Assembly (NCBI GenBank): GCA_030704615.1
Contig: CM060733.1
Span: forward strand, 13,268,001-13,332,000
Length of the DNA: 64,000 bases
Reading direction: 5' to 3'
From: Takakia lepidozioides
Taxonomy: Eukaryota; Plantae; Bryophyta
Part shown: in pieces, positions 1 through 64,000 of the stretch
Layout of the letters: each line of letters begins with the position of its first letter
How positions within the stretch are numbered: position 1 is the first letter of the stretch
Made by a program: the position numbers and the translations under genes
Notes under the pieces: generated by a model
What the model was told of the DNA's origin: nothing
Database searches by the model: none
Seen by the model: only the letters and a program-made list of their open reading frames with translations

Positions 1-40
1 CTCTCTCTCTCTTCAAACCCTAAACTTCAAACTCTTTAAA

Positions 41-692
41 CTTGTGAGGCGAAACAGGGGCTGTGTGGATCATATCTTCACTCTAAGCCAGATTATCCAG
101 GGAAGGAAAAAAGAAGGGAAACCCACTTATGTCTTTTTGATGTACTCTCTCCCCTCTGCTCTTCAATGTTTTCATCAATCAACTCCTCGAGGATGTGGAA
201 AGTGAGGGATTTGGGTTAAGGGTGGGTGATACCACCATACCAGCCCTTATGTTTGCGGATGACTTCGCAGGCATAGGGGAGACTCCAACCAATCTCCAGG
301 AGTTGATTGATTGCGCGAAGAGATACTTTGATCTTTGGGGGCTAGAGGCTAATGTCAGCAAATGTGCAGTGGTAGCATTCAACGACAGAGGAGAGGGAGG
401 AAGTGATCTTAAGTGGCAGTGGGGTAGCCAAGAGATCCCGGTCCTCCCTTCCTACACTTACCTGGGCGTTGAGTTTTCCTCCAATTGTAATTGGGATGCA
501 AATATCCGGAAAGTTGTTCAAACTGGCAAGGGCAAAGCTCTGGGGCTCACTAAATTTTTCCACTGCAGAGGGGTCAACTCTGAGGTTAAGAAAACCATGC
601 TTTGTCGCATTATTAGACCTGCCTTGGAGTACGGATCTGCTATATGGGTTGATAACTCCAACCAGGCTAAGTCTCTAGAATCCATTCAAGTG
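41..692 (+). mobile_element. Non-LTR retrotransposon family A, RT-domain fragment
   Basis: RGCVDHIFTL, LSPLLFNVFIN, LMFADD, YTYLGV RT motifs; 345-692 is a near-identical reverse complement of 44170-44518. Confidence 0.9.
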
Positions 693-821
693 CGGGACAA
701 AAGCCAACGGGCACTACCTTTGTGAGGGGCTCACTCCAGTAGTGGGACTTACCATGATATAGACAATTTGATGAAGAATGTACTCACAAGACGTTGTTTG
801 CTGTAGCCTACAATTTGATGA

Positions 822-1736
822 AGAGAGAGATTGTACTCATAAGACGTTGTTTGCCGTAGCCTTGTGGCCATTGACCCCGCGCCCAGTTTGAGCGGGAACA
901 AAAGGGACAGAACCTACCTCTGTCAGGGGCTGACGTTGGTAGTAAGACTTACCTCCATATATAGAATTAATCCGGGTTTTCCAGATATCCTCTAGAAATC
1001 CCTTCACACAAGCATCAATCTGCTGTGTGTGATTTGCCCAAAAACTAGGCCTCAGGAGGGCCTGGGCTTTTGGCTCAGCCTCGAGACTTTCAAAGTTGGT
1101 AAACAGGGGTACAGGCACAATACCCTTAATAGATTTGAAGAGAGCGTCTCTTTGGTGAGAGAACCCCGGACAGTGTATCAGAAAATGAATACTGTCTTCA
1201 GATTGCCCACACAACAGGCAATTGCACTCTCCCTTTCCTCTCTGCTTCTGTTTGCTGTTCAAAGGTAGGCTTCCTGCCCTGAGTTTAAATTTCAGTCTAG
1301 TGCCGAGAGTGGGTAGACCCTTGAGGTCATCCAAGATGTCGTCCCCCATGTCACAGACTGGAAACAAGTTCAGGGAAGTTTTCTGCCTAACTTCATTTTC
1401 ATCAGACAATCTCATGGCAACAGACATGGCTGAGGACACTACAGCCTCTAAGTCAGATTTATCCAGCAGGGTCAAGACTTGCGGATCCAGGTCCAGGTCC
1501 TTGAGGATCTCTTCTACTCTCTTCTGCCAGGACTTGGCCTGTTTGACAGGGCGGTCCTGTTTCCAAGATATAGAGTCGATTAACTTAGGATATCTGGTGT
1601 TGGACATATGTTGCAGCTGACCCCACCATCTGACCTTGAATTCATCTCGTCGGGAGCTTAAGGACGGAATGCCAAACTCACCCCGAACAGCCACATTGGC
1701 TGTTTTGGAGCATGCTGACATACACTCCTTAAGCAC
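822..1736 (-). mobile_element. LINE family A, 3' portion with (CT)n tail
   Basis: ORF 837..1760 with C-terminal CxxC...HFLIHC zinc finger; ends KATANNVL-stop-GTACAATCT(CT)n; near-identical to three other copies. Confidence 0.92.
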
Positions 1737-2183
1737 ACTGGGTGCGGGGTCTCTGGCCACAAGGCTACGGAAAACAACATCTTAGGAGTACATTCTCTCT
1801 GAGCTTCCCACGGACGTTGTAAAGTACCATTTCATTTCATTTCATCTCTCCATCTCCCTCTCTCTTTCTCTCTGACCACAGACAAGTACATGAGGCACTG
1901 GCGGGACTAGCTGTCAAACAGTGGGGAAAGTGGAATACGCATTTGCTGAAGGTTGCTCTGAATGAAAGGCCACGTCAGAAGCATATTCCTCAGTCTGAGC
2001 TCATGAACTTCACTAATAGCTATAAGCCTCCTTGAGTCTTAGTTGCAGAGCAAAGAACTTTCTTTTGAAAACATAGAACACACAACACAAATTCATTTTA
2101 AAGGTTAGCTCCACTGTTCAGGTGTTGAAAGAACAGAGAACCATTTTAAACCATACCTGATGAGAAACCTTTCCTGGATGCAG

Positions 2184-2471
2184 GTGGTGCGTTCGAATGT
2201 GGATGGCCCCAGGAAAATAATGGCAGAGTATGATAGCTTTTTGGACCTGTCTGAAATGGATGTTGATCTGTACATTAAAGAGTTTGGGATGATGGAAAAA
2301 CCCCTTGTCGAATATAGGGAACAGCTGGATATTTATGCTGCAAGAGCTCTGGAGGCTGAGCAGAGGACCGCCAACGAGATTGACTGCAATTTCCTAAAAG
2401 TGCTGGTTGCTGGGTTCAAGCAAAGCTTCATGGACAAGGCTCAATATGTCTGCACTCGCCTCAAAACACAG
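2184..2471 (+). CDS. Dynein HC exon 1 (numbering within window), tail region
   Basis: tgcag|VVRSNVDGP...RLKTQ|gtatgc; phase 0/0. Confidence 0.75.
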
Positions 2472-5400
2472 GTATGCATATAAGGGAAGTCAAAAGAGAA
2501 AAGAAAGCCATGGAGGCTGAGAGGACCCATGAGAAAATGAAATGACATGAAATGGTACTTTATAACGTCCACCGAAAGCTCAATGAGCTTATGGGACAAA
2601 ATGGAAAAAACATGAGAGAGGAACCAAAACCAGAGCCAACAAAACAGCCCAAAAGCAACTACTGCTCAAGGGATTGTCTAAGGGTCAGGGCCTCGTGCAG
2701 GTAAGCTGGCAAGCATTTTTTATCCTCATAGCGGAAGACTTCGGTGAGAGATTGAGTTCCACGGAATAGACAGTGGAATCTCCCATGGGTGTCATAATAT
2801 AAAGGGCAATAAAAGTAGAAGTGTTCTCCAGTTTCAATTTCCTAGTTGCGCCCAGTGCAAGCTGGGCATAGGCAGTCCTCCCGATGCAAAATAAAAAAAT
2901 AAAAAAGAAAAGAATAGAAATGAAATGGTACTTTATACCGCTCAGGGGAAGCTGAAAGAGCTCATAGGACAAGAGGAAGCAGGAGACATGAATGTACATG
3001 AAAGGCTTTGTTTGCTGTAGCCTGAAAGAAGAAAGAGATTGTACTCATAAGACGTTGTTTGCCGTAGCCTTGTGGCCATTGACCCCGCGCTCAGTTTGAG
3101 CGGGAACAAAAGGGACAGAACCTACCTCTGTCAGGGGCTGACGTTGGTAGTAAGACTTACCTCCATATATAGAATTAATCCGGGTTTTCCAGATATCCTC
3201 TAGAAATCCCTTCACACAAGCATCAATCTGCTGTGTGTGATTTGCCCAAAAACTAGGCCTCAGAAGGGCCTGGGCTTTTGGCTCAGCCTCGAGACTTTCA
3301 AAGTTGGTAAACAGGGGTACAGGCACAATACCCTTAATAGATTTGAAGAGAGCGTCTCTTTGGTGAGAGAACCCCGGACAGTGTATCAGAAAATGAATAC
3401 TGTCTTCAGATTGCCCACACAACGGGCAATTGCACTCTCCCTTTCCTCTCTGCTTCTGTTTGCTGTTCAAAGGTAGGCTTCCTGCCCTGAGTTTAAATTT
3501 CAGTCTAGTGCCGAGAGTGGGTAGACCCTTGAGGTCATCCAAGATGTCGTCCCCCATGTCACAGACTGGAAACAAGTTCAGGGAAGTTTTCTGCCTAACT
3601 TCATTTTCATCAGACAATCTCATGGCAACAGACATGGCTGAGGACACTACAGCCTCCAAGTCAGATTTATTCAGCAGGGTCAAGACTTGCGGATCCAGGT
3701 CCAGGTCCTTGAGGATCTCTTCTACTCTCTTCTGCCAGGACTTAGAAGAAAGAGAGAGGGGCCACAAGCAGCCCGAAAGCAACTATTGCTTAAGGATTGT
3801 CATGGAGGTAAGCTGCCAAGCAATCCTCACAATGGAAGGCCTCTGTGAGAGATTGGATATCACGGAATAGACAGATGAATCTCCCACGGATTTCATGGTG
3901 GAAAGGGCAGTGAAAGAAGAAATGTTTTTGACTTTCGATTTCCCTGTAGTTCCCAGCGCAAGCGGGGCATAGGTGGACATCACGTTACAGATTTTGCCAC
4001 CTACCAGTCTCTATCTGCAGACTGTGGGAGCCCATGCTGAACTGCCCCAATGCCCTCAGAAGAGAGGGAGATAGAGCGGCAGATCGGTAATTAGGCTGCA
4101 AGATCATATCATCACGGAGAACCAAGAATGTCTCCCAATAGAAGTGCAGTTTTGTTGTTGATGTGGCTGGTTTCCATGTCGCATGCAGTTCCATAAGTTC
4201 TCTTCTGATGCATCTATGTGGTCTTATTTGGATGCAATTTGCACCCCTCCGTATTTTGTGGCAGTAGGTAATCAACGGAGAGAAAGAAAAGAAATGAAAT
4301 GAAATGAGATGGAACTTTATAACGTCCGCAGAAAGCTCAAAGAGCTTATGGGACAGAAGAAAAGCAAGAAACAATTGCTGTTCAGGTCTGTGTTCTCTGT
4401 CACATGAGCAATTTGATTGATTGCTTGATACAGCCTGTGCATACAATGAGGTGCCACAGCCAATAGCTGTCCAATGGTAATATCAGCTTTGGACTGGCAT
4501 ATTACTTCAGCCAAAGTCCCTTCATTACCTTGCACTTGTGCAGCTTCTTGCTTCACTTGCTCTTCACCTTCTTCATCTTCTCTCTCAGAGTCAGAAGAAT
4601 CTGCCATAGGGATATCAGTATCCTTCTGCATCTCCCTTATGGTATTAGCCACTTCCTTGTGCAGTTCCTTCTCATCTCTCCAAGCCTCATCATCTTCAGG
4701 CACATCACTGCCATCTTCATTATCATCTTCTTCCTCATCCACTGGAGGTATTAGTTTAGCTTTGCTTCTGGTCACTATCATTGTACTTACTTATGGTACA
4801 AAACTTGGCCTAACCATGTGAGCTGCCACCACTGGGCCTTCATTCACATGAGCTCTCATCTCATTCTGGTGTCTGATCCAGAATGGACAGGCTGCTTTGC
4901 GATGTCCTGTCTGATTACAATAGTAATACAAATGAATAAAAAATAAAAGTGAAGCCAGAAGCAGCCAAAAGCAACTACTGCTCAAGGGATTGTCTAGGTC
5001 AAAGCTTTGTGCAGAAAAGCTGCCAAGCATTTCCTATCCTCATAATGGAAGACTTCTGTGAGAGATTGGGTTTCACGGCACAGACAGTGGGATCTCGTAG
5101 TAAAGAGGGCAGTAAAAGAAGAAGTGGTCTTCAGTTTCGATGCAACAGTTGGGCCCAGTGCATGCTGGGCATAGGTGGTCTTCTCGCTGCAAGTTTTCCC
5201 ATCTACCAGTCTCTCATCTGTAAACCCTGAATCACCCCAATGCCCTCAGAAGAGAGGGAGATAAAGGTGCAGACAAGTAATTAGGCTGCAAGATTCTATC
5301 ATCACGGAGAGCTAAGAATGTCTCTTGGTAGAAATGGAGTTTTGTTGTTAGAGTGGCCAGCTTCCATGTTTGCCTGACAGGGAGTTCCATAAGTTCTCTT

Positions 5401-8400
5401 CTGATGAGTCTGTCGCGATCTTGTTTGGATCTGATTTCCACCCTTTCTGTATTTTGTGGCAATAGGGAAGCAACAGAGAGTCCAAACCGCAAACCCGAGC
5501 ATATCAGGAGGGCTTGAAGCCTGCTGTATGGAGCCTGATAGATGTTTCGAGGGCCCTTGCTGTGAGTCCTGTGGGGTTCAAGGCTCATAACCTTTTAAGA
5601 CAGATTGTAAGCCTAAAACCAGCTTCGGTATGATGTGGCACACATACAAACTCTGCACATAGAATGTGTGCAGAAATGAAATGAAATGAAATGGTGCTTT
5701 ATAACGTCCGCGGACAGCTCATAGAGCTTATGGGACAGAAAGAAAGGAACTTTGTAATGTCCACAGGGGTCATGAGTGCCCAAGGGACAAGGTGAAACAA
5801 AGAAATGACCATTTCAGGGTACATCAAGTGACACCCTAAGACAAAGGAAGGGCCTCAAGAAGGCCATAAGGCACTTTGGATCTTCAAAGCTGAAGGCCTC
5901 TGCTAAGGTGTGGGAATCTCTAGAAACACAGTAGTATTTCCCATGTATCTTGTAATATGCGGGGCAGGAGAAGAAGCGGTGGTGTTCTGTTTGCACTTCC
6001 GCAAAGGTGCAGACCAGATTGTAGTTTCTTGTGTTTTGTCGTTAGACCATTTCCCTCTCAATATGCACAGCCTATGAAAGCCAACACAGAAGGCACGGAG
6101 GGCTTGTATGAGGGCTGTAGAAAATTTTCCAGAGAGGTAGGAGGATTATCTGGTTATTCTTGATTTTGAGAAAGTTCTATCTGTAGAATTTGAGAGAGGT
6201 GGTGAGTTGTCTCTCTGGGCCCCATGTTTGTTGCACATAAAAATTCTTGAATAAGCCTGTTCCTCTCGTTCTTGGTAAGTCCAGTGGTGGGTGAAAGGAA
6301 GGAGTCTAGTTGTGTTGAGATTGTAGCATACAAGGAACTTGCTCGGACATAGTACCGGCACCTTTTGGATCCTTTCTCAAATAAGTGTTGAGTAGGGCCC
6401 TTGCTGGTAGCCATTATTTTGTTAGGGACCAGATCCGAACAAGGAAGACGAAAATTCTGGAAATGTCCACAGAAGGCCACAAAGGCTCATGGAAGAATTT
6501 TGTCATCTGAGAAAGGATCCAAGGAATGCAAGCGGAGCAGAGAGAGAGAAATGAAATGAAATGATACTCTATAACGTCCACGGAAAGCTCAAAGAGCTTA
6601 TGGGACAAGAGGAAGCAAGAAACAAGAGAGAGAGGGGCCACAAGGAGCCCAAAAGCAACTATTGCTCAAGCGGTTGTCTAAGAGTCAACGATTCGTGCAT
6701 GTAAGCTGCCAAGCATTTCTGATCCTCTCAATGGAAGACCTCCATGAGAGATTGGGTATCCTGGAATATACAATTGAATCTCCCACGGATCTCATAGTAG
6801 AAAGGGCAGTGAAAGTCTTCACTTTCGATTTCCCTGTAGTTCCAGTGCAAGCGGTGCATAGGCGGTCATCAGATTTATGCCAGAGACTGGCATAAACCTG
6901 CAGGGAGATAGAGTGGCGGACAGGTAACTGGGTGGCAAGGTGCTATTGTCATGGAGGACCAAGTATGTCTCCTGATAGAAAGAAGAAAGTAACTTCATAA
7001 CGTCCACAGACAGAGAAATGAAATGGTTCAGAGAAATGACATGAAATGGTGCTTTATAACATCCGCCGAGAGAGAGCTTTACAACGTCCACGGAGAGAGA
7101 TTAATGGTGCTTGAAATAGAGGGGGGGGAAAGGATTGATGTAATGAGAAAAGTCAGTTTGTGTTGTGCCCCTTTCCTCAAACAGTCATACAAGAAACTGC
7201 AGACATGAAAGTATGAAGATGAGTACAGGGAGCGAAGGAGAAAGAGTTTACTCTTTGCCCACTGTTAGGAATCAACTCATGAATGTGACCAATTCTCTAT
7301 TAGGTTTTGGGGATGATGAGCAAATCCAACAGGGAGGTTGTGGCACGCTATGAGCACATTGCTGAAACTCTAGCAAAAGAGCCCACCAACTCTGAGGAGG
7401 CTACAACTCTGCGAAAGTACGTTTTGTTTGTAGGGAGTATTTATCCAGTTCTTCCTTTTCCATCCGATTGATGGTAGTTATGTTATTACAAGGCCATGTT
7501 GGCCAGGTACATATGTCTAGTTCATTTGAAGTACCTCGTGTGCAGTCATGATTTTGTTTGTCATGTCTTTGTCACTAGATGTCAGTATTTGGTGTGGCTA
7601 TTTATGGTATTATGATGCAACTTTGAAGGGGGAGGGGAGAAGAATGGACGAACTGAAGCTAGTTGAAGAGTAGCTGGATTACTAACTATCCCACATCCTT
7701 CACCTTTCCCTCTCCTATTTGTAGGTTTATGTTTGCAGCCCCCAATGAAATGGCAGTGTTGGAGAGGACGACAGCTGACAATAAACTTAGGGAAATTTGG
7801 TTGGAGCAAGCTCAATTTGGCATCCCGGAGCACGATTTTCATGTACTTGTGTGCTCAATGGAATGGCCAAAGCGAGTTCGTACAATAATCCAAGTCCACC
7901 AAAAACGCATTCAAGAAGAATATGACCATTATGAGGCTGATCTGAAAAAGAAACGTGCCGAATTTGCTGTACTCCTGGAAGAGTATGCTCCATGTTCCTT
8001 CCTTTCTAGGAATATTTCCTAATCTAAAATGCTCTGGTGGGTAGTACATCAATTCAATCGCATAATACTGGTTAAGAAACTGGAAAGTGTATGATTTAGG
8101 AGAAGTCAAATGAAATGATATGATAATGTATGATGTCGGTGGAAAGCTCTAAGAGCTTATGGGACAAGAGAAAACACGAAACAAGAAAGAGAGTGGGGCC
8201 CTGAACTGGCAGCCCAAAAATAGCTATTGATGAAGTGATTGTCTCGATGTTAGCCTCATGCAGATATACTGCCAATCATTTATGATCCTCCTCGTGAAAT
8301 ACATTTGTAAGGGATTGACTATCATGTCCACTCGAGGTCCAAATGTCACAAGTAGACCAACATTATTTTGAGGACCGAGACATGCTCATGAGACGTTCTT

Positions 8401-11400
8401 TGCTGTAGCTGTGGCCATAGATCACATGCCCAGCTTACATGGAACAAGAGGGAACAGACACTAACTTTGTGAGGGTCTCTCTCCAGTAGTGGAACTTACC
8501 TTGGTATAAACAATTTGTTCGGCTTTCCAGATTTCCTCTAGAAAGCCCTTCACATAAGCATCAATCTGCTGTGTGTAAGCTGCCCAGCAAATAGACCCCA
8601 ACAGGGCAGCTCATTTTGAAAGTTGGTGAACATGTGCAGGGACTATTTTCTTTATGGTTGCTCTGTGAGAATACCACGGAAATTGTATCAGGGAATGGAA
8701 ATTGTCTTCATGTCGCCCACACATCTGGCACTGACAATCTCCCTTTTCTGCATCTGTTTATTGTTCAAGGTCAACTACTGGCCCTAGTTTAAATTCCAAT
8801 CTAGTGCCCAGGGTAGGTAGGCCTTCAGATTATCCTTAAGGTCCTCACCCATGTCACAAACTGGAAACAACTTTTTATACCAAATGGATCTGTTATGGCC
8901 TCAGTTCTGAAGAGTGCCAAAGGAATCTTGATCAAGGCTATAGATATAGACATGCTGCAATGAGAGTGGATATCAGTTTATTTGAGAGTCAGCTGATGGA
9001 TTGTCAAGGGGATGGTAAAGAGTGGGCGTGTCTTGGTCTGGTATGACAGTGTACCAGGTGAAAAAAGGGGTGGTTGTTCCATTCAATCTCATGCAGGGTA
9101 TATAGCAGATCAAATTGAGAGTAATCTACCCCATGCATTTTATATGAATGTGTGGAATGTTTCAACTCCATCTGAAATGACTCAGCGCTCTCAAGTTATG
9201 TGGAAACATGACAGACAGGGAGTAAAGTATTGAGGCATGATAGTGCGGGTCTCTTTCAGATGAATTTTGATTGTCTGTGAAAGTGGAGCTTTGGGATGAG
9301 CTTGTGGTCTGACCTGATCTCTTGTTCACATGATGCTTCTGAAGTCCACTGATTAGCTTCTTCCTGTCTAGGGTCAGATCCAATGGGGTAGTGTCTGTGT
9401 AGATGGGCCATGTCTCAGGAGTGAGTCCCCGAGTTTCCTCATCCTCTGTGGTTATCCTCATGGAAGTTCTTGGAGCTCTTGTGAGCAGCTAATCTGGGGT
9501 CTACTGAAGCCTGATGATCTGGATGCATGCCTTTGGCTCCGTGGAACAGTGTCGAAGTCTTCCAAGGCAATATCAAATGGTCTCGTTCTTGGCCCAATCA
9601 TCCTGGCAGGAGAAATGAAATGAAAATGAAAATGGTACTTTATAACGTCCGCAGAAAGCTCAAAGAGCTTATGGGACAAAATGGAAAAAAACAAGAGAGA
9701 CGAAACAAAACCAGAGCCAGAAAACAGCCCAAAAGCAACTACTGCTCAAGGGATTGTCTAAGGGTCAAGGCCTCGTGCAGGTAAGCTGTCAAGCATTTCT
9801 GATCCTCATAGTGGAAGACCTCAGTGAGAGCTTGAGTTCCACAGAGTAGGCAGTGGAATCTCCCACGGGTGTCATAATATAGAGGGCAATAAAAGTAGAA
9901 GTGTTCTTCAGTTTCAATTTCCTGGTTGCACCCGGTGCAAGCTGGGCATTGGCGGTCTTCCCGTTGTAGGTTTTCCCATCTGCCAGTCTCTATCCGTACA
10001 GTGTGGGAGCCCACCCTGAACCGCCCCAATGCCCTCAGGAGGGAAGGAGATAAAGGTGCCGAAAGGTAATCGGGCTGCAAGATTCTATCATCGTGGAGAA
10101 TCAAGAATGTCCCCCGATAGAAATGGAGTTTTGCTGTGAGATTGGGTAGCTTCCAAGTTCTCCTGACATGTAGTTCCATAAGTCCCCTTCTACTGAGTCT
10201 GTTGCAATCCTGTTCGGATGAGATATCCACCCATTCTGGATTCTCTGGCAATAGTCAAGCAATAGAGTCCATTGTGCTAAAAAAAACTGCACACTCGAGC
10301 ATACCAGGAGTGCTTGAAACCTGCTGTTTTGAGCCTAATAGATGTTGCGAGGGCTCTTGCCACGAGCCCCTTGGGTGGAAGGGCTTGTAACCTCTTAAGA
10401 AAGATTGTAGGCCAGAAGAGGGCCTTGGTTTGAAGTGGCACGCATGCAAACTCTGCACATAGGATGTGAGATGGAGTTGTGCCTCTGGCACCAAGCATTG
10501 CTTGGAGAAAAGATGACTGCAATGGTTCCAGTTTTTTTTCCCACCAGGAAACTGGGACACCAGGTGCCCAGAACTCACAACCACAAGTGGCGGCCGGGGT
10601 GACAATGCTGTCATATAGCCACTTTTTGATTGGGGGTGGGCGCAGATGTATCTGTTTGCGTTTGGCCTGAAGGCGGATGGAGGCAGCCTTGCCCTTCATA
10701 AGAGAGAAACCTTCAGGAGCTAGACAATCTGCTTCCATCCTGACTCTGTAAATGCCATGGGGGTGACAAAGAGTACATTCAGTTTGACCGGTCCTTTTCT
10801 AGTGTTTATTGAGCCCCTTATCCTATTTGGATGCCCCCACCTGTATGGCTGTTTCTTGCCATGGCAAGGCCCTGATCGATTTTTTTTGGTTATTAAGGTT
10901 GTAAAGGGAACTAAAAACAGGCAAGAAAAGGAGAGGATGGTCTCATTGACAATTCATCCTACAGATTGGCTTAAAATTGACCTGGAGGGCACAGTCTCTG
11001 AATCATAGCAACATTCCCACCGTTGATTGTTAGGTTTCTAGAAGGGTATGGAAAGTCATCTTGAAATTGCCCATGACAATTGGTTGGCTACAGATGTGAG
11101 AAATGAAATGAAATGGTACTTTATAACGTCCGCGGAAAGCTCATAGAGCTTATGGGACAAAATGGAAACATGAGAGAGGAACAAGTCCAGAAACCACAAT
11201 TAATGTTCTAGCGAATGTCGAAGGGTGAAGGCCTCGTGCAGGTAGGCTGCCAAGCATTTTTGATCCTCATAGTGGAAGACATCAGTGAGAGTTTGGGTTC
11301 CACTGAATAAACAATGGAATCTCCCACGGATCTCGTAGTATAGAGGGCAGTAGAAGAAGAAGTGTTCTTCAGTTTCGATTTCCTGGCTGCGCCCTATGCA

Positions 11401-14400
11401 AGCTGGACATAGGCGGTCCTCCCGTTGCAGGTTTTCCCATCTGCCAGTCTCTATCCGTATGCTGTGGGAACCCACCCTGAACCGCCCCAATGCCCTCAGG
11501 AGGGAAGGAAGAAAGAAAGAAAGAGACTTCAAACTTGTGTCCGTGGAAGGCGCAAGGGTTGCCACACTCAACGACCCTTCCATACTCTTCCGAGAAATGA
11601 TCTCATCCCGCTGTCGCTTATAACTAGTGATCGGAATGTCCTTGGAAAGCTCAAAGACCTTATGGGATGAGCGAAAGCACGAAATAAGAAAGAGAGGGGC
11701 CTTCCACAAAGGAGTCCAAAAACTACTACTGTTCAAGGGATTGTGTAAGAGTCAAGAACTCACGCAGAGATGCTGCTAATCATTTCTGGGAGAAAGAACA
11801 GGAAGAAGAGAGAAGAAAGGAATTTTATAACGTCTATGGGAAGTTCAAAAAGACTATATATTCACATTTGACCTTCCTTTTGTCTGTGCTGGTAATATGG
11901 GACATACAGGTATGAAGTCAGGATAAAGGTCTTTGAAACATATGGAGACATTGAGAAAAGTGTGTCCATCTCCAATGATGCTAGGGTAAGCTGTTTCTTG
12001 GACCTAACGTATAGACGCTTAGATGCTGGGAAAGTTGAGAAAAAGATCCAGAGCTATTGTTCACACTTCCATGAATTGCTCTAGGGATATATGTTCTGAA
12101 ATACTGGTGATACTTAATACATGAATGGTTTTCTTTTGACAGGAAATTTATAATGGTCTGGAAAAAGCAAATGACACTGCAGAGGCCATCAATGCTGAGG
12201 AACTGTTGTTTGGGATGCCACTTACCAAGTTCCCTCAGATACAGACACTAACCTCAGCGCTGGACCCCTACTACAAGCTGTGGACCATAGCTGACCTTTT
12301 CAAGCGGAACAAGGAAGTTTGGATGACAGCGCAACTAAACTCTTTGGACACTGAAAAGATTGAAGGAGATGTATGTGCACATTTGTTAAAACTTGCACGT
12401 GAAAAATCTAGAACTGGGTGTTTCACATTTCTGGGAGTACTCTTTTAAATGGAAAGAGAAATGAGCTGATCAGGAATTGGTGTCTCCAATTCTACTTCCG
12501 TTATCATTCTTCTTTTCCATGAATCAGCCTTCACCAAAGCTTGATTGGTGATATTATCACAATTTGTTAGCATTGCAGGTGATGAACTGGTTCAGAGTGA
12601 TCTTCAAACTGGTTCGGTCGTTTGAGGAAAAGCTGCCTGAGCCATGCAAGGTTGCAACAGCATTGAAAGGGTTTATCGACCGCTTCAAAGAAACTCTTCC
12701 TCTCTTCCGGTGCCTGTGCAACCCAGGTACATTCTTACCAAGTGGTAAATTGTTGTCAATGCCATTCAATGAAGATATACTAGTGAACTTTGCTTGCTGT
12801 TTCCTTGTGGCCACTGGTCTTGAGGGGGCAGAGAACGGGAGAGATTGGGTGGGGGGTGGTTGTTAAAGCTGTGTAGAGCTGTCTGCCATGCTATCAAGAC
12901 TTTCATTTATGACGTTTGACTGGTGTTTCCACCTTTTCCTCACCGGAAGAAGAAGGGATAAAGAAAGGGAGAAAGGCAGAAGGAAATGTAATGGAACTCT
13001 ATAACATCTGCAATGTAAGAAAGAAATCGTTACTATCTCTGTGGGAGGCTCAAAGTGCCCGAGGATTACAACAGAGACAGCCAAGGATATACCAAATTAA
13101 TGGGGGAGAAGTACAAGCCACAGGACACAGAATAAGGCCCTCTGGCCTCGGTACTTGACGGACAACAGTCCTAGACAGCTCTTGTAGTGGTCAGTAAATA
13201 CTTTTCAAGCTTGCTGAGCTTGTTGTGGACATGATGAGGGGCCTTCTTCCTCCTCCCTGCCTTCGTTTCTTTCTTTGTGATCGAGCAAAAGTTTTTATTC
13301 TTGGCTCTCGTTTTGTTTCCTCTCTAAGGTTTTCTTCCATTTTGTCCGATAAGCTCTATGAGCTTTCCGGGACGTTATAAAGCACCATTTTATTTCATTT
13401 GTGATCCCATGAATGCAGTGAATTGTTGTCTTCATCTTCTTTCTCCCTATCAGCTCTATCTCCCTCTCTTCCAAGTTTACTACCAACGTCAGCCCCTGAC
13501 CGAGGTAGGTTCTGTCCCTTTGTGTTCCGCTCAAACTGGGCGCGGGGTCAATGGCCACAAGGCTACGGCAAACAACGTCTTATGAGTACATTCTTCCAAG
13601 TGCATTGAGGAGGTTTAGGGTGGGCTCCCACAGTCTGCAGTTTAAGACTGGTAGGTAGGACAATCGGCAATGTGCGCCTGTGCCTGCTTATGCTGGAAAC
13701 AACAGGGAAATCGAAAGTGGAGAACATTTCCTCTATCACTACCCTCTCTACAATGGGATCCATGGGAGATTCTATTGTCTATTCTGATATACCCAATCTC
13801 TCACAGAGATCTTCCATTACGAGGATCAGAATTGCTTAGCAGCATATTTGCATGAGGCGTTGACTCTTAGACAATCCCTTGAGCAATCGTTCTTTTTGGG
13901 CTGCTTTGTGGGGTCCCTCTTTCTTTCTTGTGGTTTCTGGACTTGTTCCTCTCTCATGTTTCCATTTTGTCCCATAAGCTCTATGAGCTTTCCGCGGACG
14001 TTATAAAGTACCATTTCATTTCATTTCATTTCATGGTTTCTCGTCCCATAAGCTCTTTGAGCTTTCCAGGGATGTTGTAAAGTTTCATTTCATTTCATTT
14101 CTCCAACTCTACATATTGTGTGTGAAGTCCCACAGCTGCAGTGAGCCTCCCTACCCTCTCTCTTAAAGTGGGCATGAGGTCATGATATCTCAAGCAACAT
14201 CTGCTGACTACTATATGCCGCTTCTTCTGAGGCTCTGTCTGAACGTTTTTACATTTCTCCGTATCTGCATTCCTTCTTCTCTACTGTGCCCATAGGTTGT
14301 CTTGGCATCCCGCTGACACTAAGAAAGTTCCCCTCTTTTTTTTATAAAGCACCATTTCATTTCATTTCATTTCCTTCTAATTTTCTTCAAAAACACTTCA

Positions 14401-17400
14401 GCATTTTGATGTGGTTCTCATTGTTGTTCTACTTTGTTCCTTAGGCCCTCCCACTCCCCTCCCCAGGTGGATGTTAAGTTTCTTTTTGTCTTCCTGTTTT
14501 CCTTCCTCCCTCTTGTGTACATGTCTAAATTATCTTCTCTCAGTCTTCCACTGGAGGTACTGTTTTTCTCTTTTCTTTTTCCTTCACACCTTTCTCTTAA
14601 GAACTTTTTTACCTGAAGGCTTCAGGTCTCCGAGCAAGGCACTTTCAGCAAATCTCCCAAGTTGTGGGCTTCGAGGTCAGAAACGACGATGCTACCAATT
14701 TCCGACAGCTTCTAAGGCTCCAGGTCAAACTCTTGTTCTGTCCGCAGAAGTTCCAGGGGTTGTGGCTGACCACAATTCATGTGTAGAATATAAAGCCTTA
14801 TTTTCCCATAGCAGTCTTATGTGCTTTAGGGTTTCAGTACACTTACATTGTGATAAGACCTTCAGAGTGTTCACTCCGAACTGATTTTTGAAAGACAGCC
14901 TGACAAAGGTCATAAGAACTAAAAGAAGGAGGTACTTTTATGACATCCCAGGGATGGCCACGAGGGGTCATGGGGAAAGGTAGAACAAACCAATCAAGAA
15001 CGACAGAAACTTAGTAACTTCTCTGAAGGGCCAGGAGGTCCCATGGACAATGTAGAACAAACCAGGAACTACTTCAGAATCAGGGTGCTGACAGTTCTTG
15101 CAAAGGCAAAATTGCTAACCTTAGGCTGCCAGTAGAGAATGGGAGGGAATCTTGGAGTGTATATGGTGGGCACTGATCTACTGTCTATTGGAATTTTTAT
15201 TCTTGTAGCTCTTTTAGCATGATGAATATAAATCAGCAAAAACAGGGGCTGGTTGTGGGTATGAAAGGTCTGCCAACATGGTGAAAAAAAACTGACAACA
15301 AGGTCCGGCTGTCTGGGTGGCAGGTTGATGAGCACGTTATCAAACTGGAGGAGATCAGTGAGTTTGCAAGTAAGGAATATTCGCTTGAAAGGTCCTTGGA
15401 CACAATGGAGAAGGACTGGAAACCTCTTGTCTTTGAGGTATGTCTCACTCAAAATTGATGCGGTGTTTGAAGAAAATAGAAGCTATTGGACAACCAATAA
15501 ACAACAGGATTAAAAATTGTGGAGAGAGTTGGTATGATCGTTACCAGGCTCTATTCATTGCCAGTAATGACTGTTCTTGGAAAAGGGGTTGTCCTGAGCC
15601 CATATGGAGGAGACAAGAAGAATCTTTTATCCTGTCCACAGGAGGCCCAGAGGGCCTATGGAACATGCTACATTACTCACAACCAAAAGAGCATATCAAA
15701 AAATGCCGAACGTTGCTCAGAGACAACTTTCCATGCATTGAGCTGCTTAGCACTTAGGTCCTCATAGTGCACAAGAGAAATAAAGTGTAAAGGAATGAAA
15801 CAAATTTATTCAGGAGGAGGCCCAAAGGATCTAATGGACACAAGTAGAAAGAAGAGAACAACAATCGCAAACACTACAACCACAGAACCCAAAGAACAAT
15901 TCCAAAACTTATGCAATACATGAGCCCAGTTTGAGCGGAACACAAAGGGACAGAAACTACCTTAGTCAGAGGCTGACTTTGGTAGTATAACTTACCTTGA
16001 AATAGACAGTTGATCCGAGTTTTCCAGATATCCACTAGAAATCCCACAAACATGCTGGAGAAATGGAATGAAATGAAATGGTACTGTATAACGTCCGCGG
16101 AAAGCTCAGAGCTAATGGGACAAAAGGGAAAAACAGGAAAGAAGCCCTAATAGCCAGGTAAAGGTTCACAGGAGTGGACAAAGGCTTGCATGGATTCCAA
16201 CTTGAGACCTCGGAAGTTGAGCACTTAGCTCGTCTCAGCATGGTCTTCCTGCTCACCTGCAGGGAAAGAAATATCCTCTTTCCTCTGTATCAAAGTCCTT
16301 TCCTCTCCTTTTGTCTCTTAAGAGCAGTAGTAGGGGCTTCTAATTTTGCAGTAGAGTGGACAGCGAAAAAAGAACTGTTCCTCAATCTCAACTTAAAGAG
16401 AGATGATGCCCATTGATGCCACTCTAAATAGAAGTCTCTTGCCCTTGCAAGTACTGCCCGCTTTTGGAACTCTATCCTGTAAATAAGAGCCACTTCCCCT
16501 AGCAAGCTAACCTCTGGTGGGCTGGGTCTATCCTGTAATCCTGAGTAAAACTAAACGAGTTGTCCACTTTCAATTTTGCGTTTATTAAGAACGAGGGTTT
16601 TAAGCAATCAGGTTGCAATAAGATAAGGGCAGAAGATAGGCTGTTATAGAGTTGCATCGAAGATTTCTCTTGAGAGTATCAATGTTGAGGTAATGTACCC
16701 TTCTACGTGCAACTGAGGTTATAAGAGTGATGAGGGCAATATGCCAACAATGTTGACAGAGGACGGATCAATAAAGCGTTATTTTGAGTTTATTGTGAAT
16801 AGCTTGGTTGAGAAAGTGATCATGGTAGTAGATCCTTTCTCTGATATGCATTTTGAGAGAAGGGTCAGGCCAACTGGTGAGGACAAAGATAGGGGGAGGC
16901 CCTAAACTACTAGAATGTCACGGCATATGCATGCTTAACACTTGCATTGGTGTAGAAAGAAATGGCCCATTAACATTGAAATAGATGCCTAGTGGTTTTT
17001 TTCTTTCTCAACTTTGTCCCCTGCAAATGTCATAAAGTTTTCTTGTTTCTTGTTTATTTAGTGCCATTTCATTTCCTTCCTTTTAGTTAGTGAAGAGGAC
17101 CATATGTGCTTGAGTTTGCCTACATGAGGCATTCCATCTTCGTTGGACCTTTGGGGTTTGATTTATGCTTTGGCTTCAGTGGTTCTACTTTGTTGTTCTA
17201 CTAGCTCAAGCATCCAGCAGATAGTCCAATGGTTAGTGCACAAAGCCGTGGGTTCAAAGCCACATAGGTGTACTGGATGTCACCCACTATAGCCAAACCA
17301 GATATAGTGAGTCCTAGGGAAGGTTTGGCCAACCTTGTTGCCCTGGTTACAGCCGATAGAGAGTGTCCACTTTCCCAACAGAAGGCCGTAGCCTCTTTCA

Positions 17401-20400
17401 GGGTGATTGACACCATAATTTATGCTTGCTTCGATAGGGATCAGCCATTTCTTTTATCTTGACGTATTGCGATATGGAGAACAACAAATGAAATGAAATG
17501 AAATGGTACTTTATAACGTCCGCGAAAAGCTCAAAGAGCCTCTTGGACAAAAGGGACAACAAAGAAAACCAGAGAACCTTGAAGATTAAAGTAAGACACT
17601 GAAAAAACAACTACTGTGAAGAAGATAACGGAACAATCTTTGAGGATGCTGAAGAAGCTACATGAAGGGTAGAATCTCTGATAGAGATGCATTTTGGGCT
17701 TGTTTAGGGCCCTAGTTGGCTTGCATTCTTTTGTCCAAGCTCTTTGAGCTTCTCGCAGACGTAATAAAGTTTTCTTTTTCCTTTTTGTCCCCCTTATCCC
17801 ATATCAAACCTTATAGAAAACCTTCTTCCTGTAATGCAAAGGACAAGATCAAAACCCCTCCAAAGGCCCCAAACAGAAGCTCTCAGGATCAAGATGCACA
17901 AACGCCAAGAAGCCATCCACAAGACAAAATAGAAGAACAAAAGAAAGCACTGAGTCTCTTTTGTCTTGTGTCCCACTTAAAAGAGAATGGGGGAAGAAAA
18001 AGGGTGCCTGGAAAATGTTGTCTGATGTTATGCGAGAAGAAAAGATGATGAAGTGGGAGGAAAACAGCTCACCAACCAGGGCCTGATGGATGTTACTTTG
18101 GACTCTGTAGTTGGCACCCTACAAGTTAACAGGATGTGACATTCTCAAAGGAGGGCCAATAGAGGAGGCACAGCTTTTACTGGATGAGCATATTGTGAAA
18201 ACGCAAAACATGTTGGCTTCCCCCTTTGCTGCTCCTTTTGAAGTACACCTCAACAGATGGCTGAATGCGGTCAGCATCTCTCTCTCTCTTTCTTTCTTTC
18301 TCTCGCTCTCTTCAACTCTATCAAGGGAATTGTGCCTGTACCCCTGTTTACCAACTTTGAAAGTCTCGAGGCTGAGCCAAAAGCCCAGGCCCTCCTGAGG
18401 CCTAGTTTTTGGGGTCAATGGCCACAAGGCTACGGCAAACGTCTTATGAGTACAATCTCTTTCTTTCATCCCCGGTCATTTCATTTCATTTCTTTCTTTC
18501 AGTTGGTAATGAGTAGGGAGAGAGAGATAATCACCTTTGGTCCTAAGGTTACGTTTCGTAAGCACCTTGCCGCGTTACATGTATAAGCCACTAGTGCTTA
18601 GGGTAAGTTATTTGAAGGAGTTCACACTTGTTGACAGAAATGAAATGAAATGAAACGGTACTTTATAACGTCCGTGGAAAGCTCAAAGAGTTTTTGGGAC
18701 AAAATGGAAAAAACCAAGAGAGAGGAAACAAAACCAGAGCCAAAAAACAGAAGAAAGAAAACAATCAGGTTCCTCTATACTACGAGATCCGTGGGAGATT
18801 CCACTGTTTATTCAGTGGAACCCAATCTCTCACTGAGTCTTCCACTATGAGGATCACAAATGCTTGGCAGCCTACCTGCACGATGCCTTCACCCTTAGAC
18901 AATCGCTAGAACATTAGATCTTATTCTTGGGTTCTGGTTTTGTTTCCTCTCTCATGTTTTCTTCCATTTTGTCCCATAAGCTCTATGAGCTTTCCGCGGA
19001 CGTTATAAAGCACCATTCCATTCCATTCCAAGATTGAGTAGGGAGAGGGAGAAAATCACCTTTGGTCCTATTATTTGAAGGAGTTCACTCTTGTTGACAA
19101 AGAAAGCAAACAATCAGGGTACTTGAATACAGGGGCCTTGAGGGTCCACAAATATGTGAGCTTCTATAAGTGTACAGGTGACACTATTGCAAAAAATCTT
19201 GGTTGAGTGGTTGAAAGCGCAAGCATCATGGATGTATTTGGAGCCGATATTTGGCTCCCCAGATATTTTGGAGCAGATGCCACGGGAAGGCACTTTGTTC
19301 CATGCGACCAACAAAGTGTTTCGAAGAATCATGGAGGATGCAGCAAAAATCACGGCCATGATGGATGTACTGCCCATCTGTTAAAGCTAGATGTTGGATG
19401 CCTGAAGTTGTGGACTCATAAAAGTACTACTTTGGTTTTAGTGTAATGGCCTAAGCTCCTTCAATTTCAAAAGTGCGTAGATTGCTATTGAGAGTAGCTA
19501 TATTTTGTACCACAGAATTAACAAGGGTCTTGTACTGTGGGTCTTTTGGGTCAAAAAAACAAAGATCTTTTGGGCCGTACTGTGACTAAGTGTTTTTTGT
19601 CTACTGAATAGTGATGTGAAAGATTTGGTTCACCAATGGTTCAATTGCTTCTTCTCGCAGGCTACTGTGATTCCAAATCTTCTGCAAGACCTGCTATCCA
19701 GCAATGAGAACCTGGATATTGTGCAGAAGGGGCTCAATCACTACCTTGAGACAAAACGACTCGCATTCCCGCGCTTCTTTTTTCTTTCAAATGATGAATT
19801 GCTGGAGATTCTATCAGAGACAAAAGACCCACTGAGGGTGCAGCCATTTTTGAAGAAATGTTTTGAGGGTATCAATATGTTGACCTTTCAGGAAAATCTG
19901 GACATCACTGCTATGCTCAGTGTGGAGAAGGAGTGTGTGGAGTTCACTCGAGTATTGAATCCCAAGTCAGCAAAGGGAAATGTTGAAAGATGGTTGATTG
20001 AGGTGGAGAGAATGATGCGAGAGACTATGAGGGTTTGTCAACTTGGACACTGTTCTATATTAGATTTTCTATGAGGGTTAGAGATTTCGAGTTTTGGGAT
20101 GCTGTTCAACCCCTCAAGTTTTACCTTGGAACTGCGTGGAACTGTTAACATCATAGTTGCAATGCTCTCTTATCATCTTTTCCCTAAGATGGGACGGGGC
20201 TTGATCATCACAGGTGGTTGTACAAAGGGCTTGTGCGGATTATGCAGTCAGACCACGAGGGGAGTGGATACTGAGATGGCCAGGGATGGTTGTTCTTTGT
20301 GGGTCTCAAATGTACTGGACAAATGAGTTGGAAGATGCAATTCGAAAAGGAGGGGTCAAGGGACTTGCGGGATATGAAATACAGTGCACTGCACAACTAC

Positions 20401-23400
20401 AGGACCTCGTTAAACTGGTAGGAAACATCAATCAGACTTGAGCTATCTCTCTGGTGCTGTCTGATAGACCTGAAGGGCCGGCTACGGATGCAATTGTCTT
20501 GCTGCTTATTTATTTCTGGGGGAGCTTACTTTATGGAGCCACTTTGACATCGGAGTCTCTTTCAATTTTTTCTAGGCCTATGCCCAGCTTGAACGGGCGC
20601 AACCAGGAAATTGAAACTGAAGTACACTTCTTCTTTTATTGCCCTCTGTATTATGAGATCCGTGGGAGATTCCACTGTCTATTCCGTGGAACTCAAATCT
20701 CTCACTGAAGTCTTCCTATATGAGGATCAGAAATGCTTGGCAGCTTAGCTGCACGAGGCCTTGACCCTTAGGCAATCCCTTGAGCAGTAGTTTCTTTTGG
20801 GCTGCTTTTTGGCTCTGGTTTTGTATCCTCACTCTTGTTTTTTCCCATTTTGTCCCATAAGCTCTTTGAGCTTTCCGCGGACGTTATAAAGTACCATTCA
20901 TTTCATTTCTCTGTACTGCAATAGATATTGCTCGAGCGAGGCTGCAACTCAGCATTAGGAGCAAAAGTGTCCATCAGACTGCCTTTATACTGTGGAGGCT
21001 AGTGCCGGGGTCCAAGACAGTACCTGACTGACATCCAACTAAACACAGAGGAAAGAACTAACTTTATAACGTCCATGGGAAGCTCAAAGAGAGAAATGGA
21101 GAATCAAAGACCCTGCTATGCTCAAGTGTGCTCAAGAATGGATGGAAAGACTGTTTGGTCGTAAACTCAGGTTAACCTATTCGTGATGTCATCAATTGAA
21201 AGGATATTAGAGTTTATGTTGGTTATCCGTTAGGTGCGGGGTGACCTGAGCAATATGGAACGACTCACAATTGGAGCACTGGTCACAATAGACGTGCATG
21301 CCAGGGATGTGGTCACCCAGCTGAAAGAGCTTGGAATCGACAGCGAGACTGATTTTGATTGGCTCAGCCAATTACGATATGCTCTTGAAGAAGGAGAGGT
21401 TATCTCAATGACTATCCCCATGTGCCAAATCTCATGCTGTTTCACTGATTTGCAATGAGGGTTTGTATGTTGCTCCTCTCCTCATTAAAAAGAATAGAAA
21501 GGGGGAATGCAGTATAGTTACTCATTGTCTTTTACTTCCAATGCTGGGTATGCCCCTGAGTGTACATGGCCACGTGTTGAGTGTAGTATACCGCCTGCAT
21601 GATAGTGAAGCAGGTTATGGGGTTGTGACTAATGAGCAGACCAATTCAACCAGGGATTACCCAGGTATTGCTGTCGCACTGTCAATGAGAAGTTTGTTGC
21701 AAGGAAATGGGTGATTAAAGGGCGGGCAGAAAGCATGATTTTTGATCCAGCACTGTAACTCAAGCCCTTTACCTTGACACATGTGACTTATGCAGCTGCG
21801 GTTGCACTGTGCGACCAGAGAAAGAGAGAGATATTCATGATGTGTGCAGAGGCCCAAAGGGCTTAGGAGACATGAGACCACAAACAGTAGAACCACGTAT
21901 ATAGTATACATACATCACTCTCCCCTTTACTGCTTGTTGAGACAGAACAGCAAAGTCAGCCAGCTAGCCAGACAAGTTCTACATTACAGAGGTACTATGT
22001 GCACAGGTACTGGTGAAGATGGTCAATGCATGCAGACACTATGGCTATGAATACTTGGGCAACAGCAGCCGTCTTGTTATCACACCTCTCACAGATCGGT
22101 GCTACCGTACACTCATGGGAGCTTTGCATCTCAATCTGGGGGGTGCACCAGAAGGTCCTGCTGGCACTGGAAAGACTGAGACGACCAAGGATCTTGCCAA
22201 GGTTAGCCTGAAGACTGTATTTCTGTATACTCACATTGCTCTAGATGCTCAAGCTTCCAGCAAATGGTTTGCCTTTGCGAGATAAATGAGATGAGATGAA
22301 ATGGAGAAATAAAGAAAGTCGGTGTTGTTTTTCCTGTCAAGTCCAAGTATCGGTGTCATGATGTGACCCTGCTGTATGGAGATAAGCAGAAGCCAGTATG
22401 GTTTTTTGTGGTAAGATAAAGAAAGATTTCACCTTCTCTTCAAGTTGTGACTATTGGTCCCATGCTGTGACCTTCTGTATTTGAGAAATAAACCCAAGCC
22501 TGATTACACAAGTTCCATTTTTCGACAAATTCCTCTTCCTCTATGATCTTCTTCAACCTCAATGGAGAGAACTGTATTGACAACCTATCCATAAATGGAA
22601 ATGATGGAGCTTGTAGATGAAGAGGAATGAAAATGGTTGTTAGGTTGAAAATGGCTTTCTACACTGTGGCAGCACTCAGTCGCTTGGAGTCGAACTTATC
22701 GTCTGTGGCGTCCAAAAGAATCCTTTCCCTGTTTATTGCTAATAGTAAATTTCGGATAGTGCTCGAGGCATTTTGCAAAATGACATTATTGTGATCTCTT
22801 GTTGACCTCTCTACCCTGCTGATTCGGACAGGAAGAAGATTGAAAGAAACTTTATATCTTCCTTGGAGGCTCAAATAGAGAACAAACAGAACCCACTAGC
22901 ATAGCTACTCATTGGCCTATGCATAGCATTATACCAGAGACCCTATGCCCACTTTGTGCAGAGCAATACAAACGAAATCAGAATGGTTTGTTAGTTGAAG
23001 CCTGTTGTCAATCTAACTACAGTGATCCATAGAGAGGAGCATAAATATACATCGAGTCCTGCTTTCTCAAGGCATTTTCAGAGTAGCTTTACCTCTTACA
23101 GTTGCATTGTACTTTTGCTTTTCAGGCTATGGCAATGCAGTGTGTTGTCTTCAACTGTTCAGATGGGCTGGATTATCTGGCCATGGGGAAGTTCTTTAAA
23201 GGCTTGGCTGCCTCAGGAGCATGGGCTTGCTTTGATGAGTTCAATCGGATTGATGTTGAGGTGCTGTCTGTGATAGCCCAGCAGATTCTCACCATTCAAC
23301 GGGCCATAATGGAGGATGTGTCACATTTTATGTTTGAAGGGACATATCTGCCACTCATCCCAACGTGCACATGTTTCATCACGATGAATCCTGGTTATGC

Positions 23401-26400
23401 AGGCAGGGCTGAACTGCCTGACAATCTCAAGGCTCTCTTCCGGACAGTTGCAATGATGGTTCCGAACTATGCCATGATTGGGTAACTTGTAGACATGCCT
23501 CTTTACTGATTTGAAAACTATAGAAAAGTGAGAAAACTGCCTTGAAGTCCATCACATTCATGTGTGGAGGGTATCAGTTGACAAATAACATAACAAGGAA
23601 GATGATGGTTAACCCTGTGAGAAAATCGCTGACAGGATTTATGGTTTGCAGGGAAATTACTCTTTACTCCTTTGGTTATCTAGAAGCTCGGGACATGGCC
23701 CGGAAGCTGGTGGCAACATACCGTCTCTGCAGTGAACAACTTTCTTCTCAGGTGCACCATAATGTGTTGAGTTTGCTTAGTCTACACTTTGAGAGGTTGA
23801 CTGACATGTAGGCTTCAAGCAAGGTAAGAGAGAGCATACATGAGATAGAGCATATACTAGAGCTAGAGAAAGAGAGGGCAGGTGCAGCTTCCGCTAACCT
23901 AAGCACTTCAAAATTGAAGGCGCACCTCCTCAAGTAGGTGGCAGGAAGTTACCAGCACAGCTTCCTCAAAAGATGTTAGTTCTACAAGCCTTCTAGATGA
24001 TGACTCTTGTTCCGCCCAAACTGGGTGCAAGACTATGGCCACAAGGTTACAGCAAACAACATCCCATGAGTACAGCCGTTTGAGTTGTTATTTCCAGTTT
24101 ACATTGATTCACTGTAATCTTTGTTTTCAGTCACTAACGTATATTATATGGCTCAAGCTGCCTACTAATTCTCAGCATTATCTTCAAGTGAAGCTGTTAT
24201 AGCCTTAAGATCAAAGTACCTCTACTACACTCAAAAAATTGCAGTGGGTTACAAATAGTTGCACTAATTTGATTGGATATGACAAGGAAGTATGGAAATA
24301 CGATTAATTGCTGTACGCACAATAAGAAACTCTGGCATGCAAAGTGACGTTGCGATGGGTACTTCAATTGTCAGCATTTGGCACAGTAGTGTAATTTTTG
24401 TCCTGATGACATAAAACTAGATCTGAAACTTGCCACATGTCAATAGTAAGGATTCCTTATGTGCTGCAGGACCATTATGACTATGGTATGAGGGCTGTGA
24501 TTGCGGTACTAAGAGCGGCAGGTAATCTGAAGAGAAGATACCGCGATGATGACGAGTCTGTGTTAGTGCTGCGGGCCATTCGTGATGTCAACTTACCAAA
24601 ATTTCTGTCACATGATATCCCTCTCTTTGAGGGTATTATGTCTGATTTGTTTCCTGGGGTGGTATGTTCTCTGCACATTATTCCTTGGCTCTTTACCAAA
24701 TTCTTTCTTCTCCAATGTCCAGAGTAGGCATATGTTCATAGCACAAGGCTAACAAAATATCATGGAAGTGGTGTGTTGAATTAGTGTATCCTGAGAGCTA
24801 CCTTTTGCCCTGTGCAAGGCTGGAACAATGCTTCTATTTTTATGTATGTAGTGATCAACCCATCAGCATATATTGTGAGAGCAGAAGTAGACGAAGCTTT
24901 TCTTTTTATCAAATTTGCAAGTGCATGGGAAAGGCAATCACCGTAACTTAATTTAATGAATAATGCAGAAACTGCCACCACCAGACTACGTGAACATCCT
25001 CAAGATGATCAACATCAATTGCATAAAGCAAAAGTATCAGCCTGGGGATGTTTTCCTGCGAAAAATTCTGGAGTTGTATGAGATGATCATTGTTCGCCAT
25101 GGTCTGATGTTGGTTGGGTACTCATTTGGAGCCAAAACTGCCGCTTACAAAGTGCTGGCTGACTCTCTGTCTGACCTTTTCCGTGAGGGCCTTAATAATG
25201 AGAACCTCACAAGGTTGGTTTCCTTTTTAGAGAATTGAAGCAGACTTAGAGACTACTAAAGACTTTTAAAGACTTGTGGTTGTTGGTAAGATATGTTTTC
25301 TCTTTCTTGAACAGAAAAAGTGTGCTCATTGGAATGTTGACCTGTCTACTTGAGATGGACGTATTTTTGTCGGAGTTCCATTTCCTTGTGACCCTTTGTG
25401 AACCTTGTGAAGTTTCTTTTCTTTCTTTTCTTTTCTTGTGGACATTATGAAGTTCCATTCCATTTCATTCCATTTCATTTCTTTGTTTCCCTTAGACAAT
25501 CGCTAGAACATTAATTGTGGTTTCTGGATTTGTTCCTCTCTCATGTTTTCTTCCATTTTGTCCCATAAGCTCTACGAGCTTTCCGCGGACGTTATAAAGC
25601 ACCATTTCATTTCATTTCATTTGTTTCCACTGTTTATTCAGTGGAACCCAAACTCTCACTGATGTCTTCCACTATGAGGATCAAAAATGCTTGGCAGCCT
25701 ACCTGCACGAGGCCTTCACCCTTAGACAATCGCTACAACATTAATTGTGGTTTCTGGATTTGTTCCTCTCTCATGTTTTCTTCCATTTTGTCCCATAAGC
25801 TCTATGAGCTTTCCGCGGACGTTATAAAGCACCATTTCATTTCATTCATTTCATTTGTTTCTTCCTGCCTGAATCAACACATCCAAACCTTGTATGTGAG
25901 AGGGTGACTGGAGCCAAAAGTTTGCACATCTCAAGTCCTTAGAAGAAGCCTTTTGTGCATTTGTGCATTCACAAACCAGGGAAGTGAGAACCAAGATCAA
26001 TGAGTATCTTTTGATGTCAATTTCGTGAAGGGGCCAAATGCACCTTGTCTTGGTGTGAAAAGAATCCTGACCAAAATTTTGGTTCCAGATATGATATATT
26101 GAATCCAAAATCGATTACTATGGGGCAGCTCTATGGACAGTTTGATCCTGTTTCCCATGAGTGGACTGATGGCGTTTTGGCAGTAACATTCAGGAACATG
26201 TCAGTTGATACAAGCCCGACACGAAATTGGCTTATCTTTGATGGCCCTGTTGATGCTATATGGATTGAAAACATGAACACAGTGAGTAGTTTTGTCCTCT
26301 ATCAAATTCTACATAAGATGCTTAGTTGCCCAATTCTGTAGGGGTGGAATAGGGTTGGTAGGGGCCACAGATCCCTCTAGCAGGTGGAGATCCTGCTGTA

Positions 26401-29400
26401 TAAGGATACAGGGCATAGATTCTGGGGCCATTTTGACCTTTACAATTTAAGTTCTGTTGGCCTCATAGTTGTTTATATGTGCTTCTACGTGGCTGTAGCT
26501 GCATATGATAACCAGTACTGTGGTTGCGGATAGTAACTAAACTCTCTCTTGGGTATGAAATTAAATGAAATGAAATGGTACTTTATAACTCTTGGGTATG
26601 AAAGAAAGGTGGTTCCATGCCTGTGTCTCCTTGGCTGCAGCATTTGCTGCTGCATTCATAGGAGACTGACGCAATCTTTTTCTTTGGATTATGTGATAGA
26701 CCTCCATGGTGGCTACAACCTACCAATTTGAATCACATCGGCCTTTGCCAGATTACAGCTTGAGAGCCTATGGGCTACCTCGCTAGCTGGTCTCTTATGG
26801 ATAGTGAAAAAAATCAAACCCATTGGAATTCGTTGCTACTAGTAAGGGTCATAGCTTCTCATGACTGCATTTCCAAGTCTCCTATTTGCAGAATTGAATC
26901 AAGCATTGTCAGGATATTTTCTTGCTATCATTGTTGCGTATGGGTGCAGGTGCTGGATGACAATAAGAAACTCTGTTTGATGAGTGGAGAGATTATACAG
27001 ATGACATCAGCCATGAACCTAATTTTTGAGGTGATATCACCTTAATAGCTGGGGATTTTGTGAGTGTGCACATAAATATCTATCTTAAAAATGATCCTCT
27101 GACTAGCCCTGAAAGGGCATAAGACATTGATTGCTGTGGTAATTTTCTCCAGCAACTTGCAGACAAAAGCTCCAACTTAAAATTCACTCTTGAGTAACAC
27201 CAGAACTATTCTCATATTGGCTTTTTGTAATCCAGACTTAACTCTCTGGACCACTAGCTGGCACTGAACTTTCGGCCATGAAGAGAATATCTGACTGTCT
27301 TTGAATCAGGATCAATTTGACTTGCATTACTAATTATGTTATTGTCTCTTCATTCCCATACATCAAAGGCTAACAGATGGTCTTGCTTTGCATTAATATA
27401 TTTTCAGGTCCAAGACTTGTCTGCAGCATCGCCTGCAACAGTGTCTCGCTGTGGCATGATATATGTGGAGCCTTCTGCAATTGGATGGCGCTGCATTCTG
27501 ATTTCATGGCTTGAAGCACTTCCAGAGCCCCTTCAAGAAATATACCGAGGCCAAATCCAGAAACTAGCTGAATGGCTTCTCCCCCCAGCCTTGCGTTGTG
27601 TCCAGAAGAATTGCAAGTTGGTTGTACCAATGCAGGTGCCGTTAGGACCTCCCCTCATCGACTCTTTTCTTTCCACTTCAATCTATGCCTGCATAGTTAA
27701 TTAGAACTTCTTCACTCATTGGGATTCCAGCAGTACCCACTGGGTATTAGGAGGGTAGGATCTTAGGATGTCTCAAAGGTCTGCTTGTTGTGTGACACTG
27801 CAGGAACATAATATGGTGCAAGGCCTCCTCCGTCTCATGTCCTCACTCATGGAACCTGAGCTCACTGACAGTAAGCCTGTCTCATCCTCTTTCATAGTAT
27901 TTAAAACACAGCATGATTGCTAGCAGGCTGTCCCAAATTTGGCCTACAATCGCCAAAGCAGTATATGTTCATACTTATGTTGTATGTTGTATTATGTGTC
28001 TCTTTGAACCAAAGTGCTTAAAGATCCATTCTCTTGCTTTGAAAGAAGAACCATTTTAGTGAGAGACCAGCAATGCCAGTAGACCAGATAAAGAGGGAGG
28101 GGACACCCCAAAAGAGGCAAGGGGAGTAAAGAAGCTGTCCCAATTCACACCCACGAGTCCATGCCTTGTGGTCAATAAGACAGCCTGGGCATCAAACCTA
28201 CCTTTCTGAAAATCCTTGTGGATACGCTCCCAGTGAGAAGGCCAGGAAGTGCAGGACCTGTGGACTGAAATCATCTTAGACCTAAGCTCTACAACTGTAT
28301 GTCTCAAAGAGCATTGGAGTGAGGGACATCTCAAGTGAGCAGGGGGCACCTGCCATTTGTCATTTCCTGAAAACATCCATTGGGAAATCTTCAAAGTTGT
28401 GTTAAGACCTGGGGTAACAGTGTCAACCAGTGGTTCTGCTGAGCAGAATGGAGGGCCTTAGGTGTTGGGCCTTACTGCAACTCCACAGGAAAACCCATAT
28501 CTGTTTCAGATCCTGGGCATCATATCCCAGGTCAAATATGATCGATATGGCTTTAGTATGAGCATTTCCTAGTGTACAGACCAGTTTGCTGACCAAGCAA
28601 GCCGTGTTGTCGGTGAATTTGCAGGCCTCCATCGGTTCTTAATCTTGCCATTGCACTCAGCTTGGTCCCATTCAAGATCTTTGATTGAACCTTTAGCAAA
28701 GAAATGAAATGAAATGAAATGGTGCTTTATAACGTCCGCGGAAAGCTCATAGACCTTTAGAAAGAGAGAGTGTGTGTATGACTGGCAGGCTCGTGATCTG
28801 TCAGGTGCTTTCTTGGATTCAAGTAAGAGCATAACAACTACATTGCTTCCCATATTGTGGAAGACATCGTCAATGATGTATTGTCCATGCACAAAACCTA
28901 TTGGATTATCTTAGATTGTTGGGAGTTGGTGAACGGGTGTGCATCAAGCAAAAACTGAAAAAAATGTAAGCAAATAATGTCATTTTGACACACATGTTTT
29001 TGCTGCTCGGGTGGATCATATTCACGGTTGCTAAGAGCTCACCGTGTTTCACTAATCAGTGCCTGGATAGCAGATGGGGGATTTTCATATAGACATCACA
29101 GGGCTGAAGCACGCAGATGAGCAGCTTCAGCTTCCGCAGGATCTCAAACACTGCGAGCTCTTGGGCTGCAGCATTGAGGTTGCCTTGCAGCCGTTAAATA
29201 ATAATTTCTCCCACTCCCAATCGCTCCTCCTGCTTGTACATTGAATGTCCTTGTTGACAGTTTGGCCCCGAGTTCCGAACCTTGTGCATCTGGGGAGGCT
29301 TTAACTTATGGAGGATTTACCCGGTAATTATTAAAACGAGGATGTCCTCCCTTACAGTCCCTTCTCTGGTGTCCGGATGGCAACTGAAGGCCTGACATCT

Positions 29401-32400
29401 CCTGCCTGCACCAAACTGTCGTAATTCTGTTCGATGTGAGCCTTCACAACTTGGGGGGCTTTTACAGTTGAGGGTGCTGACAACATCTCTGATGTCAGGC
29501 ATGGCCCCGTGTTAAGGACTGGCTATCTCGGCAGTTTCACATTCTTCTGCAAGGGTCTAATGCTCATCATTGTTTGCCCTTGTGGGTAGTCCACTTACCC
29601 ACTTTTTCCATCCAACACCAAAGGCAGTACCTCTCGTGTAAACTACTATCAGGCTCTATGTCGTCATTATATTTCTCTCAGCTGCTCTTTTGAAAGCTAA
29701 TGGACATTCCTTGTGTCGACATTGCAGAGATTCAAGCGGAAAAGATGGATGGGAATTCAAAAGCTGCATGGGTAGACTGCATCTTCCTCTTTTCAGTTGT
29801 CTGGACTGTGGGTGCTTGCACTGATGGTGGTGAGCGCCACAAGTTTGATGTCCTCCTCAAGAAGCTCCTGGTTTGTGCTCCTGGGTCGAGAGACATGAAG
29901 TACTCTTCAGGGCTGTTGCAATTATTGTTTGGTTAAAGTCTTTCTGGGTTTGTTTGCTGAGGTGTTCATGTGTTGTACTCTCAGGGCTTTGTCGTTCTTG
30001 GACTTTAATGATCAGGTCCTGTTATTGTAGAGCCTCAGCCTCCTCCATTCTTCTAGTCTGTAGAGTTCTTCTTCTTGTCCTTCTGCTTGTTGTATCACTT
30101 AGCAGGCTTCTGCAGACATGAACTCATTTTTTTCCGACTATGGAGTTAAGTGGTCTCTTGTCATTCTACTTTGTCCCATGGGCACCCTTGGATGCCCATG
30201 AGACATTACATACTGAAACCCCTCCTCTCCTTTCTTGCTCCAACCAAGCCAGGTGTAGGGTTGGTAGCTATGTATGCTAACAGCTTTTTGAATGCCCCCT
30301 TTCGAAATACAATTGTGTGGATTTTTTGCTTGATTTATGTTATGCCTGATGTTATCTGCCATAGGCCAATCAACCGCCAGAGGAGTACAAACAATGGATG
30401 GAACAACCAGCCCGGAAAGTGGCGGCACCTTTCCCAGATGGAAAATCGGTGTATGATGTCATGTTCAGCAAATTCAAAGGGAAGTGGGGCCTTTGGTTGG
30501 ATCTGGTGGACGACAACATGCCACCCCCAGAGGGAGACTTCGCAAAAATTATAGTTCCCACAGCTGATTCAGCGAAATACACATATTTAATGGACATACT
30601 GATCCACCACAACTTGCCATTGCTGCTGGTGGGTCCAACGGGCACTGGGAAGAGTGTCTATATCAGGCAGTACCTCATGAAGCTGGATGCAGAAAAGTAA
30701 GAGTTTTTTCCTACGTCTAACAGTAGTTATCTGATAAGAGCTAATAGATACTGAAGTATACTTACGCTGGTGCCGAACTTCCTCGTGTTATGATGTTTCC
30801 AGCATAATTATCATGAGCGCTTGGCTTAAGCCAAATCCTGGTTAGTTGATAGACACGCTCTTACGGTCTATTATAGCTTCCAAGTTTCTTATGTAACAAT
30901 CCTTTCTGGGGGGTTAAGAAGGGATGGAAGTGAGATGACAGGCTTTCTCAGAATATTGACATAGCTCAAGGCCATTTGGTGAAACACCAACTTTGCTTTA
31001 TGTTTGTGACAGTCTAATCATACTTATGGAGCCCACATCCCATTATCCCCGTGTGCAGTGTTTGAATGATTTAGGCGTCTTAGGGTATCATAGCAATCAC
31101 ATAAGCAAGTTTTAAAAACTACCGTTCCCTAAGTTAGTTCTGATAACATACCCCTCGTGCATCCCGTCATACCTATTCCTGCTTCTGCCACTACTAGTCG
31201 AAAAATGGATGATACAAAGTACTGGTATTCCCCCCAAATGGATTTATCCTAGCTGCATTTATTGGGGTATTGATCAAAGCCCCAGCCTCAAGAATTGATT
31301 CTCTTCTCTAATATAGCCATGTGGCACCATTTCTGCAGATGGCAGTCGGTTTTCTTTAATTTTTCAGCTCAGACAAGTGCAAACCAGACCCAAGATATCA
31401 TCGATGGAAAACTCTTCAAGAGGAAACCAGGGTATTTTGGGCCTCAGAAAGGTAAACAATGTGTTATTTTCGTTGACGACCTTAGCATGCCTGCTTTGGA
31501 GAAATACGGTGCACAACCACCCATTGAGCTACTCCGGCAGTGGATGGATCACAAGGGCTGGTAAGTGATCTCTTCCTCCCCCGCCTCTTCTTGGATTGCG
31601 GGCACAATCCAGGTCAAAAATTAGGTTTTTTTCTTTCTTCTTTCTTTGTTTCTGTCTACTTCAATGAATTTCTTTCTTCTTCTGTGTGGAGGTACTAAAG
31701 TTTCTATGGATGTCAAGTGTCTACTTTGTTGAGGGCCCCAAATCTTCTATTCTGCTTCCTTTTGAGAACCAGAGATGCCTGGCAGCATATCTTTGTGAGG
31801 CTCTCAAACTAAGAGAATCTTTTACTATGAAAGAGTAGATTTTGGACTTGTTTAGGGCCCCACTTTCCTTGATTCTTGCTTTCTCTTGTCCCACAAGCTC
31901 TTTGAGCTGTCCGTGGACATTATAAAGTATCATTTCATTTCATTTCATTTCTAGATCGTACAAGTTATGACAAAAAAATGGTGTATGTTTGCTTCATAGA
32001 CTTTCGAAAGGCTTCTGATTCGGTTGCTCGAGACCTTCTTTTCTAAGGTGGGAGTCCCTCATGACATCCTATATGCCATCTCTTCCATGTATGAGATTGT
32101 CATTGGCATAGTCAACGTCGAAGGGGAATTCTCAGCAGAGGTGCGTTGCAACATTGGGGTTAAACAGGGCTGCCCCCTCTCACCTACCCTTTTCGGGATC
32201 TCCATTGACGCTTTGGAGCGTTGGATGGGGGACCAACGCAATCAGATCTCCTCTACGCTGATGATGTTGCCCTCTTGGCACAATCTCCTGTCTTCCTGCA
32301 ACGCCATCTTCGCATCCTGGAAGAGTTCTCCAAAGACTATGGGCTGCAAGTCAATCTTAGCAAAACCAACAGGCTGACCGCAGGTTCGTCTTCAACCAAC

Positions 32401-35400
32401 AGGAAATTGTACCAATATCTGGGTCTGGTTATCCACTCTCACAAATTCCAGTTTGCATCCAGCCCTGGACAGATTGATGAAGGGCAAGGCGGCCTCCATC
32501 CGCCTTCAGGCCAAATGCAAACAGATACATCTGCGCCACCCCCCAACCAAAAAGTGGCTATTTGACAGCGTTGTCACCCAGCCGCCACTTATGGTTGCGA
32601 GTTCTGGGCACCTGGGGTCCCAGTTTCCTGGTGGGAAAAAAATCTGGAACCATTGCAGTCATCTTTTCTCCAAGCAATGCTTGGCGCCAGAGGCACAACT
32701 CCATCTCACATCCTGTGTGCAGAGTTTGCATGCATTCCACTTCGAACCGAGGCCCTCTTCCGGCTTACAATTCTTCTTAATAGGTTACAAGCCCTTCCAC
32801 CCAAGGGGCTCGTGGCAAGAGCCCTCGCAACATCTATTAGGCTCAAAACAGCAGGTTTCATGCACTCCCGGTATGCTTGAGTGTGCAGTTTTTTTGAGCG
32901 CAATGGACTCTATTGCTTGACCATTGCCAGAGAATCCAGAAGGGGTGGAAATCTCATCGAACAGGATTGCAACAGACTCATTAGAAGGGAACTTATGGAA
33001 CTGCATGTCAGGAGAACTTGGAAGCTGAGGCTCTCTTCCGGCTTACAATTTTCCTGCATAGGTTACAAGCCCTTCCTCCCAAGGGGCTTCTGGCCAGGGC
33101 CCTTGCGACATCTGTTAGACTCAAAAATGCAGGTTTCAAACAAGCCCGGTATGCTCGGGTGGATACCTTTTTTGAATGCCATGGACTCTCTATTGCTTCA
33201 CTATTGCCAGTGAACCCAGAAGAGGTGGACATCACATCCAAGCATGACCGCAACTAACTCATTAGAAAGGAGCTCATGGAGCTACATGTCAGGAGAACTT
33301 GGAAGTTACCCAACCTCACAATAAAGCTCCATTTCTATCGAGAAACATTCTTGGTTCTCCGAGATGATAGAATCTTGCGGCCCAATTACCTTTCGGCATC
33401 TTTATCTCCTTCTCTCTGAGGGCTTTGGGGCGGTTCAGGGTGGGCTCCCACAACCTACGGATAGAGACTGGCAGATGGAAAAACCTGCAGCGGGAGGACC
33501 GCCTCTGTCCACAGGGCACAACCAGGAAATTGAAACTGAAGAACACTTCTTCTTCTATTGCCCTCTATACTATGAGATCCGTGGGAGATTCCATTGTCTA
33601 TTCCGTGGAACCCAATCTCTCACTGAGGTCTTTCACTATGAGGATCAGAAATGCTTGGCAGCCTACCTGCACGAGGCATTCACCCGGTTTTGTTTCCTCT
33701 CTCAGGTTTTTTCCATTTTTTCCTATAAACTCTTTGAGCTTTCCGCGGACGTTATAAAGTACCATTTCAAATCATTTCTACTCCTGTCAAATATGCCCCC
33801 TCACCTCTGCTGGAATTCATAAATACTTGCACCTTTCTTCTTCCTCTTCCTTTTCTTCTGGTCTCTGCTGGACCCTCTAGGCCTCCCCTGGACGCAATAA
33901 ATTTCATCTCATCTGAGCATATGAGAGGGAGAGGGTTTTGCAATATGTCTGTTGACATTTCACTGTTTGGTGCCAAGGTTTGGTGATCAATCCTTTAAGA
34001 CATGGTTGAGTTTGTATGTCATAACTGTCCATTTTCATGCAGGTATGATCGAGCAGAACTAACGTTCAGAAACATTGTAGACGTGCAATTTATATCTGCG
34101 ATGGGTCCTCCTGGTGGAGGTAAAAATTCGGTGACCAATCGCTATCTTCGACACTTCAGCGTTGTTTGTGTGACTGCCTTCTCCGATTTAACGATGAACA
34201 GGTAAAACCCATTTAGACCTGTCTACTGGATTCAACAATGGGTGATGTGATATGCATATACTGTTGAATAGAGTAATTCAACTCAGAAGTGGTTAGTTGC
34301 TTTAGTTAGCAATTAACAAGGCTAGTTAGGAGTTTTATTAGCAGTAAAACAAAGAAGGTTTTTGACTTAGTCCTTAGACTATCTGATAGGCTAACAATAC
34401 ATCATTGAACCAAGAGTTCAGTGACAGATCACTGAAGTTCAGCCTGAGGCCCTGAACCGACATACCACCGAGAGATGCCTTCTTGGTGATCGGTGATATT
34501 TGGTGATCGGTGATCGGTGATGTTTTGCGTGACAATTTACACACGTAATGAAGTGTTCACTTGTCTTCATACTATGTTCCTGTGTCCTGGTCTGACAGAG
34601 GTCTTAGCAAAGAGAGACTGAGCTCGGAGAGGAGAGGAACCTTGAAGGTTGAGCTTCGTACTAAAGGGTCCATTAAGTGTTGCTTACTATTGCAGGTGGC
34701 TTGTAGTCCATAGCATAGAGTAAGAACAAAGGGGATCAGGGTTTGAAGGGAGCCTAGAACAAGTTCTGATTGTTTGCAGGGTCAATTAGGCTTTATCTCC
34801 AAGCTAGCGTTTTTCAGACCCTACAGTAGACAGTCCTCTTCCCAAATGGTCTAGGGACCAGTCAGACAAGATGAGTAGAGATAGTGAAGCCACTAGTTCT
34901 ACTTCAGAACAACATATACCACAAGGGGCCCAGGGTCGTCCTGGCAATGTTGCTGCATTATCATGGGTAAAGAATCCCAGTTCTCACACTGAGAGACTCG
35001 GGGTTCAACCCCATGTTATTCCACATCGATGAAAAATCCCAGAAAGTGCACACTTTCCAATGTGCTCAGGCTCAAAATGTGCCCTACAGTATAGATACCC
35101 TGAGTGATGGGACCCTGAGCAATTTTGTCTGAGCATCTCGTCTGCAGTGAATCAAAAGTGTAAGTGAAGAATTCCATAGCAATTCTGCAAGGCAGGTCAA
35201 GGAAACTCTGTTAACCTATCCGGTGTCTTCAGATTGTTAGTTGATGTTTTGCATAACTGGACCAAATGACAACTCTGCTGCATTGCAGAATCTTCTTGAG
35301 CTTGGTTGATTTCTGGATGAGAAGGGCACGCTATTCACCAGCAATAACGAAACTGCGGACTGCAATGGTGTCCGCCACGATTGAGATCTACCAGACTGTG

Positions 35401-38400
35401 CAGCGTGAACTTCTGCCCACGCCAGAGAAGTCTCACTATACTTACAACTTACGGGATCTTGGAAAGGTAGGATGAATAAGTGTGTTACAATATTTTTTCC
35501 TGATCTTTAAAGAGGAAACAGAGAATAAACCGGCAATGCTTTTGTTTATTTTTTAAGAGGGAAAGAAGAAGAAAACCTATTTTTTTCACTGGAATGTACC
35601 AACTCTCTGCGAAAAAGCAGAGAGTGATCTGAGATCAAATACGTTAGTCTGGATGAACACCGTGCGTGGTCCTTTCTTCACGCCACATGCCAAAATGAGA
35701 GTAAGACCTTAAGCACAAATGGACTCAGTAAGTTCCTGCCTAACACTTCCCAGGCGTTGAGACTCCTGAGCAGACCAGAAGTGCCTGATAAGACTGCACT
35801 AAACCCTCTCTGAGGTCTTAGTATACCAGGAAGGAGAAAAGCAAATGTTGTTCTATTTACGGGGATGCTGAAAAAATTGAAACTGTTTGATGGAAAGAAA
35901 AGATCAGAGACTAGTCATTATAATGAAGAACTGCAATTGATTTAACTCTTCCTCATTGACTCCTCAGATATTTTTGGGGTTGCAATATGCACCTGTGGAA
36001 ATAGGAGAAGATTCTTACAAGATTATACGGCTGTGGGCAAATGAGTGCCTACGAGTCTTCTATGACCGCCTCATTAATGACCAGGACCGGCTATGGTTTT
36101 GTGATATGATGGGTGAAGTGCTGGAAAAGCAGTTCAAGGAGCGGTTTGGCAAAGTGTTTGCAGGCTTTACTCACTCAGAAGTCAAGAAAGGGGAAATTAC
36201 CCCTGCCCTCCTTCAGTATCTTATGGCAGGAGACTTCATGGTTCCAGGAGCCGAGCCTGCCCTGGTCTCTCCCACCCTGCACTTGAACACTCTAACTAAA
36301 CTGGCTGAGGTCCTGTAATTGAAAGTAGGAATTTGAGAATGTGGCTGCCCTCCACTTTGTTTGTAAACAACCTCCCCATGATACATCTTTCTCCATCTCA
36401 TGATTTTAGTTTTCTGTTTTAAGGATCTAAGAACTGCCCATGATTTTTGAATATCAGACTGGAGTGACAAAAGGGACTTGCTGAGTCATTGACGCTTGGT
36501 GTTGGTTCAGCTTCTTGTGTATCAGCTTTATTGACGTCGATCAGGCTCCATTTTCTAATTGAGTCAATTTGGGTGCAGTATGATGAAATCACGGATGAGC
36601 ATCACCTGCTGAAGGTTATGCAATCATATTTGGAGGACTACAATGAAATGACCAATAATCCCATGAATCTGGTCCTGTTCCAGTTTGCAATTCAGCACGT
36701 TTCACGCATTTGTCGTGTTATCAAACAGCCACAGGGCAATGTGCTATTGGTGGGCGTGGGAGGGAGCGGAAGGCAGAGCCTTGCAAGGCTGGGAGCGTTT
36801 ATTCAAGGTTTTGACATTTACCAGGTATATAAATCCCAAATAATCGTTAACCTCTGATGTATGTATTTTAGTCCTGCTTGGACGAAATTTCTGGCAGTAT
36901 GGCTGTTAGCCATTTGGGTAGAAGGGCTTGCAACCTTGTAAGAAACATTGTAAGCCAGAAGATGGCCTCAAGTTGAAGCTGTACACGTGCAATTTTTGCA
37001 CATAGAATCAGTGATGGTGTTGTACCTCTTTCCCCAAGCATTCCTTGGAGGAAAGACGATTGCAGCAGTTCCAAAACAATTTCCCACCAGGAACTGGGAC
37101 ATGAAGTGCCCAGAACTCACAGCCATAAGCGGCGGCAGGTAGGACAACCGAGCCGAAGAGCCACTTTGGGGTGAGGGGGGTGGGCGGGTTTGAGGTTTTA
37201 TTTTTGAGGAGGGGCCCAACAAGATAAGAGTACAACAACAAGAAAAACACAGGAAAGACCAACTCAAATTTGAAATGCCTCGAGGCGCTTAGGGGTTGGC
37301 CAATCTGTCTGAACTTGCCAGAACTTGCACCAAATCATGCACTCTTAACCCCTGTGATGGATTTGAGAAATACCTCCCTTGGCTGTCATCATAAGTCTCT
37401 GTACCCCTTGTACCAGTAATGTATCTATGATACTCACATTCTAATGGCAGTGGTTACAGGTCTAGTTCACTGAATGTTGCTTCTTCACCTCACAGGTTGA
37501 AACTTCAAAGAACTTCGGGATGGCAGAGTGGAGGGAGAGTGTGGGAATCATGCTCCGTAAGGCTGGGGAACTGGACAAACGAATCATGTTCCTCTTTGTT
37601 GACACACAAATCAAAATGGAGGGTTTTGTGGAAGACATCAATTCCCTTCTCAACACTGGGGAGGTAAAGACTTTGTGGACGACTGTTGAATGCAACTTGT
37701 GTGAGCCTTCTAGCTGTTCTCTAGATTAGTAAATTTTACATCCTCTATTTCATAGTATTTCCTGTGCGATACTCCAGCATGTGCCTCGTGATTTGAACTT
37801 GGTTAACCATGTTGCATTCGCACTTGACTTGGTGAGCCACCATATCACTAGTAGGACAATACGTAAAAGAGAGAAGACTTCAACCGAAGCCAGCATTTTA
37901 ATATCCTCTTTACAGGGGGTGGGCTGTATAGTTGCAAACCTACACCTACAGTACGGGTATTTGACCACTTTCGAGTTTGCATCTATTAACTATAGCAGTG
38001 AGGGACGTAGAGCATGATTGATATGCAGCCTTTGTTACCCTTGAATAATTTTGTTGCCGATCTTGAAATCTCCTCTTGTATGGCCATTGTAACCCTTGCA
38101 CTGACTGTTATGCAATAGACTCCCACAACGACAACCTTCCAGCAGAATTATCTTCTCAAACATGCATTAAATTCATGATAGAGTTCACCTTTTGGAGGGT
38201 TATTTATCAAAAAGCACATTGCTATGTGATAGACGCCAACAAAAACAACCTTTGGAAAGGCTATTTTTAAGAAAGGATTTACTTTCAGGGGGGTTGTTCC
38301 TATTTGAAAAAACAACATGATGGTCTCTAACTAAAACAACCTTGGAAAAAAAGAGAAACCTTGAAAAGACTTGTGCTTTTCAAATTCTGAAAAGAATAAA

Positions 38401-41400
38401 AGACTGTGATTGTGGTGTGACATTTAGAGTTTGAGGGTTTCAATGATCTGGATTGGGGAGGCGACAAGCATATCAATCATGCTGTAGGTCCCTCACTGCT
38501 ACAGTTAATAGATGCAAACCCGAAAGTGGTGAAATACATGGTCAACCACATGTTATGTCGATGTGGTGCACCTATGGCAAGAACTGTAGCACTCTTAAGG
38601 CATGATATGCAAAGAGAAAATGGCTGCCGACTGCGGGCTGGGCTGGGAGGTGGACTGGGTTAGGGCACATGCCATGACATGGCACTGGAAACTCACAGGC
38701 GGGCTATAAGCAATGAAAAAAAGATAAATGAGTGGGCTTAAATGCGCCGCGGGAAAAAGTGAAATGAGGGTTCATCAAACTAGCATACGGTCATTTTCAG
38801 TTGCTTATAGGTAACTTGGGCTGTCGGTGTGCATCAGCGACCTCTAAAGCTGCAGTACAAGCAGTAAATGACTGGATTGTTTCAGGGTTTTATTGTTGAT
38901 TCTGTTGGTATACTCCTGAGTTTCTTCAATCAGGATAGATGAAATTTCATTTCAGGTGCCTAACATATTTGAAGGAGGAGATTTGGGGGCAATTGCGGAG
39001 GGTGTCCGCCCAAGAGCAAAGAGGGCTAAACGAGATGGGTCACGTCTGGAGCTGTTTGCATTCTTCGTTGATGAATGTGCCAAAAATCTTCGCATAGCCT
39101 TGGTTTCTGCACACTCCCTTTCACTTCATTCCGTCAATGAATTATTGTTTGTGAAAAAATGCACTACGTTGGTCAACCAGATCATTTGTTGGGTGGGTTA
39201 CACTTTTTAATACGGAACCTGGACTGATGTACTAAATTGAAAAGGAAAAAAAGAAATGTTTCAGAAGTGGGAGTAGTTCACGGGATTTGCTTTGGCCTAA
39301 GTTCACTAATATCAGAAACATACAAGCAAGCAATGGGCTGGAGCTGCATGGCTAAGGTTTTAAATATATTCAGTATGGAACCTCCATTCAGGCATCACTG
39401 GTTTGGTTATTGTGGAGGACATGATGAGTATATTGAAACCCAAACCAACAAAGTGGCTAAACTCCCTTCAGCTAGAATTTGTAAGAGCTGTGCGGATATA
39501 TTTCATCTCATGCAGGCATTCAGCCCCATTGGAGATGCCTTTAGGGATAGGCTGAGGAAGTTTCCATCACTGGTCAATTGTTGCACTATCGATTGGTTCA
39601 GTGCATGGCCAAGTTCGGTATGCCTCCTCTGCTCTGAAATTCGCTTTAACAGAGAAACCTATCACTGACCTGCTGTAGTGCTTTTGGAAAGTGGTTGTCC
39701 AGTAGTCAACTTTGCAGTTTGAAGGGGTTTCCTTAGCTTCCTCAATTTCTTTTCATCTAGCCAATTCGTTTCCCATATCATGTGTTGTGAGTATTTCCAG
39801 CTTTCTTAAGATGTGCTTCCTGAGAAAGGCCCAGAGCTCTGAAAAAAGGCCAGCTTTGAGATTCTCTGCTACTCACGACACAGTCTCTCAAGTGATTGAA
39901 CGAAAGTATTCCTCTAATGTTGAGAAGTTGGCACTGAGAGTCCTAACAAATCTTTGACTTCCATGGTGAAGGTTTCATGCCTCATAGTTCTGGCTTTTGT
40001 CTCCAATTCTTTCGAATAGGCTTTTTGCGGTCTACCATGTTCCTTGGGCCTCCTGGATATGTGATAAACCTCTTTCTTCTGAACTAGCTTTTCTTCTGTC
40101 CACCGTTTCCCATGGGTCCTTGTGGATCCCTGTGAATACTAGAGTTTCTTTTCTTCTGTCTTTGATGAGATCTGGTAGAAGTTCTTCTCCCGTTTTGCCA
40201 CAGAAATCATCTTTGCAGACCACTGTGCAATACATCACAGTCGTCTCCACTGAATGCTGGCTCAAGCTTTCATGGCCTAGAATATTTTTGTTTCTATTCT
40301 GTGCTTGCTGCAAGTTCAATGTGCACTTCCAGTAAGGTTGCGTAGGGGAGATCACATCCAGGCACTGAGGTCAGTGGCAGTACGATTTTTGGCAAGCATC
40401 AATGTGGAACGCAAAATTATCAATCAAATTGTGGACCTCACGGTCTTTTTCCACACCTCTGTCCAGGTAAGAAAAGCTTACCATGGCAACTTTTCCCACA
40501 GCAAGGATCTTGTTGAAGAAGCTCAACGTCTTCAACAACAACTTGTGGTCTTCATGATTCCCTGTGGGTTCATCATTACCACGCTGCATCATAAGGGTCA
40601 TATTGGATGCAGAGAGTTTGGGTGCTGTATCTCAAAGGGCCCATGCAAATGCTCTGTATTTGATTATGAAAACCATGCATTTTCTCCTGTGAGGCCCCAC
40701 ATGGTCTCTTTCCTCCTTGTTCAAGCAGAACTTCCCATGATAAGGAGTCCTTTGTAAAGCATTCTCTCTTCACCTGGGTAGTTTCTTTGCAGAGACAACA
40801 AAATTTGGAGGTGTACTTATGAGCTCAATTTGAGATGCATACAAACCTGGAAGGAGCATGTATAATACTAAGCTATGCAATGGAATGCTTCACTGAAGAA
40901 GTGAAACCCAAGGAGTCTATCAATTGATGCTTTCACAAGCAGTTAATGATGCTCTTATTTGTGGCTTCCATCATTCATGAAATTCTCACTACTGTGCGAG
41001 TTAACCGCTAATTGTCTTGAGAGATGATGCAGGACTTGGCCATTGAATACTTCGTTCAACTGCGTCGCTACTGCTATGTCACACCGACTAGTTTTCTGGA
41101 GCTCATCTCTTCTTTCAAAACACTTCTGGACCAGAAGCAGCTTGAAACAACAGGGTTCAAAAGGAGGTGCAACTCTATGGACGCTCTCACTCAATAGATG
41201 AACAGTCCAAACAAATACTACAGAGCCTTGTTGGGAACAATCCAACAGAACTGTCGGAGACGCCCATTATGTTGACCTCCTCTCCCCCTTCCTCTTCTCC
41301 CTGTATCCTCTGTTGGTTTTAGCCAATATGCCCCTTCGTTGGCTCCTGGACATGTGTACAATTATGTGACAGTCATATAAGGACCTTTCGCATCATGGGG

Positions 41401-44400
41401 ATAAAAATATCAAAATTCTACTAAAAGCTGACCGGTGACAGACCCTACTTGCAGATGTATTTCATTCGTAGACAAGCATGCTAGCCACAAAAGTAGCACT
41501 GTGGAATACCTTGTGAATGGTTTTGTAGGTTTTGTAGGTTTTGAAGGTTTTGTCGGCATCTGCTTGTTTGTTTTGGTTGTAGCAAACTCAAACTGGATTA
41601 GGCAGGTATGAGATGGGCTTGATGAAGCTGGAGAACTCTGCAAACGATGTGAACATAATGCAGGCCGACTTGGAGGAGCTACAGCCCAAACTCCAGGCAT
41701 CAACCAATGAAGTGATGGACCTTTTGCGGGTCAAAACTCTACACCATGCCCCTGCCCCACTCCATAGTCTATGTTGTCGTTCTCTAATCTTAGATGGGCA
41801 TCAAACATTTTGTACCCATTGCTTCCTTGTCCCTTGAACAGAAACATGCTCCCAGCCAGCCCCATAGCCATGCAACAAGAGGAGGCAAGAAAACAGCCAC
41901 CTATTCTCCTCAGAGATGCCCTGGACACCAACCAGGAAGTGTGACCGTTCTGTGCCCCATTTAAAGCCAACCGTCCTAAAGATAGGATTAGAAAGAGCTC
42001 CTTCATAAGCGTCATGGAATTCAGTTTCTTTTACGCTTTACTGTCCTTTACCAAGGCACTGGAAGAATTAAATCAAGGGTCATGGAACAAACGTGCACAC
42101 CAAAAACAAGAGAACACTCATGGAGATCCCAACAGCCTATAGGACCAACAGATAATCCAAATGAGATACCCTAAATCCAATGTCGGACATAAGTATTGAA
42201 GCTCTTAGTTTTCTTTTGTACTTTGTTCTTCTTAGCTGGAGGAGTCTGCTAAGGAGGAGCAGTCTCTAAAGAACAGTACTATCCCTCAACTCGGTGTCTC
42301 TTTAGACATTCTCCCTCCATGGCAGAGGCCTTTAGCTATGAGGACCTGCTCTACCTATATGAGGCATTCAGCTTTCGTGCCCTGATTGAATACTTCTTTG
42401 GTTTTGCTTCAGAAGTTCTCTGGTTCCATTGACCCTGTGGCCTCCCTCGGACATGATAGGCTTTCTTTCATGGGAGATACTATCATCGATTCTGAGATAG
42501 CCAATCTCCCATTCCGAGGATCAGAAATGCATAGCATTATATCTGAGGCGTTAACTCTTAGACAATCCCTTGAGCAATAGTTGTTTTTGGGCTGCTTGTG
42601 GAGGGGCCCTCTCTCTTTCTTGTTTCATGCTTTTCCTTGTTCCATAGCTCTTTCAGTGTTCCAGGGACGTTATAAAGTATCATTTCATTTCATTTCTTGG
42701 CGGGGGCCACAAGGAAACAGGTGATAGACAGGGAGACAATTGAAGCTAATAAAGTGAAAGCAGTCGTTCTGGTGGAGGAAGCTGCAGCCAATGTAAAGGC
42801 GGAAGCTGCCTCAGTCATCAAAGCTGACACAGAAGCTGAGTTAGCACTTGTCATGCCTATCTTGGAGAGTGCCCTGAAGGTGCATCTCCTTCACTCTAAA
42901 TGGACAACAGAAACATGCATTTGAATCATCCTTCTGGTAGCACTCTCTTATTATTCGGTGCATCTGTTTAGCTCTCTTCTTTCTTGCATCTTTGTGTCAA
43001 TCTTTGTGCTTGTGATCTACCTACGTTAAAAGTTGTATTTATGAATGAATATACTCATACCTCTCCATCCTCTATCTTAAGTCTGATATGTGACGATCTC
43101 TCTCTGTGTTTCAGTTTTTGTCCCTTCCATCTGTGTAGAACAAAATTGTGTAAATCTTAGGCATGCTGGAATAACCATGGTTTTGTGGGCAATTATCTTT
43201 GAAAGTACCAATGGACATTGTTACTTTTTGCTTTTGCTGTCAGCATTTAATAATACAGATTGTACTCATAAGACGTTGTTTGCCGTAGCCTTGTGGCCAT
43301 TGACCCCGCGCCCAGTTTGAGCGGGAACAAAAGGGACAGAACCTACCTCTGTCAGGGGCTGACGTTGGTAGTAAGACTTACCTCCATATAAAGAATTAAT
43401 CCGGGTTTTCCAGATATCCTCTAGAAATCCCTTCACACAAGCATCAATCTTCTGTGTGTGATTTGCCCAAAAACTAGGCCTCAGGAGGGCCTGGGCTTTT
43501 GGCTCAGCCTCGAGACTTTCAAAGTTGGTAAACAGGGGTACAGGCACAATTCCCTTAATAGATTTGAAGAGAGCGTCTCTTTGGTGAGAGAACCCCGGAC
43601 AGTGTATCAGAAAATGAATACTGTCTTCAGATTGCCCACACAATGGGCAATTGCACTCTCCCTTTCCTCTCTGCTTCTGTTTGCTGTTCAAAGGTAGGCT
43701 TCCTGCCCTGAGTTTAAATTTCAGTCTAGTGCCGAGAGTGGGTAGACCCTTGAGGTCATCCAAGATGTCCTCCCCCATGTCACAGACTGGAAAAAAGTTC
43801 AGGGAAGTTTCCTGCCTAACTTCATTTTCATCAGACAATCTCATGGCAACAGACATGGCTGAGGACACTACAGCCTCTAAGTCAGATTTATCCAGCAGGG
43901 TCAAGACTTGCGGATCCAGGTCCAGGTCCTTGAGAATCTCTTCTACTCTCTTCTGCCAGGACTTAGCCTGTTTGACAGGGCGGTCCTGTTTCCAAGATAT
44001 AGAGTCGATTAACTTAGGATATCTGGTGTTGGGCATATGTTGCAGCTGACCCCACCATCTGACCTTGAATTCATCTCGTCGGGAGCTTAAGGACGGAATG
44101 CCAAACTCACCCCGAACAGCCACATTGGCTGTTTTGGAGCATGCTGACATACACTCCTTAAGCACCCCCACTTGAATGGATTCTAGAGACTTAGCCTGGT
44201 TGGAGTTATCAACCCATATAGCAGATCCGTACTCCAAGGCAGGTCTAATAACGCGACAAAGCATGGTTTTCTTAACCTCAGAGTTGACCCCTCTGCAGTG
44301 GAAAAATTTAGTGAGCCCCAGAGCTTTGCCCTTGCCAGTTTGAACAACTTTCCGGATATGTGCATCCCAATTACAATTGGAGGAGAACTCAACGCCCAGG

Positions 44401-47400
44401 TAAGTGTAGGAAGGGAGGACCGGGATCTCTTAGCTACCCCACTGCCACTTAAGATCACTTCCTCCCTCTCCTCTGTCGTTGAATGCTACCACTGCACATT
44501 TGCTGACATTAGCCTCTAATGTATTTAATAATACAGAGCCAACAAATATGCAAGGGTCGGTCACAGGCACTTGATACACTGACCAAGAATGACATCTCAG
44601 AGCTGAAAGGAATGAAAAGTCCACCCGCTGCGGTAAAGCTGGTGATGGAAGCCGTCTGCATAATGAAAAACATCAAGCCCACACGTATGAAGGATCCTGG
44701 AGGGTCAGGCAAGGTAAGCTCCAGAAAGCTTGTCCACCCCAAGAAACGTTGTTACCAGAACATGAGACTGAGGTCGGATCTGAAAGGAAATAAGCAGAGT
44801 TAGAATAAAGCAGTGGGTGTGGAAGCTCCTCCAGTGATGCCTTGACCATGATCGTCTATGAAACCTCTGAAATTAAGGTCTCTTTGCTGCCCTAATTCTA
44901 TTACAAACAAATTGATGGTGGCGGATATCTATCATCCATCCAGATGTAAAGGCTTTTAGGACAAGAGTACAGTAGATCTGTCATGCACGTTAATCCAATC
45001 CACAAGCAAACAACTGATAAACTGATAATGGATAGCTACAAATGGCACTGAAACTAGCTTTCAGCATACTCACCAAAGAAGAGACTCTCATTAGTGGACC
45101 TACAAGATCATGTAGAGTATGATCACTGGGCAAGCAAGTTGTAGCCCTGTGGTAATGGGCACATACCACCTCGGAAGTGGTTGTGGGTTCAATCCACCGA
45201 TTGGTGTAACGAAGGTGTCCACCTTCCCACCCTAAGGCAGGAGCCATTTGGGGTCAAGAGACACCATAATTGACGGTTCCTTCGAGAGGCGTCATACTTC
45301 TAACTTCTCTAATCACTGTGGCACCACCTCTATGGGTTACACAATGGGTTCCATGGACTCTTTTAACTCATCAGCTAACATTTCACTTGGATTTATTTAT
45401 TCAATGAGCTCACCGGATAGTTGTCCTGGTCTTGAGAGAAGGTATTGCAATAGCTTGACAGTCCAAAGGTGACTAGAGTCTCAGGTTGAGTCCCTGAAAC
45501 TATATGAAATGAAATGAAATGGAATGGAATGAAATGAAATGAAATGGAATGGAATGGAATGGAATGAAATGAAATGGAATGAAATGAAATGGAATGAAAT
45601 GAAATGGTACTTTATAACGTCCGCGGAAAGCTCAAAGAGGGGACAGAAATGAGCACTTCATATCTAACTTACGATTGGCTAACCACCTTCATATAATACA
45701 ACACAGGCTCCACAGGGCTCAGATACTCCCAGCTATAAAAAGGTGATGGAGCATTGACTGTGTTGCTCTATCTGAAGAGAGTGTTGCTCTAACTTATGGT
45801 GTCACTTCACCCCGAAGGACTACTGCCTTCCGTTTGGAAGGTGGACTCTTCAACCCCGTAACCCTCCCCCAAGGGCTCGAAAGTCCCCATGTACCCACAC
45901 ATAGTAACCAGTTGACCCAGTTACCTCCCTTCTATAAATGGGTTGGCCATAATGGGTGTTGATGGGTGACATCCAACATACATATATGTGACTATGACTA
46001 CCATTTGGACTAAAGATAGTTCTACACCTAGGGTGTTGGAGTGAAGGACATCACAAGCAAGCAGGGGGCTCCTGCTCCTCTCCTTTGCTTGGAAAAACGT
46101 CATTTGTGGAGGTAACATTTGAATTGAAGTGAAGAATAAATCTTGTTGCAGATGATTGAGGACTACTGGGAAAGCAGTAAGAAGATGTTGGCGGATTCTG
46201 ATTTCTTGAAGAGTCTCTTTCAATATGACAAGGACAACATCGACCCCAACATCATATTGAAGATTCGTCCGTAAGTGACCATCCCCAATCAGTATGATCA
46301 TTTTCCTCCTCAAGTCCCCCCAGTATTGTTCTATATCATCTGGTTTCATAAAGGCCAAGCATTTTTGAGAGTTGAGAAAGAATTAAAATGAAATGATACT
46401 TGATAACATCCACAGAAAACTCAAAGAGGACGAGAGAAAGCATGAAACAAGGAGAAGAGTGGAGCCCTCAACAAGCAGCTAGAAAACAATAGCTGTTGAT
46501 CAAGGGATTCTCCAAGAATCAAAGCCTCATTTAGACTGCCAAGCATTTCTGTGCCTTGCTATTTAAGACCTCTGTGATTGGCCATCCGGAAGAAATGGTA
46601 CTTTATAATGTCCGCGGAAATCTCAAAGAGCTTATGGGACAAAATGGGAAAACCATGAGAGAGGAAACCAGAGCCAAAAAACAGCCCAAAAGCAACTTCC
46701 ATAGGGGGCTCCGAGGGCCGATGGGATGGACGAACAACAAAAAACTACTCCAGAACACATTCCTAAAGACTGAGTGCCTCATGCAGCTTAGGCTACCAGC
46801 ATGAGGCCCTTCATTTCCGATATTCTGATTTGGATCTTTGTTTGCTCTGCTTTTAACCATGGGCCCTCAAGGACTTTCTTTTCTGTCCTGATCAAATCGT
46901 TATTAATCTCTCAACTTATGCAAGCTTACATCCCATCTCTAAGCATCATTACTACCGACATCAACCCCTGACTGAGGTAGGCTCTGTCCCTTTATGTTCC
47001 GCTCAAACTGGGCGCGGGGTCAATGGCCACAAGGCTACGGCAAACAACGTCTTATGAGTGCAATCAAAGCATCATTAGACAGGAACCTTCTAAGTTCAGA
47101 AAGCTTCAATTTTTTATTCGGGATTTTGGGAGAGCAATCTCTCTTGGAGCTTTCTCTGGGTCCCAGACCCCTTGAGGCTTTCAGTGGCCTCGTCTTCTAT
47201 TCTCTCTTGTTTTTCTACTTGGTCCCATGGGCATTTGAGGCCCTCTGTGATAAAAATTTTTCTTAATTCATGAGGTTCTCCAACTTAGAGAATCTCTCAA
47301 TGTTGGATTATAGTTTTCAGACTGCTTGTTAAGGGCCCCATTTCCTGCTTTCTTTTGGCCCATAATCTGTTCTGAGCTTCCTGTGGACGTTCTATAATTT

Positions 47401-50400
47401 CTTTCAGATGATGTGAGCAACTATTGGGGCCACGGGGAGTGGGCCAAGACTCACCGCGGCTCCTCCTAGGGAGTCAAGGGTTCTTCTGGGTTCTTGTGGT
47501 ATATGTACATATGTATATGCTTCTGTAGATATACAGAAGTATATGTAGTGCGTAGTAAACCCGAGAGCGATGAGAACCCGCTAAGAGACCAAGCATGAGG
47601 AGAAAATTTGGACTGCCTACAGTCAAAGGGGAATGCCACCATCCATGCTGCCCCCGCTATCGAGGGTCTAAATGGGGGACTTAGAGGGGACCGTTACGCC
47701 ATGGCATTCGGCCGAAGCTCTCATTCAGGCCAAGGGGTCCAGTGGAGAGTTAGGCGCGTGCATTGAGCTAGTAATTATGACTTGAGAGGGGAGTTTACCA
47801 AAAGGGCTGGTGCACAACACTGTTGGGGAAATTTTTCTTGCATTTTACTAATTTGATGTCACTTGAAAGACATTAACTACCCTAAGGTGGCTAGCATTCT
47901 CAGCCCCAAAGTTAAGCTAGCAACCTTAGCCTTGTGGCAGAACCCCCCCAGCTTCAGAAACTTGCAATTATGACAACTTACATGATATTGAATTCCTTGT
48001 CTCATTGCTTGGCAGCTACATTGCGAACCCAGATTTTGAGCCCACTAAGATACAATTGGTATCCAAGGCGGCCTTTGGGCTGTGCTCTTGGATTGGTGCT
48101 ATGGAAGCCTATGACAGAGCATCTAAAATTGTGGCTCCAAAGGTGGCAGCTCTTAAAGCTGCTGAGGCTGAGTATAATGCTGTCATGGAGCAGCTAGCTG
48201 TGAAGCAGGCGGCTCTTAGAGTGGTCAGTAAAAGAATCTATCTTATCTCAGCATATGACCACTTGTGTTTTTTTCTTTGTTTTATATCTGGTGTACACTA
48301 TTTTTCCAGAGCAATCTGCATTCATCTCAAACCAAGAACAACAGCCCAGATCAATCTCCCATGAGAGATAGGTAACTTCTTGACCTCCTCACTACTTCCA
48401 TTGTGGACTGTAAATCAGCATTCTGACCACTTCTTCATTCAGAAGTGCTGCAAAATACCTCCAATGTACTCGCCAGCTGAAACATGGTAAATCGTTCTTG
48501 ACAAAGGCACACCAAGCTTCTGCTTCCCTTCATGCTAAACCACATGGATGCCATTTGAAGCTAGGATTCCCTGTGATGAACTTGTCAGAATCACTAGCAG
48601 TCTAGGCTATAATGTACTTGCTTGCCGTAGCCTAGTCTAGGCTATAATAATCCACAATTCTGAAGCATATGGAAAACGAGATACTGATTGCGTCTGAACC
48701 TTTGTAAGTATAGTTTACTTGAATTCCAAGGCTTGGAGACATCAGTCAATCTGTAGATTCAAAGACTGAAGTAATACCATTTTGGGGCTGATTGGCCAGA
48801 GGTTGATGTTATACTGGCAGCATGTATCTTTGCCATAGTTCTCCTTTTGTTCAGCAAAACAGGAAAAGATAGGCCTGAGTTTACCAAAGGTTTGGTTGCA
48901 GTGGTTACAGATCTAGTGTTTAGCACTCAATCCGAAATACTAGCACATTTTGGGTTCAGGTGGAAGACCGGCTAGCAGAGCTTGATGCCCAGCTAAATGC
49001 TGCCCGAGACAAGAAGAAAGCAGTACAGGATGAAGCTGATTTGTGTTCCATGAAGATTGGCCGTGCCAACCAGCTAATGTCAGGTCTCGGGGGTGAAAAG
49101 ACCAGGTGGACTGCATCAGCAGAGATGTTTGGCGAAATGTATGTAAAGCTGACAGGAGATATCTTACTTTGTGCGGGCATGATCGCCTACTTGGGAACTT
49201 TCACACCTACATTTCGAGAGAAGATCACCGAGGTACCAGACCCATTAAACATGTATTTTCTTCAGGCTTTGATGGCATCATGTTATAAAGCCTAAAATAA
49301 GTAGGCTGCCAGGCACTTCAGGTCCTAAAAGCTGAAGCTGCCACAAACTGGGAGTCTCTAAAGAGATATAGTATCTGTGTCAGATTTGTCAGGACAGGAG
49401 ACAACCACAGAGAGAGATGTAATAAGGAATAAAAATTGTGCCTTCACAATTGAAATGAAGGGGATTGAAATTGTTAACCTTGTCAGATTTTGAGATTGAT
49501 GGTGGTGTTGAGCATTATAGCCTACTATATTGTGGTATCTCCATGCCTTTACAGACTTCAGGGTCTAATTGGCAATAGAAAATCCTGCTTTGTCTGACTA
49601 CTGAAACGTGGCCACGGTGTGCAGAAATGGCTAACGCTTTGCAAGACAAAAAAGGTTCCCTGCTCAGAAGTATTTTCCCTTAGTGGAAGCCTTGCGGATC
49701 CTGTTAAGATTCGAGCCTGGAACATTGCTGGGCTGCCTAAGGATCAATCTTCTGTGGATAATGGAGCAATAGTCTCAAAATGTCGCCGTTGGCCATTGAT
49801 GATTGACCCTCAGGTACAGATGGTGCAAGGGGATGATTTTCAATACATACATATAAGCCATTGTTGTTTTCCTTCCTTCCAAGAACTCAGATAGATTTCT
49901 TAGCATTTTCTTCTTCTTTGCAGAGTCTATCTGTCTGAAGGTTTGGTGTCTTTCGAAGGTGTTCTTGTTTCTACTTGTCCGTGGCACCCCCTGTGATGTT
50001 AGAAAGTTCCTCTCTGTCCTCTTTCTTTCTTTCCAGTCTTCATTTAATCTTTTTCTTGCTCCATTGGCCCTTTTTGAGCTTCTGGTGGATACAATTATCT
50101 TCATTATTTCTTTTCTGCTCGCTAATTTTGGGTTTGGAGACACCCCCGAACAAAACTTTACAAGACCTAGTACCTCCTCAATCAGCCATAGATGGAGAAT
50201 CTCTAAAGAGACTGTAGTATCTACCCATGAGTATGGGGGACAAGAAGAAGAAATGGGACTTCATCGGCTTACTGGGTGGTACAGACTGGAAAGACTCTCC
50301 TCGGAGGGTGCTTTATTCCATCACCCTCTTTCAAGGGCTAAGAACTAACTCACAGGTGCACAAAACCCTCATAAGGTATGTGGAGAACGTCCACACATAC

Positions 50401-53400
50401 TAAGGTTCGCTGGTTGCTATAGGGGCAAGCCAACAAGTGGGTGAAGAACATGGAGGCCAGCAATCAACTTGTGGTAACCAAGCTTACCGATGGCGACTTT
50501 TTACGCAGACTTGAGAACTCCATTCAGGTTTTATAAGCCTCCATCTTTCTTCCTTTCGTGGCAGCCTACCTACACGAGGCCTTCACCCTTAGACAATCGC
50601 TAGAACATTAATTGTGGTTTCTGGATTTGTTCCTCTCTCATGTTTTCTTCCATTTTGTCCCATAAGCTCTACGAGCTTTCCGCGGACGTTATAAAGCACC
50701 ATTTCATTTCATTTCATTTCCTTTTACTGTGCTTTGTGTGCTATGTTATGATCATATCTACCTTGAACTTGTCAGCATGTAGTCAATGTTTTTCCCTCCT
50801 TTCACCACTCTTTTTCTGAAGTGACACAGAGAAGACCCATGATTTGATAAGTTGGCATTGCCATTATTTGCCCGACTTCATTTCCTTTTGTGCGGTTCCC
50901 TTCTGCTAGGAAATAGGAAACACTCCAGAACCCTTCCATGGGCTCTTTGGGCATCTCACGGATGGAAAAGCTTTCCTTCTTTCCTTCCATGGCCCTACTT
51001 CCTTCTTGTATCACACTTTTTGTTTGTCCCAGAAGCTTATGTGGACATTATAAAGTTTCCTTCGTTTGGAAATGCTTGGCAGCTTACCTGCACGAGGCAC
51101 TCACCGTTAGACAATCACTCGAAGAATTGTTTTTATCTCTGGCTCGGGTTTTTGTTTCCTCTATCATGTTTTCTTCCATTTTGTCCCATAAGCTCTATGA
51201 GCTTTCCGCGGACGTTATAAAGCATTTCATTTCATTTGTCATTTCCTTCCATTTCTTTTATGTGCGAGCGATGTTTGGTTCATTTTCATGTGATTTTATT
51301 TTTGTCCAATCGGCCCTCGGGGCCTATGGACATCACAAATTGTGGTTGTTCTTGTCTCTTTCCTTTCTTGAAACCCTAAACCCTAAACCCTAAACCTGCA
51401 ACGGGAGGACCGCCTATGTCCAGATTGCATAGGGCGAAGCCAGGAAATCGAAACTGAAGAACACCTCTTCTTCTACTGCCCTCTATAATACGAGATCCGT
51501 GGGAGATTCCACTGTTTATTCAGTGGAACCCAAACTCTCACTGATGTCTTCCACTATGAGGATAAAAAATGCTTGGCAGCCTACCTGCACGAGGCCTTCA
51601 CCCTTCAACATTCGCTAGAACATTAATTGTGGTTTCTGGACTTGTTCCTCTCTCATGTTTCCATTTTGTCCCATAAGCTCTATGAGCTTTCCACGGACGT
51701 TATAAAGTACCATTTCATTTCATTTCTTGATGGTGAATAGTTTTTGGCGGATGAAGAACAAACTTCTTAAGTCTCAAGTGGGATCTTTTTTCAGCCCACT
51801 TAAGCTAGTTAGGTTACGTCTCTTGCTCTCTCTTTGCTTGTTTTTCTCAGATTTTCTTTGATTTGAATGCCTAAAACTATATCTTGGCACAAAAACTCTG
51901 TGTCTATGCACCCTCTGTCAGGAACTTCCGATTAACTCTTTAAGTGATGAGACTGCATTCTTGCTGGATTCCTTCCTCTTTGTTTTCTTTTTCTTGTCGT
52001 TTGTCCTAGTGCCTTTTTTGTCATCTCGTTTGCTCTACTTTACCTTGGATGTGGTTATCATTTAATCTTTGGTTACATCACAAATGTGAGTTCAGATCTT
52101 AGAAGGCTCTCACGTTGATATATATAGTTTTGATGCTGCTTGTTGAGCTTCATGTATCCTGCTTTCTTTTGTCCCATTTTTGTCATCTCGTTTGCTCTAC
52201 TTTACCTTGGATGTGGTTATCATTTAATCTTTGGTTACATCACAAATGTGAGTTCAGATCTTAGAAGGCTCTCACGTTGATATATATAGTTTTGATGCTG
52301 CTTGTTGAGTTTCATGTATCCTGCTTTCTTTTGTCCCATAAACTCTTTGAGCTTCTGCACAGGTTATTAAAGTATCATTTCAACTTTTCATATTCCTGTG
52401 AGGGAAGGGCAAGTCCCCATAACCTTTTTTAACTGATCACAACTTCGGCAAGCCAGGGATTGCTGACCAAGATGGGGCCCACTAATCAGAGAACGACTCC
52501 AAGTGCAATCTATGCAGGGGAAGTGGGCGTACTAACCACTTTCCAAGAAAAATAAGCCCCACTGAAAGCAGGAAGGAATGTTTTCTTTTTTTCTTATCTT
52601 GTGCCTGTGAAGCTACTGTAAAGAAACAACTTTAACGCTATGATGAAGTCCATGTCAGTTCGGTAAGCCAGTCTTGATGGAGAATGTGGGTGCCGAATTG
52701 GATGCGGCACTTGAGCCTCTCCTGCTGCGGCAAACATTCAAGCAGAGTGGCAGCATATGCATAAGGTTGGGCGACAACGTCATTGAGTATCATGAGAACT
52801 TTCGCTTGTATATCACCACCAAGCTCCGGAATCCCCACTACAGCCCTGAAATCTCTGCCAAGGTACCATGCTTCAGTGATTAGGGGAGAGTGCAAATCAT
52901 GTCAAAATCACTTCTTTCATTGGAGCATCGTCACTTTCCTCACGTAGTAGAGTCTATGCTTATGTGTTTATATGTATACTTGTATATAGTTATGCACAAA
53001 TAACTGGGACTTTCAACTCGAAACCATTTGAATATTTAATGCTCAAAGTTGGATCTGGCAAGGAATAGATAGTTGTAAGGACAAGAGGGATCGTCTAGTA
53101 CCAGAGCATGCTGTATCGACCTTCTTTTCTCAACAGAAGGACATGAGATGAAATGAAAATGGTACTTTATAACGTCCGCGGAAAGCTCAAAGAGCTTATG
53201 GGACAAAATGGAAAAAACAATGTTGAATAGAGTAATTCAGCTCAGAAGTGGTTAGTTGCTTTAGTTAGCAATTAACAAGGCTGGTTAGGAGTTTTGTTAG
53301 CAGTAAAACAAGGAAGGTTTTTGACTTAGTCCTTAGATTTCTAACAATACATCATTGAACCAAGAGTTCAGTGACAAATCACCTAGTTCAGCCTGAGGCC

Positions 53401-56400
53401 CTGAACCGACAGGCTGAACCAACATACCACCAAGAGATGCCTTCTCGGTGATATATGTGTGTGTGACAATTAGGTCTGAATGTAATGAAGTATTCACTTC
53501 ATTCTATGTTCCTGTGTCCTGGTCTGAGAGAGGTCTTAGCAAAGAGAGTCTGAGCTCAGAGAGGAGAGGAACCTTGAAGGTTCAGCTTCATACAGGGTCC
53601 ATTAAGTGTTGCTTACTATTGCAGGTGGCTTGCAGTCCATAGCATAGATTGTACTCATAAGACGTTGTTTGCAGTCCATAGCATAGAGTAAGAACAAAGG
53701 GGATCAGGGTTTGAAGCCTAGAACAAGTTCTGTTTGTTTGCAGGGTCAATTAGGCTTTGTTTCCAAGCTAGCGGTTTTCAGACCCTACAGTAGACAGTCC
53801 TCTTCTCAAAGGTCTAGGGACCAGTCAGACAAGATGAGTGCGTGTCTACATTTTGGTGCGAAATCAGCTGTTTTCGTGGTTTGAGAATGCGACTTATTTT
53901 GGGTGATCCATCATTATATAATAATACATAAAAAGTCATATAAAACAGATAGTGAAGCCACTAGTTCTACTTCTCAACAAACAAGAGAGAGGAAACAAAA
54001 CCAGAGCCAAAAACAGCCCAAAAGCAACTACTGCTCAAGGGATTGTCTAAGGGTCAAGGCCTCGTGCAGGTAAGCTGCCAAGCATTTCTGATCCTCGTAG
54101 AGATGGGCCTAGGCTTTGCTATCAGCTGGATGTCGAACCATTTATAACGTCCGCGGAAAGCTCAAAGAGCTCATGGGACAAAATGGAAAATAAAACATGA
54201 GAGAGGAAACAAAACCAGAGCCAAATAAAACAACTACTGCTCGAGGGATTGTCTAAGGGTGAAGGCCTCGTGCAGGTAGGCTGCCAAGCATTTCTGATCC
54301 TCATAGTGGAAGACTTCAGTGAGAGATTGAGTTCCGCGGAATAGACAGTGGAATCTTCCACGCATCTCATAATATAGAAGTTTATACAGTCAATTTCATT
54401 AGAACAGAAGGGCCGAATCATGAAACAGAATAGAGAAAGCACCAGTGCAACTTGAAGCAAATATGCATGTGATGTGGGAGATTTGATTGTTCAAGAGGGA
54501 GTCCAGCAAGTGCATCTGCCACTCAAGTCCACCTTCAGTAGTAAGATTACAGAACAGTGAACTCCTAGTCCATGTCAATGACACACTAAATCTATTTCAA
54601 ACCTAGTTCAGGTTCCCTCTTCTCCTGGCTTCAACAATCTTGGCATGAGTCTAGCAGCAAGTTGGTGCTGACTATTCCAGCTTTTGTTGAACTTGGCTTT
54701 GTAGTCAGTTATGCACTGATGGGAAGAGCTATTCCATCACAGTCTTTCACACAGTGGACAGCTGCTGTCTAAATAAGACAATAACGGTCATTATTTTGCT
54801 TAGAATACGAACTCGCTCAAATTCAAGAATATCATAGAAAATCTGTATTCACCTTGATCTAGAATGGAATGGATACATGGCAGGTGACGATTTTGAATTT
54901 CATGATAACAACAGAGGGCCTGATGGACCAGCTGCTGGGTATAGCTGTAGCCAAGGAAAGGCCAGACCTAGAAGCACAAAAGAACCAGCTTATTCTCCAG
55001 GGAGCCCAAAACAAGCAGATGCTAAAGGAGATTGAGGACAAGACATTGGAAGTTCTCTCTCAAGAAGGAAATATTCTTGATGATGAGACAGGGATCCAGG
55101 TAAAATGGTTTTCCTCTTACAATGCCAACTTCAAAATCAGTTGCGCATATAAAGCATCCAGCCAGGTTTATTTAGTGGAGTGCATAGAGTTATATAGTGT
55201 TCACACCCCTTGAGAAAATGCATAACGACTCCCAACAAGTTGAGAACCATGAAATGAACGTGAGATGCTAGCAATCGGCCACCTCCACAAGATTATAAAA
55301 TCTTCTAATGCCTTCACCCTTAGACAATCACTAGAATATTAGTTCTTATTCTTGGGTTCTGGTTTCGTTCCTCTCTCGTGTTTTCTTCCATTTTGTCCCA
55401 TAAGCTCTATGAGCTTTCCGCGGACGTTATAAAGCACCATTTCATTTCTCTCAATACATGGGTACATGCCCATGGTCTTGTTCTGTGAGCCTATGCAGGA
55501 TCAACTCTTCTAGATAAGAGTATGGAGTACTCATTTTACATCATTTCCAGCTAGCACTGTATTTTGCGAATCCAAACAACGGATGTGATTACATTCAGAT
55601 CTGGAATTGAATGTGGGGGTTCAGGTCCTGTCACAATCCAAGATACTAGGAGAGGATATCCAAGAAAAGCAGAAAGTGGCTGAGGTAACAGAGGGCATCA
55701 TCGACACAACCCGCAATTCATATGTACCAGTGGCCAAGCTTGCTTCCATCCTCTATTTCTGTGTTTCTGGTACCCTCTCTCTGGACCCATGGGGCCTCCT
55801 ATAGGCGCAATGCACTTTTTCTTCTTTTTCTTCTGCATCGTCTTACACCTAGTACATCTGGGATTTTAGTCATGTTTGTTTGGAAATTCCATTGTCCTCC
55901 TGAATACATAGTATTTTCTTTTTGGTATTGTACTATGTGGCATGGGCCTGTAGGGCACCTGGTGGACGTCAAGTTCCTTCTCTATAAATTCACTGGCTGC
56001 CCAACAAGCCCAACAAACTTTATCTTCAACTATCTTGTGTCTATCTTTCCAGTTCTTCAGGAATTATTGGTTTAGGCTCCTGTGTTTTCGAAATCTTATG
56101 TATAACTTGCTATTTCCTATTCACAAACTCTATCACAACCTTGGCACGCCAAAAAACCCGACTTTGGCAGGGCCAGTGGCCACAAAAGCACGTCAAGTGC
56201 AGAGTAACCAGGGGAAAATGATTGAGCTAACCTCTCTCAAAAGAAATGAAATGAAATGAAATGGTGCTTTACAAAGTTCTGTTATAACTCAAAAGAAAGA
56301 AAACCGAACATTAAGTGGAAGTGTGTACCTGGAAACTTTCTATGTTACAAAAGTCAAACAACAACTTCTCGTGCTTATGTACAAGATATGTCCTTACCTT

Positions 56401-59400
56401 AGCACATACGGGAGAGAGATCTATAGTTATGAGTCAAGTATTCAGAAACGACTGAGGTTTGCATTGATGTGATTTTGACTTCCAGATATGTGCAACATAG
56501 AGCCTATGTACCAATATTCACTCCCCTGGTTTATTGACCTCTTTATCGTCTCCATCCTGAATAGTGAGAAGTCTCCCGACCTACCCACTCGCCTCAACAA
56601 CCTGAATGCCCATTTTCTGTACAACTTATACTGTAACATTTGTCGCTCACTCTTTGAGAAAGACAAGATGCTGTTTTCTTTTCTGATGGCGGTGAAAGTG
56701 CAGTCAGGCGCAGGGCTGTTGGACCTGGAGGAGGTATTACATGTAGCGGCCTCCTGTTTTGCCAATTCTTAAGCAATCTTTTTGTTATGCAGCTTTATTT
56801 CAATTAACAAGTGGTGGCAAGCAGGAAACAACAAAACCGAGAGAATGAGTTCTTTTTTGTTGTAGCTTGGGCCTGGAGAGAGGGAAAAAGAATGGGACGA
56901 TGTTGCCCGGCCCTGTGGCCATAGACCCCGCACCCAGTTTGGGGGGAACAAGAGGGGCTCACTCCCGTAGTTACCTGGGTATAAACAATTGGTTCGGGCT
57001 TTCCAGATTTCCTCTAGAAAGCACACAAGCGTGAGAAGGGAGAAGAGAAATGAATGAAAATGAAATGGTGCTTTATAACGTCCGCGGAAAGCTCATAGAG
57101 AAATGAAATGAAATGGTGCTTTATAACGAAAGATTGTACTCATAAGACGTTGTTTGCCGTAGCCTTGTGGCCATTGACCCCCGCCCCAGTTTGAGCGGGA
57201 ACAAAAGGGACAGAACCTACCTCTGTCAGGGGCTGACGTTGGTAGTAAGACTTACCTCCATATAAAGAAATAATCCGGGTTTTCCAGATATCCTCTAGAA
57301 ATCCCTTCACACAAGCATCAATCTTCTGTGTGTGATTTGCCCAAAAACTAGGCCTCAGGAGGGCCTGGGCTTTTGGCTCAGCCTCGAGACTTTCAAAGTT
57401 GGTAAACAGGGGTACAGGCACAATTCCCTTAATAGATTTGAAGAGAGCGTCTCTTTGGTGAGAGAACCCCGGACAGTGTATCAGAAAATGAATACTGTCT
57501 TCAGATTGCCCACACAACGGGCAATTTGCACTCTCCCTTTCCTCTCTGCTTCTGTTTGCTGTTCAAAGGTAGGCTTCCTGCCCTGAGTTTAAATTTCAGT
57601 CTAGTGCCGAGAGTGGGTAGACCCTTGAGGTCATCCAAGATGTCGTCCCCCATGTCACAGACTGGAAACAAGTTCAGGGAAGTTTCCTGCCTAACTTCAT
57701 TTTCATCAGACAATCTCATGGCAACAGACATGGCTGAGGACACTACAGCCTCTAAGTCAGATTTATCTAGCAGGGTCAAGACTTGCGGATCCAGGTCCAG
57801 GTCCTTGAGGATCTCTTCTACTCTCTTCTGCCAGGACTTAGCCTGTTTGACAGGGCGGTCCTGTTTCCAAGATATAGAGTCGATTAACTTAGGATATCTG
57901 GTGTTGGGCATATGTTGCAGCTGACCCCACCATCTGACCTTGAATTCATCTCGTCGGGAGCTTAAGGACGGAATGCCAAACTCACCCCGAACAGCCACAT
58001 TGGCTGTTTTGGAGCATGCTGACATACACTCCTTAAGCACCCCCACTTGAATGGATTCTAGAGACTTTATAACGAGAGAGAGAGAGAGATTGTACTCATA
58101 AGACGTTGTTTGCCGTAGCCTTGTGGCCATTGACAAGAGAGAGAGAGAGAGAGAGCATCAACTCACAGGAGATGGACACGGGCGACAGGGTTGATCATTA
58201 TTCTTTCATCTTTGTCATCGAGGCTCAGCCATTTGCATTGAAAAACCGCAAACATCCACCGAACCTTATCCTGTGGATCACTGGAGAACCCATGTTCCCT
58301 GTCAATGCTCATACTATTCAGAATTGTAGCATTTAAAATTGGAGCTTTTCCTGTTTTGGGCAGGAAATACATTATTGCATAGGAGAAACTATCCCTTTGC
58401 ACATCCTCCTGCAACATGATGAATATGATGTTGGAGGTGTCAAGGCTATAGCCCTTGCACGACACTCTGAGAACAGAACGGGATGGGTAGCTCAGTGGTA
58501 GAGTACCCCACCGGAATGGGGGAGGTCCTAGGTTCAACCTAGCCCGACCACACGCCAGTGGTATAAGAGCCAAGGTTGGGGTGGTGGTCAGAATGGGTGG
58601 GCATTAGCATAAGGGCTATGCCTTGAGGGGGAGTGTTGGAGGTGTCAAGGCTATAGCCCTTGCACAACACTCTGAGAACAGAACGGGACGGGTAGCTCAG
58701 TGGTAGAGCACCCCACCGGAATGGGGGAGGTCCTAGGTTCAATCCCTAGCCCGACCACACGCCAGTGGTTTTCCAACATATGAGGCAAATGAAGATGAAA
58801 CTATACTTCGAAATCTACTTCACTAACACTTTAAAGATCAACATGTAGTTGTAGCTATATATCCATGAAAGCACTGCTTGAAGTTCATGACATGACCTGG
58901 GTGAATGATTACAGCTTAGGTTTCTGATGACGGGCGGTATAGTTCTTGAGAAAGAACCAGAGAAACCCAACATTCCATGGCTAACTGAGAAAATGTGGGG
59001 TGAATTCTATCGTATCTCCAAGGTACCCTTTGCTCTATAAGCTCTTTGAGCTTCCCATGGGCGTTATAAAGATTATTCATTCTTCCTCTGTTGTTCTCTG
59101 TTGCTTTTGGGCTGCTTCTGGCTTCGCTCTTTGTCTTTTACTCTTTCTTGTTTCCTGCTTTCCTTTCTGTCCGATAAACTCTTTGAGCTTTCTTTGGACG
59201 TTATATTGTTCCTTTTCATCTCATTTGATTTCTGTCCCATTCAATACTTTCTTTTGGTCCATAGTCCCTTTGGTTGATATTTTTTTGGACTATGTATTGT
59301 ACCAACCTGTTCCGGGAATTAAAATACTCTAAGGTGATCTACTATACTCGATTATCATATCTCAGCAGACATTGTATTAGAAATATACCTGTACTAACAA

Positions 59401-62400
59401 TAATTGTGTGTCTGCAGAACCTAGATCTTTTTCTTGTTGTCCTGTCATTCGCCAATGCAAATGAGAGAAATTTAGACGGAATCCTACATCTACGGCATGG
59501 CATTTCATGCTATCTTGATTTTCAGGGATGTATAATTCCGTACTAATGCAAATCAATTTGGATGGGGTTGGGGTAACAGATGGAGAGCTTCAAAGATCTA
59601 TATCTGGGTATTGAAGAGAATGCAAAGGGTTGGCAAGTACTGTTTGATAGCCCTCAGCCTCAAGTATGTACTGCTCCTATCCTCCCTGCCTTTGAGTGTT
59701 AAGGGTAAGCAGGCACCAACCAAGTCTCTGTCTACTGACTGGTCTTTGTTGTCCCTTCAATTTGTTGCAGTGGCCCTCTGGCCCCTGGTGGATAAATTTG
59801 CTTACAGTGTACTCAACACATTTTGTCCTCTTCTTCTACTGTCTCCCATAGGCCCTCTGGTCCACTGGTACTTTACGGTTTAGGGTTTAGTTAAATTTCT
59901 TTTCTGGCTTTACCATTTCCCCCCTCCAATTTTATATGCTTGATACTTGCACCATGAGAGCATTGAGGTTATTGTATGATCATGCCACTGTGGTAATGAA
60001 CTTAATACCACTAGATGCAAAAGCTGAGGAAATTGTCGCGGACACATCACAGGAACTTGCACATGTGTCTCTGAGTGGGGAGAGCAACCACCAGTAACCT
60101 CAGTTAAAAGCCACAGCTTTTCATGCCTCCACTCTCCACTAGATCAACAATCCATGTACGAGACAAGCTAGAATTAAGTCAATCGCACATATGGAACCTA
60201 TGGTGGTGAAAGAGCTGTGGCCAGTTCATCTACAACATCTGTGTATCACACTGATTACATTCTCTCCCTAAATTTTGCATCCACAGTTACTTACAGGTGG
60301 GAGACATATATCTAGTGGGTGACATCTGCTAATTACTGCATAAGTTACGAAACTCTATAGGGACTTCTTACATCTCACACTCAGGAATATTGTCCACCGT
60401 GCAGCAGGGTTCTGCTATCCAACTGGAGAAAGCTGCACAACTTTCTGTGCTGCAATTTCACACAGCCAGTGGTTGTCAATGGCAGGCCGCCACTGCCATG
60501 CAGGATCTCCTCTCTTTCCAGTTGCAAGCTAATGGAAGCAACCCCCATGAAAATGGCAGCCTCCAATGGCAACTGCTCCTGCCATATGGCTGATTTTTAG
60601 CAAGCACCCCTTGATTAGAACAGAACCTTTGACCTGCCCTGTGGACTGGATCTAGTATCTAGATCCCTGTATAAAGTAGGGTCCAGTATTGAAAGACTTA
60701 TACTGACCAGATTGATGGCAAGAGGCCAGTATGGTATACCTAGGCAAGAGTAAGCACTGTGAATGACTGTTGGGCAAGGCATTTGCTGTGTAGATGTAAC
60801 CCTGAGAGAATGAAATCATGATGGTACTACCTGGCCTTAGTATGCAAGACTTGACTGAGTCCTGACAGTCACAGATGCACTCTTTTGGGGAATCAATTGC
60901 AGAGAAATGAAATGAAATGAAATGGTGCTTTATAACGCCTGTGGTGCTTTAATTGCAGAGAGAAACTTTTCCAATGCCATGGAATCTTGATTTGAACACA
61001 TTCAAGAAGACGGTTCTGTTGCGCTGCATACGACCTGACAAGGCAGAGCCACATTTCTCAATGTTGCATTTTCTGTGAAGTAGCACTGGAACTTTATCCC
61101 AAGTATCTAGATCTTAACTCTAGTATCAAAAAGGAAACATGTGGGTGCAACGGTTGCTGGACCTTTATAAAATAAGAAATCTTATGTAGAGTTCCTCTGA
61201 AGTCGGTGATTTTTTAACAATAGGTTTTTAGTCTGAATCTTCCTTTCGATAGCATACAAGCCTTGACCAACAAGGCATGTGGCGCAGAAGGAAATTACTG
61301 TTGACATTCTGGGGAGGGGCAGGTGGTGTTGGCAGTGTCAGATTACGTGTCTGAGACACTGGGGACCAAGTTTATGGAACCACTGCCCCTAAACCTGGAG
61401 GTATGCTACAAGGACTCCTCGAGCACAGTACCACTTGTATTTATCCTCTCCCCAGGTTCAGACCCCATGTCATCCCTCCTAAAGCTTGCCGGCGATAATG
61501 GTGCAAAACTGCAAACAGTTTCACTTGGTCAAGGCCAAGGGCCAGTGGCCACAGCAATCCTGAAAGCTGCTGCTGGTGACGGGTCTTGGGTAGCTCTCCA
61601 GAACTGCCACCTGGCAGTCTCATGGATGCCCACATTTGAGAAATACTGGGAGCAAGAACTGACCAGCAAAGAGAAAGTGCATGATACTTTCAGGCTATGG
61701 CTAACCAGCTACCCATCTGAGTTTTTCCCAGTTGCCGTACTGCAAAATGCCGTCAAGATGACGAATGAGCCCCCCAATGGATTGAAGGCGAATATGACAG
61801 GGAGTTATCTCATGTATCCTATATCGGATCCTGAATTCTTTGGTGGTTGCTCCAAGGGGGCTGTATGGCGGCGTATGCTGTACTCCCTTTGTTTCTTCCA
61901 TGCCTATGTACAGGTGTTGACATTACCTCTGCATATTATATGTTTAGCTAATCACATACGAGCTTAGGCATCAGTTCCAACTTCTCAGTTTTTTTTAGAG
62001 TCTGCAATGTGGAGAGCACTGTGGAGAAGCAGCTGGACTCAGCTGAATCTGAAAAACTTTTGAGCATGGAAGAATCCTCTGGGTTTGATCAACAAGAGAA
62101 TGTTTTCATGAAATAAGCTTAATGGGACCATTCAGGCCCATTTTGTGGCTAATCTTCACTTTCCATCTAAATTGCACTTGCTTTCTTCTATTTTTTGAGC
62201 CGTGTTTGTGGGTCTTCTCAATTTCTTTCTTCCCAATGAAATGGACAATTGCGTCTAGTTGCTGTATTTCCCTTATCCTATCTAAACAAGCAGGATCTCT
62301 AAATACACCCATTGAGCCATACCTATGGGCATTGATCATCTGGGTATTTTTGTGCACCATTCTTTGCTACGTATGTCTCTTATGTTTATATAGGTTAACC

Positions 62401-63897
62401 CCCAAGGTTTCAGGTTGTAGGTAGAGACGTTGTATATTGTCTCATGGAGTTTCATTCTTTAAGTGCACAGGAACTGTACAAGGAAATCGAGGGAGTTGCA
62501 CTGCTGGCTTGAGAAGGTGGAAACAGATGCAGATCTTCCCCCACTGTTGGCAAACTAGTAGCTTGTCCTCTAGCCAACGATAGCTTGTGCACAGTCTAGA
62601 TTGTTGACATTACAGAGAAGCTGGACTGGAGCGAATTAGTAGTGTCTGTTATGGTTAGTGGGGACATTTATTATGTTCTTAACCTGATGATGTTTCAACT
62701 ATCTATCTTTTCAATTATTCCTCCATGTCTCAAGTTTTTCTGTAGAGAAACCTCCCCGCAGGAGTACAGGTTCCTTAGGATTGGATGATGGTAATTGGGT
62801 CTCTAGCTGACAAGAATTTAATTGATCAACAGGAACGGAGAAAGTTTGGGCCTTTAGGATGGAACATCCCGTATGAGTTCAATGAATCTGATTTACGTAT
62901 CAGTGTTCGCCAGCTTCGGATGTTTCTTGAAGAATATCCTGACAAGGTGCACAGTCTTTTCTAACTCTCTGCCACATAGCATCGGACGTTCTCTGCCGAA
63001 CAGATTCACCCCTCTCTCAGTTTGCAGGCACACAGCAGATGTGGCGATGAAAAAGGTGGCAAACAGCACAGACAAATGAGTTATTGGGAACCCTAGTTTG
63101 CTAAGCATACACTTTCTTTAGCAGGAGAACTTATCAGGTTGCGGTGTGAGGCAGGTCCCATACAAGGCTCTGAATTATCTGACTGGAGAGTGCAATTATG
63201 GTGGACGAGTAACAGACGATCACGACCGACGAACACTAGTTACCATACTGGCAGGGCTTTACTGTGAAGCTGTACTCTTGCCCGACTTCTCTTTTTCAGA
63301 AAGTGGTCTATTCCGTGCTCCTCCTGATGGTATGGATACATACCTTGTGCAGTCTCTGATATTATATTCAGGGACATATCAGAGGACAAAAAATGTCTGT
63401 TTTAGTGCCTCGGGGCTATGGTTGGCCTGCCAGGGCTGAGTGTTGCAAATGTATTACATCTAACCCAAAGAAGGGCCCATGAGACAGAATAAAACCACCA
63501 AACCCAGAGAACAATCAAACCACCAACATTGCAGGTACGTCCAGAGATATCTCTGACTTTATCTTGCTTTATATGCCCTGCAGGCAACTACCAAAGCTTT
63601 CTTGAGTTTATTAAGGGGCTATCAGGTCAACCACGGCCAGAGATATTTGGCTTTCATGACAATGCTGACATATCCAAAGATAGTAGTGAAGTTTCCAAGC
63701 TGCTTGTATCACTCTTATTGGCAGTACCAGCCGAAGCTTCTTCCTCTTCAGACAAGGTGGTCATGACACCTGAAGAAGTTATGCAGAATCTTTCCACGGA
63801 TGTACTGGGAAAGCTTCCGCCAAACTTTGATGTTGAACAAGTGCAACTGAAGTACCCTGTCACATACTTGGAATCTATGAACACAGTGCTCTGTCAG
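2184..63897 (+). CDS. Axonemal inner-arm dynein heavy chain (single-headed, DNAH3/7/12-like); partial multi-exon gene, 53 exons in window
   Basis: Exons splice in phase to 9909 nt with no stop. Motifs: [27 protein letters not shown] (linker; IAD-3 type), GPAGTGKT (AAA1), GPTGTGKS (AAA3), GVGGSGRQ (AAA4), RWPLMIDPQ (AAA5), SLGQGQG (AAA6), [18 protein letters not shown]- and C-termini outside window. Confidence 0.97.
2535..2990 (-). mobile_element. Two tandem LINE family B 3' ends
   Basis: (GAAAT)n GGTACTTTATAACGTCC...AAGCTC..GAGCTT terminus; C-terminal zinc finger remnant. Confidence 0.85.
3039..3743 (-). mobile_element. LINE family A, 5'-truncated, inserted into a family B copy
   Basis: TSD AGAAGAAAGAGA at 3027-3038 and 3744-3755; near-identical to 822-1736. 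Confidence 0.92.
3756..4365 (-). mobile_element. LINE family B, degenerate 3' fragments
   Basis: [20 protein letters not shown] motif; second tail at about 4290-4360. Confidence 0.82.
4390..4930 (-). mobile_element. Degenerate LTR-retrotransposon gag-like fragment
   Basis: CCHC knuckle [18 protein letters not shown], acidic spacer, [13 protein letters not shown]; frames disrupted. Confidence 0.6.
4945..7095 (-). mobile_element. Cluster of degenerate family B and related LINE fragments
   Basis: Repeated LIRRELMEL / KLHFY / [10 protein letters not shown] and FFSCPAYY remnants; B tails at about 5672, 6548 and 7015. Confidence 0.75.
7304..7416 (+). CDS. Dynein HC exon 2
   Basis: tattag|[37 protein letters not shown]|gtacgt; phase 0/2. 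Confidence 0.8.
7725..7982 (+). CDS. Dynein HC exon 3
   Basis: tgtag|FMFAAPNE...WPKRV...AVLLE|gtatgc; phase 2/2. Confidence 0.85.
8385..8870 (-). mobile_element. Old, diverged LINE family A copy
   Basis: Colinear similarity to 831-1370 (e.g. ccagatttcctctagaaa, gcatcaatctgctgtgtgt). Confidence 0.75.
9612..10699 (-). mobile_element. LINE family B (RTEX-like), 5'-truncated 1.1-kb copy
   Basis: RFRVGSH..RIETGRW..L.REDR.C..C...ETEEHF..YCP.Y...R C-terminal signature; hairpin and (ATTTC)n tail. Confidence 0.9.
11099..11520 (-). mobile_element. LINE family B 3' fragment
   Basis: Same zinc-finger ORF end and tail. Confidence 0.88.
11910..11985 (+). CDS. Dynein HC exon 4
   Basis: tacag|[25 protein letters not shown]|gtaagc; phase 2/0. 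Confidence 0.8.
12143..12370 (+). CDS. Dynein HC exon 5
   Basis: gacag|EIYNGL...INAEELLFG...DPYYKLW...KIEGD|gtatgt. Confidence 0.9.
12579..12726 (+). CDS. Dynein HC exon 6
   Basis: tgcag|VMNWFR...[14 protein letters not shown]|gtacat; phase 0/1. Confidence 0.9.
13290..14102 (+). mobile_element. Concatenated B, A, B, B, B 3' ends
   Basis: B tails ending at about 13398, 14033 and 14101; A end at 13478-13592. Confidence 0.82.
14626..14723 (+). CDS. Dynein HC exon 7
   Basis: ttcag|[33 protein letters not shown]|gtcaaa; completes NPGLRxRH motif. Confidence 0.82.
15324..15437 (+). CDS. Dynein HC exon 8
   Basis: ggcag|[38 protein letters not shown]|gtatgt. Confidence 0.9.
18111..18269 (+). CDS. 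Dynein HC exon 9
   Basis: tgtag|LAPYK...[17 protein letters not shown]...WLNA|gtcagc. Confidence 0.9.
18310..18460 (+). mobile_element. Internally deleted LINE family A 3' end
   Basis: [32 protein letters not shown] joined directly to the terminal gtcaatggccacaaggctacgg...gtacaatct. Confidence 0.85.
18637..19030. mobile_element. Head-to-head pair of family B 3' ends, tails facing outward
   Basis: (GAAAT)n at 18637, (ATTCC)n at about 19015-19030; flanked by a 65-bp direct duplication. Confidence 0.82.
19178..19366 (+). CDS. Dynein HC exon 10
   Basis: tacag|VTLLQ...[13 protein letters not shown]...AMMD|gtactg. Confidence 0.92.
19661..20032 (+). CDS. Dynein HC exon 11 (linker)
   Basis: cgcag|ATVIP...[30 protein letters not shown]...RETMR|gtttgt. 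Confidence 0.95.
20214..20417 (+). CDS. Dynein HC exon 12
   Basis: cacag|VVVQ...[11 protein letters not shown]...DLVKL|gtagga. Confidence 0.92.
20575..20910 (+). mobile_element. LINE family B 3' fragment
   Basis: [22 protein letters not shown] plus hairpin and tail. Confidence 0.87.
21234..21398 (+). CDS. Dynein HC exon 13
   Basis: gttag|VRGDL...IDVHARDVV...[10 protein letters not shown]...EGE|gttatc. Confidence 0.93.
22007..22201 (+). CDS. Dynein HC exon 14 (AAA1 Walker A)
   Basis: [20 protein letters not shown]...[16 protein letters not shown]|gttagc. Confidence 0.96.
23126..23481 (+). CDS. Dynein HC exon 15 (AAA1 Walker B, sensor I)
   Basis: [10 protein letters not shown]...[10 protein letters not shown]...[23 protein letters not shown]; phase 0/2. 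Confidence 0.96.
23652..23751 (+). CDS. Dynein HC exon 16
   Basis: tgcag|EITLYSFG...LCSEQLSSQ|gtgcac. Confidence 0.93.
24470..24661 (+). CDS. Dynein HC exon 17
   Basis: [10 protein letters not shown]...NLPKFL...SDLFPGV|gtatgt. Confidence 0.95.
24969..25213 (+). CDS. Dynein HC exon 18 (AAA2 P-loop)
   Basis: KLPPPDY...[16 protein letters not shown]...; phase 0/2. Confidence 0.93.
25420..25856 (+). mobile_element. Three tandem family B 3' ends
   Basis: Three (ATTTC)n-terminated units. Confidence 0.83.
26089..26281 (+). CDS. Dynein HC exon 19
   Basis: [25 protein letters not shown]...[15 protein letters not shown]|gtgagt. Confidence 0.96.
26950..27030 (+). CDS. Dynein HC exon 20
   Basis: [27 protein letters not shown]|gtgata. 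Confidence 0.95.
27408..27635 (+). CDS. Dynein HC exon 21
   Basis: [19 protein letters not shown]...VVPMQ|gtgccg. Confidence 0.94.
27804..27870 (+). CDS. Dynein HC exon 22
   Basis: tgcag|[22 protein letters not shown]|gtaagc; phase 0/1. Confidence 0.82.
29728..29870 (+). CDS. Dynein HC exon 23
   Basis: [23 protein letters not shown]...KLL|gtttgt; phase 1/0. Confidence 0.88.
30365..30696 (+). CDS. Dynein HC exon 24 (AAA3 Walker A)
   Basis: IIVPTADS...[13 protein letters not shown]; phase 0/2. Confidence 0.93.
31339..31560 (+). CDS. Dynein HC exon 25
   Basis: [13 protein letters not shown]...[23 protein letters not shown]|gtaagt. Confidence 0.95.
31960..33790 (+). mobile_element. LINE family B pseudo-copy including RT domain
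   Basis: [31 protein letters not shown], then C-terminal zinc finger and tail; frameshifted, with an internal duplication around 32750-33300. Confidence 0.9.
34043..34201 (+). CDS. Dynein HC exon 26
   Basis: WYDR...[17 protein letters not shown]; phase 2/2. Confidence 0.94.
34262..34914. mobile_element. Solo LTR (653 bp)
   Basis: TGTTG...CAACA termini; 5-bp TSD TATAC (34257-34261 / 34915-34919); second copy at 53221. Confidence 0.9.
35289..35466 (+). CDS. Dynein HC exon 27
   Basis: [19 protein letters not shown]|gtagga. Confidence 0.94.
35968..36264 (+). CDS. Dynein HC exon 28
   Basis: [17 protein letters not shown]...[12 protein letters not shown]|gtctct. Confidence 0.9.
36579..36824 (+). 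CDS. Dynein HC exon 29 (AAA4 Walker A)
   Basis: [17 protein letters not shown]...[16 protein letters not shown]. Confidence 0.95.
36870..37175 (-). mobile_element. Degenerate family B internal fragment
   Basis: [20 protein letters not shown] and AYGCEFW remnants. Confidence 0.75.
37496..37663 (+). CDS. Dynein HC exon 30
   Basis: [12 protein letters not shown]...[22 protein letters not shown]|gtaaag. Confidence 0.94.
37957..38537. mobile_element. MITE-like element with 70-bp inverted repeats
   Basis: 37957-38026 and 38468-38537 are reverse complements with 5 mismatches; AT-rich non-coding spacer. Confidence 0.7.
38956..39102 (+). CDS. Dynein HC exon 31
   Basis: VPNIFE...NLRIAL|gtttct. Confidence 0.92.
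39516..39617 (+). CDS. Dynein HC exon 32
   Basis: [34 protein letters not shown]|gtatgc. Confidence 0.95.
40362..40466 (+). CDS. Dynein HC exon 33
   Basis: [10 protein letters not shown]...FFHTSVQ|gtaaga. Confidence 0.9.
41033..41166 (+). CDS. Dynein HC exon 34
   Basis: [25 protein letters not shown]...; phase 0/2. Confidence 0.92.
41606..41729 (+). CDS. Dynein HC exon 35 (stalk CC1)
   Basis: RYEMGLMKL...LEELQPKL...DLLR|gtcaaa. Confidence 0.9.
42721..42879 (+). CDS. Dynein HC exon 36 (stalk CC1)
   Basis: VIDRET...[21 protein letters not shown]|gtgcat. Confidence 0.9.
43260..44518 (-). mobile_element. LINE family A, 5'-truncated 1.26-kb young copy
   Basis: 15-bp TSD ATTTAATAATACAGA (43245-43259 / 44523-44537); 332-aa open frame. 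Confidence 0.95.
44567..44713 (+). CDS. Dynein HC exon 37 (microtubule-binding domain)
   Basis: [33 protein letters not shown]...DPGGSGK|gtaagc. Confidence 0.94.
45505..45640 (-). repeat. (GAAAT/GGAAT)n pentamer array = extended family B tail with about 35 nt of body
   Basis: About 20 pentamers followed by GGTACTTTATAACGTCCGCGGAAAGCTC. Confidence 0.88.
46152..46270 (+). CDS. Dynein HC exon 38 (MTBD)
   Basis: [30 protein letters not shown]...|gtaagt; phase 0/2. Confidence 0.94.
48016..48223 (+). CDS. Dynein HC exon 39 (stalk CC2)
   Basis: YIANPDFEP...[23 protein letters not shown]; donor could alternatively be 3 nt earlier. Confidence 0.9.
48960..49232 (+). CDS. Dynein HC exon 40
   Basis: [16 protein letters not shown]...[17 protein letters not shown]. 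Confidence 0.94.
49625..49813 (+). CDS. Dynein HC exon 41 (AAA5)
   Basis: [17 protein letters not shown]...[10 protein letters not shown]|gtacag. Confidence 0.95.
50423..50527 (+). CDS. Dynein HC exon 42
   Basis: [11 protein letters not shown]...[10 protein letters not shown]|gtttta. Confidence 0.94.
50560..51726 (+). mobile_element. Three family B 3' fragments with family C hairpins
   Basis: Tails ending at about 50720, 51236 and 51726. Confidence 0.83.
51371..51396 (-). repeat. Interstitial plant-type telomeric repeat (TTTAGGG), about 3.7 units
   Basis: aaaccctaaaccctaaaccctaaacc on + strand. Confidence 0.85.
52015..52338. repeat. 162-bp tandem duplication
   Basis: Two near-identical units, 52015-52176 and 52177-52338. 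Confidence 0.9.
52659..52862 (+). CDS. Dynein HC exon 43
   Basis: [19 protein letters not shown]...[17 protein letters not shown]. Confidence 0.95.
53221..53979. mobile_element. Solo LTR, second copy, nested in a family B 3' end
   Basis: TGTTGA...TCAACA termini; TSD AACAA (53216-53220 / 53980-53984); colinear with 34262-34914. Confidence 0.9.
53985..54380 (-). mobile_element. Family B fragments (remainder of LTR-interrupted copy plus another copy)
   Basis: Continues the B sequence broken at 53220. Confidence 0.82.
54884..55099 (+). CDS. Dynein HC exon 44
   Basis: [25 protein letters not shown]...EGNILDDE. Confidence 0.95.
55625..55769 (+). CDS. Dynein HC exon 45
   Basis: VLSQSK...[12 protein letters not shown]...LYFCVS; phase 0/1. 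Confidence 0.93.
56486..56733 (+). CDS. Dynein HC exon 46
   Basis: [13 protein letters not shown]...[16 protein letters not shown]. Confidence 0.94.
57134..58064 (-). mobile_element. LINE family A, 5'-truncated, one frameshift
   Basis: TSD CTTTATAACGA(A/G)AGA at 57119-57133 and 58065-58079, itself within a family B tail remnant. Confidence 0.92.
58481..58550 (+). pseudogene. tRNA-like sequence in 5' LTR (2-nt deletion in T arm)
   Basis: A box TAGCTCAGTGG; shortened B box GGTTCAACC. Confidence 0.75.
58686..58757 (+). pseudogene. tRNA-like 72-nt cloverleaf in 3' LTR
   Basis: GGACGGG TA GCTC AGTGGTA GAGC A CCCCA CCGGAAT GGGGG AGGTC CTAGG TTCAATC CCTAG CCCGACC A; D and T arms perfect, anticodon loop non-canonical. 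Confidence 0.85.
58915..59022 (+). CDS. Dynein HC exon 47
   Basis: tacag|LRFLMTGG...[15 protein letters not shown]|gtaccc. Confidence 0.9.
59580..59663 (+). CDS. Dynein HC exon 48
   Basis: aacag|[28 protein letters not shown]|gtatgt. Confidence 0.85.
60906..60950 (-). mobile_element. Family B micro-insertion at a splice acceptor
   Basis: (GAAAT)4 GGTGCTTTATAACG between two copies of AATTGCAGAGA. Confidence 0.85.
60959..61042 (+). CDS. Dynein HC exon 49 (followed by a GC donor)
   Basis: tgcag|RETFPMPWN...LLRCIRPDK|gcagag. Confidence 0.88.
61323..61913 (+). CDS. Dynein HC exon 50 (AAA6)
   Basis: [12 protein letters not shown]...SLGQGQGP...[12 protein letters not shown]...FRLWLTSYP...KMTNEPP.GLKAN. 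Confidence 0.96.
62833..62946 (+). CDS. Dynein HC exon 51
   Basis: [28 protein letters not shown]. Confidence 0.95.
63155..63329 (+). CDS. Dynein HC exon 52
   Basis: [26 protein letters not shown]; phase 0/1. Confidence 0.95.
63584..63897 (+). CDS. Dynein HC exon 53 (C-terminal domain)
   Basis: [12 protein letters not shown]...[16 protein letters not shown]|gtgtgt. Confidence 0.93.
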
Positions 63898-64000
63898 GTG
63901 TGTTGTGGCAGTTCTATCTGTGTCTTAAACTAATGCTTTTGTAATCTACATCAGAAATGAGATAGAAGTGTACTGCTGCTGTTTGGTATTATTCGAATCC

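Follow-up and report, generated by a model that had tools for sequence, protein, structure and literature searches.

How a 350-bp stretch without coding capacity came to combine the ends of an LTR retrotransposon with a pair of tRNA-like sequences is the question raised by positions 58429–58778 of the 64-kb stretch of Takakia lepidozioides DNA analysed here (hereafter the window). The initial annotation of this locus had proposed a non-autonomous LTR retrotransposon of the terminal-repeat miniature (TRIM) type, with a tRNA-derived module in its LTRs, and had suggested, subject to a search, that an element of this form was undescribed. The first part of this proposal is supported by the anatomy of the element, by its multi-copy status and by homology to a published family. 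The form itself, however, was already defined by Kojima in 2024 (Biology 13:119, PMC10886601), who gave the name Helenus to TRIMs whose LTRs contain a sequence of tRNA origin and included a plant member with a 5-bp target-site duplication (TSD). In our reading, 58429–58778 very probably belongs to a TRIM family of the Helenus type (TRIMp3) that is non-coding, present in many copies and presumably mobilised by the proteins of an autonomous LTR retrotransposon, and what is new here is the host and the family, not the kind of element.

Anatomy of the element and its surroundings

The limits of the element were read directly in the sequence. The same five bases, TATGA, stand on its left (58424–58428) and on its right (58779–58783), and its inverted termini are TGTTGGA at 58429–58435 and the reverse complement, TCCAACA, at 58772–58778, in agreement with the TSD, length and termini that had been noted before. 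Sequence reading, repeat search and MAFFT place a 5′ LTR of 131 bp, starting with TGTTGGA, at 58429–58559 and a complete 3′ LTR of 145 bp, TGTTGGA...TCCAACA, at 58634–58778 (all features of the element are given on the + strand). In the MAFFT alignment of the direct repeats, 58429–58562 and 58634–58769, there are 3 substitutions and a single indel of 2 bases (approximately 96% identity); BLAST gave 96.3% identity across 136 columns, and the repeat search gave 97% for 58429–58537/58634–58742 and 100% for 58538–58562/58745–58769. The LTR divergence of this copy is 3 substitutions per 131 bp. Two repeats of about 135–145 bp had been expected, and both are indeed present, but they are unequal, as the 5′ repeat is without its last 13 bases. 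Motifs of the LTR occur at two sites only in the 64-kb window, which are the two LTRs, against a chance expectation of approximately zero.

Adjoining the 5′ LTR is the primer-binding site (PBS) TGGTATAAGAGCC at 58560–58572, which agrees at 12 of 13 bases with TGGTATCAGAGCC, the complement of the 3′ end of the initiator-Met tRNA (iMet), and corresponds to the iMet-type PBS with one mismatch of the initial annotation. The PBS opens an internal region of 74 bp (58560–58633; previously estimated at about 70 bp), which is non-coding, with stops in all frames, G-rich and devoid of T4 runs, and which closes with the polypurine tract (PPT) GAGGGGGAG at 58625–58633, immediately 5′ of the 3′ LTR. Short LTRs with TG...CA ends in an element of less than approximately 1 kb, a PBS beside the 5′ LTR, a PPT beside the 3′ LTR and a TSD of fixed length (5 bp in plants; checked here on one copy) are the features by which TRIMs are recognised, and all of them are found at this locus. 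A search for called ORFs on other copies, by means of a 68-aa open stretch spanning LTR and interior, returned none, and a scan for bacterial-type promoters and terminators, irrelevant to an element of this kind, gave nothing.

Each LTR contains a sequence recognised by the Rfam tRNA model RF00005, for which the gathering score is 29. The look-alike of the 3′ LTR (58686–58757) scored 56.6 bits and that of the 5′ LTR (58481–58550) scored 48.2 bits, so that the Infernal check suggested with the initial annotation was positive for both. The 3′ look-alike has box A (TAGCTCAGTGG) at 58693–58703 and box B (GGTTCAATCCC) at 58736–58746, its minimum-energy fold is a cloverleaf, and it is the only one of the two that ARAGORN calls, as tRNA-???, with the anticodon undetermined. 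Its anticodon loop, CCGGAAU, is aberrant (C33), and pairs 3-70 and 31-39 are mismatched. In the 5′ look-alike two bases of the T loop/box B have been lost (GGTTCAA--CC at 58531–58539) and the minimum-energy fold is not a cloverleaf. The claim of a tRNA cloverleaf with A and B boxes in each LTR thus stands as regards the tRNA-derived sequence and the aberrant anticodon loop, but has to be qualified for the 5′ LTR, both in its box B and in its fold. Thermodynamic z-scores of the look-alikes were not significant (−0.5), and the case for a cloverleaf is therefore one of covariance-model score and not of energy.

Upstream of the look-alike, the repeat search identified an imperfect 24-nt palindrome in each LTR (58642–58665 in the 3′ LTR and 58437–58460 in the 5′ LTR). 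It reads GTGTCAAGGCTATAGCCCTTGCAC, with a CTATAG core approximately 30–35 nt upstream of the tRNA look-alike, and is not kept in the Selaginella element Helenus-1_SMo. TATA-like elements are frequent at such an upstream position in plant tRNA genes. A further observation concerns the look-alike itself: run X5 contains a 72-nt unitig, of depth 238, which covers exactly 58686–58757, and run X7 contains a unitig of 67 nt. These short unitigs could result from branches in the graph at either limit of a module common to other repeats, or could represent a processed small RNA.

The copy in the window is damaged. Its 3′ LTR ends in ...CCAGTGGTTTTCCAACA, whereas the 5′ LTR reads ...CCAGTGGTATAAGAGCC: the 5′ repeat halts at ...CCAG(TGGT), the PBS follows directly, and the last 13 bases (TGGTTTTCCAACA, including TCCAACA) are missing. 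In two independent runs, contigs of this organism contain the joint 58778→58559, which reads TCCAACA|TGGTAT, the canonical LTR-end|PBS junction. Since this junction is present in the family, it is the copy at 58429–58778 that carries a deletion. The missing 13 bp are situated between two TGGT repeats, and a deletion between these repeats has taken away the end of the 5′ LTR. Having lost this end as well as the two bases of box B, the copy is probably unable to act as a source copy.

Exons of an axonemal-type dynein heavy chain gene, detected with Pfam, are found on the + strand on both sides of the element, at 54869–55213 (AAA_9) and 61323–61967 (region D6), which places the element in an intron and in the orientation of the gene. 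The dynein exon has 93% and 84% amino acid identity to orthologous loci of relatives, the nearest named match being that of Ginkgo (61%). An empty site was sought in the orthologous dynein loci of two relatives, where the introns were unalignable and the element was present in neither, a result that is uninformative either way. The only nearby stretch that aligns to the orthologous locus of a relative is 58912–59025 (72.7%, L002 7586–7699), one frame of which resembles a short dynein exon with a GT donor near 59000; if this is an exon, the element would lie approximately 0.14 kb upstream of it.

To the left of the element, (GA)n microsatellites at 58074–58091 and 58128–58157 surround a short unique stretch, and 57140–58136 is occupied, on the minus strand, by a degraded piece of a non-LTR retrotransposon (LINE). 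The two ORFs of this piece (211 and 125 aa) had no Pfam match at E≤0.01, and the 125-aa ORF has a C-terminal motif of the HxxxC...C type. The part of the LINE piece at 58000–58067 occurs in extreme abundance in organism A and is found in organism B as well. The very high contig depths at 58074–58163 (up to 1.3 million) are due to the microsatellites and the abundant LINE piece, and this region was rejected as a part of the element.

A multi-copy family and competing explanations

In order to assess copy status, public contigs of the same organism were placed on positions 58000–59200 of the window at a likeness of at least 80%. In run X1 the unique flanks (58164–58409 and 58820–59024) lie on single contigs with a summed depth of approximately 40–43, and every bin of 58410–58778 has a summed depth of between 2,300 and 66,500, with steps at the ends of the element. 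The internal part alone has a summed depth of approximately 8,300, about 200 times that of the flanks, a contig depth which is not a copy number and which we take only as meaning "many copies". Both insertion junctions are bridged by contigs (records 1 and 8), the LTR is seen with 11–20 differences in further records, and one loose contig end continues after 58778 into a different flank. Among the placed copies, all variants reaching at least 10% of depth fall within LTR positions 1–52 (the U3 part) or in the interior; 58686–58778 contains no variant at this level, and none is listed at the PBS (58560–58572).

The jump in depth at the ends of the element and the recurrent LTR-end|PBS junction indicate that the family is multi-copy, and the depth steps, the variant LTR contigs and the different flank are those of an interspersed family, as expected for a TRIM. 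Single-copy status, which the initial annotation had named as evidence against its reading, was not seen. The element had no match in the single run from a second organism (X10), whose contigs cannot prove absence, and neither a family-specific 24-mer nor a gapped pattern joining the tRNA part of the LTR to the LTR-end|PBS junction found anything in JGI metagenome contigs. The 64-kb window contains no second copy or solo LTR elsewhere. Part of the stretch itself is present in a plant metagenome run.

These data, together with the anatomy, bear on other ways in which such a locus could arise. Because both repeats contain a tRNA-like head with A and B boxes, the locus might also be read as two copies of a tRNA-derived SINE, joined head to tail or duplicated locally in tandem, and moved by LINE machinery. 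We consider this very improbable, as the A-rich or simple-repeat tail of a SINE is absent, the duplication is of exactly 5 bp, the termini are inverted and of the TG...CA type, there is an iMet-type PBS after the first repeat and a PPT immediately before the second, other copies show the joint between repeat end and PBS as well, and homology to a published LTR element extends module by module. We give equally little credence to the idea that the locus is what internal deletion has left of one particular autonomous LTR retrotransposon which had a tRNA-like module in its own LTRs, with no independent miniature family behind it. Some TRIMs do originate from autonomous elements that have lost their interior (PMC10886601, Figure 1 legend), but the internal 74 bp are found on contigs at about 200 times the summed depth of the flank, which indicates that the short form itself was amplified, and the Selaginella relative is likewise miniature (325 bp).

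A pair of genuine tRNA genes, duplicated within a local direct repeat, is less probable still, although both look-alikes score above the Rfam tRNA gathering threshold. The aberrant anticodon loop (C33), the anticodon that ARAGORN could not determine and the mismatches at pairs 3-70 and 31-39 all speak against functional genes, the repeats extend beyond the cloverleaf, by 52 nt on the upstream and 21 nt on the downstream side, and end in inverted termini with a TSD, and in the Helenus elements described by Kojima (2024) most of the tRNA-like parts are likewise non-functional (PMC10886601). A multi-copy TRIM of the Helenus type is the reading that we retain.

Proposed life cycle

In elements of this class the minus strand is primed by a tRNA at the PBS and the plus strand at the PPT, and integrase acts on the TG...CA ends, giving rise to a 5-bp TSD. 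Since the Helenus-type element described here codes for nothing, it should depend on an autonomous element, and the mobilisation in trans that had been presumed in the initial annotation fits its anatomy. An autonomous LTR retrotransposon would supply the proteins that package an RNA spanning R-U5-PBS-internal-PPT-U3-R, the initiator-Met tRNA would prime reverse transcription at TGGTATAAGAGCC, second-strand synthesis would begin at GAGGGGGAG, and the integrase of the partner would insert the resulting DNA via its TG...CA ends, producing the 5-bp duplication.

The tRNA-derived module, whose boxes A and B are intact in the 3′ LTR, would most likely serve as an internal Pol III promoter, and we infer from boxes A and B only that the element may be transcribed by Pol III. 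If so, U3 would correspond to LTR positions 1–52, with R extending from the first base of the look-alike to approximately the T4 run at 58768–58771. This run, the sole one in the element and situated 6 nt before the LTR end, is a candidate weak Pol III terminator which could define the end of R, and in an intact 5′ LTR it would require read-through. The same run also argues against the Pol III step, as in intact copies part of any Pol III transcription would end at the T4 of the 5′ LTR, before the PBS. All parts of the element are contained in runs X5 and X7, which we guess to be of RNA, from contigs that cannot tell RNA from DNA. The use of Pol III by Helenus was unvalidated in Kojima (2024) too (PMC10886601).

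As to the autonomous partner, nothing else in the 64-kb window was found to share the PBS or the termini, and no LTR-retrotransposon protein domains were found among its longer ORFs. On the contig of a relative, beside the orthologous dynein exon (L001 12109–17677), there are Copia-type fragments (rve, gag_pre-integrs) as well as chromodomain Gypsy-type fragments (Chromo, Integrase_H2C2, RT_RNaseH); these Copia- and Gypsy-type lineages are possible partner candidates for TRIMs in this plant group.

Relationship to Helenus-1_SMo and to other known systems

The hosts from which Helenus has been described are fungi, animals and one plant, Selaginella moellendorffii, and Helenus has been grouped with Cassandra and Ajax as TRIMp3; its plant and fungal members make 5-bp TSDs, and the founding event was proposed to be the insertion of a SINE2 into the LTR of a TRIM (PMC10886601). 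The consensus of the plant member, Helenus-1_SMo, consists of an LTR of 120 bp and an interior of 85 bp, with a total of 325 bp (PMC10886601 supplement). In the later literature that was searched Helenus is cited only, with no further plant member.

We compared the element with Helenus-1_SMo by eye and with short-motif searches. Both are miniature LTR elements with a 5-bp TSD, LTRs that start with TGTT and the same last ten LTR bases, TTTTCCAACA, which include the T4 run. Their tRNA look-alikes, 72 nt long in both, have the same D arm (GGTAGCTCAGTGGTAGAGCACC), a near-identical T arm and, within a degenerate anticodon arm, the string CACCGG. In both, an iMet-type PBS with one mismatch is followed by a similar GGTTGG block, and the PPT ends in GGGGGAG, the internal part of Helenus-1_SMo ending in AGGGGGGAG. 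In the window, the 22-nt D-arm block of Helenus-1_SMo hit one LTR exactly, the other with a single mismatch and nothing else, and its 22-nt T-arm block also matched these two alone (2/22 mismatches). Judged by eye, the PBS and the next 8 nt agree at 17 of 21 bases, the 4 mismatches being just above the limit of the motif search, and the PPT agrees at 9 of 11. A relation in sequence to the described family is thus found in the D and T arms by motif search and in the LTR end, PBS and PPT by eye, and the element has the tRNA-derived LTR sequence with boxes A and B that characterises Helenus, albeit with the 2-base deletion in the 5′ box B.

The two elements differ in the length of the LTR (120 bp in Helenus-1_SMo and 145 bp here) and of the interior (85 bp and 74 bp), in the position of the PBS mismatch (TGGTATAAGAGC here and TGGTATCGGAGC in Helenus-1_SMo) and in host, Selaginella as opposed to Takakia lepidozioides. 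By eye, no alignment could be made of the LTR portion that precedes the look-alike or of most of the interior, and identity from the look-alike to the LTR end is roughly 73–75% (by eye), which argues for a separate family. On sequence grounds, the element is of the same lineage as Helenus-1_SMo but belongs to a different family. The class, for which Selaginella moellendorffii was the only plant host known, thereby gains a second one, and the second plant family could be used to search for the autonomous partner and to test Pol III drive. The tRNA look-alikes of this family will also inflate tRNA gene predictions in the genome, as those of Helenus do in rust fungi (PMC10886601), and the value of the finding lies mainly in annotation.

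The comparison also touches on the age of the lineage. Between this element and Helenus-1_SMo (two sequences, compared by eye), four stem pairs are changed on both sides and yet remain paired: 5-68 (G-C here, A-U in Helenus-1_SMo), 29-41 (C-G and U-A), 30-40 (C-G and G-U) and 51-63 (A-U and G-C). Two of these are in the anticodon stem and one is in the acceptor stem, both of which lie outside boxes A and B, and pair-preserving changes in such positions hint that the fold itself is maintained. It is conceivable, although we hold it to be rather doubtful, that plant Helenus is old and widespread in spore-bearing land plants and that its cloverleaf has been kept by selection at the RNA level, beyond the promoter boxes in the DNA. 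Independent descent from different tRNAs could mimic pair-preserving changes. Were selection on the fold to be real, a 5′ end shaped like a tRNA would seem to matter to the template RNA, perhaps for its stability, its export or its packaging.

With Helenus and TRIMp3 in general, the element shares a tRNA-derived LTR sequence in which boxes A and B are conserved and the tRNA is usually non-functional, as well as a PBS and a PPT; Helenus is also found as tandem arrays and as solo LTRs (PMC10886601). Animal Helenus differ in their 4-bp TSDs (5 bp here) and seem to depend on Gypsy elements, and most fungal Helenus are primed from the anticodon loop of a tRNA and not, as proposed here, from the 3′ end of the iMet tRNA. 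Cassandra is, like this element, a non-autonomous plant TRIM with a small-RNA gene module of the Pol III type in each LTR, a 5-bp TSD and an iMet-type PBS, and Pol III transcripts of Cassandra have been reported (as cited in PMC10886601, section 4.1). Its module, however, derives from 5S (type 1 promoter) and not from a tRNA (type 2), it is larger (565–860 bp) and its sequence is unrelated. SINE2 elements have the same tRNA-derived head with boxes A and B, are short and lack coding capacity, but they are without LTRs, PBS and PPT, use the machinery of LINEs and generate TSDs of variable length.
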